From positions 209,355 through 273,354 of the forward strand of contig JAWLHJ010000004.1 in the NCBI GenBank assembly GCA_041690395.1: a stretch of DNA of 64,000 nucleotides, in the 5' to 3' direction. The notes under the pieces are model-generated. The model was not told the DNA's origin. It worked only from the letters and a program-made list of their open reading frames with translations, and did no database searches. Positions 1-64,000 of the stretch are shown piece by piece. Positions within the stretch are counted from its first letter, which is position 1. Each line of letters begins with the position of its first letter. Made by a program: the position numbers and the translations under genes. Origin of the DNA: Longimicrobiales bacterium (GTDB taxonomy: Bacteria; Gemmatimonadota; Gemmatimonadetes; Longimicrobiales; Gaopeijiaceae).

Positions 1-220
1 TCACGTCGGCACTCTCGGGCGGCTCGAGCCGCGGACGCTCCTCGCTCCCGCGCCCGGCCACTGCCCCCGCCACGAGCAGCGCGACCATGCCGTTCGGGTC
101 CACCCAACGGACGTGGCGCGCGTCGAAAAGCGTGCGCTCGGCGTCCAGTCGCGAAACCTCGTCGAAGAATCCATCGACCGTCTGCTGGTCGAGGGACCCG
201 GGGACCGACACCACCTTCAT
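1..220 (-). CDS. Partial CDS running off the window edge; STAS/anti-anti-sigma-like N-terminal domain
   Basis: ATG at 220 overlaps the upstream TGA (ATGA). Hand translation gives MKVVSVPGSLDQQTVDGFFDEVSRLDAERTLFDARHVRWVDPNGMVALL, a STAS-like pattern (D-x3-VRWVD-x2-G). Not in the ORF track. Confidence 0.6.
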   Translation of the reverse strand, partial: MKVVSVPGSLDQQTVDGFFDEVSRLDAERTLFDARHVRWVDPNGMVALLVAGAVAGRGSEERPRLEPPESADV

Positions 221-1218
221 CGGCGCTCCTCCACGTGTGAGAGTCGTCCGGCCAGATGCCGGTACAGGCCTCGCGCGCCCCGGTGGCCGACGTTCAGCGC
301 GGCCAGACGGTTCGCTTCCCGCATGGCGTCTTCCACGGGATCTCCGGCGAGAAGTCGCGCGAAGGTCGTGGCGCCCCAGACATCGCCGCACCCCGTCGGG
401 TCGCCGTCTCTGGCCGCTCCATCCAACGGGACCCGTCCGCTCCGGGAGCGTGGCGCCCGTCTCACACGCCCCTCCGTGCGCCACAGCATGGGATCCGCCG
501 CGAGATCCTGGTTCACCACGTACGCCGCGCCGCGCCCACCGAGCGTCACGGCCAGGAGCTTCAGCTCCGGGCCCATCGCCTCGGCGGCGAGCACCCACGG
601 GTCGCCCGACGCACCGAGCCTGCCGAACTCGTCCTCGTTCATCTGCACGGCGTCGAAGCATCGCATCCACGCCACCCACGCCTCGAGCGGACGAGGCACG
701 CGCGTGCCCGACCGCGTGATGCCGAGAAAGAGCGAGTGGAGGTCCGCCCAGGTCGGGCCTCCGTACCCCATGTGGAGGGCGCGGGCCGTCTCGAGCTCCA
801 TCTCGAAGCCGGAGATGAAGTTGACGTAGAGCGCGTCGCTCAGCTCCGTGAACGGCGACAGCTCTGGCCACGTCCACGGCGGCACGCCGCCATGCATGCG
901 CTCGGTGCGACGAGCCGTGTCCTCGTAACGGAGCTCGACGCGGTTGTTCGGCTCGGGGACCACCACGATGCCGCGGTCGTCCACCCGGGGGATCTCCAGC
1001 AGGAACCGCCGGCCCTCCTCGGCGAGGTCCCGCCCGACCTTCACGATGGGGAGGATCCGCCAGTCGTCCGGGAGCGCGGCGCTGAGCGCGGAGAGGGCGT
1101 AGGCGATGCCGCCCCACTCCTCGACCGGCTCGCTCCGGCTGTCCCGGTCGAAGATCCGGTCCCAGATCAGGGTGCCGACCACGCCGAGCGTGCGGGCCTC
1201 GTCGGCCGACAACGTCAC
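217..1218 (-). CDS. PfkB/ribokinase-family carbohydrate kinase
   Basis: C-terminal DPTGCGDVW anion-hole motif, QMNEDE and VTLGGRGA. GTG start at 1218 overlaps the ROK gene stop (GTGA). Confidence 0.8.
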   Translation of the reverse strand: MTLSADEARTLGVVGTLIWDRIFDRDSRSEPVEEWGGIAYALSALSAALPDDWRILPIVKVGRDLAEEGRRFLLEIPRVDDRGIVVVPEPNNRVELRYEDTARRTERMHGGVPPWTWPELSPFTELSDALYVNFISGFEMELETARALHMGYGGPTWADLHSLFLGITRSGTRVPRPLEAWVAWMRCFDAVQMNEDEFGRLGASGDPWVLAAEAMGPELKLLAVTLGGRGAAYVVNQDLAADPMLWRTEGRVRRAPRSRSGRVPLDGAARDGDPTGCGDVWGATTFARLLAGDPVEDAMREANRLAALNVGHRGARGLYRHLAGRLSHVEERR

Positions 1219-2201
1219 GACGCGGCCTCCGTCTCGGACACGAAGACGCCGACCGCTCCGATCACCCCTGCGGTCTCGGGAAGCTCCCCGGCCACGATCG
1301 TGCAGGCACGCGCGGCCCAGTCGAAGGCCCTCCGTCGGACTTCGGAGCGCAGCGGACCCATCAGGTGCTCGCCCGCCCGGGTCACGCCGCCGACCAGCAC
1401 GACCCGCTCCGGATTCAGCACGTTGACGAGGTTGGCGATTCCCGCCGCCAGGAACTTCGCCGTCTCGAGCATGACCTCCTGGGCGTAGGCGTCGCCGCCG
1501 ACCAGCGCTTCGTACACCGTGAGCGCCGTGATCGAGGAGAGGTCGCCGTCGACCAACTCCGGAATCGACGATCGGTATCCGACCTCGATCCCCTCCCGCG
1601 CGCGGGCCGCGATGTTCGGCCCGGACGCGTACGCTTCGAGGCAGCCGTAGTTGCCGCAGGCGCAGCGCCGGCCGTGCAGGTCGATCGTCATGTGCCCGAC
1701 CTCGCCCGCCGAGCCGGAGGCGCCGCGCACCAGCTTGCCGTCGAGGACGATCCCGCCGCCGATACCGGTGCCGAGGGTCAGCCCGACGAGCGAGCGCACC
1801 CCCCGCCCCGCCCCCATCCACCACTCGCCGTAGGTGGCGCAGTTGGCGTCGTTGTCGAGCGTGGCCGGCAGGTCGAGCGCGTCGGAGATCCGGTCGCGAA
1901 TAGGGTAGCCGTCCCAGCCGAGGTTCGGCGTCTCGACGACCACACCGGCGTCGAGGTCGAGCGGCCCCGGACAGCCGATCCCCACCCCCACCACGTCGGC
2001 CCGCGTGCCCCCGTGTCGCGAGAGCGTCTCCTCGATGGCGGCGTCGACCATGCGCGCCACGTCCGTGACCGCCGCGTCTCCACCCCGCGCGGGCTCCGTC
2101 GCCCGGGAGCGCAGTCCCTCGGGAGGGCCGCCCTCCGCGGGCACGACCCCGACGACGAGGTTCGTCCCGCCGATGTCGACACCGACGACCCAGCGGCTCA
2201 C
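1215..2201 (-). CDS. ROK-family sugar kinase (glucokinase-like)
   Basis: GVDIGGT, DNDANCA, LGTGIGGG, GEVGH and CACGNYGCLEAYAS motifs; no N-terminal HTH. Confidence 0.92.
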   Translation of the reverse strand: MSRWVVGVDIGGTNLVVGVVPAEGGPPEGLRSRATEPARGGDAAVTDVARMVDAAIEETLSRHGGTRADVVGVGIGCPGPLDLDAGVVVETPNLGWDGYPIRDRISDALDLPATLDNDANCATYGEWWMGAGRGVRSLVGLTLGTGIGGGIVLDGKLVRGASGSAGEVGHMTIDLHGRRCACGNYGCLEAYASGPNIAARAREGIEVGYRSSIPELVDGDLSSITALTVYEALVGGDAYAQEVMLETAKFLAAGIANLVNVLNPERVVLVGGVTRAGEHLMGPLRSEVRRRAFDWAARACTIVAGELPETAGVIGAVGVFVSETEAAS

Positions 2202-2217
2202 GGGCGGCGCTCCGCGG

Positions 2218-3249
2218 TCAACGCGCGGTCTCCTGGAGCGCCCGCTCGGTCGCGGCGGCGACGTCGTCGATGGCGATGAGCTTCATGCACTCCTCATGCG
2301 CTTCGGAAAGCAGCGTACCAGCGCCCTTGCGGGGGCAGTGGTTCCGGTAGCAGGGCTTGCAGGGCAGATCGGCGCCGGTCACACCGAAGTCCGGCGCGCC
2401 CGTCTGGCGGACCTCGTTCGGATCGGACGACCCCCACAGGCTCACGGTAGGGGTCCCCACCGCGCCGGCAAGGTGCATCGGGCCCGTGTCGTTGGTGACG
2501 AGCAGGTCCACGACCGCCAGAACGGCCGCGAGATCGTCGATGCCGGTCCGTCCGCCGAGGTCGACGCAGCCCGGCGCGGCGGCGGCGACCCGGGCGGTCT
2601 GCGCCCGCTCGCCCGGCCCGCCGATGACGATCACCCGGTCTCCGGCCCGCACGCGTGCCTTCGCCAACTCCGCGAAGCGCTCCAGCGGCCACCGTCGGGC
2701 CGGCGCGTTGGCGCCGGGAAAGAGCCCGACCAGTCGGCGGCTCCCGTCCCGCAGCTCACCGCTCCATCGCGCGACCAGAGCGTCCGGCACCTCGAGTCGG
2801 TGCGAGATCGGCTCCACGTCCGTGTCCTGGCCGAGGAGCAGGCGGTACTGGTTGATCCGGTGGAGCGACCAGAGCTCCGCGGCGTCGATCCGGTCACTGA
2901 GCATCCAGGTGCGCGAGTCGGTCGCGGTCCCGCGAAGCTCTCCCACCCCGCCCCACCGCAGCATCCACGCAGCGGAGAAGGACGGCGTCATGAGCATGCC
3001 GCGCCGGTAGCCGCGTCCGCGGAGCATGCGCACGGCGGCCCTCCATCCCCGGAAACCCCGCTCGAACGTGAGCACTCGCCCCGGACCCAGCGCCATCTCC
3101 AGGATGGGTGCGAGGCCGCGCACGACCAGGACGTCGGCCGATTCGGCCACCAGCGCGGGGAGCGCCAGGACGACGTCGCCCAGATGGTTCGGCGCGCGAA
3201 TGATGGTCGAGCGGGTCCGGCCGCCCCCGGTCCCGGCCACCTCGCTCAC
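2218..3249 (-). CDS. waaF: Glycosyltransferase family 9, LPS heptosyltransferase II-like
   Basis: PNHLGDVVLALP, PGA..RRWP and TNDTGPMHLAGAVGTPTVSLWG motifs. GTG at 3249 just after the lepA stop was chosen as start. Confidence 0.82.
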   Translation of the reverse strand: MSEVAGTGGGRTRSTIIRAPNHLGDVVLALPALVAESADVLVVRGLAPILEMALGPGRVLTFERGFRGWRAAVRMLRGRGYRRGMLMTPSFSAAWMLRWGGVGELRGTATDSRTWMLSDRIDAAELWSLHRINQYRLLLGQDTDVEPISHRLEVPDALVARWSGELRDGSRRLVGLFPGANAPARRWPLERFAELAKARVRAGDRVIVIGGPGERAQTARVAAAAPGCVDLGGRTGIDDLAAVLAVVDLLVTNDTGPMHLAGAVGTPTVSLWGSSDPNEVRQTGAPDFGVTGADLPCKPCYRNHCPRKGAGTLLSEAHEECMKLIAIDDVAAATERALQETAR

Positions 3250-3251
3250 CG

Positions 3252-5054
3252 TCAGTCCGAGCCCAGGTTCAGCACCGCCAGGAACGCCTCCTGGGGGATC
3301 TCCACCGAGCCGACCGCCTTCATGCGCTTCTTCCCCTCCTTCTGCTTCTCCAAAAGCTTCCGCTTTCGGCTGATGTCGCCGCCGTAGCACTTCGCGGTCA
3401 CGTTCTTCCTGAGCGCCTGAACGTTGCTCCGGGCGATCACGTTGTTCCCGATGGTAGCCTGTAGTGCGACCTGGAACTGCTGCCGGGGGATCAGCTCCTT
3501 GAGCTTGCTCACGAGGTCACGGCCGTACTCGTACGCCTTGTCCTCGTGGATGATGACGCTGAAGGCGTCCACCGGATCGCCGTTGAGGAGGATGTCGAGC
3601 CGGACGAGGTCGTCCTCCCGGTACTCGAGGAACTCGTAGTCCAGCGCGGCATACCCGCGAGTCCCGCTCTTGAGCCGGTCGTAGAAGTCGAGCACGATCT
3701 CGGAGAGCGGCAGCTCGAAGTCGATCTCCACACGCTGCGTGTCGAGATAGCTCATCCCCTTGAAGACGCCTCGCCGCTCGTGGCAGAGCTTCTGGACGTT
3801 CCCGATGTACTCGGACGGGCACAGGATACGCGCACGCACGATGGGCTCCGAGATGCTGTCGATCTTCCCGGGGGGCGGCAGCGCCGTGGGGCTCTCGATC
3901 TCGAGCTCGGTCCCGTCCGTGAGCTTCACGTGGTACTCCACGTTCGGAACGGTGGTGATCAGCTCGACACCGAACTCGCGGTCCAGCCGTTCCTGGACGA
4001 TCTCCATGTGCAGGAGCCCCAGGAAGCCGCACCGGAACCCGAAGCCGAGCGCGACGGAGGTCTCCGGCTCGTACTGCAGGCTCGCGTCGTTGAGCTTCAG
4101 CCGCTCGAGCGCGTCACGCAGCTCCTCGTACTCGTCCGAATCCGTCGGGTACAGGCCGGCGAAGACCATCGGGCGAGCCTCCTGGTATCCGGGCAGGAGC
4201 GTCGTCGCGCGATTGTCCGCGTCGAGGATCGTGTCGCCGACCTTGGTGTCGCCGACCTCCTTGATCGCCGCGACCACGTATCCGACCTCTCCCGGTCCGA
4301 GCTCCTTCGTCTGGACCCGGCCGAGCTTCATGTGCCCGACCTCGGTGATCTCGTACTTGGCTTCCGCGTTTCCGAAGGCGATACGCATGCCCGGGCGGAG
4401 CTTGCCGTCCATGACGCGGACGGAGGGCACGGCGCCCAGGTACTTGTCGTAGTACGAGTCGAAGATGAGCGCGCGGAGCGGGGCGTCCGGATCACCTTCG
4501 GGCGGAGGGACCCTCTCGACGACCGCTTCGAGGATCTCGGGGATCCCGATCCCTTCCTTGGCGCTGGCCAACAGCACGGAGTCCGGGTCCACCCCCAGGA
4601 GGTCGGCGATCTCGTCCCGACGCTTCTCCGGCTCCGCCCCCGGCAGGTCGATCTTGTTCACCACGGGGATGATCTCGAGGTCCGCATCGAGCGCCAGGAA
4701 CAGGTTGGACAGCGTCTGCGCCTGCACGCCCTGGGTGGCGTCGACCACCAAGATGGCCCCCTCGCACGCCGCCAGGGAGCGCGAGACCTCGTAGGTGAAG
4801 TCCACGTGCCCGGGCGTGTCGATCAGATTGAGCTGGTACTCCCGCCCGTCCTGTGCCTTATACGCCATGCGCACGGCGTGGAGCTTGATCGTGATGCCAC
4901 GCTCGCGCTCGAGCTCGTTGTCGTCGAGCACCTGCTCGCGCATGCGACGCTGGTCGAGGGTGCTGGTGCCCTCGAGCAGTCGGTCCGCGAGCGTCGACTT
5001 GCCGTGGTCGATGTGCGCGACGATGCAGAAGTTCCGGATGTTGGCAATTTGCAC
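3252..5054 (-). CDS. lepA: Translation elongation factor 4 (LepA)
   Basis: [58 protein letters not shown] start at 5054. Confidence 0.98.
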
Positions 5055-5422
5055 GGAAAGGAGTGCCGAATGAGTGAACGGAAGAGTCCGAAAAGCTAAC
5101 GCAGGGGTCGAACCCCTCGAAGTGCCCCGGTCCGGACAGGGGCGCGGACGAGGGGCAACCCTCCTTGCGGCCCGCAGGCTCATAAGCACCTGTTGTGCAA
5201 CCGCTTAACCGGACCAGTCGGGCACGCTCATGCCCGGAGCGGTCCGGTCGCCGCCCACCCGATCACCTGGGGACCTCTTCCCCCCGCGCGCCTACCGGTA
5301 CGTCCCTTGCTTCCGGCGAGCCCGCCCCCGGTCGACGCCCAGGCCTCGCCGGGAGCACCCGGAATCGCCGGATCCTCGCTGGCGCCCCCCAAGAACCCAA
5401 TGACCGTATCACGGAGTCACCT

Positions 5423-6439
5423 ATGAATTCTCCGCGCGCGCTGTTCGCGGCCGCGGCGACCATCGTCACGCTCTCGGCCTGCGACGTTCCGACCGAGCCC
5501 CCGATGTTCGAGCCGCGCTGGATCATCCCCGTCGAAGAGACCTCGCTCTCGGTCGACGAGCTCCTTCCCGCGAACGTCGCGGTGTCGGGCGACGCTTTCG
5601 ACGTTTCCGTCGATCCCGTCTCGGCGCTCGAGACGCTCGGCGACCTGTGCCCCGGCTGCGCGGCCGCCGACGGCATGGTCGCGCCGGTGCCCGCCTTCAA
5701 CGGCTCCTTCGTGTCGACCCAGGGCCTCCCGGCCGACGTCGCATCCGCGGAGGTGTCCGGCGGCTCCATCGACATCGAGGTCCTCAACGGCTTCACCTTC
5801 GATCCGCTCGACAACGGCGGGTCGGTGACGATCTCGATCGCGGACGACGTCACCGGCGAGCTGCTGGGCCAGCTCGTCCTGGAGGATCCGACGGACGATC
5901 TGCAGCCGAACGTTCCCGTGTTCCGGAGCATTTCGGTCCAGCCCGGCTCGATCACGGGCCCGATCCGGGCCACCACGACGGTGGACGCCCCCGGCGGGCA
6001 GTCGGCGTTCATCGACGTCTCCGACCAGATCCAGGTGACCTCGACGGTTCAGTCGCTCCTGGTGAGCGCCGTGACGATCGACGTCGGCAACCGGTCGGTC
6101 ACCCTCGACGAGCAGGAGGTCGAGCTGGAAGACATCGACCAGGAAGTCGCCGACCGGATCATCGAGGGTTCCATCATCCTGGACATCGACAATCCGTTCG
6201 GGGTCAGCCTCGACGGGACCATCGAGATCGGGAGCACGTCGAAGAGCCTGTCCATCACCGATGCGGAGACGTCGACCGTCACGCTGACCTATACCGGAGA
6301 GGAGCTCCGCTCGTTCATCGGCCAGCCCAGCGTGTTCTTCCGCGGCAGCGGCGTGGCCAACGGCACCGCGGTCACGATCGCACCCGGCCAGGTGATGCTC
6401 ATCGAAGCGACGCTCGACTTCACGATTCTGATCGGCTGA
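5423..6439 (+). CDS. Uncharacterised beta-rich lipoprotein
   Basis: GGAG SD, signal peptide with lipobox LSAC, acidic beta-strand-rich body, CPGC motif. Confidence 0.75.
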   Translation: MNSPRALFAAAATIVTLSACDVPTEPPMFEPRWIIPVEETSLSVDELLPANVAVSGDAFDVSVDPVSALETLGDLCPGCAAADGMVAPVPAFNGSFVSTQGLPADVASAEVSGGSIDIEVLNGFTFDPLDNGGSVTISIADDVTGELLGQLVLEDPTDDLQPNVPVFRSISVQPGSITGPIRATTTVDAPGGQSAFIDVSDQIQVTSTVQSLLVSAVTIDVGNRSVTLDEQEVELEDIDQEVADRIIEGSIILDIDNPFGVSLDGTIEIGSTSKSLSITDAETSTVTLTYTGEELRSFIGQPSVFFRGSGVANGTAVTIAPGQVMLIEATLDFTILIG

Positions 6440-6450
6440 GGAAACGACCC

Positions 6451-7746
6451 ATGACCATGAAGCACTTCTTTCGTGTTGTGATGGCGGTGGTCGTGTCCAC
6501 CGCCGTCCTCGGCGCTCCGCGGACCGCGGACGCCCAGCTCGCCAACGCGAGCGCATCGACCCTGGCCCTCTCGGGCGCCACCACGGCGACCGCCCGCGGC
6601 TTCGGCGCCATCAGCGTGAATCCGGCCGGGCTCGGCATGCCCGGCTCCGGGTTCAGCCTGGCCCTCCTCCCCATCCAGGCGCGAGCCGGCCTCGGTCCGG
6701 TGACCCTCTCCGACCTCAATGAATACCAGGGCGTGGTCGTACCCGACGCCGTGATCGAGGAGTGGCTCACGCGCATCGAGGACGCCGGCGGGCAGTCGGG
6801 CCTCGTAGGTGTGGACGTGTCGGGGCTCGCGCTGACTTTCGGGAACTTCGGACTGCAGGTCTCGACGACGGCGTCCAGCGACTTCGTCATCCCCGCCGGC
6901 GTGGCTGAAGCCTTCATGCAGGGGAACGCCGGCCGCACGGGCGACGCGACCGATCTGGACCTGACGGACCTCGGGATCGATGCCTTCGCCTCCAGCACGG
7001 CGGGCCTCAGCTACGCCTTCCCGGTCGGTCCGGCCATGTTCGGCGTGACCGGTAAGTACACGGTCGGCCACGGCCTGGCGGTGGCACGCGCCACCTCCGG
7101 ATCGATTTCGACGGACCCGATCTCCATTTCGCTGGAGAGCCCGGCCATCGCGCCCTGCGACGACGCGATTCTCGGAGGGTGCAATGAGAGCATCGGCAAC
7201 AACGGGAGCGGCTTCGGCGCCGACGTCGGATTCATGATGGAGCTGCCGATGCTCACGGTCGGAGCGTCCGTCATCAACCTGTTCAACACCTTCTCCTGGG
7301 ACCTCGCCACGCTGTCGTACCGGCCCGGCACCGCCCAGTATGAAGACGGCACGTACGACTCCGAGTTCGACGAGGCTCCGCTCGCCGGAGCCCCCGCGGA
7401 TATCCGGGCGATCGTCGACGAGTACACATTCAAGCCGACCCTGCGCGTCGGTGCGGCGATGGACTTTCCGATGGACCTCACCGTCTCGGCGGACATCCAC
7501 CATCAGGTGAGTGACGAAGGGATCGCCCTCGGACCGCGCTCCCATCTCGGCGTCGGCGCGGAGTGGCGGGCTTTGAAGCTCATCCATCTCCGGGCCGGCC
7601 TCGGGCTCATCACGGGCGGCACGCAGTACAGCGGCGGCGCCTCCCTCGTGCTCGGCCCGGTGAACCTCTCCGTCGCCGGCGCCGCGCGGAGCGGGGACAA
7701 CGAGGGTGCGCTCACGCAGTTCACGCTCTCGTTCGGGAACCGCTGA
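6451..7746 (+). CDS. Outer-membrane beta-barrel protein (DUF5723/TraF/FadL-like)
   Basis: Signal peptide ending ADA-Q, NPAGL motif near the N-terminus, alternating beta strands, C-terminal FTLSF. Confidence 0.65.
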   Translation: MTMKHFFRVVMAVVVSTAVLGAPRTADAQLANASASTLALSGATTATARGFGAISVNPAGLGMPGSGFSLALLPIQARAGLGPVTLSDLNEYQGVVVPDAVIEEWLTRIEDAGGQSGLVGVDVSGLALTFGNFGLQVSTTASSDFVIPAGVAEAFMQGNAGRTGDATDLDLTDLGIDAFASSTAGLSYAFPVGPAMFGVTGKYTVGHGLAVARATSGSISTDPISISLESPAIAPCDDAILGGCNESIGNNGSGFGADVGFMMELPMLTVGASVINLFNTFSWDLATLSYRPGTAQYEDGTYDSEFDEAPLAGAPADIRAIVDEYTFKPTLRVGAAMDFPMDLTVSADIHHQVSDEGIALGPRSHLGVGAEWRALKLIHLRAGLGLITGGTQYSGGASLVLGPVNLSVAGAARSGDNEGALTQFTLSFGNR

Positions 7747-7785
7747 CGGGTGAGCCGCATCCCTCGCGGGGTCGGGTGAAAAGAA

Positions 7786-7818
7786 GAGGGCCGGGGCGCG
7801 ATGCGCGCCCCGGCCCTC
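7786..7818. terminator. Bidirectional intrinsic terminator
   Basis: Perfect 15-bp stem GAGGGCCGGGGCGCG / CGCGCCCCGGCCCTC with a 3-nt loop, A-rich on the left and GTTTC on the right, between convergent genes. Confidence 0.85.
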
Positions 7819-7825
7819 GTTTCAT

Positions 7826-9253
7826 TCAGTGGAGCGTCCGGTTCCCACCACCACCCGGGCGCCCGGTGGAAGCTCCGCCCCGTGGAGGTCGGGCTCCTCG
7901 GGCGGGACGGGTGCCGCGCGGGGGCGGAGCCCCACGCGTCGACGCACCTCCTCGCGAAGGCCGTGCTCCGCGGGCCGGCGGTGCCGCTCGAGCGGGACGG
8001 GCGACCCGCGGCCGCTCCCGGTCGCCCACACCGGTGCGCGGAGCCGCCGAGGGTGGCGGCGCGGGCCTGCGCCGGTCCCTGGCCGCCGGCTGCGTCCGCC
8101 GGTCGGGTCCCGCCGGTCGGGCGCCAGCCGAAGGCGGGCCGGCAGGCGCCTTCCCGCGGTCGGCTGCCCGTGGGGTCCCTCGGGTCGGCGCGGTCCGGGC
8201 CGACCGACGTGCGTCGGCGGCCTCGGCGGCCGCTGCCGCCGCGCGGCGGGACGCGGCCGTGCTACCGCGGATACCGGTCGTGACCGGGCGATCTGCCGCC
8301 GAGCGCGCGCGGTCCCGGGCGGCCGGCGCACTCCGCGGGGTCGCCGAACGCGCGGGGACGATCCGCCCGGACGAGGCGCTGCCACGACGCGCCGACGCGT
8401 CGGCCGCGGCGCGGCGGCCGGGAGCCTCCTTGAACTCGACCTGCGGCGCGGGAGCCGACCTCACCCTCACGATGGGCGCCCAGGCCTCGGCGGGCCTCCT
8501 CGCGGCGACGTCGTAGCGAGGCCGGTCCGGAATCGGTCTCGGGAAGACGACCCGGGTCCCGGCGTAGCGGTAGGCCGGATGGAAGTAGGGATCGTCGTAG
8601 ATCACCACACGATAGGTGGAGCAGACGGTCTCGTAGGGATTCCACTCGGCGAACGTGCGGTAGGTATGACAGTCGTAACAGAGGAATCTGGGATAGCTGC
8701 GGGGCTCGTCCACGTGGTACGTGGCGAAGTCGAGCCCGTACGGCACGTCCTGCCACCCCGGCACGATCGCCATGATGAAGTCGTCCATGGCGACGTAGGG
8801 ATCGTCGTACACCACGCTCCCGACCGCCGACAGGTCCCATCCGAAATCCCGATGGTACCGGAACGCGCTGAAGTCGAGGGGCTCGGGTGAGGCGACGAGG
8901 AACATGTACCCGACGCCCGGATCGTCCGCGACCATCCAATAGGGCGAGCGGGCGAGCACCAACTGGTGGTCGCGCCGTCCTCTCACGAAGCCGTCGTCGC
9001 CGGGTTGGGACGGGGAGACCAGGCGCACCCGACCGTCCGTGTCGATCTGGAACACCGCCGCGTAGGCGTCTTCCGATGTCCGGTAGCGGATCCGCACGCG
9101 CTCGCCGCGGCGCACCACCGGCTCCTCGCCGTCTCCGAGCCAGAGCCGCGCCTCGACGACGTCCTCGTCCGCGGCCGTCTGAGCCGCTACCGGACCGCTC
9201 GCCAGGGCGACGAGCGTCGCTCCCGCGAGCCCCAGCAACATGCGGTATCCCAT
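7826..9253 (-). CDS. Secreted DUF4384-domain protein with R/A/P/G low-complexity tail
   Basis: Signal peptide; GERVRIRYRTSEDAYAAVFQIDTDGRVRLVSP DUF4384 pattern; CYDCH motif; basic disordered C-terminus. Confidence 0.75.
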   Translation of the reverse strand: MGYRMLLGLAGATLVALASGPVAAQTAADEDVVEARLWLGDGEEPVVRRGERVRIRYRTSEDAYAAVFQIDTDGRVRLVSPSQPGDDGFVRGRRDHQLVLARSPYWMVADDPGVGYMFLVASPEPLDFSAFRYHRDFGWDLSAVGSVVYDDPYVAMDDFIMAIVPGWQDVPYGLDFATYHVDEPRSYPRFLCYDCHTYRTFAEWNPYETVCSTYRVVIYDDPYFHPAYRYAGTRVVFPRPIPDRPRYDVAARRPAEAWAPIVRVRSAPAPQVEFKEAPGRRAAADASARRGSASSGRIVPARSATPRSAPAARDRARSAADRPVTTGIRGSTAASRRAAAAAAEAADARRSARTAPTRGTPRAADRGKAPAGPPSAGARPAGPDRRTQPAARDRRRPAPPPSAAPRTGVGDRERPRVARPARAAPPARGARPSRGGASTRGAPPPRGTRPARGARPPRGGASTGRPGGGGNRTLH

Positions 9254-9372
9254 GCCTTCCCTCCTGCCTGCCTGACCGATCGACGCACTACTCTACACGG
9301 GGATCGCCGCGAAGGTCACGCCGCGGGCCGCCCACGGGGCTCGCACCGCCGCTCCCGGGCGACCACCGACCG

Positions 9373-9401
9373 TTGAGCTTGCCCCCCCTCCCCGGTAGCT
9401 T
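9373..9401 (+). promoter_or_regulatory. Putative sigma70-type promoter
   Basis: TTGAGC-N17-TAGCTT ending 11 nt before the ATG at 9413. Confidence 0.5.
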
Positions 9402-9412
9402 CACCCACTCCG

Positions 9413-10342
9413 ATGGACACCACGAAGAACCGCGCCGGCAGCGGCGCCCGGCTCGATCTGCTCGATCCAGCGGCCCTCTCGAAGCTGGGTGGGGTCGAGT
9501 TCGTCGCGCGCCAGGTGGTCGAGGGCTTCCTCATGGGGCTCCACCGTTCCCCGCACCGCGGCTTCTCCGCGGAGTTCGCGGAGCTGAGGGCCTACCAGAC
9601 GGGAGACGATCTGCGCCACATCGATTGGCGTATGTACGGCCGCTCCGACCGTTTCTACGTGAAGCAGTTCGAGGAGGAGACCAACCTCAGGGCGTACCTC
9701 CTGGTCGACGTCAGCGAGTCGATGGGTTGGAGCTCCGACCCGGGCACGCTCCCGGACAAGCTCTGGTACGCCAAACAGCTCGCGGCCTCGCTGGCGCTCG
9801 TCCTGCTCCGGCAGGGCGACGCGGTCGGCCTGACGGCCTTCCACGACGAGGTGGTCGCCCGGGTCGCCCCGCGCGGCGGGCGGCGGCAGTGGAAGGAGCT
9901 GGCGCGCTCGCTCGACGACCTCTCGGCCGTGGGCAGCACGTCGGCCGAGGGCGCGCTCCGGGACGTGGCGGTGCGGCTCCGGCGGCGCGGGCTCGTCGTC
10001 CTCCTCTCCGACATGCTGGTGGCACGGGAAGAGACGCTGACGGCTCTCAAGTACCTCAGGCACCACGGGCACGAGGTGCTCGTGTTCCACGTCCTCGACC
10101 CCGGAGAGCGTGAGCTCCCGGCCGCATCCGAGGCCCGCTTCTTCGATCCCGAGAGCGGCCGTGAGCTCCTCGTGAGCGTGGCCGACGTGCGCAACGAGTA
10201 CCGAGAGGCGGTCGACGAGGCGCTCCAGGAGTGGCGGCGCGAATTGAAGCCCCAGGGGATCGACTACGAAGTCGTGCAAACGGACCGCCCTCTGGGCATC
10301 GCGCTCCGCGCCTATCTGCGGAAGCGCGAGCGCCTCGGATGA
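9413..10342 (+). CDS. DUF58 (vWA-like, MoxR-associated) protein
   Basis: GLHRSPHRGFSAEFAELRAY..GDDLRHIDW..VKQFEEE and DVSESM MIDAS-like motif. Confidence 0.92.
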   Translation: MDTTKNRAGSGARLDLLDPAALSKLGGVEFVARQVVEGFLMGLHRSPHRGFSAEFAELRAYQTGDDLRHIDWRMYGRSDRFYVKQFEEETNLRAYLLVDVSESMGWSSDPGTLPDKLWYAKQLAASLALVLLRQGDAVGLTAFHDEVVARVAPRGGRRQWKELARSLDDLSAVGSTSAEGALRDVAVRLRRRGLVVLLSDMLVAREETLTALKYLRHHGHEVLVFHVLDPGERELPAASEARFFDPESGRELLVSVADVRNEYREAVDEALQEWRRELKPQGIDYEVVQTDRPLGIALRAYLRKRERLG

Positions 10343-10355
10343 CCGGTAGCGCCCG

Positions 10356-12305
10356 GTGAGCCTGCTCAGCCCCTGGTTCCTCATGGCCTCCGCGGCCGTG
10401 GCCGTCCCGCTCTTCCTTCACCTCTTCCACAAGCGGAAGACCGTCCGGATCAGCTTTCCGGCGCTCCGGTATCTCGAGCGCACGGAGCGGGAGCATGCGC
10501 ACGAGATCCGGTTCCGTCAGATCCTGCTGCTCCTGGCGCGGATCGGCGCGATCGTCCTGCTCGTACTTGCCGGCGCCAGGCCGCTGATCCCGGGCCCCGG
10601 CACGGCTCATCCTCCGACGGCCGTCGCCATCGTGCTCGACAACTCGATGAGCAGCGGCCTGGTCGTGGGTGACGAGAGGCGGCTGGATCGGCTGAAGGCG
10701 ATCGCGGAGCGGAGCCTGGACGCAGCGGGCCCCGACGACCTCTTCTGGGTGCTCCGCGCCGGCGAGCCTTGGCTCCCGGCCGCGCTGGGAACCGCGGACG
10801 ATGCCCGCGAAGCCGTTCGCGCGTCCGAGGTGAGCGCCGCGCGCGGCGACGTCACGGCCGCGCTCCGGAGAGCCGTCGACCTGGTCGGCGCCTCGTCGCT
10901 CGAGCATCGTGAGATCCACCTGGTTTCGGATCTCCAGGCCACCGCCTTCGACCTCTCGGTGCCCGGGCCGGCCGGCTCGATACCGGTGGTCACTTGGGCG
11001 CCCGACGACGATCCGCCGCCGAACCGTGCCCTGGTCGAGCTTCTCGTCGGCAGCGGCCTCGCCCCTGTCGAGGGGCAGCGGGCCGACCTGTCCGTCCGGC
11101 TGTCCGAAGGTCCAGACGGCGCCGAGCCGATCGGCGTGCGTGCGCTTCTAGACGGACGGATCCGGGCCGCCGGAACGGCCCCGCCCGGAGCGGTCGCGAC
11201 GCTGCCTCTTCCCTCGACGGGAGCCGGCTGGGTCGTCGGCGTGGTCGAGTCGGATCCGGACGCGCTCAGCCTCGACGACCGACGATACTTCGCGTTCCGT
11301 TCGCGGCCGCCGCCGGCCGTCCACGTCGTGGGAGAGCCGGGTCGTTTCGCGCGCGAAGCCCTCGGGGTGCTGGAGGACGCGCTCCGGCTGCGGACCGGGG
11401 GGGGCGGGGAGGGTGCGGAGCTGCGCGTCTCGGTGGGCGGAGCGGGGTTGTCCGAGGCGCCGACGGCCCGCGCCTACCTCGTGGTGCCGCCCGCCGATCC
11501 GACCCTGCTCCCTGCCCTCGACGTGCGTCTTCGCTCGGCCGGCGTACCCTGGCGGCTCAGCGCGCGGGCGGCCTCGGGCGGAGCGGAGCTCGCTGGTTCC
11601 GGCCTCCCTCCCGGACTCGCGGGGGTCTCGGTCGACTCGTGGTACGCCATCGAGCCGACGGGGGAGGCGACGTCGCAGAGCCGCGTGCTCGCCGAAGTGG
11701 CCGGCGAGCCCTGGCTCGTCGAGAGCCGGACGGCCGCGGGCGAGCCCGTGCTCCTGCTTGCGTCCCCGCTCGACCCGGCGTCGTCGTCCCTGCCTGTCTC
11801 CGCGGGGCTGGTGCGGTTTCTCGACTGGGCGGCCGGCGGCTGGACGGGACCGGGGAGCTCGGGCTCCGAGCAGCTGGCCGGCCAGCCGCTGCCGGCCCCG
11901 GCAGGCGCCACCCACGTCGTCCTCCCCTCGGGCGACACCCTGGCGGTGGACGGAACCCGCACCGTCTCCGCCACCGGCAGCGTGGGTCACTACGGCTTCA
12001 TCGCGTCCGACACGGTCGTCGCGTGGGTCGCGGTCAACCCCGCACCGGCGGAGTCGGACCTCTCACGCCTCGGTGACGACGAGCTGGAACGCGCCGCCGG
12101 GGACAACGTCGTGGTCGCCTCGAGCGAGGCCGCCTGGGCCCGCTCGGTGTTCCGCGAGCGCACCGGTCCCGAGATCTGGTGGCCGCTCCTGCTCCTGGCC
12201 GCGCTCGTGCTCCTCGTGGAGTCGCGGCTGGCCGCGGCCGGGACCCAATCGCCGACCCCTACGCGTACCTCGAACGACACCGTCCCGGCCCATGGCGCTT
12301 CCTGA
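10356..12305 (+). CDS. BatA-domain / vWA membrane protein
   Basis: N-terminal PWFL..VPLFLHL..FPALRYL BatA motif, LDNSMSS MIDAS, C-terminal TM EIWWPLLLLAALVLLVE. Confidence 0.85.
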   Translation: MSLLSPWFLMASAAVAVPLFLHLFHKRKTVRISFPALRYLERTEREHAHEIRFRQILLLLARIGAIVLLVLAGARPLIPGPGTAHPPTAVAIVLDNSMSSGLVVGDERRLDRLKAIAERSLDAAGPDDLFWVLRAGEPWLPAALGTADDAREAVRASEVSAARGDVTAALRRAVDLVGASSLEHREIHLVSDLQATAFDLSVPGPAGSIPVVTWAPDDDPPPNRALVELLVGSGLAPVEGQRADLSVRLSEGPDGAEPIGVRALLDGRIRAAGTAPPGAVATLPLPSTGAGWVVGVVESDPDALSLDDRRYFAFRSRPPPAVHVVGEPGRFAREALGVLEDALRLRTGGGGEGAELRVSVGGAGLSEAPTARAYLVVPPADPTLLPALDVRLRSAGVPWRLSARAASGGAELAGSGLPPGLAGVSVDSWYAIEPTGEATSQSRVLAEVAGEPWLVESRTAAGEPVLLLASPLDPASSSLPVSAGLVRFLDWAAGGWTGPGSSGSEQLAGQPLPAPAGATHVVLPSGDTLAVDGTRTVSATGSVGHYGFIASDTVVAWVAVNPAPAESDLSRLGDDELERAAGDNVVVASSEAAWARSVFRERTGPEIWWPLLLLAALVLLVESRLAAAGTQSPTPTRTSNDTVPAHGAS

Positions 12306-15300
12306 TCCGATCCTGACCGCCCTTTCGAGCTGCGAGGCGGTCCGAGCCGTGGGAGGCTCCCTCCCCCGCCCCGGTATCGTCCTGACGCTCGGCGGGGTCC
12401 GCGGCGCGCTGGGTCCCGCCGTGGTGGCCGCGCTCCACGAGGCCGCCCCCGAGCGCATCTTCGTCTACATCGCGGAGGACCCGCAGGCGGCCTCGGCGGC
12501 CGAGGCGGACCTCGAAGTCCTGCTCGGCACGGACGGCTCGGCGCACCTCTTCCCGCAGAAGGAAGCGCTCCCCTACGAGGAGCACGAGCCGCACCTCGAA
12601 ATCGGTGGGCTTCGGGTCGAGGCGCTCGAAGCCGTCTTCTCCGGGCGCGCCCAGATCCTGGTCACCACCCCGCGAGGACTCCAGGAGAGGATTCCGGTGC
12701 CGGCCGACCTCGCGCACCTCCGGCGGACGATCCGGACCGGAGAAGAGACCGACTTCGCCGCCCTGATCGCCGACCTCGAAGCCTGGGGCTTCGAGCGGGT
12801 CGCCATGGTCGAGGAGGTCGGGCAGCTCGCGGTTCGCGGAGGCATCCTCGACCTCTTCTCGGTAGCGGCGGGGGAGCCCGTCCGGATCGAGTTCTGGGGC
12901 GACGAGGTCGTCTCGATCCGCACGTTCGACGTGCTCGACCAGCTATCCACCGGGAAGCTCGAGGAGACACACGTGCTACCCGTCGACTTCCGTCGTTCGG
13001 CGGACGACGGGAACCTCGACGGCGGGGCGGTCACCCGCTCCCTCCTCGAGCTCCTCCCGGCCGACGCCGTCCTGACGCGCGGAGGCGACTGGGAGGTCTC
13101 CGAGGAAGCCGAGCACACCTGGGAGCGGGTCGTCACACTCCATGACGACCTCGTCCACTCGGGCGCGACCCCTCCCGAGCCGGCGTCGCTCTTCGTGCCG
13201 CCCGACGAGATGGTCCGTCTGGTCGACGCCATGCCCCGACTGGTCCTGAGCGAAGGGGAGGACGCCGACCAGATGCTCGACTCCGGGCCGCCTCCGCTGA
13301 TCGACCGGGACATGGGCAAGCTCGAGTCCTATCTCACCGACGGCGCCCGGGACGGCATCGAGACGCTCCTCCTTTGCGACAACGATGGTCAGCTGCAGCG
13401 GCTCGAGGAGATCCTCGGAGGCGTCGGCCGGATCCCGACCGGGACGCGGCTCGCCATCGGTTCGCTGCAGACCGGCTTCGAGCTCCGTTGCGGAGGGTCG
13501 ATGCTGCGCGTGCTCAACGACCACGAGATCTTCCGGCGCCCGCGACGGGTGCGCAGGAGCAGGAAGTTCCGGGGAGCCGTGGCCCTCGAGAGCCTCGCGC
13601 AGCTCACCCCGGGCGATCACGTCGTGCACATGGATCACGGGATCGGGCGCTTCGTGGGCCTCGAGCACATCGACGTCGCCGGCGACGAGATCGAGGTGCT
13701 GGCCATCGAGTACGCGGGCGGCGAGGTGCTCCGGCTGCCGGTCTACCGGCTCGACCTGATCGAGCGCTGGGTGGGCGCCACCGAGGAGGCCAGGCCGACG
13801 GCGCTCCACCGGATCGGCGGGAAGCGCTGGAAGGCGCTGCGGAAGAAGACCGAGCAGGTCATCGAGGAGATGACGGCCGAGCTGCTCGAGCTCTACGCCC
13901 GGCGCGAGCATTCCGGAGGATTCGCGTTCAGCCCCGACACGCGCTGGCAGATGGAGATGGAGTCGTCGTTCCTCTACGAGGACACGCCCGACCAGCGGAA
14001 GGCCGCCGAGGACGTGAAGCGCGACATGGAGTCGTCCCGACCCATGGACCGCCTGGTGTGCGGCGACGTGGGGTATGGCAAGACCGAGGTCGCCATCCGG
14101 GCCGCCTTCAAGGCCGTCCAGGACAACAAGCAGGTGGCCGTGCTCGCGCCGACCACGATCCTCGCCGAGCAGCACCGCCACACGTTCGAGGAGCGGCTGG
14201 CGGACTACCCGGTCCGCATCGGCTCGCTCAGCCGGTTCCGCACCGCGGCGGAGCAGCGAGATCTCCTCGCGGGAGTGGCCGAGGGGTCCGTCGACATCGT
14301 GATCGGCACCCACCGGCTCCTGTCCGAGGACGTCGTCTTCAAGGACCTGGGGCTCCTGATCGTCGACGAGGAGCAGCGCTTCGGGGTGAAGCACAAGGAG
14401 CGGCTCAAGAAGCTCAGGGCCTCGATCGACGTGCTCACCCTGACCGCCACGCCGATCCCCAGGACCCTCTACCTGTCCCTGTCGGGGATCCGTGACCTGT
14501 CGCTCATACGGACGCCACCGCGCGACCGCATGCCGATCTACACCCACGTGCTCCCCTGGTCCGACCAGCTCCTGGCCGAAGCGCTCCACCGGGAGCTGGA
14601 CCGGGGCGGGCAGGCGTTCTTCCTGCACAACCGCATCGAGACGATCTACACGATCGCCGAGGAGGTCCGGGGGCTGGCCCCCGAGGCGAAGGTCGGGGTC
14701 GCGCACGGCCAGATGACCGGTGCCGATCTCGACGAGGTCATGCGCGCGTTCGTGGACGGGGAGCTCGACGTCCTGGTCTGCTCCTCGATCATCGAGAACG
14801 GGCTGGACGTGCCGAACGCGAACACGCTGATCGTCGACGCGGCCGACCGCTTCGGGCTCTCCCAGCTCTACCAGATCCGCGGCCGGGTCGGGCGCTCGGA
14901 CCGGCGCGCGTACTGCTATCTGATCGTGCCGAACCAGGTGACCGAAGACGCCGAGCGCCGCCTGCGCGTGCTCGAGCACTACACCGAGCTCGGCTCGGGA
15001 TACTCGGTCGCGATGCAGGACCTCGAGCTGCGGGGCGCCGGCAACCTTCTCGGCGCCGACCAGTCGGGCTTCGCGAACCAGATCGGCATGGATGCCTACA
15101 TGCGGCTCTTGCACAAAACGGTGGACCGCCTGAGGAAGGGCGAGACCGTCGACAGCTGGCCGGACCCGGACGTATCGCTCCCGGGTGCCGCGCTCCTTCC
15201 CGACGAGTACGTTTCAGATTCGAGCCAGAAGCTCCATCTTTACCGGCGCCTCTCCAAGGTGGAGGATCCGGCCGAGGTCGGGGCGGTCCGTGACGAGCTC

Positions 15301-15615
15301 ATCGACCGTTTCGGCCCGCTCCCGGAAGAGGCCCGGCGTCTCCTCGACGCGACGCTGCTCCGGGTGTTGGGACGTCCGCTCGGCGTCGAACGGATCCTCG
15401 TGCGACGCGAGTCGGCAAGGATCACATTCCGTGAGGGAGTGGTCCCGAAGCTGTCGGTGCTCGAGGGACCGCTCCGGAAGCGGCACGCGCATGCCGAGAT
15501 CCTGCGGATGACTCCGTTGTCCGTGCAACTCGAGCGGGTCGGGTCGGACTCCATCATGGAGACGCTGACCGTCGCGCTCGAAACGCTCCGCGGCGGCCGT
15601 TCCGCCGCAGCATGA
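12292..15615 (+). CDS. mfd: Transcription-repair coupling factor
   Basis: VRGGILDLF, VHMDHGIGRF, CGDVGYGKTEVA, DEEQRFGV, QIRGRVGRS, DLELRGAGNLLG. ATG at 12292; the track start at 11413 is over-extended. Confidence 0.97.
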   Translation: MALPDPILTALSSCEAVRAVGGSLPRPGIVLTLGGVRGALGPAVVAALHEAAPERIFVYIAEDPQAASAAEADLEVLLGTDGSAHLFPQKEALPYEEHEPHLEIGGLRVEALEAVFSGRAQILVTTPRGLQERIPVPADLAHLRRTIRTGEETDFAALIADLEAWGFERVAMVEEVGQLAVRGGILDLFSVAAGEPVRIEFWGDEVVSIRTFDVLDQLSTGKLEETHVLPVDFRRSADDGNLDGGAVTRSLLELLPADAVLTRGGDWEVSEEAEHTWERVVTLHDDLVHSGATPPEPASLFVPPDEMVRLVDAMPRLVLSEGEDADQMLDSGPPPLIDRDMGKLESYLTDGARDGIETLLLCDNDGQLQRLEEILGGVGRIPTGTRLAIGSLQTGFELRCGGSMLRVLNDHEIFRRPRRVRRSRKFRGAVALESLAQLTPGDHVVHMDHGIGRFVGLEHIDVAGDEIEVLAIEYAGGEVLRLPVYRLDLIERWVGATEEARPTALHRIGGKRWKALRKKTEQVIEEMTAELLELYARREHSGGFAFSPDTRWQMEMESSFLYEDTPDQRKAAEDVKRDMESSRPMDRLVCGDVGYGKTEVAIRAAFKAVQDNKQVAVLAPTTILAEQHRHTFEERLADYPVRIGSLSRFRTAAEQRDLLAGVAEGSVDIVIGTHRLLSEDVVFKDLGLLIVDEEQRFGVKHKERLKKLRASIDVLTLTATPIPRTLYLSLSGIRDLSLIRTPPRDRMPIYTHVLPWSDQLLAEALHRELDRGGQAFFLHNRIETIYTIAEEVRGLAPEAKVGVAHGQMTGADLDEVMRAFVDGELDVLVCSSIIENGLDVPNANTLIVDAADRFGLSQLYQIRGRVGRSDRRAYCYLIVPNQVTEDAERRLRVLEHYTELGSGYSVAMQDLELRGAGNLLGADQSGFANQIGMDAYMRLLHKTVDRLRKGETVDSWPDPDVSLPGAALLPDEYVSDSSQKLHLYRRLSKVEDPAEVGAVRDELIDRFGPLPEEARRLLDATLLRVLGRPLGVERILVRRESARITFREGVVPKLSVLEGPLRKRHAHAEILRMTPLSVQLERVGSDSIMETLTVALETLRGGRSAAA

Positions 15616-17093
15616 ACCGAATCACCTACCGAGGTCCTGACATCATGAAGGCACTGTCCACCGGGAAGACGTACCGGCTGCTCCTCTGCGCGCTCGGCCC
15701 CGTCGCTCTGGCCGCGTGCGCCGACGACAGCACGGACGCCGAGACGGTCGCTCGCGTCGACGGATACCGGTTGACGGTCGACGAGCTGGTCGAGCTGACG
15801 GTCGACGACGAAGAGCTTCCCGTGAGCGCCGACGTCGTCGAAGCCCTCGCCGGCCTCTGGATCGACTACACGCTCTTCGCCGAGGTCGCGGCGAACGACT
15901 CGACGCTCGAGGCGATCGACTTCACGCCGCTGGTCCGGGCCCGGCTCGATCAGGAGGCGTTGGGCGCGTTGGGTGATTCAGCGATCCAGGCGGACACCAT
16001 CGTAACCGAGGCGGACGCCCGGGCGTGGTACGAGACGTCCGGCGAAGGCGTGCGCTTCCGGGCGAGTCACATCATGCTCCAGTATCCGCCGCAGGCGACC
16101 CAGCCCCAGAGGGACAGCGTGCGCGAGCGGCTCTCGAGCATCCGAGACGACATCCTCGGCGGTGCTTCCTTCGAGGCGACGGCCCGCGAGGTCAGTCAGG
16201 ACCCGGGGAGCGCGCGGCAGGGCGGAGACCTCGGATACTTCTCGCCCGGCGACCTGGTGCGTCCGTTCGAGGAGGCCGTCGAGGCACTCCAGCCCGGTGA
16301 GATGAGCGACGTCGTCGCCACTCCGATGGGACTCCACCTCATCCGATTGGAGGACCGAGAGCGGCCCGACTTCGCCGAGGTCTCCACCGATGTGGTCGCC
16401 CGCCTCCGAATGGAGCGGCTCCAGCAGGCCGAGTCGCTCTACGTGGCCGGCGTGGAGGAACGCGCCGGCGAGCTAACCGTGGTCGATGGCGCCGTCGAAG
16501 TGGCCCGCGACCTCGCACGGAGCCCGTCGGTCAGCCTGTCCGGGCGCGCCGCCCGGCGGCCACTCGTGGAGTGGGGATCCGGCTCGCTCTCGGCGGCCCG
16601 CTATCTCGAGCTGCTCAGGCTCGAGCCACCGGTCTTCCACGAGCAGGTCGCGAACGGAAGCGTGGAGGCACTGGAGGACTTCCTCGGCGCACTCGCCCGC
16701 AGGGAGCTGATCCTGGAGGAAGCGGAGGGCATGGGTCTCACCGCCTCCCGCGAGCGCGTCGATTCCCTCACCGCGGAGGCGGCGAGTCAGATCCGTGAGG
16801 CAGCGCGCCGGCTCGACCTGATCCCGTTGGAGCGCGCCCCGGGCGAAGACCTCGAGCGGGCCGTCCAGCGCGCGGTCCTCGGCGCGCTCGAGGACAACCT
16901 CTCGGGCGCCAACCCGTCGATCCCGCTCGGGCCGCTCTCGTACCAGCTCCGTTCGGGACATGCTCATTCGATCTCCAACGCCGGCGTGGGTCGCGCCGTG
17001 CTCGAGCTGGGACGGCAGCGCGCGGCGCGCGGCGCTTCGCCGATGGACAACGCCGTACCGCTCGACTCGACGCCGTCCGGAGGTGGCTCTTGA
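15612..17093 (+). CDS. Parvulin-type peptidyl-prolyl isomerase lipoprotein
   Basis: Lipobox LAAC; RASHIM..SQDPGSARQGGDLGYF..PFEEA..GLHLIR rotamase motif. Start may be the ATG at 15645. Confidence 0.88.
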   Translation: MNRITYRGPDIMKALSTGKTYRLLLCALGPVALAACADDSTDAETVARVDGYRLTVDELVELTVDDEELPVSADVVEALAGLWIDYTLFAEVAANDSTLEAIDFTPLVRARLDQEALGALGDSAIQADTIVTEADARAWYETSGEGVRFRASHIMLQYPPQATQPQRDSVRERLSSIRDDILGGASFEATAREVSQDPGSARQGGDLGYFSPGDLVRPFEEAVEALQPGEMSDVVATPMGLHLIRLEDRERPDFAEVSTDVVARLRMERLQQAESLYVAGVEERAGELTVVDGAVEVARDLARSPSVSLSGRAARRPLVEWGSGSLSAARYLELLRLEPPVFHEQVANGSVEALEDFLGALARRELILEEAEGMGLTASRERVDSLTAEAASQIREAARRLDLIPLERAPGEDLERAVQRAVLGALEDNLSGANPSIPLGPLSYQLRSGHAHSISNAGVGRAVLELGRQRAARGASPMDNAVPLDSTPSGGGS

Positions 17094-18439
17094 GCCGGAA
17101 CACCGCCCAGCGCGGAGGGTTACGAACGGCCATGCTGACACGCGTTCTGTTGCTGGCCTCGTGCCTCGTCTCCATCGCCGTCCCCGCCTCCAGTCAGATC
17201 ACCCCCGGAGAGGCGGTGGTCGACCGCGTCGTCGCCATCGTGGGAGACTCGGTGGTCCTCCAGTCGCAGATCGAGGAGGAGATCCAGCGGATGCGGCTGC
17301 AGCAGGCCCAGGTTCCCGCCGACGGAGATCCGGCGTACGACCAGTTCTTCCAGGGCATCCTGGATTCCTGGGTGAGCCGCGTCCTGGTGCTCCACGCCGC
17401 CGCCCAGGACACCCTGATCAAGCCGGACGAGGCGACCATCGAGCAACGCGTGTCGGCCGAGATCGAGCGGCTGATCGAGCAGTTCGGCGGCCGGCCGGCG
17501 CTCATGGAGGCACTCGGCGGGGAGGGGCTCACGCTCTCGGAGTATCGTGACATCCTCTCCAACCAGGCCCGTCAGGAGCAGGTGCAGCAGATGTTCATCC
17601 AGAGCCGGCTGCGCAACGCCAGGCCAGCGGACGTCTCCGAAGACGAGCTCCGGGCCCGCTTCGCGCAGGCGAGCGGCCAGCTCCAGCAGCGTCCCCGCCT
17701 GCTCACGTTCCGGCAGGTGGTCGTGCTGCCGGAGGCGTCCGAGGCCGCCCGGGAGGAGGCTCGCGCCCTCGCCGAAGACCTCCTGGAGCGCATCCGCGAC
17801 GGTGAGGACTTCGAACAGCTGGCGCGGCGGTACTCCGAGGACCCCGGATCAGCTCAGCTCGGCGGCGACCTCGGCTGGTTCCGGCGGGGACGGATGGTCC
17901 GGGAGTTCGAGGACGTGGCGTTCGCGCTCCGTGACGGCGCCGTGAGCAACGTCGTCGAGTCGGATTTCGGCTACCACATCATCAAGGCCGAACGGTCGCG
18001 TCCGGGTGAGCGACAGGCACGGCACATCCTGATCATCCCCGACATCTCGGAGGACGATGTGGAGCGGGCCCGCGCCGTCGCCGAGCAGGTGGCCGCGGAG
18101 GCCCGGGCCGGCGCGTCGATGGATTCGCTCTATCTCGAGCACTCCGACCTCGCTGCGCCGGACTCGCTCACGCTCACCTTCGACCAGATCGCGGAGCTCC
18201 CCCGGGGATACGGGGCCATCCGCACTGCCAGCGCGGGCGACGTCCTCGGTCCTCTGGACTACGAGGGTCAGGGCGAGCAGCGCTTCGCCGTGGTCAAGGT
18301 CCAGGAGATCCGCGAAGCGGGCGCGTACACGTTCGAGGACGTCCGGAACCAGCTGGCCAACCAGGTGCAGCAGGAGAAGCAGCTCGAGCGGATCATCAGC
18401 GACCTGCGAGAGCAGACGTACATCGAGATCCTGAGGTAG
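17090..18439 (+). CDS. surA: SurA-like chaperone / PPIase
   Basis: VVDRVVAIVGDSVVLQS SurA N-domain, SEDPGSAQLGGDLGWF rotamase, C-terminal YIEIL; precedes pdxA. Confidence 0.85.
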   Translation: MSRNTAQRGGLRTAMLTRVLLLASCLVSIAVPASSQITPGEAVVDRVVAIVGDSVVLQSQIEEEIQRMRLQQAQVPADGDPAYDQFFQGILDSWVSRVLVLHAAAQDTLIKPDEATIEQRVSAEIERLIEQFGGRPALMEALGGEGLTLSEYRDILSNQARQEQVQQMFIQSRLRNARPADVSEDELRARFAQASGQLQQRPRLLTFRQVVVLPEASEAAREEARALAEDLLERIRDGEDFEQLARRYSEDPGSAQLGGDLGWFRRGRMVREFEDVAFALRDGAVSNVVESDFGYHIIKAERSRPGERQARHILIIPDISEDDVERARAVAEQVAAEARAGASMDSLYLEHSDLAAPDSLTLTFDQIAELPRGYGAIRTASAGDVLGPLDYEGQGEQRFAVVKVQEIREAGAYTFEDVRNQLANQVQQEKQLERIISDLREQTYIEILR

Positions 18440-18443
18440 CGCC

Positions 18444-19415
18444 GTAGCCTCTCCTCCTGGCCTCCGCGTCGCGATCACGCCGGGTGATCCGCGGGGTATC
18501 GGCCCCGAGGTCGCGTTGGCCGCCCTGCGGTCGCTCGACGTGGGAGAGATGGGGTTCGAGCCGATCCTGGTCGGCCCGGACCGAGCGGAGCCGTGGAGGT
18601 CGGGCGCCGAGCCGGCGGCCGGGACGTGGGTCCCGGATCGGTCCGTGCTGGACGACCGGAAGGCCGGCGGCTTTGCCGCGGAAGCGATCGAGCGCGCGGT
18701 GGCCATGGCGATGGACGGCTCCGTGCACGCGGTCGTGACGGCCCCGATCCACAAGCCGTCCCTGCACGCGGCCGGGCGGCACTTCCCGGGGCACACGGAG
18801 ATGCTCCAGGCGCTGGCGGGAGCTCCCGCCGTCGGCATGCTGATGGCCGCCGAGCGCACCCGCCTGGACGGGCCTCTCCGGGTCCTGCTCGCGACCACGC
18901 ACGTGGCGCTGGCGAGCGTTCCCGAGCTGCTGTCCGCAGACGTCCTGGTCACCCAGACGACGCTGCTCCACGAGGCGCTCGCGAACGACTGGGGCATCGC
19001 GGTGCCGAAGATCGCCCTCTGTGCCTTCAACCCGCACGCTTCCGACGGCGGGCTCTTCGGCGACGAGGAGGCCAGGGTCTACGGGCCCGCCCTCGAGCGC
19101 CTCGAGGCCGCCGGAATCCACGCGGCGGGGCCGTTGCCGGCGGACACCGTGTTCCAGCGAGCCATCGCCGGCGCGTTCGATGCCGTCGTCGCTCCCTACC
19201 ACGACGTCGGCATGGCCGCGTTCAAGACCGTCTCGTTCGGCACCGGCGTGAACGTGACCCTCGGCCTCCCGTTCGTCCGCACGTCTCCCGACCATGGCAC
19301 CGCGTTCGACCTGGCGGGGACCGGACGGGCCGATTCCACCTCGATGCGAGAGGCCATCGAGCTCGCCGTCCGCCTGGCTCGCACGCGCTTTGACAGGGCC
19401 TCCGGGCGTGTCTAA
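18444..19415 (+). CDS. pdxA: 4-hydroxythreonine-4-phosphate dehydrogenase
   Basis: ITPGDPRGIGPEV, TAPIHK, GHTE, NPHA, YHD, NVTLGLPFVRTSPDHGTAFD. Start codon uncertain (see findings). Confidence 0.92.
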   Translation, partial: VASPPGLRVAITPGDPRGIGPEVALAALRSLDVGEMGFEPILVGPDRAEPWRSGAEPAAGTWVPDRSVLDDRKAGGFAAEAIERAVAMAMDGSVHAVVTAPIHKPSLHAAGRHFPGHTEMLQALAGAPAVGMLMAAERTRLDGPLRVLLATTHVALASVPELLSADVLVTQTTLLHEALANDWGIAVPKIALCAFNPHASDGGLFGDEEARVYGPALERLEAAGIHAAGPLPADTVFQRAIAGAFDAVVAPYHDVGMAAFKTVSFGTGVNVTLGLPFVRTSPDHGTAFDLAGTGRADSTSMREAIELAVRLARTRFDRASGRV

Positions 19416-19418
19416 GCT
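19390..19418 (+). promoter_or_regulatory. Sigma70-type promoter for ftsEX-envC
   Basis: TTGACA-N17-TAAGCT; the -10 overlaps the pdxA TAA stop and ends 33 nt before the ftsE TTG. Confidence 0.7.
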
Positions 19419-19451
19419 TTCGCGTCACGGCCCCCTTCCCCGCCCGCTCCG

Positions 19452-20138
<687 letters not shown>

Positions 20139-20141
20139 CGC

Positions 20142-20996
20142 GTGTACGCCATCAGGGAAGCCCTCGCCGCCTTCCGCCGCACTCCGCTCCTGACCGGACT
20201 TTCCGCCGCCATGGTTGGGCTCGCGCTCCTCGTGGTGGGGTTGTTCGGGCTCGCCGCCCATAACCTCGACCTGGCGCTCGCGTCGATCGAGGAACGTGTC
20301 GAGGTCGTCGCCTACCTCCGCGACGACGTGCGCCAGAACGAGATCGACCTCGCGCTGCAGGAGATCTCCTCGTTGGAGCAGGTGCGCTCGGTCCGCTACA
20401 TCTCGAAGCGCGACGCGCTGGAGCGCGCGCGCGCCGACCTCCCCGACTTCGGAGCGCTCTTCTCGGACCTGGCCGTCAATCCCCTACCGCAGTCCCTGGA
20501 GATCGAGCTGAGGCCGGGGGCGCGTGACCCCGCCATGGTCGACCGGGTCGCCGAGGCGGCCATGGCCTACCCGTTCGTGGAAGACGCCCGCTACGGCCGG
20601 GAGTGGGTCGACCGGCTCTTCACCCTCCGACGCGTCGGCGCGGGCGCCACCGCGGTCCTGGGCGGGGCCTTCGCGCTGGTCGCCGCGCTCATCATCGCGA
20701 CCGCGCTCCGGATCGCCATCTTCGCGCGTCGGGACGAGATCTACGTGATGCGGCTGGTCGGCGCGCGCAACGGCTTCATAAGGCGGCCCTTCCTCGTGGA
20801 GGGCGCCATGGCCGGCCTGTTGGGCGGGCTCATCGCGTGGGGCCTGACCTACGCCGCCTACCGCTCCGTCTACGCGTCGCTCTTCGAGATCGCCTGGATC
20901 CCGGACCCCTGGGTCCTCGCCGGGATCGGTGGCGGGGTCCTGTTCGGCATCCTGTCCAGCGCGCTGGCGGTTCGACGGCACCTCCGGGAGATCTGA
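20142..20996 (+). CDS. ftsX: Cell division permease FtsX
   Basis: NPLP motif, RRDEIYVMRLVGA..FIRRPFLVEG, four TM segments. Confidence 0.93.
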   Translation: MYAIREALAAFRRTPLLTGLSAAMVGLALLVVGLFGLAAHNLDLALASIEERVEVVAYLRDDVRQNEIDLALQEISSLEQVRSVRYISKRDALERARADLPDFGALFSDLAVNPLPQSLEIELRPGARDPAMVDRVAEAAMAYPFVEDARYGREWVDRLFTLRRVGAGATAVLGGAFALVAALIIATALRIAIFARRDEIYVMRLVGARNGFIRRPFLVEGAMAGLLGGLIAWGLTYAAYRSVYASLFEIAWIPDPWVLAGIGGGVLFGILSSALAVRRHLREI

Positions 20997-20999
20997 GCC

Positions 21000-22223
21000 T
21001 TGCCGGGATCGCGTACGGTCCGCGGATGCGTCTTCGCGCTGGCTCTGTTCGCCCTGGGCGCGTCCGGAGGCTCCGCACAGGATCCGAGCGCGCTCCGCCA
21101 GGAGATCGCGGAGAGCCAGAGGCGGCTCGAGCAGATCCGCGCGGAGCGGGAGCGGCTCGAGCGGGAAATGGGGGACGTGCGCAACCGCGTCCGCGACGTG
21201 TCGACCGAGCTCTCGAACGTGGAGCGGCGGCTCTCCGCCACCCGCTCGGTCCTCGCCGAGGTCGAGTTCCAGTCGGAAGCCACGGCCTCCCAGATCGAGG
21301 AGACCACGCGCAATCTGCTCCAGACACGGGAGCGAATGGCCGAGAGCCAGGCGATCCTCCACCGTCGGCTGCGTGACATCTACAAGATGGGGCCCCTCCG
21401 CACGGTTCAGGTGCTCCTGGGCGCGACCTCGTTCACCGATCTGCTCAATCGGTATCGGTACCTACAGCGGATCGCTCAGTTCGACCGGAGTCTCGTCGAG
21501 CGCGTCCAGGCGCTCGAAGCCGACCTCCTCGGCGTGAACGCCGAGCTCCAGCAGCGGATGGCACAGCTCGGGGCGCTGCGCCGCGACCGGCTCTCCGAAG
21601 TGGCGGAGCTGCGCGCCGTCGAATCCGAGCGTCAGGCCGCCCTGCAGCAGTTCCGCTCCCGGGAGCAGGCCGCCGCGAGTCGACTCCAGGAGCTCGAGGC
21701 CGACGAGTCCCGTCTGACGGGACTCATCGACAACCTGGAAACGCGCCGGCGGGAGCTCGAGGCGCGCAGCACTGCCCCGGCCGCCGCAGCCACGCTGACC
21801 GCCGACGACGCGGGGTTGCTCGACTGGCCCGTGGACGGACGCATCATCTACCGGTTCGGCCGAGAGCAGCGCCCGAACGGAATGGTGCTCCGGTGGAACG
21901 GAATCGGGCTGGCCGCGCCCACGGGCACGCCGGTACGCGCCGTGAGGCCCGGGCGGGTGGTGCTGGCCGGACCGTTCGAGGGCTACGGCCCGACGGTGGT
22001 CATCAGCCACGGCGACGGCGTCTACACCCTCTATCTCTACCTCGAGGAGATCGGCGTGGTCGAGGGGCGCGACGTCGAGATCGGGCAGGTCGTCGGTACG
22101 GTCGGAGGGGAGGACACACCCGAAGGGCCACACATCGAGTTCCAGATCCGGGCGCCTTCCGGGACCGGCGCGCCCCAGGCGCAGGATCCGATGGAGTGGC
22201 TACGCCCGCGGAGTCCGTCGTGA
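21000..22223 (+). CDS. envC: EnvC-like murein hydrolase activator (coiled coil + degenerate M23)
   Basis: Signal peptide, long coiled coil, WPVDG..WNGIGL..YTLYLYL M23 domain lacking Zn ligands; downstream of ftsEX. Confidence 0.85.
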   Translation: MPGSRTVRGCVFALALFALGASGGSAQDPSALRQEIAESQRRLEQIRAERERLEREMGDVRNRVRDVSTELSNVERRLSATRSVLAEVEFQSEATASQIEETTRNLLQTRERMAESQAILHRRLRDIYKMGPLRTVQVLLGATSFTDLLNRYRYLQRIAQFDRSLVERVQALEADLLGVNAELQQRMAQLGALRRDRLSEVAELRAVESERQAALQQFRSREQAAASRLQELEADESRLTGLIDNLETRRRELEARSTAPAAAATLTADDAGLLDWPVDGRIIYRFGREQRPNGMVLRWNGIGLAAPTGTPVRAVRPGRVVLAGPFEGYGPTVVISHGDGVYTLYLYLEEIGVVEGRDVEIGQVVGTVGGEDTPEGPHIEFQIRAPSGTGAPQAQDPMEWLRPRSPS

Positions 22224-23388
22224 CGCTGCACCCGCTGTTCGGTCACGACGAAGCCCGACGCATGGTGGCGCGCTCCCATCATGCCGGTCGGCTGCCGTCG
22301 TCGCTCCTCCTCCACGGTCCCAAAGGGGTCGGCAAGCAGCGCTTCGCCCTCTGGATCGCCCAACTGTCCGTCTGCGAGCAGCCCGACGCGGAGACCGGAC
22401 CGTGCGACACCTGCCGAAGCTGCAGGCTCCTCCTGAGCCTCGAGCATCCCGACGTGCACTGGTACATGCCGCTCTCCCGCCCGACCAGGGTGTCGGGTGA
22501 CAAGCTGGTCGACGCGCTCGAGGAGGCCCGCCACGAGATGCTCCAGCACTACCGGGAGAACGGGCTCAGGTCCGGCCACTCGCCGGACGTCACGGGCCTC
22601 TACATCGGAACGATCAGGAGTCTCCGGAAGCGGGCCCACATCCGCCCGTCGATGGCGCCCGGGCCGGTCTTCATCGTGGGCGACGCGGAGCTCCTCGTGC
22701 CGCAGGAGGCGAGCCAGGAGGCGGCGAACGCCCTCCTGAAGCTCCTCGAGGAGCCGCCCGGTGAGGCGCGCTTCATCCTGACCAGCAGCGTGCCCGGAAG
22801 CCTCCTTCCCACGATCCGTTCGAGAACGGTCCCGCTTCTCTTGTCCCCGCTCCCCGACGAGACCATCCGTGAGGTCCTGGTGGAGCGGCTGGACGTGCCG
22901 GAGGAACGGGCCACGACGGTGGCCAAGCTCGGTCAGGGATCGCTCGGGCGCGCGCTCGGCTTCCTCCCTCCGGACGACGACGGCGACGCCCCGCTGAACG
23001 CACTCCGGCGCGACGCGTTCAACATCCTGCGGTCCGCGTTGGAGCGCCGCCGGCACGGCGCCCACCGGTTGGCCCTCGGCTACACCCCGGCGGGAGCTCG
23101 CGGCCTGCTCGACCTCTTCCAGATCCTGGAGGAATGGATCCGCGATCTCGCCGCGGTCCTCGCTGGCGGCGAGACCCCCGCGTTCCACCAGGACACCACC
23201 GAAGCGCTCGGGAAGCTCGCGGCGCGGAGCGGCGTGGAAGCCGCGAGGGTCCCGCGGGCCCTGCATGCGGTCGAGCGCGCGCGGGAGCTCGCCAGGGGCA
23301 ACGTGAACCCCCAGCTCGTCGTGGCGGGACTCGTGCTGGACCTCGGTGACGCCCTCCTTCCTCCCACGACTTCCGCCGCGCACCGCTC

Positions 23389-23392
<4 letters not shown>
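22220..23392 (+). CDS. holB: DNA polymerase III delta-prime subunit
   Basis: LLHGPKGVGK, CDTCRSC..HPD, AANALLKLLEEP, LLPTIRSR; GTGA-coupled start. Confidence 0.88.
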
Positions 23393-23895
<503 letters not shown>

Positions 23896-23968
23896 CAGCC
23901 CGTGGTATAGAAATCTGGTGGGCCGGACCCGGGCTGCGCGGGGCCCGCGCTCAGGCGAGAGGCTGTAG

Positions 23969-25135
23969 CTATACCCCGGGGGCGACCGGCACCGTGAGCA
24001 CGGTCCCGACCCTCAGGTAGCGCGGCCGCACCGAAGGATTCGCCTCGCGCAGATCCGCCACCCGGATCCCGTACCGAACCGCGATGTGGGAGAGCGTCTC
24101 CCCGTCGGCCACCCGATGCTCCATGAAGGTGACCCGCTCCTCCGGCGGGATCAGCGCGTAGGCTTCCTCGAAGCGCGCCCCCGTTCCTGCCGGCAGACGC
24201 AGCGTGACCCGCTCCTTCGGAGGGGTGAAGCCACGTAGCACATGAGGGTTCAGCCTGGCGACGATCTCGGGCTCCACGCCGGCCGCCCGCGCCACCACGT
24301 CCAACGACGTCGCGTCCGGCACCTCCACCTCGTCGAAGCCCGCAGCGCGCATGGGAGTGCGAGGGTGACCGAACGCGTCGGGACGCTCCGCGATCAGGAT
24401 CGCGGCGAAGAGCTTCGGGACGAAGTCCCGCGTCTCACCCGGCAGGTGGGGGCGTATCCGCCAGTACAGGTCGTCCGAGAGCGGCTCCAGGGGAGCGTGG
24501 CGTGCGATGACCCTGCGCACCCTCGCCGGGCCGGAGTTGTAGGCGGCGAGGGCGAGGAACCACGATCCGAAATCCGCGTGCAGCTGATCCAGGAAGCGGA
24601 GCGCGGCTTCGGTCGACCGGGTCGGATGCCTCCGCTCGTCAAGCAACCGGGACACACGCACGCCCAATCCGCGAGCGGTGCCTTCCATGAGCTGCCAGAG
24701 GCCCACGGCCCGCGCCGAGCTCACGGCGGTCGGACTGTATCCGCTCTCCACGATGGGGAGGAAGCGGAGCGAGGGGGGCATTCCGCGGGCGGCCAGGAGG
24801 GAGTCGACTTCGGGAACGTATCCTCCCATCCGCGCCAGATCCGCCGCGAACCATGGAGACGTGTCCGCCGACCAACGCTCGATCCAGCGGTCGACCTCGG
24901 CCCGGAACCCGGGATCGCGGAGCATGGGCGTCGTGCGGATCGGGTCGACCACCACCTCGCCGGAAGGCGCCGGAAGGTCGACGTCGGGAGCCACGACCGG
25001 CAGCGCCGGTAGCACCGCGGCTCTGGGCGCAGGATCGGGATGGAGCGGGCCCGGGGCCGCGCTGCGCCCACACCCCGCCGATCCCGCGAGGCAAGCGAGG
25101 ACGATCAGGGTGCGGCCCACGCGGCGGGCAGGCAC
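23969..25135 (-). CDS. MltD-like lytic transglycosylase lipoprotein with LysM
   Basis: IVESGY..AVGLWQLM..ALAAYNSG..ETRDFVPK SLT motifs, C-terminal LysM (GETLSHIAVRYG), lipobox SAGC. Start uncertain (GTG at 25120, 25135 or 25204). Confidence 0.88.
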   Translation of the reverse strand: MPARRVGRTLIVLACLAGSAGCGRSAAPGPLHPDPAPRAAVLPALPVVAPDVDLPAPSGEVVVDPIRTTPMLRDPGFRAEVDRWIERWSADTSPWFAADLARMGGYVPEVDSLLAARGMPPSLRFLPIVESGYSPTAVSSARAVGLWQLMEGTARGLGVRVSRLLDERRHPTRSTEAALRFLDQLHADFGSWFLALAAYNSGPARVRRVIARHAPLEPLSDDLYWRIRPHLPGETRDFVPKLFAAILIAERPDAFGHPRTPMRAAGFDEVEVPDATSLDVVARAAGVEPEIVARLNPHVLRGFTPPKERVTLRLPAGTGARFEEAYALIPPEERVTFMEHRVADGETLSHIAVRYGIRVADLREANPSVRPRYLRVGTVLTVPVAPGV

Positions 25136-25178
25136 GGGGCGGGCGCGGACGGGGCCTACCGGCTCCGGCCGCCCGCCC

Positions 25179-27218
<2,040 letters not shown>

Positions 27219-27373
27219 TCAGACCCGTTGAAGTCTAATCGAGCCGGCCCGGGCACGCAGCCGCTCTAGCAGGTGCCGTCGTGGAGCGCCGTCTCTTCTT
27301 TGACGGCGCGCGCGGCCGTAGCTTGGGCGTCGAACACGCGACACCCAATTCACCGATCCGTCGGACCTTTCGT

Positions 27374-28195
27374 ATGGCATTCCACCCCCTTCGACCCGCG
27401 CCCATCACTCCCGACGTGGAACGACTCTACGACGGCTGGCTGACCGAGCTGGAGAACGCGCTCGCGGATCCCGCCTGTGACCGGAACGTGCTGTGCCGGG
27501 ATCTGCTGACGGACATCTACTATCCCGGGCTTCGGGAAACGGAGACCGACCGTCTCCCGACGGAGACCCGTGTCGCACTCGCGCAGATGGACCCGCGCAA
27601 CGTGACACTCGAGCCCGAGTACTACGAGGACCTCGACCTCGAGCGGTACGCCCCCCGCAAGCCCCTCATCTGGCTCTGGGAGATGTTCGACCGGAGCCCC
27701 CTGGGCGAGAACGTGGCGCTCGGCGTGCGTTTTCGCCGTATTCTCGCGCCCCACGTGTTCGGTAGCTGCGGCAAGAACTTCAAGGCGTTCACGTTCGTGC
27801 GGGTATCCTTCGGATACAACCTGCACGTCGGTGACAACGTCGTGATCCACCGGCACGTGCTCCTGGACGATCGCGGCGGGATCGAGATCGGAGACGGCGC
27901 CTCGGTATCGGACTTCGCGAACGTCTACTCGCACTCCCACGACATCGTCGACGGTCGGAACGTGAACCTCCCGACGACACGTATCGGAGCCGGGGCGCGG
28001 ATCACGTACCACGCCACGATCCTGGCCGGCACCCATGTCGCCGAGGACTCCATGGTCGGCGCCGGCTCGATCCTGACGAAGGACACCGAGCCCCACTGGG
28101 TCTACGTCGGCATCCCGGCCAGGAAGATCAAGGAGAAGCCGGCCGAAGCCCGGGCGAAGAAGGCGCCCCCGACGCCCGACCCACTGGCGGGCTGA
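27374..28195 (+). CDS. Hexapeptide-repeat acyltransferase
   Basis: VGDNVVIH, IGDGASVS, IGAGARIT, VGAGSILTKD..VGIPAR left-handed beta-helix repeats. Confidence 0.85.
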   Translation: MAFHPLRPAPITPDVERLYDGWLTELENALADPACDRNVLCRDLLTDIYYPGLRETETDRLPTETRVALAQMDPRNVTLEPEYYEDLDLERYAPRKPLIWLWEMFDRSPLGENVALGVRFRRILAPHVFGSCGKNFKAFTFVRVSFGYNLHVGDNVVIHRHVLLDDRGGIEIGDGASVSDFANVYSHSHDIVDGRNVNLPTTRIGAGARITYHATILAGTHVAEDSMVGAGSILTKDTEPHWVYVGIPARKIKEKPAEARAKKAPPTPDPLAG

Positions 28196-28210
28196 CGCCG
28201 CACGGGCGCG

Positions 28211-30175
28211 TCAGTCCTCCACGCCCTCCTCCTCGTAGCGTCCCTTCACCCGCTCGACCACCGCCGGGTCGGCCAGCGTCGTCGTGTCGCCCACCACGTG
28301 TCCGTCCGCGATATCGCGCAGCAACCGCCGCATGATCTTGCCGGAGCGGGTCTTGGGTAGATCCGCCGTGAACACGACGACCTCCGGCTTCGCGATCGCT
28401 CCGATGAGGGTGCCGACGTGGTCCCGCACCTCCCGCATGAGCTCGTTCGACGGGTCGTAGCCTTCCTTCAGCGAGACGAAAGCCGCGATCGCCTGTCCCT
28501 TGATGTCGTGCTTCTTCCCCACGACCGCGGCCTCCGCGACCGCGGGGTGGTCCACCAGGGCGCTCTCGACCTCCATGGTCCCGATCCGGTGTCCGGCCAC
28601 GTTGAGGACGTCGTCGACGCGGCCGAGGATCCAGAAGTAGCCGTCGCCGTCCCGCTTGGCCCCGTCCCCGGGGAAGTAGGTGTCGGGCCACTTCGACCAG
28701 TAGGTGGCGCGGTAGCGGTCGTCGTCACCCCACACGGTGCGCAGCATCGACGGCCAGGGGGAGCGGATGGCCAGGAACCCGGAATGGGCTTCGGTCCCCG
28801 AGCTGTCCAGGATGGTGGCGTCGATTCCCGGAAACGGCCGGGTCGCCGTCCCCGGCTTCGTCTCGACCAGGGCGGGGAGCGGGGTGATCATGATGGCCCC
28901 GGTCTCGGTCTGCCACCACGTGTCCACGATCGGGCAGCGCTCGCCCCCGATGACCTTGTGATACCAGATCCACGCCTCGGGGTTGATGGGCTCGCCCACG
29001 GTTCCGAGCAGCCGCAGCGACGAAAGGTCCGACTTCTCGGGCCACTGGTCGCCCCATCCCATGAAGGCCCGGATCGCGGTCGGCGCCGTGTAGAAGATCG
29101 TGACGCCGTAGCGCTCGCAGATCTCCCAGAAGCGCCCGCGGTCCGGCCAATCCGGAGCGCCCTCGTACATGACGACCTGCGCGCCGTTCGCCAGCGGACC
29201 GTAGACGATGTAGCTGTGCCCGGTGATCCAGCCCACGTCGGCCGTGCACCAGTAGACGTCGTCGTCACGGAGGTCGAAGACCGCCTTCGTCGTGGCGTAG
29301 ACCTGGGTGAGGTAGCCGCCGGTGGTGTGCACCACTCCCTTCGGCTTCCCGGTCGTCCCCGAGGTGTAGAGGATGAACAGTGGGTCCTCGGCGTCCATCG
29401 GCTGCGCCTCGTGCTCGGCCGACGCGGAGTCGACGAGCTCGTGGTACCAGTGATCGCGGCCCTCGACCATGCCGGCATCGGTCTGCTCGGAGAGCTCACC
29501 ACCGCGCCGGACGACCACGACGCTCTCCACGGTCGGGGAGGTCTCGAGCGCCACGTCCGCGTTCTCCTTCAGGGCAACAACGCTTCCTCGCCGCCAGCCA
29601 CCGTCGGCGGTGATCAGCACCTTGGCGGCCGCGTCGTTGTTCCGGTCGGCCAGCGATCCAGGGCTGAACCCCCCGAACACCACCGAGTGGATGGCGCCGA
29701 TGCGGGCGCAGGCCAGCATCGCCACGGCCGCCTCCGGAACCATGGGCAGATAGATCGTGACCCGGTCGCCCTTCTCCACCCCGAGCCCCGCCAACGCGTT
29801 CGCGAAGCGGCACACCTCGTCCCTGAGCTCCGCGTAGCTGTAGGTGCGGCGGTCGCCGGGCTCGCCCTCCCAGATCAGCGCGGTACGGTCTCCGCGACCG
29901 GCTTCCACGTGCCGGTCCACGCAGTTGCGGGCCACGTTCAGCCGGCCGCCCAGAAACCACTTGGCGTGCGGCGGCGTCCATTCGAGCACACGGTCCCAAG
30001 GTTCGGCCCACTCGAGCTCCGTCGCCCACTCGGCCCAATACGCCTCGCGGTCGCTCGCCGCCCGGTCCCACACGTCCGGGTCCGACATGACGGCGCCCTC
30101 CGCGAAGCCTTCGGGCGGAGGAAAGCGGCGTTCTTCGTGTAGCAGGTCGTCGAGCGCTCCTGAATCCTGACTCAT
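28211..30175 (-). CDS. acs: Acetyl-CoA synthetase
   Basis: [47 protein letters not shown]. Confidence 0.97.
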
Positions 30176-30291
30176 CGATCTCTTGGACTTGGGGGACGGT
30201 ACCGGGAGTGCCCGGTAGGGCCTCGCCCAATGTGCACGGACCCACCCGCGAAGCAAGAGAGCGCTTGAGATCTCGCGGCCACTCCATATCT

Positions 30292-30314
30292 TTATCGATA
30301 ATCATTATTGATAA
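30292..30314. promoter_or_regulatory. Fur/PerR-family operator (11-1-11 palindrome)
   Basis: TTATCGATAAT-C-ATTATTGATAA with one mismatch; core GATAATCATTAT matches the Fur/PerR-type box; abuts the ATPase RBS. Confidence 0.8.
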
Positions 30315-30322
30315 GGATGCGC

Positions 30323-32311
30323 ATGTCCGAGCTTCAGCCCTCGAAACCGGCCGTCGAGCAGCACCGCTGGAAGCCGCAGGCAGTCTCCACAGGCGTTTGC
30401 CTCACGGCGACGGTCGCCGGATGGGCCCTTCCCCACCTGGGTCTCCCCGGACTCTCGCTTCCGGCCCTCCTCCTCGCCTACGCGGCAGGGGGGTGGGACA
30501 GCGTCATCCGCACCACGAAGGCACTCAGGCAGTTCAAGCTCGACGTCGACCTCCTCATGCTCATCGCGGCGGTGGGCGCCGCGCTGGTGGGGCACTGGAT
30601 CGAGGGGGCCATCCTCCTCTTTCTGTTCTCGCTGAGCAACACGCTCGAGACCTATGCCTTCGGGCGCACGCGTCGGTCCATCCGCGCCCTGATGCAGCTG
30701 CGTCCCGAGGAGGCCTCCGTGGTCAAGGACGGGTCGGAGTCGTTGGAGCCGATCGAGCGCCTCCGCCCGGGCGACGTGGTCCGGGTTCGACCCGGGGAGC
30801 GGATTCCCGTCGATGGTCAGGTCGTCGCCGGCTCTTCGCGCGTTGACGAGTCCACCCTCACGGGCGAGCCCACTCCGGTCCAGAAGGAAGTCGGCGGGGA
30901 CGTCTTCGCGGGAACGCTCAATCAGGGCGGATCGCTGGACGTGCGGACCAATAAGGCGGCCGACGACACGCAGCTCGCGCGCGTCATCGCATTGGTCGAG
31001 CAGGCCCAGGAAGCCAGGGCCCCGACCCAAAGCTGGATCGAGCGGGTGGAAGGGCGCTACGCCGCAGCGGTCATCGTCGGCGCGATGCTGGCCGTGCTGA
31101 TTCCGTGGCTCGGGCTGGGGTGGAGCTTTCAGGACGCCCTGTATCGCGGGATGACGTTGTTGGTCGTGGCATCTCCGTGTGCCCTCGTGATCTCGATTCC
31201 CGCCACCGTGGTCTCCGCGGTCTCGAACGGGGCCCGACACGGGATCCTGTTCAAGGGTGGAGCGCACCTCGACGCCCTCGCCACGATCCGGGTCGCGGCG
31301 TTCGACAAGACGGGGACGCTCACCGTCGGACGGCCCGAGGTCGTCGGCGTGCGGGCGGAACGTGCCGTCGCGGCGGCGGTGCCGGACTCCACGGACGCCG
31401 CCGACGGGTCCGGATCGCACGTGGGCCTCGACGAGACGGATCGTCTCATCGAGCTCGCCGCCGCGGCCGAGTCCCGCTCGGAGCATCCCCTGGGCGCCGC
31501 GATCCTGCGTGAAGCCGAACGCCGCGGGCTCACCGTGGAGAGCCCCGAAACCTTCGATTCCTCGCCCGGCCACGGCGTGAGCGCCGACATCGGGGGACGC
31601 TCGGTCCAGGTGGGCCGTCGCTCCTGGATCGAGACCGTCGCAGGGGAGTCCGTGCCCCCCGGTCTCACGGAGCTCTTCGTCGACGACCTGGAGGGGGCGA
31701 CGCCGGTCTACGTGGCGGTGGACGGGGCGCACGCCGGTGTGATCGCGATCGCCGACAAGCCGCGCGCCGGTGCCCGCGAGGTCGTACGCGCCCTCGCGGA
31801 CCGGGGGATCCGGACGTCGGTGATGTTGACCGGCGACGCGTCCTCGGCGGCGCACGCGATCGGGCGGGCGGTGGGGCTCGAGGACATCCACGCAGAGCTC
31901 CTGCCCGAGCAGAAATCACAGGTCATCGAGGAGCTCCGTCGCCGTCACGGGCCGGTCGCGATGATCGGGGACGGCGTGAATGACGCCCCCGCGCTAGCCT
32001 CCGCCGACCTCGGGATCGCGGTCGGCGCGGCCGGATCGGACGTCGCGCTCGAGACGGCCGACGTGGTCATCCTCGGCGACGACCTGGGCGCCCTCGGCCA
32101 TGCCGTCGAGTTGAGCCACCGAACCCGCAGGATCGTTCGGCAGAACCTCGTGTTCGCGGTAGCCGTCATGCTCACGCTGCTGGGTCTCGCGTCGTTCGGA
32201 CTGATCGGCCTGACCACCGGTGTCATCGGCCACGAGGGGAGCACCATCGTGGTGGTATTCAACGGACTCCGACTGCTGCGCGACGGAAAGTCGCTCAGGC
32301 GTCGAGCATGA
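30323..32311 (+). CDS. Heavy-metal P1B-4 type ATPase (PfeT/CtpD-like Fe2+/Co2+ exporter)
   Basis: LTGE, SPC in the metal-binding [22 protein letters not shown] in the last TM; no N-terminal CxxC domain. Confidence 0.9.
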
Positions 32312-32852
32312 CCGACTGGAGTCGATCTTCCCGGAGCAGACGCTCGAAAGCGCTCACGGCGGTTCCGGCGAGGGCCTCGATGGCGTCGGGCCCGGCCGAA
32401 AGCGCGGTCTTCGGAATGACCAACTTGAAGCGGACCTCGGCGGTCGCGTCCACCGCGGACGTCTCCATGTCGGCAAGGCGGAAGCGGAGTGACAGCGGCG
32501 TTCGGTACGCCGTCGGAAGGTGCGCCGCCCCGAGGCGGCCCAGCTCGGAGAGGAGATCGGGCACCGATGGCACCTTCCCGAGGTCGACGAGGTCCACGAC
32601 GAGGGCCAGGTTCCCGGTGAGCCCGCGGCTCGTCTCGTCGAGATACACGTCGATGCTCACCGGTTCGTCCAGCTCCTCGCGATGGAAAAAGAGGTACGCG
32701 CTCCGGGTGGAGTCACCCTTCCAGCGCCCCTCGAACTCGTGGCTGGTGGTCTTCTGGAGACCCGAGAGGCTCCACCCCGAAGCCTCGAGCCCGACGCGGA
32801 CGGCGTCGATGAGGGGTTCCAGCGTGAGCACGGACTCGTTGGACTCGGGCAT
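32295..32852 (-). CDS. Hypothetical protein
   Basis: 185-aa ORF with GGAG SD and protein-like composition; no recognised family. Confidence 0.65.
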
Positions 32853-32905
32853 CGAAAGATCCTCCAGGACCGCGTTTTACGGGGTTTTGAGCGGCTCTGA
32901 TTCTG

Positions 32906-32935
32906 TTGACATCAGGACTCGTGAACGTGTACACT
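32906..32935 (+). promoter_or_regulatory. Sigma70-type promoter of the Fur-family regulator gene
   Basis: TTGACA-N18-TACACT upstream of the ATG at 32970. Confidence 0.6.
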
Positions 32936-32969
32936 ACGCTTATCCATTCCGGTCAAGAAGGCGCGACGG

Positions 32970-33452
32970 ATGAAGGAAGATCAGAACATGGAAGCCACCC
33001 GGGAGCCCAGCGAGGCGGTGCTGCGTGAGGCCCTCGAAGAGAGCGGCCAGCGGTTCACCGAACAGCGGGCGGCGGTCTACCGCTACCTGACGAGCACGGA
33101 CACCCATCCCACGGCGGACGAGGTGCTGGTCGCGGTGCGTCACGAGCTTCCGACGATCTCGCTCGCGACCGTGTACAAGAGCCTCGAGACCCTGGTCGGC
33201 TGCGGCCTCGCGGTCAAGCTCACGTATACCGACGCGTCATCGCGCTACGACGGTCGGACGGACCCCCATCATCACGCACGCTGCCTGGGATGCGGCAAGG
33301 TGGCAGACCTCCCCGGCAAGCTGCCTCAGCGGGAGATCGACGATCTCCGCGACCGGGCCCGGAACTTCACGGTGGTCGGCTACCGATTCGAGTTGTCCGG
33401 CTACTGCTCCACGTGTGTCCCCGAAGGGGGCCCCGCCCCGTTGCACGCCTAG
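32970..33452 (+). CDS. Fur-family regulator, PerR-like
   Basis: HPTADEV, ISLATVYKSL, SRYD..HHHARCLGCGKVAD, GYCSTC (two CxxC). Start may be 32988. Confidence 0.9.
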   Translation: MKEDQNMEATREPSEAVLREALEESGQRFTEQRAAVYRYLTSTDTHPTADEVLVAVRHELPTISLATVYKSLETLVGCGLAVKLTYTDASSRYDGRTDPHHHARCLGCGKVADLPGKLPQREIDDLRDRARNFTVVGYRFELSGYCSTCVPEGGPAPLHA

Positions 33453-33483
33453 CCTGGCCGCGCGCCACGGCTCCCCCCGCCGC

Positions 33484-35265
33484 ATGGGCTTCCTGAAGAC
33501 CCTCGCCCGATTCCCGTGCGCGGCGGTACTTTCGGCGGTCACTTGCATCGCGCCGGGGCTCGCGGACGCGCAGGAGGCGGAGGAGTTCCGTTCCGCCGCC
33601 GAGACGTCCATGCTCCGAGCCGAGACCATCGAGCTCAGGAGCGGGCTGGACCGCCTGCTTCTCGCCCCGTCATGGCGTGACGCCGAATGGGGTGTGCTGG
33701 TCGTCTCTCTGGACCATGGTGACACCCTCTACGCGGTCGATCCGTACAAGCCCCTCGCTCCCGCGTCGAACGTCAAGCTCATCACGACCGCCGCGGCCCT
33801 CCAGACGCTCGGCCCCGACTATCGCTTCGGAACGTATCTGATGACGAACGGGGAGGTGGAGGACGGCGTGCTCCACGGCGACCTCATCCTCTACGGGACG
33901 GGTGATCCGGGGATCTCGAGCCGTTTCCATTTCCGCCGCGACGAGGCCTTTCATCGCCTCGTCGACCAACTCGATTCGCTCGGAATCCGTGAGGTCCGTG
34001 GTGACCTGGTGGCCGACGCCTCCTTCCTGCCGGGCCCCCAGAGGCCCGAGGGGTGGGACCCGCGGGACCTGAACGACCACTTCACCGCAGCCGTATCGGC
34101 CCTCTCGTTCAACGAGAACGTGGTGTCCGTGCGCATCACCCCGGGTGACGTGGGCGCCCCTCCCCGGGTGCAGACGATACCCGACGATGCGGGGATGGAG
34201 GTTCTGAACCTCGCCGAAACGGTGCCGGGCAGCCGCCCTCGCGTGGCCATGCTGCGCGACGACCCGCTCGAGCCGGTACGCGTGGAGGGTACCCTCGGAG
34301 CGGGGGTCAGAGACGTGTGGCGTCAGTTCACGGTCTCCGACCCGACCGTGTTCACTGCCTCGGTCTTCCGCGCACTGCTCACCGATCGCGAGATCGACGT
34401 CCGGGGCGTCACCCGGACCGTGTCCCGCCCGGGGCGGTCGGACCTGCCTCGACTGTCGGCTCCCTTCGCGGGGAAGCGGGGTGTTCGGGTGCTGGCCAGG
34501 CACACTTCCGAGCCCCTGCAGAGTTATCTGGAAGTCGTCAACAAGCAGAGCCACAACCTTTTCGCGGAGTTGGTCTTCCGTGTCGTCGGTCGCTCCGTCG
34601 AGGGCGTGGGATCCACCGACGCGAGCGCGCGGGCCGTCGCCGCCACCCTCGCGGGCCTGGGGGTCGATACCACGGGCATGGTCCTCCTCGACGGGTCGGG
34701 GCTTTCGGCCGGCAACCGCGTGACCGCGCGCACGCTCGTCGACGTACTCGAGCGCATGGCGCAGTCGCCGTCCTGGGGCTACTACTGGGCCACGCTGCCG
34801 GAGGCCGGGCGGGCCCGGGAGCTGGGTCGCATGTATCGGACCGCGGCAGCAGGCAACCTGCGCGCCAAGACCGGGACCATCGAGCGGGTTTCCGCGCTCA
34901 GCGGGATCGTGCGGGCGGCCGACGGTGAGCGCCTGGCCTTCTCGATCCTACTGAATCAGGCGCCCTCGGTCGCCCGGGCCAAGGCCGTCGAGAACCAGAT
35001 CGGTGCTCGCCTGGCCTCGTTCGCGCGAGGGATGGGCTCGAGCATGGACGGTGAGCGTCTCGCCCAGACCGAAGCCCCTGGTCCCCCATACGCCGGGACC
35101 GAGCGACATCGCATCAGGCCGGGCGAGAACCTGACCGTCATCGCGCGGCGGTACGGCATCTCCATGGAAGCACTGCTGGGTGCCAATCCGAGTGTCGAGG
35201 CCAACACCCTCTTCGCCGGCCAATGGCTCGTCATCCCCACGGTTCAGGAAGCGGGCGGCGGCTGA
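33484..35265 (+). CDS. dacB: D-Ala-D-Ala carboxypeptidase/endopeptidase (S13, PBP4) with C-terminal LysM
   Basis: PASNVK (SxxK), SHN (SxN), DGSGLS, AKTGT; C-terminal GENLTVIARRYG LysM. Confidence 0.9.
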   Translation: MGFLKTLARFPCAAVLSAVTCIAPGLADAQEAEEFRSAAETSMLRAETIELRSGLDRLLLAPSWRDAEWGVLVVSLDHGDTLYAVDPYKPLAPASNVKLITTAAALQTLGPDYRFGTYLMTNGEVEDGVLHGDLILYGTGDPGISSRFHFRRDEAFHRLVDQLDSLGIREVRGDLVADASFLPGPQRPEGWDPRDLNDHFTAAVSALSFNENVVSVRITPGDVGAPPRVQTIPDDAGMEVLNLAETVPGSRPRVAMLRDDPLEPVRVEGTLGAGVRDVWRQFTVSDPTVFTASVFRALLTDREIDVRGVTRTVSRPGRSDLPRLSAPFAGKRGVRVLARHTSEPLQSYLEVVNKQSHNLFAELVFRVVGRSVEGVGSTDASARAVAATLAGLGVDTTGMVLLDGSGLSAGNRVTARTLVDVLERMAQSPSWGYYWATLPEAGRARELGRMYRTAAAGNLRAKTGTIERVSALSGIVRAADGERLAFSILLNQAPSVARAKAVENQIGARLASFARGMGSSMDGERLAQTEAPGPPYAGTERHRIRPGENLTVIARRYGISMEALLGANPSVEANTLFAGQWLVIPTVQEAGGG

Positions 35266-35278
35266 CGCTCGTCCCGGG

Positions 35279-35551
35279 TCAGCGTGCCGGAACACCACCT
35301 CGCCCGACCGCCGAACGCAACCGACGGTGCAGTTCCACATCCGACATGGTCTCGAGCGTGCGCTGTCCCGTTCGCTCGGTATTCCAGCGGATGTCTTCCA
35401 GGGGATACTCGATGGTGGGCTCGTCCGCAGGGCGGAGTACCATGTGGAAGCGGCCCTTGTAGTCCATTCCGGGCTCCTCGCGCACCAAGGCTTCCCAGAT
35501 CCGGCCTTCACGATCGGTGAATGTCATCATGGTTCCTTCCCGGTTCGTCAT
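35279..35551 (-). CDS. Small hypothetical protein (90 aa) coupled to the AraC gene
   Basis: ATG overlaps the AraC TGA (ATGA); FTDREGRIWEA...MSDVELHRRLRSA. Confidence 0.7.
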   Translation of the reverse strand: MTNREGTMMTFTDREGRIWEALVREEPGMDYKGRFHMVLRPADEPTIEYPLEDIRWNTERTGQRTLETMSDVELHRRLRSAVGRGGVPAR

Positions 35552-36348
35552 GCCACCGAGCTGAGCGCCCGGGGACGAATCAGAAGATCGCATTCATCGA
35601 CGAACCGTTCCAGAACCACACCGAATCCGCCGGCCTCGACGAGCTGTGTGGGCGTCATGCCGACATAGTTCCGTAGCGCCCGCCGGAAAGCGGATCCGCT
35701 CGAGTACCCGAGCTGACGCGACACGCTCTCGGCACTCCGCCCCGGCTCATCCAGCCACCGACCGGCGTGGAGGAGTCGCGACCAGACCAGCAGATGCCCG
35801 AGCGACGGCAGTCCGTGCCGCTCCAGACCCACGCTGAGGTGAGGGCGCGTGAGCTCCAGACGTTCGGCGACGTCCTCGGCCCCCCAGCCGCGCTGCGCCC
35901 CCTCGAGACACAGGCGAACCACCTCGGTCTCACGGCGTGGCAGCGACGGGCTGACCACCTTGATCACTGCGGAGGCCGTGCTCCTGCCGAGCGCCCGCCG
36001 AACCGTCACCGGTAGCTCCCCGACCATCCCGTCGACCGGAAGCAGGACCAGACCCTCGACTCCGGCCCTGCCCAGCCGAAAGAGCAACCGGGTGGAGAGT
36101 TCCTCTCCGGCGAGCAGGACGAACACGATGCTCGGATACAGCCGCCCCAGCTCGACCAGCGCGCCGTCGGGATCGTGGGCCGGGAGCGCGCGTCCATCGA
36201 TGAGGGTGCACGTCACCGCGTGCTCCCTGAGCGTCCATGTGAGCCGGGTCCACGTGGCCACCCGGATCAGGGCGTGCTCCTCGCCGAGGGCGAGTGTGGT
36301 CGCCTGCAGCATGGAGGAATTCCGCGTCAAAACCGTCGTCAGGGCCAT
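35548..36348 (-). CDS. AraC-family regulator with receiver-like N-terminal domain
   Basis: C-terminal SAESVSRQLGYSSGSAFRRALRNYVGMTPTQL AraC HTH; N-terminal alpha/beta segment (CTLID..YPSIVFVLL). Confidence 0.88.
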   Translation of the reverse strand: MALTTVLTRNSSMLQATTLALGEEHALIRVATWTRLTWTLREHAVTCTLIDGRALPAHDPDGALVELGRLYPSIVFVLLAGEELSTRLLFRLGRAGVEGLVLLPVDGMVGELPVTVRRALGRSTASAVIKVVSPSLPRRETEVVRLCLEGAQRGWGAEDVAERLELTRPHLSVGLERHGLPSLGHLLVWSRLLHAGRWLDEPGRSAESVSRQLGYSSGSAFRRALRNYVGMTPTQLVEAGGFGVVLERFVDECDLLIRPRALSSVA

Positions 36349-36476
36349 CGATCTTCGAAAAAGACATAGCTACGGTCCAAAAGGATACGTCGCTCCGCCT
36401 GGCTTTCAGAAAACTTGAGTTCAGCGGAACGAAGAACCGCCCCTACCGGGTTACCTCCAGACTAGGACCGCCTCGC

Positions 36477-36608
36477 ATGAAGACTCTCCGACGCTCCCTG
36501 CTCGTACTGCTCCTGACCGTCGGTGCCGCCGCCTGCGGCTCGTCCATCACCGCGCCGGACCATACTCCGGATCCCGGTCTCTTCCACACGCCCGATCCGG
36601 GACTCTAA
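36477..36608 (+). CDS. 43-aa exported pro-peptide / mini-lipoprotein with duplicated C-terminal HTPDPGL
   Basis: AGGA SD at 36464-36467; MKTLRRSLLVLLLTVGAAA-C-GSSITAPD-HTPDPGL-F-HTPDPGL-stop. Confidence 0.8.
   Translation: MKTLRRSLLVLLLTVGAAACGSSITAPDHTPDPGLFHTPDPGL
36561..36605 (+). repeat. Two 21-bp coding repeats (HTPDPGL x2) separated by one codon
   Basis: cat act ccg gat ccc ggt ctc vs cac acg ccc gat ccg gga ctc: 5 differences, all at third positions and synonymous. Confidence 0.9.
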
Positions 36609-36618
36609 GCCGGCTGCT

Positions 36619-38445
36619 TCAAACCGAAGCACCCGCGACAGCCCTCCGCATCTCTCGAAGTCCTTCGCGGACTTCCCGAGGTGCGGAGGGCTTCGTGTCT
36701 GCAGCCTTCTCGCTCTCGGTCGGCACATCTTCCTGAAGCAGCCGCTCGAGGGCTTCCTCCGAGCGGAAGAGCGTTCGGTTGAGTCCGAACTCCTCCGCGT
36801 GGCGGACCGCTCGCCGCAGCCACCTCTCCGCCGCGTCCCGCATGCCGAGCGCCTGGTACGACAGCCCCCGGTAGTACAGGATCTCGGCCTTCGCCGCTCT
36901 CGGACCCGACTCCCACCCGAGTGCGTCACACTCGGCCGCTCGCCGCTCGAAGTCACCGAGGTCCCCGCGTAGGGCCGCGAGGTACGCAAGTGCGTCGAGC
37001 GCGTACGTCCTGTAGTACACGTCGGTCGCGTCGCTGGCCACCACGGACCAGGCGTCCTCGGCCGCCGCATGGTCGCCGAGATCCACGAGGGCGCCCGCCA
37101 GGTTCGCGAGGCACCGGACACGTCCCGCTGCGTCCTCGTACGAGCCGACCGCGATCCACCCGTGGCGCAGCGCCACATCGAGATTGCCCGCGGCGTGCTC
37201 CAGGGCGAGCAGGCCGTGATGGATGGACGCGATCACGTCGCGGCTGCCCGAGCGGCCTGCGAGGTCGAGTGCGTCCTGATAGCCCGAGCGAGCTTGGGGC
37301 AGATTGCCGAGCTCCTGGCGTACGGCCGCAAGACCACCGAGGGATTGGGCGGCCTTCGCCGCGAAGCCCGCCGCGAGCGCCACCTCGTAGGCGACCTCGT
37401 AGGCCCGCACCGACGCCTCCCACCGCGCCGCACGACGCAGGACCCTGCCCCGGAAACGGGAAGCGTCCACAGCCGCGTCGGCGTACATCACAGCGGCCGC
37501 GGCATCGAAGGCACAGCGGTACAGCTCCACGGCGCCGTGGACGTGGCCCTCCGCTTCAGCACGCTCGCCGGCGGCGACCAACCCGTCCGCGGACGCCTCG
37601 AGGTCGCGGCTCGCGAGCGCTCCGAGGAGCGGCTCCCAGGCTTCGACCGGATCGCCACCCTTCCTGCAGCGACCAACCAGCTGGTCACGAACGGCATCGA
37701 TGCGCGCGCACCAGGCCTCTTCTGCCGTATACCCCACGTCACCGTCGACCAATCCCCGGGCGAGCCGCACGACCAGGAATCGTTGCTCGACCTTCGCGCT
37801 GACCTCGGGGCGGTCTTCCCGTCCCTCACAGTCCTGAAGAACCGGGAATCCGACGAAGCCTCTCGCCTCCGGGGCCCGGAGCCGCACGATTCCGTCATCG
37901 GATCCCGCATCGAGATCCTGATGGAGGAGCGCGCTCGCGCACTCCCCGGAGAGGAAGAGCGCCCGCTGCCGGTCTTCCTCGCCCAGGCGTGGCCGCGGTC
38001 CGACGGAATCGCAGACGAGGAACCAAGAACGGGCGCCGTCGCTCCCGAGCGCCACGGTGAAGATGCTTCCGGCATCCCCCAACTTCCTGCCCGGCGCCCC
38101 GGCCGAGTCGTACACGCCCGGCAGGCCGATCTCCCAGGCCCGCTCGAGGGGCTGCGCCGGAAACGCTCGCCGTGGTCGGTCGCTCATCAGATCGAGCAGG
38201 ACGTGCGGATGCGGCGAGGACTCGCCGTACTCGTCGATCCACACGGCGGCGGCCCGATCGGCACCCGTGATCTCACTGAGCTCACTGAGATGCGCGACGA
38301 CCGCGAGCCGAACGGGATCACCCGAATGGATGGCGCGCGCAAGCTGGAATCTCTGCCGCCTCCGGCTACGATGCTCGGAGAGGCCGACGACTTGAGTCCG
38401 GCCGGTACGCACCGCCCCGGATTCAGCGATATTTGTCGGGAGCAT
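36619..38445 (-). CDS. Cytoplasmic TPR protein with N-terminal GAF-like region
   Basis: C-terminal half has several ~40-aa helical repeats (e.g. AQSLGGLAAVRQELGNLPQARSGYQDALDL, RCLANLAGALVDLGDHAAAEDAW, EILYYRGLSYQALGMRDAAERWLRRA). N-terminal TGADRAAAVW..FTVALG..WFLVCD..FLSGECASAL looks GAF-like. No signal peptide. Confidence 0.8.
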   Translation of the reverse strand: MLPTNIAESGAVRTGRTQVVGLSEHRSRRRQRFQLARAIHSGDPVRLAVVAHLSELSEITGADRAAAVWIDEYGESSPHPHVLLDLMSDRPRRAFPAQPLERAWEIGLPGVYDSAGAPGRKLGDAGSIFTVALGSDGARSWFLVCDSVGPRPRLGEEDRQRALFLSGECASALLHQDLDAGSDDGIVRLRAPEARGFVGFPVLQDCEGREDRPEVSAKVEQRFLVVRLARGLVDGDVGYTAEEAWCARIDAVRDQLVGRCRKGGDPVEAWEPLLGALASRDLEASADGLVAAGERAEAEGHVHGAVELYRCAFDAAAAVMYADAAVDASRFRGRVLRRAARWEASVRAYEVAYEVALAAGFAAKAAQSLGGLAAVRQELGNLPQARSGYQDALDLAGRSGSRDVIASIHHGLLALEHAAGNLDVALRHGWIAVGSYEDAAGRVRCLANLAGALVDLGDHAAAEDAWSVVASDATDVYYRTYALDALAYLAALRGDLGDFERRAAECDALGWESGPRAAKAEILYYRGLSYQALGMRDAAERWLRRAVRHAEEFGLNRTLFRSEEALERLLQEDVPTESEKAADTKPSAPREVREGLREMRRAVAGASV

Positions 38446-38499
38446 GCTTCAAGTTAGTGTCCTTCTCCGTGACGACACAACATCTTTGCTCATCCTCGC

Positions 38500-39435
38500 A
38501 TGAAGCCCTCCTCGCCGCCCCTGGCCGCCGACCTGGGACTCCTCGGGCTCGCGGCCATCTGGGGCGTGAACTTCTCCGTCGTCAAAGTCGTACTCCGCGA
38601 GATGGATCCCTTCGCGTTGAACGCCCTGCGATTTCCTCTGGCGGCCCTGGCGTTCTGGCTCGTCCTGCGCGCCCGTGGAGGCATCAAGCGTCCCGCCGCC
38701 GAAGACGTTCCCCGAATTCTCCTGCTCGGCCTGGTCGGCAACGTCGTCTACCAGGTCTGCTTCATCCAGGGGCTGGACCTGACCCTGGCGGGCAACGCGA
38801 GCCTTCTGCTCGCCACGACCCCGATCTGGACGCTCGTCCTTTCCTCCGTGGCCGGTCACGAGCGTCCGAATCTCCGGGTCATGGCCGGGATCGGGTGCAC
38901 GCTCACGGGCATCGTCCTGATCGTCCTCGGGCGTGAAGGCGGATTGACGCTGCAGGCCTCGACCCTCAGAGGAGATCTACTCATGCTGGGCGCCGCCGTC
39001 CTGTGGTCGGCCTACACCGTCTGGGGACGCACGCCCGTCGCCCGCTACGGTCCCCTGAGGATGACCGCGTGGAGCCTCTGGATCGCCACGCCGGTGATCG
39101 TGCTCATGGGCATTCCGTCGCTCCGCTCCACCGAGCTGGCCGCGGTCTCACCGGGGGCCTGGCTCGGCGTGGTCTACGCCGGAGTCCTCTCGATCGCGGT
39201 GGCCTACGTGCTGTGGTACCGGGGCGTCCAACTCCTGGGCAACAGCCGCACGGCGGTGTACTCGAACCTCGTTCCCGTGATGGCCCTGGTCACCGCGTGG
39301 CTGTGGCTCGGTGAGACACCGGCGGGCGGGCAGCTGGCCGGAGCGTCCGTGATCCTGGCCGGGCTCTGGCTGTCGCGAACCGGTCAAGCACCCGGTCCGA
39401 GCTCCTTGCGGTGGCGGAGCTCCGGGAATTCGTAG
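38500..39435 (+). CDS. DMT/EamA-family transporter
   Basis: IWGVNF, ALRF, GNASLLLATTPIW, YSNLVPV; about ten TM segments. Confidence 0.9.
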   Translation: MKPSSPPLAADLGLLGLAAIWGVNFSVVKVVLREMDPFALNALRFPLAALAFWLVLRARGGIKRPAAEDVPRILLLGLVGNVVYQVCFIQGLDLTLAGNASLLLATTPIWTLVLSSVAGHERPNLRVMAGIGCTLTGIVLIVLGREGGLTLQASTLRGDLLMLGAAVLWSAYTVWGRTPVARYGPLRMTAWSLWIATPVIVLMGIPSLRSTELAAVSPGAWLGVVYAGVLSIAVAYVLWYRGVQLLGNSRTAVYSNLVPVMALVTAWLWLGETPAGGQLAGASVILAGLWLSRTGQAPGPSSLRWRSSGNS

Positions 39436-40157
39436 TAGATCACCCCTTCCTGGGAGATCTCCGAGCGGACGCGGAAGTCGTCATCCATGCTCGTGAGGAT
39501 CTTCTCGGCCGCGGAGAGTGAGAGGTTCAGGTCCGCGGCGACCTCGCTGACGGTGAGGGTCCCGCCCTTCTGCCCGGCGAGCCGCAGAATCTTACGCTGC
39601 AATCCTCGGATGACCGCTTCGCGGCGTCCCTGGAGGCCCTGCCAACCCCAGTAGAACGTCAGCGACCCACCCATGCCGATGACGCTCCCGACGGCCAACA
39701 GGACCGCCTCGGCCTCCACGACGCCGATCAACATGACGAGCGTGGCGACGAGGACCATGGCCACACCCAGGATCCGGCGCTTGATCCCGCCGCTCGGAAG
39801 CGGCTCGTCCGGCTTCGACTCGATCAGCCGACGCTCGGGCTCCGGACCGGTGACGCTCAGGACGCGCGCCGCGTTCTCCCAACCCAGCCCGCAGCGGGGG
39901 CACACCAGATGATTACGCCGCGCCAGCCAGTAGAGGAGTCCACCCAACCCCCAGGTGAAGAGGCTCACGCCGACGGCGAGCGCCACGTGCCCCGACCTCC
40001 TGAAGTAGGGCATCCCTTCACCCTGGTACGAGCACCTGGGACATACCTTCACGCGATCCACGCGCGGCACCAGGCCGCCGCGGAGCGCAACGGCCCCACA
40101 CGTGGGACACCGCGTGTCGCCGGGCTCGAGAGTCTCACCACAGGTCGAGCAATGCAT
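39384..40157 (-). CDS. Double zinc-ribbon membrane protein with C-terminal winged-helix-like domain
   Basis: CSTC..CPTC and CPRC..CPRC pairs, TM helices, C-terminal LTVSEVAADLNLSLSAAEKIL..YYEFPEL. Start may be 40199. Confidence 0.72.
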   Translation of the reverse strand: MHCSTCGETLEPGDTRCPTCGAVALRGGLVPRVDRVKVCPRCSYQGEGMPYFRRSGHVALAVGVSLFTWGLGGLLYWLARRNHLVCPRCGLGWENAARVLSVTGPEPERRLIESKPDEPLPSGGIKRRILGVAMVLVATLVMLIGVVEAEAVLLAVGSVIGMGGSLTFYWGWQGLQGRREAVIRGLQRKILRLAGQKGGTLTVSEVAADLNLSLSAAEKILTSMDDDFRVRSEISQEGVIYYEFPELRHRKELGPGA

Positions 40158-40305
40158 CGGATATCGGATCACGTTTCGGGGATCGCGGACGACCGGCATC
40201 CGAGCTTCCCCGGTCGCAGTTCCCCTACGACGGAGCGCGTCAGAAGATTCACCGAGGTCCGGCGGCGGGTCGGCCGAACCCCCGACTGCACGCCGGCCGC
40301 GGTGC

Positions 40306-42546
40306 TCAGAAGCGCCGCACCACGCGGAGCGTGGCGCCGGCTCCGGAGGTGAACGGGCCACCGTGCGCACCGCCCATCGTCAGGGTCAGCGTCCCGCCGT
40401 CGGGCGGAAGGAGCCTGATGTACCGCATCGAGGAGGCGCGCAGCTCGGTCGTGAACGCGAAATCACCCGGTCCCCCCGTCGGCACGTTGAACACCAACGG
40501 ACTCTGCAGGAAGCGCGGAAGGTCGAAGTCGGGGTAGGTGAACGGCCCGGTCGCGTCGTCTCCGCGATCGAAGAAGACGGCGGTGGTCCATCTCGAGAAG
40601 AGCTCCTCCCACGTCGTGCCGGTCTGGGCTTCGATGTTCGCCGTGCCGGTGAGCGTGGTCCGGGTGAGCCGCCCGAGCACGTCGGGGCCGTCCTGCTGGT
40701 GCAGGTAGAGCATGAAGAGGAAGCCGGCCCCGCGCTCCGCGAGGGATCCGCTCCCGCTCGAGACGATGAGGCTGACCGTGTCCGGCTGCTCCAGGTAGAG
40801 CAACGAGCGGCGTCGGTTCCCGTCGCGGAACAGCTCGGCCTCCGCGGAGTCCGCGGGCGCCGTATAGTCACGCGCGACCAGCTCCTCGGCCATCTGCGCG
40901 AGTCCCTCGAGCACCCACAGGGCGTCCTGCGACCCACCCATCCTCACCACGCGCTCGCTGAAGTGCACCATGTGCTGGAACTCGTGCGCGAGGATGGACG
41001 GCACGACATCCAGGACCTGCCGGCGGGTACGGGCATCCCCGTGCACGGCGTTCGGGTCGGGCACGAGCGCGTAGAAGACCTCGCCGGCGTTGCTGTTCGA
41101 CAGCTCCGGCAGGAGATCACGCCCGTAGAAGAAGCCACCCACGAAGCTGTTCGAGTTCCTCTCGGTGAGCCTGTTCACGACTGGTGTGAACAGGATGACG
41201 ACCCGGTCGTTCCCGTCGAGGTCCGTCGGCGCGCCGAACGTTTGGGTGACTCTGGCGTGGATGGGCGCGTCGAAGCGAGCCCCGACGTCCTCGAGGTCGC
41301 CGGCTTCGAAGCCGCCCGCCGGCGATGCGTCGTCCACATACACCACGGCCCTGGCGCTGACGTGACGAGCGGTCGCCGTAATCTGGTCGAAGCGGGCATC
41401 CGGATCGTCCGAGCCGTTGAAGACCCAGAACGTCCGGGACTCGCCGACGGTCGGGACCGCGGCGGGAGCGCCCGGCGCACGAGCCGCGCCTACAGGTGTC
41501 GGGGCTGGCCCGCCCCCGGCGAGCCGACGCTCCAGCAACCCCGCCTCCTCCTCGCGCAGCCGGAGGTCGAACGTGCCCTGCGCGTCGGTCGCAGGCTCGA
41601 GCGAGGGGCGTGAAACGGGCGCGGTGAGTGTCGTGGCGGACGGGACGGGCGGCGCCGTGGCCACCCCGCTGTAACCGAGCCAGGCCAGGCTCATCGGGTA
41701 GCGTGCGCCCGCGATCGTCCCCGTCATCTGGGGGATGATGATGTACTCGGCCGGCTCCCCGTCGACCCGCTCACCCGGGAGCCGGACGCAGGCGCCCCCG
41801 TCCGGGTCGCTCAGGTCGACGTACTGGCCCGGAAGCATCGGCTCGATGGGCCCGCCCTCCGTGACGGCGACGCCGATCGTGCCACTCGACACGGCCCCCA
41901 ACGCGACACGAACCCTCACGTCGTCGCGCTGGGGAAGGCAGGTCGGCACCTCGACCTCGAGCCTCGTTCCCGACGCCTGGAGCACGCGGGCGCGGACGTT
42001 CGAGAAGTACACGAGGTTCTGGTCGGCGACCGGGCTGAAGTTCTGGCCACCGAGCACGAGCGTGGCTCCGACGGGCGCTTCGAGCGGCTCGACAGAGGTC
42101 AGGCGGGGCGTGCCAACAACCCAGGCCCGGAGTTCCGCCCTCGCACTTTCCTGCTCGACGACGGTCGCGACGATGGTGACCTGACCCTCCGTCGACCCGA
42201 GCCGCAGCGTGATCTCGGTGGCGCCCGCTTCGTCGGTGATCGTGGCCTCGGGGCCCTGGAGCTCTGCGTCGCCACCCGTCACGACCCACCGGACCGTGAT
42301 GTCCTCCGCCGGAAGCCCGGAATCGGCCTTACGCACGATCACGCGGAGCGGATCCGGGAGCTCGGTGCCGGCCGTGCCGTGCTGCTCCTCCCCTCCCGCG
42401 ACGACGATCTCCAGGGGATCGAGGCCCGGGGTGACCGGCTCTCTGGCGCATGCGGCCAGGGTGAGGGAAACCGCCATGGCGAGGACCGTGCGGACACGGG
42501 CCGAACAGGCCGACCCGGCCGGCCTGGCTCCACGCCGGCCGGTCAT
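40306..42546 (-). CDS. Lipoprotein zinc metallopeptidase with Ig-like/IPT domains
   Basis: Lipobox LAAC, Big-1-like and IPT/TIG-like segments, LAHEFQHMVH..EGLAQ gluzincin-type motif. Confidence 0.78.
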   Translation of the reverse strand: MTGRRGARPAGSACSARVRTVLAMAVSLTLAACAREPVTPGLDPLEIVVAGGEEQHGTAGTELPDPLRVIVRKADSGLPAEDITVRWVVTGGDAELQGPEATITDEAGATEITLRLGSTEGQVTIVATVVEQESARAELRAWVVGTPRLTSVEPLEAPVGATLVLGGQNFSPVADQNLVYFSNVRARVLQASGTRLEVEVPTCLPQRDDVRVRVALGAVSSGTIGVAVTEGGPIEPMLPGQYVDLSDPDGGACVRLPGERVDGEPAEYIIIPQMTGTIAGARYPMSLAWLGYSGVATAPPVPSATTLTAPVSRPSLEPATDAQGTFDLRLREEEAGLLERRLAGGGPAPTPVGAARAPGAPAAVPTVGESRTFWVFNGSDDPDARFDQITATARHVSARAVVYVDDASPAGGFEAGDLEDVGARFDAPIHARVTQTFGAPTDLDGNDRVVILFTPVVNRLTERNSNSFVGGFFYGRDLLPELSNSNAGEVFYALVPDPNAVHGDARTRRQVLDVVPSILAHEFQHMVHFSERVVRMGGSQDALWVLEGLAQMAEELVARDYTAPADSAEAELFRDGNRRRSLLYLEQPDTVSLIVSSGSGSLAERGAGFLFMLYLHQQDGPDVLGRLTRTTLTGTANIEAQTGTTWEELFSRWTTAVFFDRGDDATGPFTYPDFDLPRFLQSPLVFNVPTGGPGDFAFTTELRASSMRYIRLLPPDGGTLTLTMGGAHGGPFTSGAGATLRVVRRF

Positions 42547-43628
42547 CTTCGGACTCCGCGTTCCAGCGCGAGCAGGTCGAGGATGGGCGTCGACGTGAGC
42601 GCGGACGACGCCCGACGAACCCGCGCCGTCACGCGGATCACCTCGAGAGGCGTCAGGCCTTCCACGGTCGAGAGCCGGTCCGGCGGGACCGCGACGTAGA
42701 CGAAGGGCCCGTCGGCGCCTCCGGCCCGCCCCAGTATGAACGGTTCGCCTTCGTAGAAGTCGGTTCGAACCGCCTCGGCTCGTTCCAGCGAGATGAACTG
42801 CACCGTCCAGTCCACCCGTCGACCCTCGTGGCTCGCGCCGTCGGGCGCGGCCAGGTCGTCCGGAGTCAGGTCGGCCATGTCGGCCCCTCCGGACGGTGTC
42901 TCGGCGGCGCCGGCGTCCGAGGCCGGGCTCCACACCCACCCTTCGAGTCGCACCCGGACCCAGTTGCCCTCGCGCGCCAGTACCTCGAGATCTCCGCCGA
43001 CCGTGGAGGTGCCGATCGTGTCACCGTCCGGCGCGCTCAGGATGGGAGCGCCCTCCCCGGGACGGAGAAAGGTGCGGGCGGGGTCGGACCCGCGGGTCGG
43101 CGTGGACGCGCCGCCGGCGGAGCTCGTGCGGGCTTCGGCGACCGCTCCCGGCGTGCTCTGCGCTCCCTGCTCGGCGGGGGTGACCGACGACGACCAGATC
43201 CAACCCGTGCGGCGCACCCGCGTCCACCCCGGTCGGCTCTCGATCTCCTCGAGCAGGGTCCCCTCCTCCAACCGGGCGACGATCGAGCCGGACGGCTCCG
43301 ACCTCAAGTTCTCCCCACCCGACGCGGACACGGTGAGGTCCATCCCCTCGCGATCCGTGGTCCGGAGCGACGCGGTCCACACCCAACCTTCGAGGGACGC
43401 CTCCGTCCACGATCCCGAGACGCCCACCCTCAGCAGCTCGGCTCCGGCGTTCACACGCGCCAGCACCTGGCCCTGCGGCTCACGCCGGAAGTTCTCCTCG
43501 ACGTCGGCGCGGACGGTAGCCTGTCCGCAGAGCGGGGCGACGGTGAGCAGGAGCGCCGCGAGCGTGCCCGTCGAGGCGCGCGCACCCGTCTTCCACCCAC
43601 CTCTACACGACCTCGGAGACCCTGTCAT
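42543..43628 (-). CDS. Secreted multi-SH3b-domain protein
   Basis: Repeated ENFRREP/ENLRSEP..GW(V/I)W SH3b-like units (x3) after a hydrophobic signal; start uncertain. Confidence 0.72.
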   Translation of the reverse strand: MTGSPRSCRGGWKTGARASTGTLAALLLTVAPLCGQATVRADVEENFRREPQGQVLARVNAGAELLRVGVSGSWTEASLEGWVWTASLRTTDREGMDLTVSASGGENLRSEPSGSIVARLEEGTLLEEIESRPGWTRVRRTGWIWSSSVTPAEQGAQSTPGAVAEARTSSAGGASTPTRGSDPARTFLRPGEGAPILSAPDGDTIGTSTVGGDLEVLAREGNWVRVRLEGWVWSPASDAGAAETPSGGADMADLTPDDLAAPDGASHEGRRVDWTVQFISLERAEAVRTDFYEGEPFILGRAGGADGPFVYVAVPPDRLSTVEGLTPLEVIRVTARVRRASSALTSTPILDLLALERGVRR

Positions 43629-43760
43629 ATTGTCTTGAAACGATCCCGGGCGGGCGGTGTTACAAGGGGCGTTCGAGCGCTGCCGCTCGTCCTCCCAATC
43701 TGCCCGAGACGCATGGAAGCGTCAATCAATCCCGACCCCGAAGAGGAGCGCGGCACCCGG

Positions 43761-44456
43761 ATGCGGCACATTCTCCGTAGTTCGTTCCCGGCCGTCCTGG
43801 CCTTCCTGATCGTCGGAGGCTCGACCGTGGACGCCCAGACGGTGCCGTCCCCGTTCAACTTCATCGAAGGTCGCCAGGAGGTCGGGCTCATCTTCGGCGC
43901 GGTCGACGCTGCGACCGGGCGCTTCGGGTACGCCCCGAAGGGCGGCCGGCTGTTCGGCGGCCGTTACGGCATCGAGCTCTCGGGACCTTTGTCGCTCGAG
44001 GGCGTGACCACGGTCATCTCCGGGGAGCGGGACGTCATCAATCCGGGGCGAGACGAGGGCGACCGCGTGGTGGGCGAGGCCGATGCGCTGCTGGCCACCA
44101 TCGACGCGCGCTTCAAGTTCACGCTCACCGGCGACCGGATGTGGCACCGCATCAGCCCCTTCATCGTGGCCGGCGGCGGCGTCGTCTTCGACGCAGCCGG
44201 GGATTCCGAGGCGGACGAGCAGCTCCTCCCCGAGGACCGGTTCAGCTTCGGCACCAGCTTCTATGGCACGACGGGTCTCGGGGTGCGCTGGTTCATCACC
44301 GACCGCTTCGCGCTGCGGGCCGACGGCACGTTCTCGCTCTGGAAGGTTGGCACACCGCCCGGGTTCAGCGACCCGGTCAGGAACTTCCCCAATGTCGAGG
44401 AGGGCGAGTGGCTGCGGTCGCTCGGGCTCACGATCTCGACACTGATCCGCTGGTGA
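43761..44456 (+). CDS. Outer-membrane beta-barrel protein (OmpA-like barrel)
   Basis: GAGGAG SD, signal peptide ending VDA-Q, PFIVAGGG and GLGVRWF strands, terminal W. Confidence 0.7.
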   Translation: MRHILRSSFPAVLAFLIVGGSTVDAQTVPSPFNFIEGRQEVGLIFGAVDAATGRFGYAPKGGRLFGGRYGIELSGPLSLEGVTTVISGERDVINPGRDEGDRVVGEADALLATIDARFKFTLTGDRMWHRISPFIVAGGGVVFDAAGDSEADEQLLPEDRFSFGTSFYGTTGLGVRWFITDRFALRADGTFSLWKVGTPPGFSDPVRNFPNVEEGEWLRSLGLTISTLIRW

Positions 44457-44475
44457 GATCCGGGAGCTCCTGACC

Positions 44476-45807
44476 GTGGCCGAGGGCTCTGCTCGCTTCG
44501 AGAGGCGCACCGCCGACTGGCTGGGCGTCGACGAGGCAAGGGTCCGGATCCTCGAGGTAGCACACCCACTCCCGGCCGAGGAGGCATCCCTCCGCGAGGC
44601 AGAAGGCCGCGTGCTCGCGGAGCGTCTGCTCGCCGGAGCCACGCTGCCGCCGTGGGACAACTCGGCCATGGACGGCTACGCCGTGCGCGCGGACGACGTC
44701 GCCGGCGCCACCGAGACGGAGCCCGTGACGCTCGATGTCGTCTCTCGGGTGCTCGCCGGCCACATGGACGCCGTCCCGACGGTCCTTCCCGGCCAGGCCT
44801 CCCGGATCATGACCGGCGCCCCCCTTCCTCCCGGGACCGACGCGGTCGTCCGGGTCGAGGACACGGATGCGGAATCCGAGACCGGCAAGGTCCGCGTGAG
44901 CGTCCCCGTCGAGGCCGGACGGTACGTGCGCCCCGCCGGCCAGGACTTCCGCCGGGGCGACCCGGTGTTGGAGCCCGGACGGGTGGTCCGGGCCGGTGTG
45001 ATCGGCCTGGCGGCCGCGATCGGCCGGGAGGCGCTGGCCGTCCACCGTCGCCCCACCGTCGCTCTGCTGGCCACGGGGGACGAGCTCCGGGGTCCAGCCG
45101 CCTACGAGGACGTCGTCCACGGGAGGGGCATCCCCGAGTCCAACCGGCCGATGTTGGCGGCCATGGTCCGGGATGCGGGCGCACGCGTCGGACGGTCCGC
45201 GCTGGCGGCGGACGACGAGCGGGACCTGGCGACACACCTCGAGCAGTCCGGCTCCGACGACGTCCTCGTCACCATCGGAGGGGCGTCGATGGGGGAAGCC
45301 GATCTCGTCAAGAGAGTCCTCGACCGGGCGGGCTTCCGCCTGGTGTTCTGGAGGGCCCGCATCCGGCCGGGGAGCCCGTTCAGCTTCGGGCTACTTCCCC
45401 GCGGCGACCGGCTCCAACCCGTATTCGGGCTACCCGGAAATCCCGCCTCGGCGTTCGTGACCTTCGAGCTCTTCGTACGCCCGTTCCTACGCCGGCTCGC
45501 CGGCCATTCCGCCTGCTTCCGGCCGGTCGTGAGCTGCGTGGCCGCGGACGACCTGCGGGGTCCGACCGATCTCGCCGCGTATCTGAGGGTATCGCTCGAT
45601 CGTAAGACCGCGCCGTGGACCGCGACGCTCACGGGGCCCCAGGGCTCCGGCCTGGTACGGGGACTGGGCCACGCCGACGGGCTGGCGGTACTTCCGGAGG
45701 GGACGGGAGAGATCCCGCGGGGATCGTCCGTGGACGTGGTCCTGCTCACCGGCGACGCGAGCGACGAGCATACGCGGAACGATTACGGCGCGGGGGCGCG
45801 GCAGTGA
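44476..45807 (+). CDS. moeA: Molybdopterin molybdotransferase MoeA
   Basis: PPWDNSAMDGYA, IMTGAPLP, TGDEL, GLPGNPAS, QGSG. Confidence 0.95.
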   Translation: MAEGSARFERRTADWLGVDEARVRILEVAHPLPAEEASLREAEGRVLAERLLAGATLPPWDNSAMDGYAVRADDVAGATETEPVTLDVVSRVLAGHMDAVPTVLPGQASRIMTGAPLPPGTDAVVRVEDTDAESETGKVRVSVPVEAGRYVRPAGQDFRRGDPVLEPGRVVRAGVIGLAAAIGREALAVHRRPTVALLATGDELRGPAAYEDVVHGRGIPESNRPMLAAMVRDAGARVGRSALAADDERDLATHLEQSGSDDVLVTIGGASMGEADLVKRVLDRAGFRLVFWRARIRPGSPFSFGLLPRGDRLQPVFGLPGNPASAFVTFELFVRPFLRRLAGHSACFRPVVSCVAADDLRGPTDLAAYLRVSLDRKTAPWTATLTGPQGSGLVRGLGHADGLAVLPEGTGEIPRGSSVDVVLLTGDASDEHTRNDYGAGARQ

Positions 45808-46256
45808 GGGCGACTCGCCCGATCCTGGTCGTGGCTCTCCTCGCCCTGGGCGTGACTGGATGCGGACTTCCCCGCTGGCCCGTCCAGGCACCCATGACCT
45901 CCGCCTACGGCCTACGCTTCTCGGGTATCATCCCCGGAACCCACCGCGGTGTCGACCTGAACGTGCCGCACGGGACACCCGTCCGGGCCATGGCCGACGG
46001 ACACGTTCGCTACGCGGGAAGCATGAGCGGATACGGGAACGTGGTCTGGCTCGACCACGGCGGGTCGGTCCTCACCGTATACGCCCATCTCTCGGAGATC
46101 CACGTCTCCGTGGGCACCGTGGTGCGCGGCCAGTCGGTCATCGCGCTCAGCGGAGCGAGCGGCGACGTGACGGGGCCCCACCTCCACTTCGAGGTGTGGA
46201 GGTGGGGCCGACCCGTCGATCCGGTCCCTCTGTTGGGTGGCAGACCCGGGACCTGA
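45804..46256 (+). CDS. M23 family metallopeptidase lipoprotein
   Basis: Lipobox VTGC, HRGVD, YAHL, TGPHLHFEV; GTGA-coupled start. Confidence 0.9.
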   Translation: MRATRPILVVALLALGVTGCGLPRWPVQAPMTSAYGLRFSGIIPGTHRGVDLNVPHGTPVRAMADGHVRYAGSMSGYGNVVWLDHGGSVLTVYAHLSEIHVSVGTVVRGQSVIALSGASGDVTGPHLHFEVWRWGRPVDPVPLLGGRPGT

Positions 46257-46281
46257 GGTCGGTCGGGCGAGCCGACCTCAG
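46253..46281. terminator. Hairpin between convergent genes (no U-tract)
   Basis: Perfect 10-bp stem CTGAGGTCGG / CCGACCTCAG that includes both stop codons. Confidence 0.5.
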
Positions 46282-47267
46282 CCTCCGGACTTGAGCGCCT
46301 TGATCTCGTCGGCGAGTCGCGGTACGACCTCGAAGAGATCACCCACGATCCCGTAGTCGGCCACACCGAAGATCGGCGCGTCGGCATCCTTGTTGATCGC
46401 CACGATCGTCTGCGACGTCCGCATACCGGCCAGGTGCTGGATCGCGCCCGAGATTCCGATGGCGAAGTACAGCTTGGGCGCCACCGTCTTTCCGGTCTGC
46501 CCGACCTGCTCGCCGTGGGGCCGCCATCCGGCGTCCACGACCGCGCGGGAGGCGCCCAGCGCGGCGCCCTGCCCGATCGCGTCCCGTAGCGTCTCGAGCA
46601 GCTTCCAGTTCTCGGGATCCTTCATGCCCCGCCCGCCCGACACGATGATGGAGGCTTCCGCCACGTCGACCTGACCGTCGGAGGCGCCCTTCCGCTCGAC
46701 GACGCGCACCTTGAACGCGCTGGCGTCGATGTCCGGGGTGAAGGTCTCGACCTCACCCGCAGCCTCCGACTCGGTGGCCTGGAAGACGTTCGGCCGGATC
46801 GACACGAGTACCGGCGACGCCTCGACCTCCAGGTGCGCGAACGCCTTGCCCGAGTAAACCGGCCGGACGATCGACACCTTTCCGCCATCCGCCTCCAGCC
46901 CCGTGACGTCGGCCGCGAGCGGCACGTCGAGGGCCGCAGCGACACGTGGTGCGAGATCCTTCCCGAGCGTCGTGGCCGGGAAGATCACCGCGCCGTAACC
47001 GCCTTCCTTGATGCGCGCGGCGAGGACCGAGGCGTAGGCCTCGGGATTGTAATCGCCGAGCGCCTCGTGCTCACCGGCGAGCACCTTGGCCGCACCGAAG
47101 CGCCCGAGCTCACCGCCTGCCGCCGAGATGCCCGGGGCTCCGAGCACGAGCGCGTGGGCGCTGCCGCCGAGCGAGCCGGCCAGCCGCGCGGCCGCGCTTA
47201 CCGCTTCACGGGCGGATCCGCCGATCTGCCCGTCCCTCTGTTCCGCGAATGCGAGAACGTCCGCCAT
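46278..47267 (-). CDS. etfA: Electron transfer flavoprotein alpha subunit
   Basis: [40 protein letters not shown]. Confidence 0.97.
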
Positions 47268-47323
47268 GTCTATCTCCGATCCTGCGTGTTGGTGATCTCG
47301 ATAACTGTGTAATCCGGCGCCGG

Positions 47324-48073
47324 TCAGAGCGCGTTGGCTTCTTCTCGCAGCAGGCGCACGAGCTCGGGCACGGCATCCGCGCCCTCACCCACGATCCGAC
47401 CCGCGGAGCGCGGCGCCGGCTCGGCGAGCTTGACGACGCGCAGCTTCGCTTCGACCTGCGCGGCGTCCTTCTGCTCGAGCGGCTTCTTCTTGGCGGCCAT
47501 GATGCCCTTGAGGGAGGCGTAGCGAGGCTCGAACTCTCCCTTGGTGACGGTCAGCACCGCCGGGAGATCGACTTCGACGACTTCCGTGCCGCCCTCGACC
47601 TCGCGCTGACACACGGCCTTCCCGTCGCCGACTTCGAACGAGGACACGCCGGTCACGCACGGCCGCCCGAGCAGTGTCGCGACCATCGGGCCGACCTGCT
47701 GCTGGTCGTCGTCCGCCGCCTTCACGCCGAACAGGATGAGAGGCGCGTCGGCGCCATCGAGCTCCGCCGCGAGTACCTTGGCGGTCGCCAGGCCGTCGAT
47801 GGTCGGCTCACCGACGAGCAGCGTCGCGCTATCCGCGCCCATGGCGAGACCCGACCGAAGGGTCTCCTGCGTGGCGGCGTCGCCGAAGCTGACCAGGCGC
47901 ACCGAGCCGTCTCCGGCGGCCTCTTTCGTCCGGAGGCCGGCCTCGACGGCGAACTCGTCGTAGGGGCTGATGATGTATTTGACGCCCGAGGGGTCGATCT
48001 TGTCCCCGGAGCCGTCGATCCGGATACGGGTCTCGGTGTCCGGGACCCGCTTCACACAGACGATGACGTTCAA
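47324..48073 (-). CDS. etfB: Electron transfer flavoprotein beta subunit
   Basis: VCVKRVPD, PYDEFAVE, LAMGAD, EPRYASLKGIMAAKKK; TTG start. Confidence 0.97.
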   Translation of the reverse strand: MNVIVCVKRVPDTETRIRIDGSGDKIDPSGVKYIISPYDEFAVEAGLRTKEAAGDGSVRLVSFGDAATQETLRSGLAMGADSATLLVGEPTIDGLATAKVLAAELDGADAPLILFGVKAADDDQQQVGPMVATLLGRPCVTGVSSFEVGDGKAVCQREVEGGTEVVEVDLPAVLTVTKGEFEPRYASLKGIMAAKKKPLEQKDAAQVEAKLRVVKLAEPAPRSAGRIVGEGADAVPELVRLLREEANAL

Positions 48074-48183
48074 CGGTCGTTCTCCGATGTGACTGATGAA
48101 ATTCCACTGACGCCGGCGAGCCGACGTGTGCCCCTGCCAGAGGGCCGGGGCCGACTACCCCCCACCCCATGCCGGGGTCCGAT

Positions 48184-49596
48184 TCAGAGCGAAGCTCCAA
48201 GTATACCAAAAGCGACGGTTGCGATCCCGCCCCCGATGAGCGCGTAGGGGAGCTGGGTGCGCACGTGATCGATGTGATCGGTGGCGGCGGCCATCGACGA
48301 GATGATCGTGGTGTCGCTGATCGGGGAGCAGTGATCGCCGAATACGCCGCCCGCGAGCGAGGCCGCCACGAACGGGGCCAACGGCAGACCCAACGCTTCG
48401 GCGGCCGGCACCGCGATGGGAAGCATGATCGCGAAGGTTCCCCAGCTCGTGCCCGTGGAGAAGGCGATCCCGCCGGCGACCAGGAAGACGAGCGGGAGGT
48501 AGACTGCGTTCGGCATCGTGCCCGCCGTCACCTGGGCGACGTAGACGCCGGTCCCGAGGTCCTGCACGACGTTGCCGAGCGCGAGCGCGAGGAGAAGGAT
48601 GAGCGCGAGCGGAACCAGGCCGCCCCCGCCCTTGAGGGCGAGTCGGACCAGCTCGTCCTGGGTGAAGGCCCGCTGGAACATCAGCATGATCCACGCGACG
48701 CCCAGGCCGAAGAGCACGGACCAGAGCACGCTGGTCGATCCCGAGCCGTCCTGAAGCGCCCCGTCACCCGTGATGTAGAGGGAGACCGGCATGAACAGGA
48801 CCATGGCCGCGATAGGGACGAGCATGTTGCGGGCCCGCGGGGGCACCCCCTCCTTCGGCTCGGAAGACAGCACGTCCTCGTCGATCATGGGCGTCGCCCC
48901 GGGCCACAGCATCTCTCCGTTCCGGGTGCGCTCCTCCGCCTTCTTCATGGGTCCGAGGTCGATCCCGAACAGGATCACCGCCAGGACGAGGAGCACGGCC
49001 GCCATCGCATAGAAGTTGAACCCGATGGAGGCGACGAAGACACCGAGCGAGTTCTCCACGCCGAGGCTCTCGAGGATACCGAGGTTGTAGGCGCCCCACG
49101 CGTTGAGCGGAATCAGGATGCAGATCGGAGCCGACGTCGAGTCGATGATGTAGGCCAGCTTCTCCCGGGAGCTCTTGTACCGATCGAACAACGGCCGCGC
49201 GACGGAGCCCGCCACGAGCACCGTGATGTTGGACTCGATGAAGATGACGACCCCGGTCGCCCATGCGAGCAGCTGGGACTTCTTGGCCGAATCGACCCAG
49301 GCGCGCTCTTCCAGGGCATGCACGAAGCCACGAAAGCCCCCTGCGGCCTCGATCGTGGCGATGAGCGCCCCGATCACGAGCGTGAACAGGATCACCTTCG
49401 CGTCCCCCTCGCTTCCGAGCACCGCGACGGCGCCGTCGATCCCGGCGGCCAGCCCGGCGAACGGGTCCCACCCCTCCAGGATCGTCCACCCCAGCCAGAT
49501 GCCTCCGGCCAGTGACAGGTAGACCTGCCGGGTCCAGATCGCCAGCACGATGGCCAGGACTGGGGGCAACAGGGAGATCCAGGTCGGTTCGGTCAT
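48184..49596 (-). CDS. NhaC-family Na+/H+ antiporter / amino-acid transporter
   Basis: SREKLAYIIDSTSAP, FSTGTSWGTF, GDHCSPISDTTIISS, HIDHVRTQLPY. Confidence 0.9.
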   Translation of the reverse strand: MTEPTWISLLPPVLAIVLAIWTRQVYLSLAGGIWLGWTILEGWDPFAGLAAGIDGAVAVLGSEGDAKVILFTLVIGALIATIEAAGGFRGFVHALEERAWVDSAKKSQLLAWATGVVIFIESNITVLVAGSVARPLFDRYKSSREKLAYIIDSTSAPICILIPLNAWGAYNLGILESLGVENSLGVFVASIGFNFYAMAAVLLVLAVILFGIDLGPMKKAEERTRNGEMLWPGATPMIDEDVLSSEPKEGVPPRARNMLVPIAAMVLFMPVSLYITGDGALQDGSGSTSVLWSVLFGLGVAWIMLMFQRAFTQDELVRLALKGGGGLVPLALILLLALALGNVVQDLGTGVYVAQVTAGTMPNAVYLPLVFLVAGGIAFSTGTSWGTFAIMLPIAVPAAEALGLPLAPFVAASLAGGVFGDHCSPISDTTIISSMAAATDHIDHVRTQLPYALIGGGIATVAFGILGASL

Positions 49597-50225
49597 GCGT
49601 GCGCGCTCCGGTCGACGGGGTTCCAACCATCCGGCCTAGACGTGCCGGCGGCGCCCCGAACATAGAACCTGTGGGGCCAATCCGCCGCCCGGGATACGCC
49701 GACCCGTCCGGACACGCCGATCCGCGACTCGGGTAGCGACGCGTCGGGGACCAGGACGAGGGGAGGCCGGGAGAGCTCGTGCCCGTAGAGGGCACCGGTG
49801 ACGCCGAGCGCTTGCGCTAGCCGTCCGGGTCCGGCGGCGAGCGGGCGCCGGTCCCCTCGCCGCTCCAGCATCGCCGCCTCGCCCTCGAGCGGGTCGAGGC
49901 CCCGAACCAGGACGGCGCCGCCCTGCCCGTCCGGACCCGCCACCACGTTCAGGCACCAGTGGACCCCGTAGCTGCGGTAGACGTAGGCGCGCCCGGGCGA
50001 GCCGAACATGGCACGGTTGCGGTCGGTCGCACCCCCGACCGTATTGGCGTGGGAGGCAGGGTCCTCAGGCCCCCCGTAGGCCTCCGTCTCGACGATCACG
50101 CCCGCGGTCCGGACTCCGCCGACGGTGGAGACCAGCCGACACCCGAGGAGCGCCCGTGCCAGCTCGACGGGGGGACGATCGCAAAACGCCCGGACGGAGG
50201 AGCTCCGTCCGGGCGTCGCGGTCAT
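49593..50225 (-). CDS. mpg: 3-methyladenine DNA glycosylase (AAG/MPG family)
   Basis: IVETEAY, AYVYRSYGVHWCLNVV, AVLVR, GPGRL, RVGVS. Confidence 0.92.
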   Translation of the reverse strand: MTATPGRSSSVRAFCDRPPVELARALLGCRLVSTVGGVRTAGVIVETEAYGGPEDPASHANTVGGATDRNRAMFGSPGRAYVYRSYGVHWCLNVVAGPDGQGGAVLVRGLDPLEGEAAMLERRGDRRPLAAGPGRLAQALGVTGALYGHELSRPPLVLVPDASLPESRIGVSGRVGVSRAADWPHRFYVRGAAGTSRPDGWNPVDRSAHA

Positions 50226-50244
50226 GCGTGCGGCTTCGCCGGCC

Positions 50245-52062
50245 TCAGCCGGATCCGGCACGAGAAGCCGTCCGCCGCTCGTAGTCTCCGGCCCAGGCCT
50301 CGAGGACCTGGTCGCCGCGGCGACCAGGCACCGCATCGCGAACGACATCCGGATCGTCCCGGAGGACGGTGAAGACGTCAGTCCCGAAGCGCTCGACCAG
50401 CGTCTCGGCCGTCTTCTCGCCGACGCCCTTGTACCGATGCGCCATATAGCGCACGATCGCGTCCGGGTCGCTCGGAAGACCGAGCGCCTTCAAGTCGATC
50501 GGGGCTCCCCTCGTGGCGGTGGTGGAGGGCGCGTCCGAGGTCGAGGGAGCCGGAGCCTCGGCCTTCGCCTCGGGCTTGCTCGCCGATTTCGACGGGGCGG
50601 CCACGGCCTGTCCTTCGAAGAGCGGAACGGAGCCGTCGTCCGTGCCGGACCGTCGGCGCGTCGAGCCGCGGCGCGGCCCGAGCTTCTTCGCGCGATCCTG
50701 CTTGGGCGGCGCAACCTCGATCACCGTCGGGCTCGAGGTGTCGGGCTCGGTCGGCGCCTGCTCGGGCTCCGAGGGCACGGCGGCGGCGCGACCGGGGGAA
50801 GCCGGCGGCGCCTCGTCGGACCGGGTCGTCTCTGCCCGGCCAAGATCGCGGGTCTCATCGGCCGCCGGGGCGGCCTGGGCCGTTCCGGCCGAGCGCGGCA
50901 GCGTGATCTCCGAAGACCCGTTGTCGGTCTTCGTGATCACGATGGCGCCCCGGTCCTCGGCCTCGGACAGGAACTTGCTGAACTTCGGGAACCCGACGGT
51001 CCCCTCGTCGAAGTCCGGGTGCTTCTCGAGGATCTTGCGCTTGACGTCGGAGTCCCGGATGGAGTCCCTGCCCTCGCCGACGAGGCGCTCGAGCGTCTCG
51101 GTGAGGACGTCGATCGCGGCCTGCACCTGCGCGTCGGTGACCGGGGCGGAGTCGCCGCCCTCGGACCGCGACTCCTGGCTCTCCGGAGCGCGCTCTTCGC
51201 TCCGCTCGCGCCTTCCGCCACGCGGCTTTCGGTCCCGTCTGCCGCGACCGTTGTCGGAGCCCGACGACGACGAGCGACCTCCCCGCCCACCCCGGGCCGG
51301 TTCGATCTCGTACTGCCCGTTGTCCATCTTCTTCAGCGTGACCAGACCGCGCGACGAAGCCTCGGTGAGGAACTTGCTGAACTTGCTGAACCCGATGGCC
51401 CCCTCGTCGAAGTTCGGGTCGATCTCCTGCATGACCTGCTTGAGGCGATCCGAGCGCATGACGTCGTCGCGGGACACCATCTTGGCGACCGCGTCCTTGA
51501 CCAGCACCCAGGGATCGCTCGTTCCGCGGTTGAGGTCCGTCGTCTTCGTCAGCCCGGTGAGGCTCGTGTAGGAGTAGTACTCGTCACAGTTCTGGACGAG
51601 GATGTCCGAGCTGGACTCCTGGATCCCGACACCGATGACGTACTTCCCGTACTCCTTGAGCTTCAGGACCAGGCTGGAGAAGTCGGAGTCACCCGTGAGC
51701 AGGATGTAGGTCCCGATCTCCGGTCGGATGAACACGAGCTCGAGCGCGTCGATCGCCATCCGGATGTCCGTCGCGTTCTTCTTGTTGCTGCCGTAGGCCG
51801 GCGCGAAGATGAGGTCGACCGAGGCCTCGGAGAGCGGGACGATGTACTGCGGATAGCGGCGCCAGTCGGCGTAGGCGCGCTGGACGCTGACCTTGCCCTT
51901 GATGACGTCCGAGTCGAGGAGCGTCTTCAGCTCCTTCGAGAGGTCGCTGCGCATGCCCATCGTGACGTTGTCGAAGTCGATGAGAAGCGCGGCGTGGGGC
52001 GAGGACGCCCCGGAAACGACGGATCCCCCCTGATGGGGAGCCCTCATGTACGGTGTGGTCAT
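50245..52062 (-). CDS. NYN-domain ribonuclease with two OST-HTH/LOTUS domains and a C-terminal HhH-like domain
   Basis: LIDFDNV, KNATDIRMAIDA, LTGDSDF, CDEYYSY (NYN); two FDE..GF.KFSKFL LOTUS repeats; YKGVGEKTAETLVERFG. Confidence 0.9.
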   Translation of the reverse strand: MTTPYMRAPHQGGSVVSGASSPHAALLIDFDNVTMGMRSDLSKELKTLLDSDVIKGKVSVQRAYADWRRYPQYIVPLSEASVDLIFAPAYGSNKKNATDIRMAIDALELVFIRPEIGTYILLTGDSDFSSLVLKLKEYGKYVIGVGIQESSSDILVQNCDEYYSYTSLTGLTKTTDLNRGTSDPWVLVKDAVAKMVSRDDVMRSDRLKQVMQEIDPNFDEGAIGFSKFSKFLTEASSRGLVTLKKMDNGQYEIEPARGGRGGRSSSSGSDNGRGRRDRKPRGGRRERSEERAPESQESRSEGGDSAPVTDAQVQAAIDVLTETLERLVGEGRDSIRDSDVKRKILEKHPDFDEGTVGFPKFSKFLSEAEDRGAIVITKTDNGSSEITLPRSAGTAQAAPAADETRDLGRAETTRSDEAPPASPGRAAAVPSEPEQAPTEPDTSSPTVIEVAPPKQDRAKKLGPRRGSTRRRSGTDDGSVPLFEGQAVAAPSKSASKPEAKAEAPAPSTSDAPSTTATRGAPIDLKALGLPSDPDAIVRYMAHRYKGVGEKTAETLVERFGTDVFTVLRDDPDVVRDAVPGRRGDQVLEAWAGDYERRTASRAGSG

Positions 52063-52197
52063 TGTGTGTCTTTCTTCGTCTCGTGGACATTCTGGTGATG
52101 CCGCGAGACCTCCCCACCCGAGCCACGTCGCGAACGATCGTGGGTCCGGTCGGGGAAGCCCTTGGGCGCGCTCACCACGAGCGCGGCGGCCCCGGGG

Positions 52198-53802
52198 TCA
52201 GGGCGACTGGCGCCCCGCCTTGATCCGGCGGGTCAGCTCGCCCCGTTGCAGCTTACCCGTATCCGTACGGGGGAGCTCGTCCCAGAACTGCACGAGATCC
52301 GGGACTTTGGCCTCCGCGAGTGTTTCGCGGCACCAATCGAGGACCTCGGGTTCCGACACGATCGCACCCTCGACGGGCACGACGCAGGCACAGATGGCTT
52401 CACCGAGCAGCGCGTCCGCGATCCCCAGGACCGCGACCTCCCTGACCGCGGGGTGGGACTCGATTCGAGCCTCGACCTCCCGCGGATACACGTTGAAACC
52501 AGAACGTATGATAACGTCCTTGGTTCGCCCCACCAAATGGAGGTATCCGTCCTCGTCGAGGATCCCCAGGTCTCCGGTGAGGAGGAAGCCGTCGGCGTCG
52601 TAGGCACCCGTCGTCTCCCGAGGCTGCCTGTAGTACCCCAGCATGAGTCCCGGCCCCTTGATGCGGATCTCCCCCACACTCTCCACCGGAAGGGGGTCGC
52701 CACCCGGTCCGAGGATCCGGATCTCGGTCCCCGGCAGCGGGCGCCCCACGGTGAACCTCCGCTTCTCGTCCGAATCGGACGGACGAGTCATGGTCGCTGT
52801 GGAGGCGGTCTCCGTGAGGGAGTATGCCGTCAGCACCGTGACGTCGAAGAGCTCGGCCAGCTCACCGATGAGCTCGTCGCCGACCGGGGCACCCGCCACG
52901 AGGGCGAGCCGAAGTGACGAGAGGTCGCGCGGAGCCGCACGCTGCTCCTCCATCTCGGCCACGAAATGCGTAGGGATGCCGTAGTGGACGGTCACCCCCA
53001 ACCGCTCGATGTCGTCCAGCGTGGCCGCGGCGCCGCCTTCCGTCTGCAGCACGATCGAGGCGCCGGACAGGAGCGTCGACAGTAGACCCGGCGCGAGCCC
53101 GAACACATGGAAGAGCGCGGATACACCGATCACGCGGTCGCTCGTCGTCAGCTCGAGCCCCTGGGCCGTCCCGTCGGCGGCGGCCAGCAGGTTGGCGTGC
53201 GAGAGCTCCACGCCCTTCGCCTTCCCCATCGTTCCGGACGTGTACACGAGCGCGAACGTGTCGTCCGCGGTCGAGCGGTCGTCGCCCGCCATCGGTGCGT
53301 AGTCGCGTCCCGCCCCGGCCGAGAGCAGATCCTCGTACTGGAAGATGCGGTCGTCGTACCAGAGGTCCTCGTCGCCGACGGTCACGACGTACTGGAGCTC
53401 CGGAAGCTGCGGCATGAGATCCTCGAAGATCTCGAGGTAGTCCAGTCCGAACGCCCGCTCGATGGTCACGGCCAGAGAGGCCCCGGACTGCCGTAGCATG
53501 TACTGCAGGTCGACGATGGAGGCCTTCGGATTCAGGGGAACCACGACCGCCCCGAGCTTGGCCGCGGCGAACATGGACACCACGAACTCGGGACGCGGAG
53601 GGAGCACGAGCGCGATGCGGTCGCCGGCTTGGACCCCGAGGTTCGCCCAGGCCGCCGCGAGCGACTCGGCATCGGAGTCGACCCGCCCCACCGCTATCTC
53701 CTCGTCCTGGAAGCGGAGATAAACGCGTCCGGGATCCGTCGTCGCTGAGCGCGCGAGAATGGACGCGAGAGTCGAACCGCTGATGCGCTCGCTGAGCGCC
53801 AT
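52198..53802 (-). CDS. Class I adenylate-forming enzyme (acyl-CoA ligase)
   Basis: YTSGTMGKAKG, YSLTET, TGDLG, GRTKDVIIRSG, LPRTDTGK. Confidence 0.9.
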   Translation of the reverse strand: MALSERISGSTLASILARSATTDPGRVYLRFQDEEIAVGRVDSDAESLAAAWANLGVQAGDRIALVLPPRPEFVVSMFAAAKLGAVVVPLNPKASIVDLQYMLRQSGASLAVTIERAFGLDYLEIFEDLMPQLPELQYVVTVGDEDLWYDDRIFQYEDLLSAGAGRDYAPMAGDDRSTADDTFALVYTSGTMGKAKGVELSHANLLAAADGTAQGLELTTSDRVIGVSALFHVFGLAPGLLSTLLSGASIVLQTEGGAAATLDDIERLGVTVHYGIPTHFVAEMEEQRAAPRDLSSLRLALVAGAPVGDELIGELAELFDVTVLTAYSLTETASTATMTRPSDSDEKRRFTVGRPLPGTEIRILGPGGDPLPVESVGEIRIKGPGLMLGYYRQPRETTGAYDADGFLLTGDLGILDEDGYLHLVGRTKDVIIRSGFNVYPREVEARIESHPAVREVAVLGIADALLGEAICACVVPVEGAIVSEPEVLDWCRETLAEAKVPDLVQFWDELPRTDTGKLQRGELTRRIKAGRQSP

Positions 53803-53953
53803 GGCACCTCCGGCCGGCGTACGTGGGGAAAGGGTGAAGATAGGTCTCACCCCATGGGCTCGCCAACGATTCCCGGACGTTCCGGCCGTCGCGGGACGGG
53901 CCCTCCCGAGTAGACACCGGTCCCGCTCGAACCGCTTAGCGGGACCGGATGGC

Positions 53954-55069
53954 TCAGCCCGTGGCGGCGGCCAGGCGGGTCGAGAGCGCCTCGACGACGA
54001 GCCGGTCGGGCACGTCGTGTGTCCACCCGTCACCCGGGTCCACCTCCCCCAGCCTTCGGAGGAGGACATAGCGGGGTCGTCCTCCGCGCGTCTTCTTGTC
54101 CGTGGCGAGGAATCCCATCACCCGGTCGGCGTCCAGCTCGGGAAGCGGAGGCAGGGCCAGCCCTGCCAGCCCGGACTGGAGACGCGCCCGGGTGCCGGGC
54201 TCGGTAACGCCGAGCTTTTCGCCCACCTCGGCCTCGAGGAGCATGCCGACGGCCACCGCGGTGCCGTGCCCCACCGCGAAGTCCGACGCGGCCTCGATCG
54301 CATGCCCGAGGGTGTGGCCCAGGTTGAGCACCTGCCTCGAGCCACCCTCCCGCTCGTCCGCCTCGACGACGCCGGCCTTGAGCTCGACCGAACGGCCTAC
54401 GGCCTCCTGCGCCGCATCCGGATCGGCTTCCAGGAGTGCGGGCAGCCTCTCGGCCAGCCGGTCGAAGTAGGGAGCGTCGAGGGCCGCACCGTGCTTGAAC
54501 GCTTCCACCAACCCCTGTGCCCGCTCCTCCCAGGAGAGCGTGGCGAGCACCGCCGGGTCCGCGACCACGAGGTCCGGCGCGTGGAACGCACCGACCAGGT
54601 TCTTGCCTTGGGGAACGTCCACACCCGTCTTCCCCCCGACCGATGCGTCGATCATGGCCAGATAGGTCGTCGGGACCTGTACCACGGGGACACCCCTCAT
54701 GAACGTCGCCGCGACGAAGCCCGCGAGATCGGTCGTGACGCCGCCGCCCACCGCGACGACCGCCGAGTCCCGTCCGAAGCCGGCCTCCAGGAGCCGGTCG
54801 GTCAGTGACGCCCACGACTCCCGGGTCTTGTGGGCTTCCCCTTCCGGGAAGGTGAAGAGCCGCACGTCGAGGCCTTCCCGCTCGCACGCCGCCCGCACGG
54901 CCTCGCCATGGAGTGGGGCCACCCGGCTGTCCGAGATCACGGCGTAGCGAAAGGCCGGTACGCGAGACCGGAGTAGTGCGGGCAAGCCGGCGAGTGCCCC
55001 GACCCCGACCACGACGTCGTAGCTCCCGGCCCGGGCGCCCACCGACACGATCAGCTCATTGCGGCTCAT
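53954..55069 (-). CDS. aroB: 3-dehydroquinate synthase
   Basis: GGGVTTDLAGF, VPTT..DASVGGKTG, KNLVGAF, LNLGHTLGHAIE, DKK. Confidence 0.95.
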   Translation of the reverse strand: MSRNELIVSVGARAGSYDVVVGVGALAGLPALLRSRVPAFRYAVISDSRVAPLHGEAVRAACEREGLDVRLFTFPEGEAHKTRESWASLTDRLLEAGFGRDSAVVAVGGGVTTDLAGFVAATFMRGVPVVQVPTTYLAMIDASVGGKTGVDVPQGKNLVGAFHAPDLVVADPAVLATLSWEERAQGLVEAFKHGAALDAPYFDRLAERLPALLEADPDAAQEAVGRSVELKAGVVEADEREGGSRQVLNLGHTLGHAIEAASDFAVGHGTAVAVGMLLEAEVGEKLGVTEPGTRARLQSGLAGLALPPLPELDADRVMGFLATDKKTRGGRPRYVLLRRLGEVDPGDGWTHDVPDRLVVEALSTRLAAATG

Positions 55070-56349
55070 CGGTCGGGCGTACCGACGCGGAACGTGAAGT
55101 CGAGCCCGTCGAGGGGACCGACGGTCAGCACCGCGCCGGCTCGGCCGTCGACGGTCGCGGCCCGGAGCGCGGCACCCGCGCCCAACCGGCCCACGGCCGC
55201 CCCGAACCGATCCAGGAAGCGGTCGCGCGCCGGCTCGTCGTCCCAGACCGAGACCCAGACCAGAGCCACATCTCCGCCCGAGGCGGGCTCCACCAACGCG
55301 TACCGGTCTCCACCCCACCCTTCCGCCAGGCTGGCGGCGTCCGAGCCCACGTGGGTCTCGACCAGGACCTGGAGCTCGAGCCGCCCGAGCACGTCCTCGT
55401 GCAGCACGTTACCACCCTCGACGTCGATGTCCACGTCCACGGGCGGGTCGTCCAGGCGCCCCTCCATGACCTGCTCCGTGGACGCGGGGAGCCACGCGCC
55501 GAACGGAGCGACCCGGCCCTCGGTCGACCACAGACCCTGCACGAACCCGGCCCCCTGCACGTATGGGAAGAGGAGCGAGCGCCGGATGACGGCCGGAGCG
55601 CCCGCGAGAGCCGGAAACTGCGCCTCCATGCCGTCCACGGCGGGAAGGAGCTGGTCGGCGATGCCCGGCACCGCGGCGAGATCCACCGCCTGCCCCGTCA
55701 TCCGCTCCATCATGAACTCGATCATCACCAACGTGGCGTGGCCTTCGATCGCGGCATGGGCCGCGGCCGCGCGATCGTTCCCCAGGTCGGCCGACGTGAG
55801 AGCGTCGAGGTCGGCAGTCTGGTCCTGGACGGCGTGCACGAGCTCGTGGAGGAGCAGGCTCTCGAGCACCTCCCGGGGTTGATCCTCCATGACGAAAAGC
55901 GCCGTCGAGTCGGGCTCGTAGAAGCCGGCGACCTGCTCCGTGTAGAGATCGAGGAGGAGGCCGCGCAGATCGAGATCGGGCTCGACGAGGCCGAGCATGG
56001 CGTAGACTCGTACCGTCTCGCGCGCCTCGTCGGCCGGCAGCTCCTCGTCGAGCTTGTGCCGGAGATAGGCCACGAGCTCGGACCGGCTCCTGCGCTCGAT
56101 CCGGACCGGCGCCACGAGCTCCATGCTCGAGCGGGCGGCCAGGCCCGGGAGGATCTCGGCCGCGAGCGTCCGCAGCTCCGGGTCACTGGAGATCACCAGG
56201 TCCGAGCCCGGCTCCTGCGCGTCGCTCGAGCACGCCCCGAGCGCCAGCAGCAAGAGCACCGACGCCAGCCGTCGGGATCCCGCCCGCAGGAGCGAGATCG
56301 CCCCTCCCTGGCGAAAATCGCGTCGGCGGGTCTCGGACTCGGTGGTCAT
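55066..56349 (-). CDS. Lipoprotein with HExxH zincin motif
   Basis: Lipobox LGAC, VAGFY, LLHELVHAVQDQ, IEGHA, FPYVQG, PASTEQV. Confidence 0.78.
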   Translation of the reverse strand: MTTESETRRRDFRQGGAISLLRAGSRRLASVLLLLALGACSSDAQEPGSDLVISSDPELRTLAAEILPGLAARSSMELVAPVRIERRSRSELVAYLRHKLDEELPADEARETVRVYAMLGLVEPDLDLRGLLLDLYTEQVAGFYEPDSTALFVMEDQPREVLESLLLHELVHAVQDQTADLDALTSADLGNDRAAAAHAAIEGHATLVMIEFMMERMTGQAVDLAAVPGIADQLLPAVDGMEAQFPALAGAPAVIRRSLLFPYVQGAGFVQGLWSTEGRVAPFGAWLPASTEQVMEGRLDDPPVDVDIDVEGGNVLHEDVLGRLELQVLVETHVGSDAASLAEGWGGDRYALVEPASGGDVALVWVSVWDDEPARDRFLDRFGAAVGRLGAGAALRAATVDGRAGAVLTVGPLDGLDFTFRVGTPDR

Positions 56350-56446
56350 GCATCTCTCCTGGCAGGTCGACGGGTCGGTCCGGCGCCCCGGCCGGGCGCC
56401 CGCGTGAGCTTCGCCGCGCGGCGGAGAACGGTCAAGCAATCCGGCG

Positions 56447-56476
56447 TTGAGCATGACCCGGAACCCACGCTAGCTT
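56447..56476 (+). promoter_or_regulatory. Putative promoter of the PBP1A gene
   Basis: TTGAGC-N18-TAGCTT, same hexamers as at 9373-9401. Confidence 0.45.
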
Positions 56477-56565
56477 GCGTCGTGTAGAACCTCTGGCACC
56501 CGGCTTGCAATCTCGATGATCGAGGCCGTGGGGGCTGGAAGAATCCGAGAGCACGGGGTCGACCG

Positions 56566-58764
56566 ATGGTACGAGCGCAACCGAAGGAAGGCGACGGCGG
56601 TAAGAGCCTCGTGGCCAGGGCCCGGGAGCTCCTGCAGCCGGGTCCGATCGCCATGGCGGCGGCCTTCATCGTCGCGTTGGGGCTCGGTGGAGCCTGGGGA
56701 AGCTGGCGTAACCTCTGCGCCGGAGACGTTTGCCCGTCCATCGCCCAGATCCAGACCTTCGAGCACGAGCAGACGACGAAGCTGTACGCGTTCGATGGCC
56801 GCGAGCTCGGTGAGCTCGGCTTCGAGCGGCGCACGCCGGTTTCGATCAACGCGGTTCCCGAATACGTGGCCCAGGCCGTCATCGCCATCGAGGACACGCG
56901 GTTCTACGACCACGGCGGCTTCGATCCGCGCGGCATCGCCCGTGCCGTCTGGGGCGTCCTCACGTTCCGCAACCTCGGCGGGGGCAGCACGATCACCCAG
57001 CAGCTCGCCCGCAACATGTTCGACGAGATCGGTTTCGAGCGGCGCTACATCCGTAAGCTGCGGGAGCTCCAGGTCGCCCTGGATCTCGAGCAGGCCTACA
57101 CGAAGGACCAGATCCTCGAAGGGTACCTGAACGAGATCTACATGGGCCGTGGGTACGGCTTCCAGAACGCGGCCCGGAACTATCTCGGTAAGAACGTCGC
57201 GGACATCAACGTCGCGGAAGCGGCCCTGCTCGCCGCGATCCTGAACGTGCCCGCCCGGTACAACCCGTTCCGTTATCCCGACCGCGCCGAAGCCCGTCGG
57301 AACCTCGTGCTGTCGCGCATGGCCGCTGAGGGCTACCTGAGCGCCGAGGAGGCCGAGCGGTGGAAGGAGTGGCCCCTGCCGGAAGAGGAGCCGGAAGGTG
57401 GGGCCCAGACCCAGGCGCCGTACTTCGAGGAGTGGGTCCGCCAGATCCTCGACTCCAGATTCGGTGACGCGATCTACCGCAACGGCTACCGCGTCTACAC
57501 GACGCTGGACGTCGACATGCAGCGGGCGGCCAAGCAGGCCATGGACGAAGGTTGGCGCGAGATCGAGGCCGATTCCGTGAACTTCCGTCATCCTCGCTAT
57601 GCGGAGTTCGACACCGTCCAGTCGTTCCCCGGCTCCACGCCGTACCTCCAGGGCGCGTTCGTGGCGCTCGATCCGAAGACCGGCCACGTGCGGGCGCTGA
57701 TCGGCGGGCGGGACTATCAGCAGTCCCGCTTCGACCGTGCACGCCAGGCGGAGCGTCAGGCGGGGTCGGCGTTCAAGCCGTTCGTCTACACGGCCGCGAT
57801 CGCGACTGGAATCCCGGCGTCGCACATCATCGTCGACGCGCCGGTCGTGTATCCGCAGATCAACGACGAAGACTGGCGGCCCTCGAACTTCACGAGGGAA
57901 TTCCAGGGCCCGATGACGATCCGGGAGGGACTCTACACCTCCACCAACATGATCGCGATCAAGCTCGGCTGGGAGGAGGTCGGCATCGAGACGGTCGCGC
58001 AGACCGCGCGTCGCATGGGCATCCAGACCGAGATCGGGCGTCTGCCCTCGAGCACGATCGGCGCGTCCTCCGTGATCCCCCTCCAGATGACCGAGGCGTA
58101 CGCATCGTTCCCCAACCTCGGCACGAAGGTGCGGCCGTTCCCCATCCTCAGGGTCGAAGACCAGAACGGCAACGTCGTCTGGGAGCCGCAGCCCGAGCGG
58201 ACCGAGGTGCTGGACAGTCTCTCCGCCCGCATCATGGTATCGATGCTCGAGGACGTGGTCGTCCGAGGCACGGCCTACACCGCGGTACGGGTTCGGGCCG
58301 GTCTGCCTCGCGAGATCCCGGCAGCGGGCAAGACTGGAACCACCAACGACGGGACCAACGTCTGGTTCGCCGGCTTCACGCCCGATCTCGTGGCAACGGT
58401 CTGGTTCGGCATGGACACGCCGATCCCCATCTTCCGCCGCGAAGGCGCGACCCGTCAGGCGACCGGCGGCGGGCTCGCGGCACCCGTCTGGGGATCGTTC
58501 ATGCGGCGGGTGTACCTCGGCGCGGAGACCGACGCGGACGCCGGCATCGAGGGTTTCGACCCTCTCCTGCCGACGCCCGAGCCCTGGCCCATGCCCGACG
58601 GTTTGAACGCGGTGCTGGTGGACCGGGAAACCGGTCAGCTCGCGTCGCGCTGGTGTGCGGAAGAGGACCAGTACCTCGAGTACTACGTGCCGGGAACGGA
58701 GCCCACGGAGTTCTGCGACCGCTCGAACCGGCGGTTCCGCATTCCGCGGGTGCCGGGGCGGTAG
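56566..58764 (+). CDS. Class A penicillin-binding protein (PBP1A family)
   Basis: EDTRFYDHGG, GGSTITQQLARN, RKLRE (GT51); SAFK, STN, KTGT (transpeptidase). Confidence 0.95.
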   Translation: MVRAQPKEGDGGKSLVARARELLQPGPIAMAAAFIVALGLGGAWGSWRNLCAGDVCPSIAQIQTFEHEQTTKLYAFDGRELGELGFERRTPVSINAVPEYVAQAVIAIEDTRFYDHGGFDPRGIARAVWGVLTFRNLGGGSTITQQLARNMFDEIGFERRYIRKLRELQVALDLEQAYTKDQILEGYLNEIYMGRGYGFQNAARNYLGKNVADINVAEAALLAAILNVPARYNPFRYPDRAEARRNLVLSRMAAEGYLSAEEAERWKEWPLPEEEPEGGAQTQAPYFEEWVRQILDSRFGDAIYRNGYRVYTTLDVDMQRAAKQAMDEGWREIEADSVNFRHPRYAEFDTVQSFPGSTPYLQGAFVALDPKTGHVRALIGGRDYQQSRFDRARQAERQAGSAFKPFVYTAAIATGIPASHIIVDAPVVYPQINDEDWRPSNFTREFQGPMTIREGLYTSTNMIAIKLGWEEVGIETVAQTARRMGIQTEIGRLPSSTIGASSVIPLQMTEAYASFPNLGTKVRPFPILRVEDQNGNVVWEPQPERTEVLDSLSARIMVSMLEDVVVRGTAYTAVRVRAGLPREIPAAGKTGTTNDGTNVWFAGFTPDLVATVWFGMDTPIPIFRREGATRQATGGGLAAPVWGSFMRRVYLGAETDADAGIEGFDPLLPTPEPWPMPDGLNAVLVDRETGQLASRWCAEEDQYLEYYVPGTEPTEFCDRSNRRFRIPRVPGR

Positions 58765-58789
58765 CCAGCCAGCTTCGACGAGCGGGTAG

Positions 58790-60097
58790 CTAACCGACCC
58801 GCTCGATCACGAGGGGCAGCGAGGGCGGCGCCTCGCCATCTCCGATCACCACGCTCTCCAGCAGCGCCCGCCGACCGAGCGTGAGACCGTCGGCGTCGCG
58901 CGCGTGGACCCGGCCGATCAGGGTCGCCGCCTCGACCTGCTCACCCGGACGGACGAGCACCTCGAACCCCACGCCCGGATCGATGGTGTCCTCGACCCGC
59001 ACGCGCCCCCCGCCGAGACCGACGACGGCCTCTCCGAGCACCCGCGGACGAACCCGGTGCACGGTCCCCGCGCGGCCCGCGGCGACCTCGCCGACCTCGG
59101 GAGCGGTGTGCAGACGCCCGGGCGCGTCGAGCACCCCCGGGTCACCTCCCTGCTCCACGACCAGGCGGCGGAACCGCTCGAGCGCGGCCCCGGAAGCCAG
59201 CCGCTCCTCGGCACTCTGGCGAACCGCCGCCTCGTCCGAGCCCGGCGAGCCCTGGAGGACCATCTCCACGACCAACCTCAGGACCAGCTCGCGCAGATCG
59301 GCAGGACCCTCGCCCGCGAGACACCGGATGGCCTCGGCCGTCTCCAGCCCGTTGCCCACGGCCCGGCCGAGCGGTCGATCCATGGCCGTGAGAAGCGCAA
59401 CCGTCCTGAGCCCCCGTGCCCGACCGATCCGGACCATGGAGCGAGCGAGCGAACGGGCGCGCTCGGGCTCGGCCAGGAACGCTCCATCACCGACCTTCAC
59501 GTCCAGCACCAGGCCGTCGAGCCCTTCCGCGAGCTTCTTGCTCATGATGCTCGCGGCGATCAACGGGAGTGAGGGGACGGTGCCGGTCACGTCCCGGAGC
59601 GCGTAGAGGCGCCGGTCGAGCGGCGCGATCTCGCGGGTCTGCCCGGTCATGGCGCAGCCGACGTGCTCCAGGACCTCCACGAAGCGGGCGAGATCGAGAT
59701 CGACCCTGAAGCCGGGGATCGCCTCGAGCTTGTCGAGCGTGCCGGTGGTATGGCCGAGCCCGCGCCCCGACATCATGGGCACGTAGAGACCGAGCTCCGC
59801 CGCGAGCGGCGCCAGAGCGAGGGAGACCTTGTCGCCCACCCCTCCCGTGGAGTGCTTGTCGACCCGGGGCCGGTCCAGCGAAGTGAGGTCCAGCGTCGCG
59901 CCCGATGCGAGCATCGTGTCGACGAGGACGTCGGTCTCGTCCTCCGTGAGCCCCTTGTGTACCACCGCCATCAGGAAGGCCGACATCTGGTAGTCCGGCA
60001 CGTCCCCACCGAGGTATCCGCGGAGGAACGCACGAAGCTCGGCCGGCTCGAGCGCGAGGCCGTCCCGCTTACGCTCCAGAACGCGGACGGCGTTCAC
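58790..60097 (-). CDS. pdp: Pyrimidine-nucleoside / thymidine phosphorylase
   Basis: DKHSTGGVGDK, MSGRGLGHTTGTLDKLE, ASIMSKKLA, DVKVGDGAF. Confidence 0.93.
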   Translation of the reverse strand: MNAVRVLERKRDGLALEPAELRAFLRGYLGGDVPDYQMSAFLMAVVHKGLTEDETDVLVDTMLASGATLDLTSLDRPRVDKHSTGGVGDKVSLALAPLAAELGLYVPMMSGRGLGHTTGTLDKLEAIPGFRVDLDLARFVEVLEHVGCAMTGQTREIAPLDRRLYALRDVTGTVPSLPLIAASIMSKKLAEGLDGLVLDVKVGDGAFLAEPERARSLARSMVRIGRARGLRTVALLTAMDRPLGRAVGNGLETAEAIRCLAGEGPADLRELVLRLVVEMVLQGSPGSDEAAVRQSAEERLASGAALERFRRLVVEQGGDPGVLDAPGRLHTAPEVGEVAAGRAGTVHRVRPRVLGEAVVGLGGGRVRVEDTIDPGVGFEVLVRPGEQVEAATLIGRVHARDADGLTLGRRALLESVVIGDGEAPPSLPLVIERVG

Positions 60098-60143
60098 ACC
60101 GAGCCGCCGAGCTCCGCTGTCGACGCGACAGTTTCGACCGGGC

Positions 60144-60386
60144 TCAACGCCCCAGGCGGCCCCGCGCTCCCTTCAGGGCGTCATCGACGCGCCCGCGCAC
60201 ATCGTCGGCCACGTCTTCCCAGCGGTCGCTCGCCGTGTCCCTGAGGTTCGTCGCGGTGCGCTGCAGCCGGCGGCGCGTCCTGCGCCCCGGCTCGGGTGCG
60301 GTGAGGAGCGCGGCGCTGGCACCGATGACCGCCCCGAGCAGCAGGCCCGAGAGGAAGCTGATACGGGTATCGTTCTCGTAATCCAT
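60144..60386 (-). CDS. YtxH-domain protein
   Basis: FLSGLLLGAVIGASAALLTAPEPGRRTR motif. Confidence 0.88.
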   Translation of the reverse strand: MDYENDTRISFLSGLLLGAVIGASAALLTAPEPGRRTRRRLQRTATNLRDTASDRWEDVADDVRGRVDDALKGARGRLGR

Positions 60387-60465
60387 GGGTTCTCCGGTTC
60401 GAGAGGAACTCCTCGAGTGTATATTTTAGCGGTACGCACGACGAACCACGAGACATGGGGGCCGT

Positions 60466-61011
60466 TTGAGCGCGACATTAGCGAGCAAGAAGGAGGTCGT
60501 GGTACCGGTTCAGGTATTCAACGTCCTCCGGCGCGAGCTGGAGAAGGAGGTGGGCACGCTGCCGGCGGTCCGCGCGCTGCATCATGCCGGTTACGAGGCG
60601 GGGCTCGGCGCGGCCGCGTCGTTCGAGACCAGTGGCGCGGGCGCGTCGCTGACGGACCTGGCCGCCAGCGACTTCTGGGGCCGCATCGAGCGTTTCTTCT
60701 CGAAACGCGGATGGGGTCGGCTCGTCCACGAAGACCTCCATCCGGGAGTCGGCCTGCTCAGGTCCTCGGACTGGCTGGAGGCGACCCCCGACGACACGGA
60801 TCCGGAAGGAAGCTGCTCCTTCAGCACGGGATATCTCGCGGGCCTCCTGTCGGAGCTCTCCGGCCGGCCGGTCGCAGTCCTGGAGGTGACGTGCCGAAGC
60901 CGCGGGGACGACGCCTGTCGTTTCGCGTTCGGGTCGGAGGCGGTGATCCACGACCTCTATGGCCACATGCTCGAGGGAGCGGACCTGACCCGCGCCCTCG
61001 ACGAGCTGTAG
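60466..61011 (+). CDS. Stand-alone V4R-domain protein
   Basis: GYEAG, RGWG, CSFSTGYLAG..EVTCRSRGDDACRF; TTG start. Confidence 0.85.
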   Translation: MSATLASKKEVVVPVQVFNVLRRELEKEVGTLPAVRALHHAGYEAGLGAAASFETSGAGASLTDLAASDFWGRIERFFSKRGWGRLVHEDLHPGVGLLRSSDWLEATPDDTDPEGSCSFSTGYLAGLLSELSGRPVAVLEVTCRSRGDDACRFAFGSEAVIHDLYGHMLEGADLTRALDEL

Positions 61012-61037
61012 CGGGCCGCCGGGTCGAGGAACGTAAC

Positions 61038-61463
61038 GTGCGCGTGTTGGGCGTCGACTTCGGGATGAAGCGCATCGGGCTCGCGGTGAGCGATCCCACG
61101 GGCACCATCGCCACGCCGCTCGAGACGGTGAAGCGTCGGGCCGGAAAACGACCTCCGTTGAAGCAGATCGAGGACTCCGTCGAGGGCTACGACATCGAGC
61201 ACCTCGTCGTCGGACTTCCACTCGCCCTATCGGGCGAGGAGAACGATTGGTGCGCGGAGGTACGCGACATGGGCGCGAAGCTTGCAACGAGACTCGGCGT
61301 CGAAGCCTCCTTCGTCGACGAGCGCATGACCTCGGTCCGTGCGGAGCGCGCGGTTCGTGCCGTGGGGCTGTCCAGGACGGCCCGGCGAGACAAAGGGCGC
61401 GTGGACGCCGGCGCGGCACAGCTGATCCTTCAATCCTGGCTCGATCGGAGCAAGCGGACATGA
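61038..61463 (+). CDS. ruvX: YqgF/RuvX-family nuclease
   Basis: LGVDFGMKRIGLAVSD, VVGLP, DERMTS, VDAGAAQLILQ; GAGGA SD before the GTG. Confidence 0.93.
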   Translation: MRVLGVDFGMKRIGLAVSDPTGTIATPLETVKRRAGKRPPLKQIEDSVEGYDIEHLVVGLPLALSGEENDWCAEVRDMGAKLATRLGVEASFVDERMTSVRAERAVRAVGLSRTARRDKGRVDAGAAQLILQSWLDRSKRT

Positions 61464-62446
61464 CGGTTTCCAAGGTCGGAAAGACGGGCGCGCTCGCGCT
61501 CGCCCTCGTCGTGGCCGCCTGCGGCACGGACGGACCTCCCGTCGACGTGTCCGTGCCCGCCGGGTCGGGCTTCTCGGAAGTGGTCGACAGCTTGAGCGCT
61601 CGCGGCATCGTGGGGCGCCCGGGGCTGTTCACCCTCTACGCCCGCCTGCGTGGAGCGGACCGTGAGGTCCGCGCCGGCCGCTACGCCCTGGCGCCGGGTA
61701 GCTCGTGGAACGAGGTCATCAGGATCCTCACGCGAGGCAACGTCGTCACTGTGCCGGTGACCATACCGGAGGGCTTCACGCTGACCCAGATGGCACCCCG
61801 CATCGCCGATATCTCGGGCGCGTCGGAGGACTCGGTCCTGGCGTACCTCGCGCGCGCCGAGCTCGTCGACGAGCTCGGCGTCCCCGGCCCCACGCCCGAA
61901 GGGTATCTCTTCCCCGACACCTACCGGTTCACGCCCGGCACCCGCGTGGCGACCGTGGTCGAGACGATGGTCGACCGGTATCGGGCGGTGTGGACGCCGG
62001 AAAGGAGGAACAAGCTCGCTGCGATCGACATGACGGAGCGCGAGCTCGTGACGCTGGCGTCGATCATCCAGGCGGAGGCCCGTCAGGTCCAGGAGATGCC
62101 GCTCATCTCGGGCGTGTACCATCGACGCCTCGACCTCGGATGGCTGCTCCAGGCGGACCCGACCGTGCTCTACGCGCTCGGCGGGCCCCGTGAACGACTG
62201 CTGTACGCCGCCATCGACTCGGTCGCCGACAACCCGTACAACACCTATCGGCAGGGGGGCCTCCCCCCGGGGCCGATCGGGGCCCCCGGCGAGCTCGCGA
62301 TCGACGCGGCACTCGCGCCTGAGGGCGACTACCTGTTCTTCGTGGCCCGCCCGGACGGATCGCACGTCTTCACGCGCTCCCTCGCGGATCACAACCGGGC
62401 GAAGGCGGAGTCGCAGCGCATGCGGGAAGCCGATTCCGGGCTCTGA
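61460..62446 (+). CDS. mltG: Endolytic transglycosylase MltG
   Basis: VTIPEG, EGYLFPDTY, LASIIQAE, LQADPT, YNTY..GLPPGPI, YLFFVA. Confidence 0.95.
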   Translation: MTVSKVGKTGALALALVVAACGTDGPPVDVSVPAGSGFSEVVDSLSARGIVGRPGLFTLYARLRGADREVRAGRYALAPGSSWNEVIRILTRGNVVTVPVTIPEGFTLTQMAPRIADISGASEDSVLAYLARAELVDELGVPGPTPEGYLFPDTYRFTPGTRVATVVETMVDRYRAVWTPERRNKLAAIDMTERELVTLASIIQAEARQVQEMPLISGVYHRRLDLGWLLQADPTVLYALGGPRERLLYAAIDSVADNPYNTYRQGGLPPGPIGAPGELAIDAALAPEGDYLFFVARPDGSHVFTRSLADHNRAKAESQRMREADSGL

Positions 62447-62471
62447 GCCGGCCGTCGACGGCGAAGCTTCC

Positions 62472-63104
62472 CTGGCGGCCGGGCTCCGGCTGATCGTCGT
62501 GACGGACGCCGCGCTCGCGGCTCCCCGTCCGGTCATCGACGTCGTCGAGGCCGCGCTCGACGCCGGCGCCCCGGCGATCCAGCTCCGGAACAAGGGTGAG
62601 AGCGCGCGTGCGCTCCACGAGATCGGACTCGTCATCCGGAGGCTCACCGGTCGCGCCGGTGCCCTCTTCTTCGTCAACGACCGCCTCGACGTCGCCCTGA
62701 GCCTCGGGGCGGACGGCGTGCACCTCGGACCCGACGACATTCCCGTACATGCGGCGCGCGCCGTGGCGCCGGAAGGGTTCCTGATCGGCTATTCGACCGA
62801 CGATCCGGCAGAGGCGACGCGGGCCGTCGGCGACGGGGCGGACTACATCGGGTGCGGCACCGTGTACCGGACATCGACGAAGGGCGACGCGGGTGCGGCC
62901 ATCGGTGTCGAGGGGCTTGCCCGCGTCGCGCGCGCGGTCGCGGTTCCCGTCGTGGGAATCGGCGGTATCGACGAGCGTCGGGTCGACGAGGTGGCGACGA
63001 GCGGCGCCGCGGGCTGCGCCGTGGTCGGGGCGGTCATGCGCGCCCCCGACGTCGCGGCCACCGTGGCCCGGCTCCTGGCTCCCTGGAGCGGCTCGCCGGG
63101 CTAG
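62472..63104 (+). CDS. thiE: Thiamine-phosphate synthase
   Basis: LIVVTD, IQLRNK, VNDRLDVA..ADGVHLG, DYIGCG..TSTK, IGGI. Start codon uncertain. Confidence 0.9.
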   Translation: MAAGLRLIVVTDAALAAPRPVIDVVEAALDAGAPAIQLRNKGESARALHEIGLVIRRLTGRAGALFFVNDRLDVALSLGADGVHLGPDDIPVHAARAVAPEGFLIGYSTDDPAEATRAVGDGADYIGCGTVYRTSTKGDAGAAIGVEGLARVARAVAVPVVGIGGIDERRVDEVATSGAAGCAVVGAVMRAPDVAATVARLLAPWSGSPG

Positions 63105-63919
63105 AGCCCGCCCGCGTCCAGGAACGACGCCACTTCGTCACCAGTGACGAAGAAGTCCCCGAGCTGGGCGCCACCGTCCGGGTTGTGCCAGTCCGACCCT
63201 CCGGTCGGGAAGAGTCTCCTCGACCGACAGATGTTCTCCAGTCGAAGCACCTGATCCCTGCGGTTACGCGGCCGGTAGACCTCCACCCCGCGCAACCCGG
63301 CCTCGACCATGGGGTCGATGAGGTCCTGCACGAGCTCGCCGGGCGGATGGGCCCACACGGCGAGTCCACCCGCGGCCTCGATGATGCCGATGGCGTCCAT
63401 GGGGGTCAGCATGTGCGTCGACACGAAGGCCGGCCCACTGTCTGCGATGAGCGTGTCGAACGCCTCGGAGATGCTCGCGACATGTCCGCCCTCGACGAGG
63501 GCCTGCGCGAGGTGCGGACGTCCCAGGACGACGCGGTCGGGCCCGGCCGCGCGCTCCACCGCCTCGAACGGCACCTCGATCCCGAGGCCCTCGAGCTTGG
63601 CCAGCATCTCGCGCATCCGTTCCTCCCGGCGGTTCCGGGCGAGGCGCTCGTGCTCGCGCAGCTCGGCCGCGGCAGGGTCCACGAAGTAGCCGAGCACATG
63701 GATGTCGCGGCCCGCATGGCTCGAGCTCACCTCGATCCCCGGGATGACCTGCAGATTGAGGTCGACTCCGAGCGACACGGCGGCGGCGCACCCGGCGGTC
63801 GTGTCGTGGTCGGTCACCGCGAGCACGTCGAGTCCCCGCGCGGCGGCCGTCCGTGTCACGTCTTCGGGCGACCAGGCCCCGTCCGACGCCGTCGTGTGTA
63901 CGTGCAGGTCCAGCTTCAT
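63101..63919 (-). CDS. PHP-domain phosphoesterase (TrpH/YciV-like)
   Basis: DLHVHTTASDG, VTDHDT, GIEVS, HVLGY, GRPHLA, AHP, GGSDWH. Confidence 0.93.
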   Translation of the reverse strand: MKLDLHVHTTASDGAWSPEDVTRTAAARGLDVLAVTDHDTTAGCAAAVSLGVDLNLQVIPGIEVSSSHAGRDIHVLGYFVDPAAAELREHERLARNRREERMREMLAKLEGLGIEVPFEAVERAAGPDRVVLGRPHLAQALVEGGHVASISEAFDTLIADSGPAFVSTHMLTPMDAIGIIEAAGGLAVWAHPPGELVQDLIDPMVEAGLRGVEVYRPRNRRDQVLRLENICRSRRLFPTGGSDWHNPDGGAQLGDFFVTGDEVASFLDAGGL

Positions 63920-63944
63920 GGCTTCTCTCGTCTCAAAAGCGAAA

Positions 63945-63976
63945 GGGCGGGGGGGGGGCCAAGCGCCCCCCCGCCC
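63945..63976 (-). terminator. Probable intrinsic terminator on the minus strand
   Basis: GGGCGGGGGGG / CCCCCCCGCCC 11-bp stem followed on the minus strand by TTTCGCTTTT. Confidence 0.6.
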
Positions 63977-64000
63977 CGCGGCCTCGGTCCAACCGGAGCC

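Follow-up and report, generated by a model that had tools for sequence, protein, structure and literature searches.

A conserved small-gene, GAF-TPR and AraC cassette of Gemmatimonadota, a candidate Rap-Phr-like peptide signalling module

Intracellular peptide quorum sensing via TPR receptors is treated as a trait of Bacillota (PMC10075063, PMC11343458, PMC13609882). The locus described here, part of a 64,000-nucleotide window (the whole stretch of DNA analysed), raises the question of whether a short repeat-bearing gene, a TPR protein and an AraC-type regulator, encoded side by side in a Gemmatimonadota genome, form such a system. If so, intracellular peptide quorum sensing would exist in a Gram-negative phylum, and the boundary drawn around Bacillota would shift, the phylum in question being abundant, LPS-bearing and little studied. 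Our literature search for a paper on this cassette found none.

The locus and its pro-peptide gene

All four ORFs proposed by a sequence-only reading of this DNA are present, and its spacings hold, with 10 bp between the end of the peptide gene and the receptor stop, and 128 bp between the peptide gene and the AraC start (36348). Its TPR and AraC labels also stand (Pfam TPR_12, E 1.6e-9; HTH_18, E 5e-12), as does its LPS-bearing host, since the genome encodes LpxC. The GAF domain, the pseudo-receiver, the up to 10 unit copies, the orphan receptors and the DNA motif are additions to that account. The features of the locus are as follows.

36477..36608, + strand: gene for a 43-aa pro-peptide made up of a signal peptide, Cys20 as predicted lipidation site, a linker of 8 residues and two HTPDPGL units with an F between them
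36561..36605, + strand: coding region of both repeats; HTPDPG or HTPDPGL is the candidate ligand (copy-to-copy codon comparison)
36619..38445, − strand: 608-aa cytoplasmic GAF-TPR protein, candidate peptide receptor (Pfam, AF2 model, fold matches, hydropathy)
35548..36348, − strand: 266-aa regulator; receiver-fold domain 1–122 and C-terminal AraC HTH
36349..36476, no strand: divergent intergenic region, candidate operator or promoter (conserved motif in 116/122 loci)
35279..35530, − strand: small downstream protein, most likely 83 aa (90 aa from 35551); conserved, hypothetical
36634..36697, + strand: long stable hairpin, possible terminator or mRNA end, just 3' of the peptide stop and within the receptor gene at its 3' end

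Sigma-70 promoter and terminator scans returned 0 and 0 hits. The flanking genes examined encode an EamA transporter, a DacB-LysM protein, a zinc-ribbon protein and Fur; no modifying enzyme was recognised among them, and a RiPP reading was rejected.

The 43-aa product carries a basic and hydrophobic signal ending AAA-C and the tail HTPDPGL-F-HTPDPGL, as originally described. Judged from synonymous-biased codon changes and public protein calls, the ORF behaves as a gene: its two repeat copies show 5 codon differences, all synonymous (0 non-synonymous), its first 20 codons show 8 synonymous changes and 1 non-synonymous change against a same-genus genome (G192), and its product is annotated, without a name, as a protein on 9 public contigs. 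Across 122 orthologous loci the precursor is 29–98 aa long; 99 of the 122 small genes hold tandem units in 2–10 copies (period 7 in 92 of the 99), and the units of the family run head-to-tail, spacer-free. Adjacent copies differ by 714 synonymous versus 24 non-synonymous codon differences (101 genes), which bears out the claim that the C-terminal repeat is the selected unit. Copy number ranges from 1 to 10 across loci with the unit under purifying selection, and 120 loci hold 78 different units. The naming of HTPDPGL as the ligand stood in part: the repeated unit is under selection, but its seventh residue varies (L, E, M, F) in close relatives. Read from these sequences, the constant core is HTPDPG and the candidate ligand HTPDPG(L). 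Calculated monoisotopic masses are 622.27 for HTPDPG, 735.36 for HTPDPGL and 882.42 for FHTPDPGL.

The signal has a basic and hydrophobic N-terminus and ends in Cys in 122 of 122 precursors, that Cys having been part of the selection filter. The lipobox consensus has Leu, Val or Ile at −3 and Cys at +1, with small residues in the two positions between. In this family −1 is Ala in 113 of 122 precursors and −2 is small; at −3 the precursor of this locus has Ala, as do 52 of 122, and 31 have Leu or Val. The Cys-ending signal points to SPII, and LspA is encoded in the genome.

Conservation of the cassette across relatives

Of the 124 core orthologues with enough flank, 122 face a small convergent gene whose signal ends in Cys, and an AraC gene lies downstream of the receptor in 105 of 106 core loci. 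As a control, a convergent lipobox small ORF was found at only 2 of the genome's 2,636 gene-like ORFs, one of them this locus, so that the layout lies far beyond chance. The stop-to-stop gap between receptor and precursor has a median of 17.5 bp over orthologues. The earlier proposal had staked itself on the flanks of TPR homologues, and the case in which these have no such neighbours failed decisively. These results clearly indicate that the three-gene cassette is real and conserved across Gemmatimonadota.

AraC neighbours non-core receptors in 57 of 72 loci, and is absent from the fetched flank, short in some cases, in 15 of the 72. Peptide-less receptors (n = 26) keep AraC adjacent, upstream in 19 and downstream in 7; the receptor-AraC link outlasts rearrangement and peptide loss. 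The precursor, for its part, stays stop-to-stop with the receptor even in the 4 loci that have AraC upstream and the 10 without it. Longimicrobium-type genomes hold 6 or more receptor paralogues, whose tails differ, and orphan (peptide-less) receptors exist among relatives.

Genome searches for relatives were confined to Gemmatimonadota, and the relatives found belong to this phylum, apart from the labels of one Atlas cluster (Ignavibacteriota) and one MAG protein (Thioalkalivibrio). Viral contigs gave 38 candidate stretches, none a relative; no homologue was found in plasmids; PHROGs and NCBIfam gave no family at cut-off, and the HaaT match of one distant relative, weighed for the RiPP reading, fell far below it. 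Two soil metatranscriptome runs from one study contained close-relative contigs over the peptide and receptor genes (shares 0.13 and 0.08; strandless, DNA carry-over possible).

The candidate receptor and its co-change with the peptide

The AF2 model of the 608-aa protein (pLDDT 91.7) has a predicted GAF fold at about 43–176 (match Z 12.7, rmsd 3.3, 128 residues) and a Rap-like helical region at 217–556, made up of a three-helix-bundle-like part and TPRs. TPR_12 occurs in 65 of 65 receptor family members, and an HTH is absent from Pfam scans of 65 members and from the model, in line with the sequence-only reading. The receptor has no signal peptide or transmembrane segment (hydropathy maximum 1.23 over 19 residues). 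The GAF domain is found only in this family-level clade; GAF-less relatives are about 410–460 aa long.

In a fold search the TPR region superposed on whole Rap proteins. Region 217–556 matched 4gyo (a Rap-peptide complex) at Z 20.8, RapI at 20.1, RapH at 18.2 (327 residues; receptor 217–556 versus RapH 4–370) and RapF at 17.2, with NprR at Z 15.3–16.7 and PlcR at Z 13.8; residues 217–280 align with Rap from residues 4–9 onward. The fold match is non-specific, as eukaryotic TSK (Z 20.8) and LGN (20.1) tie with Rap, and a sequence profile search returned a single Rap (E 3.8e-8), last among the 60 matches shown.

Co-change was counted on a tree from which the groove helices had been left out. Peptide/TPR co-variation, put forward at the outset as a check, was found at unit position 1, which co-changes with groove residue D484 beyond controls. 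Of 10 changes at D484, 8.0 share a branch with a change at position 1, against 1.1 expected (z 7.3, or 7.4 on rerun), whereas signal and linker positions reached at most z 4.0 (20 positions) and AraC-by-receptor column pairs at most 5.3 (102,879 pairs). Where position 1 is His or Tyr, 100 of 101 loci have D484; where it is another residue, 4 of 19 do. The six top columns for position 1 all lie on groove-lining A helices; Y525 (z 5.2–5.9) is level with the largest control, and unit positions 5 and 7 (z 2.9–3.7) are within controls. Only unit position 1 passes the phylogenetic controls. Independent-pair tests gave a median p of 0.0625. An uncontrolled co-fold of receptor 195–608 with pro-peptide 14–43 scored 0.03 against a mark of 0.32 and speaks neither for nor against binding. 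The D484-position 1 co-change, with the gene arrangement, makes a peptide signalling system likely.

Mutual-information matches of position 3 with Y481 (116/117) and position 4 with C445 (111/113) rest on 3 changes each and were left uncounted. The signal peptide was rejected as the ligand, the 20 signal and linker control positions reaching at most z 4.0 with the receptor.

These counts also bear on a reading in which the small gene encodes an envelope lipoprotein of the usual kind under AraC control, with no TPR binding and with co-variation produced by shared ancestry. The lipobox-like signal with its invariant Cys, the generic nature of TPR folds, pair tests above 0.05 and the few changes behind the position 3 and 4 associations would all suit it. 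We nevertheless regard it as very improbable: joint changes of position 1 and D484 on a branch are far more frequent than for any control, the precursor stays stop-to-stop with the receptor where AraC has moved or is absent, and purifying selection holds the unit although copies vary from 1 to 10, a feature of polyprotein pheromone precursors.

The regulator, the proposed circuit and known systems

The N-terminal domain of the regulator is a receiver fold (Z 17.6, rmsd 1.9, 116 residues). Canonical receivers have a Lys after strand 5, a Thr/Ser after strand 4 and an acidic pair after strand 1. Here Asp51 is kept in 112 of 124 regulators and the conserved Lys and Thr/Ser are absent; L/S/A and R/P/G stand at positions 103–104, for the most part A/G at 80, and a single Asp/Asn at 10. 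A receiver without the Lys and Thr/Ser of phosphorylated receivers needs another input, and no histidine kinase gene was found in the window neighbourhood. The intergenic motif (36351–36368), with a second half-site 21 bp later (36378–36388) and a short element at 36412–36416, recurs in 116 of 122 loci, with the best profile self-similarity at lag 21. A regulon search with it found one site genome-wide, at this locus, and no target genes.

Among the 102,879 receptor-AraC column pairs, nothing rose above the null tail. This absence of co-change would fit a real peptide-receptor pair whose receptor acts on the 83-aa protein or on unlinked response regulators, AraC only driving expression of the cassette; the 15 of 72 non-core receptors with no AraC in the fetched (sometimes short) flank, the presence of the 83-aa gene at 91 of the 106 core loci, and the motif placed directly at the AraC start, as in plain autoregulation, point the same way. 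We judge this distinctly unlikely, because AraC is adjacent in 105 of 106 core loci and in 57 of the 72 non-core ones, a link kept across two layouts and through loss of the peptide, because its receiver lacks the residues named above and needs another input, and because the 83-aa gene is seen only in the family-level clade.

We consider it probable that the cassette is a Rap-Phr-like peptide signalling module with the following circuit. The small gene would give rise to a predicted lipoprotein with a repeated C-terminal unit, lipidated and exported; the unit HTPDPG(L) would be cut free outside the cytoplasm by proteolysis and re-enter via the genome's Opp/Dpp-type peptide ABC importer (the genome has one complete locus of this type; the cassette holds no protease or importer gene). 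There it would bind in the groove of the cytoplasmic GAF-TPR protein, its N-terminus pointing to D484 and Y525 of the C-terminal TPRs and its other end to G370/S407 and the invariant R337. The receptor would in turn control the pseudo-receiver-AraC factor by protein-protein contact, and the regulator would bind the conserved motif of the divergent intergenic region. Tandem copies may raise signal yield per precursor, lineage-specific units may give kin specificity, and the GAF domain may add a second, small-molecule input.

The host has two membranes, so a 0.6–0.9 kDa peptide must cross the outer membrane twice to act between cells. This barrier, which Bacillota lack, favours a circuit in which the peptide binds the TPR protein but works cell-autonomously, from an unexported precursor or by recapture from the cell's own periplasm, and which we think unlikely. 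Such a module would report Sec/lipoprotein processing, periplasmic proteolysis or outer-membrane leakiness rather than cell density, a role that we likewise doubt. The same linkage and co-change would be explained, the invariant Cys would tether the precursor to a membrane, and spacer-free units, with two or more residues following the last six-residue core in 24 of 120 precursors, suit binding of uncut repeats. A self-monitor, however, needs no diversity, yet there are 78 units in 120 loci and 6 or more receptor paralogues with differing tails in Longimicrobium-type genomes, a pattern typical of kin-specific signals; and a Cys pair within the linker of 44 of 120 precursors points to an oxidising, exported location.

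Extended to the phylum, the signalling reading would amount to a previously undescribed family of peptide quorum sensing, to which we give an even chance. Lipid-anchored polyprotein precursors with up to ten identical heptapeptides would be processed in the envelope; the peptides would move between cells and bind cytoplasmic Rap-like receptors, and these would switch a dedicated pseudo-receiver-AraC regulator, with dozens of kin codes. Its further elements, namely genomes with several systems, orphan receptors that eavesdrop and a second signal merged through the GAF domain, hang in the same balance. The locus raises the questions of how a peptide signal leaves and re-enters a two-membrane cell, and why it would come from a lipoprotein. 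With 78 natural unit variants paired with receptors, and one groove residue tied to one position, specificity is testable without culturing the host.

RRNPP/RRNPPA systems are searched for with a Sec-exported pro-peptide of 10–100 aa as criterion (PMC10075063), and the 43 aa here lie within that range; TPRs (TPR_12, model) and gene adjacency (10 bp stop to stop) are shared as well. Their signals are strictly Sec/SPI, with Sec/SPII only at a relaxed level, and the Cys-ending signal here would be of the SPII kind. In those systems extracellular proteases free the mature peptide, Opp takes it back up and the receptor binds it; the genome here has one Opp/Dpp-type ABC locus. Their receptors measure 250–500 aa, whereas this one, because of its added GAF domain, has 608; and their hosts are Bacillota or the mobile elements of these, whereas this host is a gemmatimonadote with LpxC. 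A strictly conserved Asn anchors the peptide backbone in RNPP receptors (RapF N227, PMC3601957). It is not kept in this family, where by repeat register it falls near H410 (His in 94/120) or N448 (Asn in 2/120, including this receptor; Asp in most non-core clades). The cassette is Rap-Phr-like, yet it fails strict RRNPP membership by length, conserved Asn and host.

As in Rap-Phr, a cytoplasmic, HTH-less TPR receptor adjoins a short pro-peptide, here of predicted exported type; Rap proteins act on response regulators through an N-terminal three-helix bundle, and the candidate target here, the pseudo-receiver-AraC protein, is of response-regulator type. The comparators, from Bacillus and from its plasmids and phages, are RapF-ComA-PhrF, RapH-Spo0F, RapI and the Rap proteins of pLS20, phi3T and phi105. 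In RapF and Rap3T the bound peptide has its N-terminus fixed by Asp338 of the C-terminal TPRs and its C-terminus by Gln182/183 (PMC3601957, PMC11343458), with which the polarity proposed here agrees. Duplicated units, paralogue expansion and orphans occur in Rap-Phr (PMC11343458, PMC5199041), and the paralogue expansion and orphan receptors of this family resemble those of Bacillus. Unlike Rap-Phr, the cassette has an LPS host, a predicted lipoprotein precursor, up to 10 identical head-to-tail units, a convergent layout, a dedicated adjacent pseudo-receiver-AraC gene, a GAF domain and a replaced Asn, and it is not on the plasmids or viral contigs searched.

NprR-NprX, PlcR-PapR, AimR-AimP and further DNA-binding RRNPP systems share the TPR superhelix and a 6–8-residue C-terminal peptide from an adjacent precursor; their receptors bind DNA themselves, whereas the receptor here has no HTH and a separate AraC is kept beside it. 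The Enterococcus pheromones cCF10 and cAD1 (PrgX/TraA) have as their source the signal sequence of a large lipoprotein encoded at an unlinked site, from which they are cleaved. They too are lipoprotein-derived signals for an RRNPP-type receptor, the lipoprotein here being a predicted one; unlike in those systems, it is the repeated C-terminal unit that co-changes, and signal-peptide positions do not (maximum z 4.0). With atypical (pseudo-receiver) response regulators and receiver-AraC regulators, the regulator here shares a receiver fold fused to an AraC HTH; it differs from a canonical response regulator in its missing Lys and Thr/Ser and in its link to a TPR protein.

Translational coupling of AraC to a 90-aa ORF, as first proposed, did not survive comparison: an ATGA overlap is present here, but the downstream gene of relatives starts about 30–45 bp past the AraC stop and the close relative L001 has no in-frame overlap, so that a start at 35530 (83 aa, own ribosome-binding site), uncoupled, appears more likely. 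Atlas matches to the 83-aa protein are only Gemmatimonadota hypothetical proteins. The hairpin at 36634–36697 has a z of −5.9 (0 of 200 shuffles), with a family median z of −1.8 versus −0.1 in control windows.

Locus organisation and conservation

The four open reading frames described by the sequence-only reading have the lengths and spacings it gave. Pfam supported its TPR assignment of the 608-aa candidate receptor (36619..38445, −; TPR_12, E 1.6e-9) and its AraC assignment of the 266-aa regulator (35548..36348, −; HTH_18, E 5e-12); the 43-aa pro-peptide ORF (36477..36608, +) had no Pfam match. The ORF downstream of AraC stood, but its translational coupling and its length of 90 aa probably did not: the start lies more likely at 35530, with its own ribosome-binding site, giving 83 aa (35279..35530, −), because homologues begin about 30–45 bp past the AraC stop and the close relative L001 has its overlap in another frame. 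The nearest named relatives belong to the Gemmatimonadota; LpxC, LspA and a single Opp/Dpp-type ABC locus are encoded in the host genome (4.33 Mb, 69% G+C).

Searching with the single sequence recovered receptor homologues from 48 of 251 genomes in the class, and a profile search did so from 132 of 201 in the order (G447 counted; weaker matches may include other TPR proteins). Homologues also occurred in 107 of 301 genomes of the family and at 80 of 106 metagenome loci among the matches listed; whole genera among the genomes searched had no match (e.g. genus g2, 0/19). For the AraC protein, 191 of the 301 genomes searched in the phylum gave a match (G307 counted).

Once duplicates and 3′-truncated genes had been dropped, 133 GAF-TPR orthologues were left. 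The downstream flank reached at least 400 bp for 124 of them, and 122 of these 124 face a convergent small ORF whose signal peptide ends in Cys (119 under the stricter filter of the control). In the control search, the same kind of neighbour turned up at 2 of the genome's 2,636 gene-like ORFs, one being this locus. Of the two misses, L178 shows an assembly gap within visible repeats, and L158 has lost both the peptide and AraC genes while the receptor and 83-aa gene are kept. Where the flank sufficed (106 loci), AraC lay downstream of the receptor in 105 and the 83-aa gene was present in 91. The proposed scan of TPR flanks for small signal-peptide ORFs and AraC genes was thus positive on both counts (122/124 and 105/106); since relatives are not independent, these counts measure conservation and are not a p-value. 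We consider the cassette real. At L237, the receptor frame stops early.

The small gene was present beside 41 of 72 more distant receptors and absent from 31. AraC lay downstream of 34 of these 72 receptors and upstream of 23; for the other 15, none was seen. Longimicrobium-type genomes carry at least six receptor paralogues, and locus L082 carries a tandem pair of precursor genes; loci L063–L082, of this type, include many paralogous cassettes with tails ending GSG-G/N. Three genes flank the cassette in the long core loci, probably as plain synteny:

33415-35265, +, DacB-LysM gene (38/47 loci)
38500-39435, +, EamA transporter (30/47 loci)
39384-40370, −, zinc-ribbon membrane protein (42/47 loci)

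A very stable hairpin (36634-36697, z −5.9) lies just 3′ of the peptide stop and overlaps the end of the receptor gene, and some members of the family show comparable stability (lower-quartile z of −3.9 vs −1.0 in the control). It may terminate or shield one of the two converging transcripts.

The precursor and its units

The two seven-residue C-terminal units of the 43-aa ORF differ at five codons, all synonymously, and its first 20 codons show eight synonymous changes and one replacement against G192, of the same genus; the ORF is therefore under selection as protein. Core-clade precursors are 29–98 aa long with the Cys at 18–23, and 99 of 122 contain 2–10 tandem copies, with a period of seven in 92 (HSPDPGQ x7, GSPDPGQ x10, YTPGPNS x7, IQPGTGN x6, HTIGSGN x3). 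Between adjacent copies (101 genes), 1,188 codon pairs were identical, 714 differed synonymously and 24 non-synonymously, an outcome biased somewhat towards synonymous excess by choosing copies at ≥4/6 matches. The 120 loci hold 78 distinct units. Within HTPDPGL, earlier put forward as the ligand, HTPDPG is the constant core here, since the last residue differs (L, E, M, F) among close relatives.

The precursor Cys is invariant and itself part of the selection filter; Ala occupies −1 in 113/122, with small residues around it, not all forced by the filter. Because the Cys is filter-imposed and position −3 is often Ala (52 of 122) vs Leu or Val (31), we grade lipidation at the Cys as predicted. 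That the small gene encodes an unrelated envelope lipoprotein, a reading which this predicted lipidation favours and the receptor co-change described below opposes, appears highly improbable.

A linker Cys pair occurs in 44 of 120 core precursors, and families f5 and f8 (L011–L032) contain many single-unit precursors with a Cys-flanked tail; both patterns suggest disulphide loops that would form after export. An in-frame stop immediately ahead of the repeats interrupts the precursor at L183:3240-3520 (identical to L135), with receptor and AraC intact, possibly a non-producer that still listens.

Receptor fold and unit–receptor co-change

The AlphaFold2 model of the receptor (mean pLDDT 91.7) places an alpha/beta domain at 43–176, matching the GAF region of a phytochrome (Z 12.7, rmsd 3.3), before the helical repeats; GAF-less relatives are about 410–460 aa. 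Pfam scans and hydropathy detected no HTH, signal peptide or transmembrane segment, in line with the earlier "no evident HTH". Structural comparison matched the Rap–peptide complex 4gyo (Z 20.8, rmsd 3.9, 273 residues), RapI (Z 20.1), RapH (Z 18.2, 327 residues, 217–556 on 4–370) and RapF (Z 17.2); TSK (20.8) and LGN (20.1) tie with these by Z, and in profile searches the top ranks go to eukaryotic and designed TPR proteins. The modelled fold is compatible with Rap and is no proof of kinship.

We compared 120 receptor–unit pairs (122 minus one early-stop precursor and one ambiguous register; eight units assigned by hand). Mutual information tied unit positions 1, 3, 4, 5 and 7 most strongly to A487/D484, Y481, C445, G370 and S407, respectively, all on A helices lining the TPR groove, helices whose role is described in PMC3601957. 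As ancestry control, a tree was built without seven of these helices and changes on shared branches were counted. For unit position 1 (22 changes), 8.0 of 10 D484 changes coincided, with 1.1 expected (z 7.3, rerun 7.4); Y525 gave z 5.2 (rerun 5.9), and the next four columns likewise lay on C-terminal A helices. Since controls reached z 4.0 (twenty positions in the precursor's own signal and linker) and 5.3 (102,879 AraC-by-receptor column pairs), position 1 with D484 is the only pair clearly passing, and the apparent Y525 co-change is borderline. Positions 5 and 7 against G370 and S407 (z 2.9–3.7) fell inside the control range; positions 3 and 4 had too few changes for the branch test. The peptide/TPR co-variation sought by the sequence-only reading was therefore present for position 1 and not above controls for positions 5 and 7. 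Independent-pair tests had the same direction (4.8/6 and 5.1/8 concordant, 0–0.1 discordant, median p 0.0625). His/Tyr at position 1 was paired with Asp484 in 100/101 loci, other residues in 4/19; R337 occurs in all 117 rows covering it.

The implied orientation would place the peptide N-terminus towards the C-terminal repeats, the polarity of RapF–PhrF and Rap3T, where Asp338 lies at the peptide N-terminus and Gln183/182 at its C-terminus (PMC3601957, PMC11343458). Approximate mapping (offset about 185, from end points of most Rap alignments) puts RapF Tyr300 and Asp338 near 485 and 523, and Gln183 and Arg223 near 368 and 408; phi105 Rap and NprR alignments were shifted one repeat later. The strictly conserved Asn of known receptors was not kept family-wide in either repeat register.

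Residues R222, F223 and R227 (about 37765-37782, −) show 95–97% conservation across the core clade, and the peptide-less f2 receptors have mostly retained them; 222–227 belong to the helix that aligns with the beginning of the Rap three-helix bundle, a candidate surface for an output partner. A stand-alone 166-aa paralogue of the GAF-like domain (L083, G000 C1:542026-542526) lacks TPRs and a peptide gene.

Regulator, proposed mechanism and known systems

The AraC protein begins with a receiver fold, residues 1–122 (profile matches to FleR and HupR receivers; model pLDDT 92; Z 17.6, rmsd 1.9). Asp51 is kept in 112/124, but the domain lacks both the Lys that follows strand 5 and the Thr/Ser that follows strand 4, which makes phosphorylation of the ordinary kind unlikely and a protein partner plausible. 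Response regulators are the targets of Rap proteins, according to PMC3601957, PMC3035606 and PMC3246441. AraC remains adjacent to 26 peptide-less receptors in two layouts, 19 of them, with AraC upstream, having degenerate groove positions, and co-change over AraC-by-receptor column pairs gave no direct sign of contact. With adjacency on one side and this null on the other, we find it improbable that the receptor acts on another target.

We judge it reasonably probable that the cassette is a peptide signalling module. Beyond the triad, the selection, the folds and one co-changing pair, we infer each biochemical step: the precursor would be exported as a lipid-anchored polyprotein, a six- to seven-residue peptide released and imported, and this peptide would bind the TPR groove of the receptor, which would then control the pseudo-receiver-AraC protein. 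A cell-autonomous export or envelope monitor, which would fit the predicted anchor and the position 1–D484 pair as well, seems unlikely.

The signalling module would, by analogy, work like Rap–Phr. Of five RRNPP criteria taken from PMC10075063, the cassette shows small pro-peptide size, TPRs and gene adjacency, with Sec export probably by the SPII route; receptor length falls outside. RRNPP receptors have a conserved Asn that this receptor lacks, and the host range also lies outside theirs; for these three reasons, we do not count the cassette among RRNPP members. Rap–Phr is likewise known to show tandem units, orphans and paralogue expansion (PMC11343458, PMC5199041), and the tandem cases described there have two units, whereas 99 of 122 precursors here have 2–10. 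A search of mainly open-access literature gave no published account of such a system among the matches listed.

A motif lies immediately upstream of the AraC start in 116/122 loci, with a second half-site 21 bp further; it occurs once in this genome, and no regulon is therefore derivable. Among the Longimicrobium-type receptors, a clade of seven without a peptide gene has a groove that looks intact; they stand immediately upstream of AraC. A second receiver-like-AraC paralogue (G000 C1:107834-108664, 30% identity) has no TPR or peptide gene nearby and, read by eye, lies downstream of an apparent ECF sigma factor and anti-sigma gene. At L015, a small ORF downstream of AraC resembles, again by eye, a lone receiver domain.

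Follow-up and report, generated by a model that had tools for sequence, protein, structure and literature searches.

The window analysed here (the whole stretch of DNA, 64,000 nt, from contig JAWLHJ010000004.1 of a Longimicrobiales bacterium) carries a compact three-gene cassette, in which a small gene for a predicted lipoprotein precursor ending in two copies of the heptapeptide HTPDPGL lies between a gene for an AraC-type regulator and a gene for a TPR protein (Table 1). The peptide has no family assignment in Pfam, NCBIfam or Atlas, and the database entries of its relatives are 'hypothetical' or nameless; it belongs to a 90% cluster with 9 members, and its nearest relative encodes an identical protein.

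Table 1. Genes and sequence features of the cassette and its upstream flank (window positions)
Feature	Position	Strand	Remarks
D-Ala-D-Ala carboxypeptidase (S13, dacB-like; PBP4) with C-terminal LysM domain	33415-35265	+	
Small conserved gene downstream of the regulator	35279-35593	-	Start may lie further in; no convincing Pfam match
Regulator, 266 aa, receiver-fold N-terminal domain and AraC-type HTH	35548-36348	-	Divergent from the peptide gene
Three conserved boxes, candidate operator and promoter	36350-36418		36350-36370, 36379-36389, 36409-36418
Small precursor gene, 43 aa	36477-36608	+	ATG at 36477, TAA ending at 36608; lipoprotein-type signal peptide, Ser/Thr linker, two HTPDPGL copies
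Signal peptide (residues 1-19) and lipobox Cys20	36477-36536	+	Predicted signal peptidase II site
Heptapeptide copy 1, HTPDPGL	36561-36581	+	
Phe spacer codon between the copies	36582-36584	+	F or D in close relatives; duplicated along with the unit
Heptapeptide copy 2, HTPDPGL	36585-36605	+	TAA directly after
Cytoplasmic TPR protein, 608 aa, candidate peptide receptor	36619-38445	-	Convergent, 10 bp from the peptide gene

The small ORF is a real gene, as the initial annotation had held. Searches with the TPR protein returned 85 distinct loci, and the three-gene layout (AraC, peptide, TPR) is kept in all 71 evaluable ones (window included; match reaching residue 540 or beyond, with at least 600 bases of room), the 14 others being cut off and set aside. 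The small gene was recovered at 67 of these loci by a search filter that demanded a Cys and at the other 4 by eye, yet no evaluable locus was found without such an ORF. Stops, frameshifts and free amino-acid drift in the orthologues had been named as evidence that would speak against the annotation; what we found is that 2 of the 71 peptides are broken (by an internal stop in L036 and a frameshifted start in L103, both neighbouring genes persisting), whereas the remaining frames are kept and the heptamer varies by lineage. At one further locus (L038) an assembly gap falls within the small gene. A second set of 84 loci (80 of them metagenomic) comprised 54 evaluable ones, in which the peptide was recovered in 49 and the AraC gene in 51. 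More than 100 loci, some with a receptor identity as low as about 33%, preserve the reading frame, the signal peptide and the Cys. Within the family, the TPR gene occurs in 72 of 201 genomes, and peptide profile matches (E <= 1e-6) were obtained in 66 of these 72 and in none of the 129 genomes lacking it; of the remaining six TPR-bearing genomes, three encode a divergent peptide with a single unit next to the TPR gene, and in the other three the contig ends at the TPR gene. The records of the related loci bear the titles Gemmatimonadota, Gemmatimonadales or Longimicrobiales, apart from one 'uncultured bacterium'. The cassette is chromosomal and single-copy in nearly all genomes, and none of 22 candidate viral contigs was confirmed. 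Outside the family, 28 loci with AraC homologues yielded a TPR match within 1.5 kb in 7 cases and a repeat lipopeptide (as defined by the filter) in none. In neighbouring families (L020, L021, L027, L029, L030) we observed distant TPR genes beside small lipoproteins without tandem repeats, in another gene order and with ends such as GFTNNN, WSGSGS or GYIGVGQ.

The precursors share a basic start, a hydrophobic core, Ala-Cys and a Ser/Thr/Pro linker. Across the 56 rows of the alignment C20 is invariant and A19 is kept in more than 90%, and from this invariant Cys we regard the signal peptide as lipoprotein-type, with Sec export and lipidation as predictions; the NCBIfam lipoprotein-signal match is weak (E 0.012, under the cut-off). 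No cleavage motif common to the copies is evident. Many precursors (L041, L049, L063, L068 and others) have a Cys-x5-6-Cys loop between the linker and the first repeat, likely a disulphide, which is missing from the peptide of the window.

As first described, the two copies in the window differ at 5 of 7 third positions (codons unlike at His, Thr, Pro, Pro and Gly, alike at Asp and Leu) with no amino-acid change, and the second is flush with the stop codon. Compared with each other, they have about 6 synonymous sites, of which 5 are changed, and about 15 non-synonymous sites, all unchanged (Fisher p = 3e-4). The 5 differences are no excess: the codon usage of six window genes leads to an expectation of 3.7 differences between unrelated codons, with a probability of 0.28 for 5 or more, and the synonymous sites are thus saturated. 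The idea that the codons of the copies had been scrambled beyond expectation, as a device against recombination, was rejected on the same grounds and because family-wide fewer codon pairs differ than expected (counts below). The annotation overlooked the Phe codon that separates the copies and that makes the local repeat period 8 residues, so the heptapeptide is not the repeating unit at this locus; throughout the window's own 90% cluster (2 or 3 copies per precursor) the duplicated unit has 8 residues, with F or D as spacer. A 7-residue period applies to 49 of the 56 peptides with repeats. Purifying selection on the peptide is upheld by the pooled comparison of neighbouring copies (pS = 0.50, pN = 0.0065, pN/pS 0.013), in which pN is capped by the definition of a copy (at least 5/7 identity).

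Among 68 relatives, precursor length ranges from 29 to 87 aa and copy number from 1 to 8 (13 precursors scored single, 55 multi-copy), with 9 copies in one metagenomic locus, and the array runs up to the stop codon in 45 of the 55 multi-copy relatives. Since the nearest relative shares 4 of the 5 codon differences, the duplication in the window is old, as had been proposed; this does not extend to the arrays at large, which turn over (1-9 copies) and which, with 421 of 1,232 codon pairs differing family-wide against 651 expected, are partly homogenised. Likewise, the proposed selection for the exact peptide holds inside a gene, where the copies are identical, but not between lineages, as the unit is lineage-dependent (HTPDPGx, HNPDGGN, YQPGPNG, IQPGTGN, HTLGSGN, YDLGSDN and others). 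Several loci depart from the common arrangement. L203 (G068:C1:2416617-2416915) contains two tandem peptide genes with one IIPGPNT-type unit each, a whole-gene duplication with no internal repeat. L204 (G013:C351:4020-4187) contains a second, divergent precursor with four HTTDNGS units and a variant intergenic motif, and its genome has a second TPR match on a different contig. In L006, L036 and L213 a stop codon replaces the first His, with degenerate repeats behind it and intact AraC and TPR genes; this allele is a candidate signal-blind or cheater form.

The arrangement of a leader followed by tandem identical cores in variable number would also suit a multi-core RiPP-like precursor with cores modified by enzymes encoded elsewhere, an alternative entertained in the initial annotation. 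Its leader, however, is an export signal, and the genes around it in the window (AraC, TPR, EamA, dacB and a small hypothetical one) recur in relatives; in agreement with the annotation, no modifying enzyme was found among the window neighbours scanned (the flanks of relatives being compared only for homologues of these neighbours). We consequently find little support for this alternative and rate it as very improbable.

Conservation at the DNA level, which the annotation had denied, is absent between the two copies but pronounced between species: of 42 codons in the peptide gene, 1 differs silently from the nearest species, versus about 35% in both flanking genes (p = 3e-7). Over positions 36400-36620, a segment of about 250 bases that takes in the promoter end together with the peptide gene is near-identical to L002 and L031 (3 mismatches in 200), and the flanking genes diverge at about 15% of their bases. 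The low silent change possibly reflects a recent exchange of these approximately 250 bases (a signal allele) or a strong constraint on the mRNA; RNA structure does not appear as its cause, the segment having no unusual fold (z -0.53). Such low synonymous change, which could point to an element acting as DNA or RNA, or to a recent exchange, is also what a chance ORF in GC-rich intergenic DNA could invoke, together with thin RNA evidence: one 212-nt contig spans 36484-36695 in metatranscriptome run X16 (one of two runs; strand and level are not readable from contigs), and the bin 36441-36571 is uncovered in run X7. The frame, signal peptide and Cys kept over so many loci, the pN/pS between copies and the ordinary fold have, on the other hand, largely refuted this reading already, and we assign it a negligible probability.

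The gene convergent with the precursor encodes a protein (AlphaFold2 model, pLDDT 85.5) composed of a GAF-like domain (residues ~20-176; Atlas GAF matches 0.97-0.98), a helical bundle (~200-280) and seven TPRs with a capping helix (282-570). No membrane segment is present, Pfam TPR_12 was found in 63 of 65 members of the receptor family, and no HTH family was found. An inward-facing Arg cluster on TPR2 is highly conserved (R330 in 63/65, R/K334 in 63/65, R337 in 65/65 receptors). In structural comparisons the model matched LGN (VIA Z 20.4, rmsd 3.1, 230 aligned), RapI (Z 20.0, rmsd 4.4, 267 aligned), RapJ and the Rap-CSF complex 4gyo (Z 19.5) and NprR (Z 16.8), and its residues 217-556 align to residues 4-370 of RapH (Z 17.7, rmsd 5.8, 326 aligned). 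Foldseek places Rap pLS20 in rank 42. At the sequence level the receptor profile matches Rap pLS20 (E 0.0024), with OGT, LGN and generic TPRs matching far better, and its identity to Rap proteins (10-15%) is not above that to LGN. Beyond a disordered linker, residues 590-607 (36622-36678, minus strand) form a conserved C-terminal helix with columns that co-change with peptide position 1, although gaps make this unsure. Elsewhere in the genome of the window (G000), C1:542008-542523 encodes a stand-alone 172-aa paralogue of the GAF-like domain (E ~1e-15), with weak similar matches in many relatives.

The regulator (model pLDDT 91.1) combines an HTH (Pfam HTH_18, E 5e-12) with an N-terminal (beta-alpha)5 domain that superimposes on a receiver domain (VIA Z 15.6, rmsd 2.3, 116 aligned). 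Canonical receivers carry an acidic pair, a phospho-Asp, a Thr/Ser and a Lys; here 15 of 17 rows retain Asp51, and the acidic pair, Thr/Ser and Lys are not conserved at the expected places, so that the domain is likely a pseudo-receiver. A second receiver-like/AraC paralogue (E 1.7e-32) lies at C1:107873-108610 of the same genome (L141), and neither a TPR gene nor a small lipoprotein was found within 1.5 kb of it. In the intergenic region of about 130 bases between the regulator and peptide genes, the conserved boxes could be anchored in 64 of 66 loci, and a direct repeat, spaced by 21 bp as is typical of AraC-family sites, is found in boxes 1 and 2. A box matrix built from 62 relatives (without the window and its nearest relative) gave the window site a score of 48.9, the runner-up in the genome reaching 12.4, and we infer that the regulator binds these boxes. 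The candidate operator occurs once in the genome, hence no regulon is visible; a second full operator is absent from the genome (the weak site at C1:998211 is unconvincing), and a scan for sigma-70 promoters and terminators returned none. In the 57 loci with full flanks, the small gene downstream of the regulator is retained in 53, dacB in 38 and EamA in 35, and the conserved neighbours tested included neither a peptidase nor a transporter. An Opp/Dpp-type operon is encoded elsewhere in the genome (C1:487-493 kb), with one family-5 solute-binding protein and permease-like genes behind it.

Whether the peptide changes together with the receptor was examined by several routes. In a partial-correlation analysis of 61 loci, 9 of the top 20 columns lay in TPR A helices (p = 0.006, or 0.017 after thinning to 51 loci; the columns are not independent). 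The positions of a TPR that face inward are 2, 5, 6, 9, 12 and 13, and on a tree built from AraC and GAF sequences (61 loci; 455 receptor columns, 36 of them inward-facing; 129 AraC control columns) the top co-changing column was inward-facing for 4 of 7 peptide positions, versus 13 of 129 AraC controls (p = 0.003). The pair of peptide position 7 and residue 407 exceeded all 129 controls, that of position 1 and residue 484 was equalled by 5 of them, and the other five peptide positions did not exceed the control maximum. The rules derived from these loci were then applied to 39 new ones (thinned from 44; one duplicate of a broken locus dropped), the heptamer phase being set by hand for 11 peptides of the first set and 13 of the new. 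There, D484 accompanied H or Y at position 1 in 37 of 37 loci (others 0/2); H488 accompanied Y at position 1 in 10 of 12 (H 8/25); V, I or L370 accompanied P at position 5 in 7 of 11 (others 2/27); C445 accompanied D at position 4 in 17 of 21 (G 1/18); and S or I407 accompanied N at position 7 in 15 of 22 (others 2/17). Most of the rules held, but one weakened (S/T at position 5 with D370, 10/17) and one failed (S at position 7 with R407, 0/5). Phylogenetically independent pairs, which were too few, nearly always went in the predicted direction and were never significant (median p 0.125-1), and parsimony on separate trees gave the TPR region a small edge (24 changes versus 28-29; minimum 19). 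Peptide positions 1, 5 and 7 change together with inward-facing TPR residues, and the repeat, as the initial annotation had proposed, is likely the functional unit. The positions involved suggest that the peptide runs antiparallel to the repeats, with its C-terminus at TPR2.

An intact, membrane-tethered micro-lipoprotein (serving as a Pro/Gly spacer, a metal-binding tail or a surface tag, merely regulated by AraC and flanked by a TPR protein that senses something else through its GAF-like domain) would agree with the invariant lipobox Cys, the Pro/Gly-rich tandem repeats, the lack of a cleavage motif, the presence of a sensor domain in the receptor and the non-significant tests on independent pairs. 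It fits poorly with copies that are letter-perfect inside a gene (pN 0.0065) but divergent between lineages, with a position 1 at which His is often Tyr, Ile or Gly, with the 13 of 68 precursors that were scored with a single unit, and with covarying receptor columns that map to the TPR groove and not to the GAF domain; we therefore view it as improbable. Binding of the peptide to the TPR protein, in whatever manner, we consider likely.

Taken together, these observations point, with modest confidence, to a Rap-Phr-like signalling cassette, in which an exported precursor would release heptamers that bind the TPR groove and switch the AraC-type regulator, and a signal role is the best reading of the repeat peptide. 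The precursor would be exported as a lipoprotein (as its signal peptide predicts), proteolysis may free short HTPDPGL-type peptides, and these, by analogy with known systems, might be re-imported through the Opp/Dpp-type permease encoded elsewhere in the genome. Inside the cell the peptide may dock in the groove against inward-facing residues, the covariation placing position 1 near TPR6/7 (484, 488, 525), position 4 near TPR5 (444, 445) and positions 5 and 7 near TPR3/4 (370, 407), with the free C-terminus possibly at the conserved Arg cluster of TPR2 (330, 334, 337). The loaded receptor could then contact the regulator and change its activity at the boxes, with feedback on the peptide's own promoter; sensing would take place between cells, and more copies would mean more signal per precursor. 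Further points count against signalling: a lipid-anchored precursor in a diderm must be freed and its peptide must then cross membranes, and the fold match does not separate Rap (Z 20.0) from the eukaryotic LGN (20.4).

A rival is a cell-autonomous monitor, in which the peptide binds the TPR protein inside the producing cell and the precursor would serve to test Sec export, the maturation of lipoproteins or proteolysis in the envelope, as unexported or clipped precursor accumulates in the cytoplasm and trips the regulator. Such a monitor explains the covariation and the co-occurrence equally well, the lipid anchor speaks against free diffusion, and a chromosomal, nearly always single-copy cassette, near dacB (PBP4) in 38 of 57 loci and found in no viral contig, suits it. 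It has, however, no evident use for the many lineage-specific peptide-receptor codes or for 1-9 copies, which are both typical of Rap-Phr, and between close relatives the peptide can diverge further than the receptor does (L037/L040/L133; L096/L097/L104). We hold this explanation to be unlikely. Only tentatively, at somewhat less than even confidence, do we extend the Rap-Phr-like reading to family-wide cell-to-cell peptide signalling in a diderm phylum, with a lipoprotein polyprotein (of up to 9 identical heptapeptides) as source, a GAF-gated TPR receptor with a readable code and a pseudo-receiver AraC protein as output. On the same footing, such signalling could have arisen as a distant diderm offshoot of RRNPPA or have been invented independently along the same design, and could comprise dozens of natural orthogonal peptide-receptor pairs.

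In those passages of PMC10075063 that define it, the RRNPP signature consists of a propeptide of 10-100 aa exported by Sec, a receptor of 250-500 aa with TPRs, and adjacency of the two genes. The present propeptides fall within that length (43 aa; 29-87 aa in 68 relatives), the receptor has TPRs and the genes are adjacent in 71 of 71 evaluable loci; the receptor is longer (608 aa) because of its N-terminal GAF-like domain, the part behind it measuring about 410 aa, and the host range of RRNPP (Bacillota and mobile elements) does not include the Gemmatimonadota, in which the related loci lie. As length and host range deviate and homology gives no decision, we do not file the cassette as an RRNPP member. 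Parts of PMC10075063 and PMC11343458 describe peptide signals read by cytoplasmic TPR receptors as a Bacillota trait; Phr propeptides with duplicated pheromones appear among the Bacillus Rap-Phr systems covered in PMC11343458 and PMC5199041, and the sections of PMC9765709 on RRNPPA propeptides count 211 of 2,734 as SPII type and mention up to 6 identical copies in multi-copy ones.

The cassette resembles Rap-Phr in its small propeptide, predicted to be exported, beside a cytoplasmic TPR protein without HTH, in the C-terminal motif of 5-10 residues, in intragenic and whole-gene duplication (the two peptide genes of G068), in peptide-receptor covariation, in a response-regulator-type protein as candidate target and in a helical region that aligns with the Rap N-terminus. 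It differs in its diderm host, in a precursor that always has a lipobox, in repeats that are the rule (55/68) and nearly always identical, in a 608-aa receptor that has an additional GAF-like domain and whose gene converges on the peptide gene, in a dedicated regulator inside the cassette, and in its occurrence as one copy per chromosome and in no viral contig. With NprR-NprX, PlcR-PapR and AimR-AimP it shares a TPR groove for a short peptide (predicted here) and multi-copy propeptides; NprR, PlcR and AimR carry their own DNA-binding domain, whereas here DNA binding resides in a separate AraC-type protein. LGN/Pins and KLC, which rank first or equal first by fold, accommodate extended peptides in their groove, but they are eukaryotic scaffolds, and the likeness is one of the generic TPR superhelix, silent on function. 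The sex pheromones of Enterococcus are signals of 7-8 residues cut from the signal peptide of lipoprotein precursors; a lipoprotein precursor is the common source, and the selected and covarying part is here the mature C-terminal repeat instead. Fungal mating-pheromone polyproteins, drawn as a parallel in a portion of PMC5199041, likewise place several identical copies, in variable number, in one secreted precursor, but here there are no dibasic spacers and the predicted receptor is cytoplasmic.

In a search of mainly open literature and main texts we found no published description of this cassette; the related reports concern Gram-positive bacteria or are reviews, and the candidate tables of PMC10075063 and PMC9765709 could bear on its novelty. 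Should the proposed signalling be true, peptide signals read by TPR proteins would extend across the Gram divide, into Gemmatimonadota, and the question would arise how a lipidated precursor is freed and its peptide re-imported through two membranes. The claim can be checked without culture of the host, as the heptamers are synthesizable, the receptor is a soluble protein and the residues to exchange follow from the covariation. Furthermore, the structural phylogeny of RRNPPA lacks an outgroup, according to the relevant part of bioRxiv 2023.09.19.558401, and the cassette described here might supply one.
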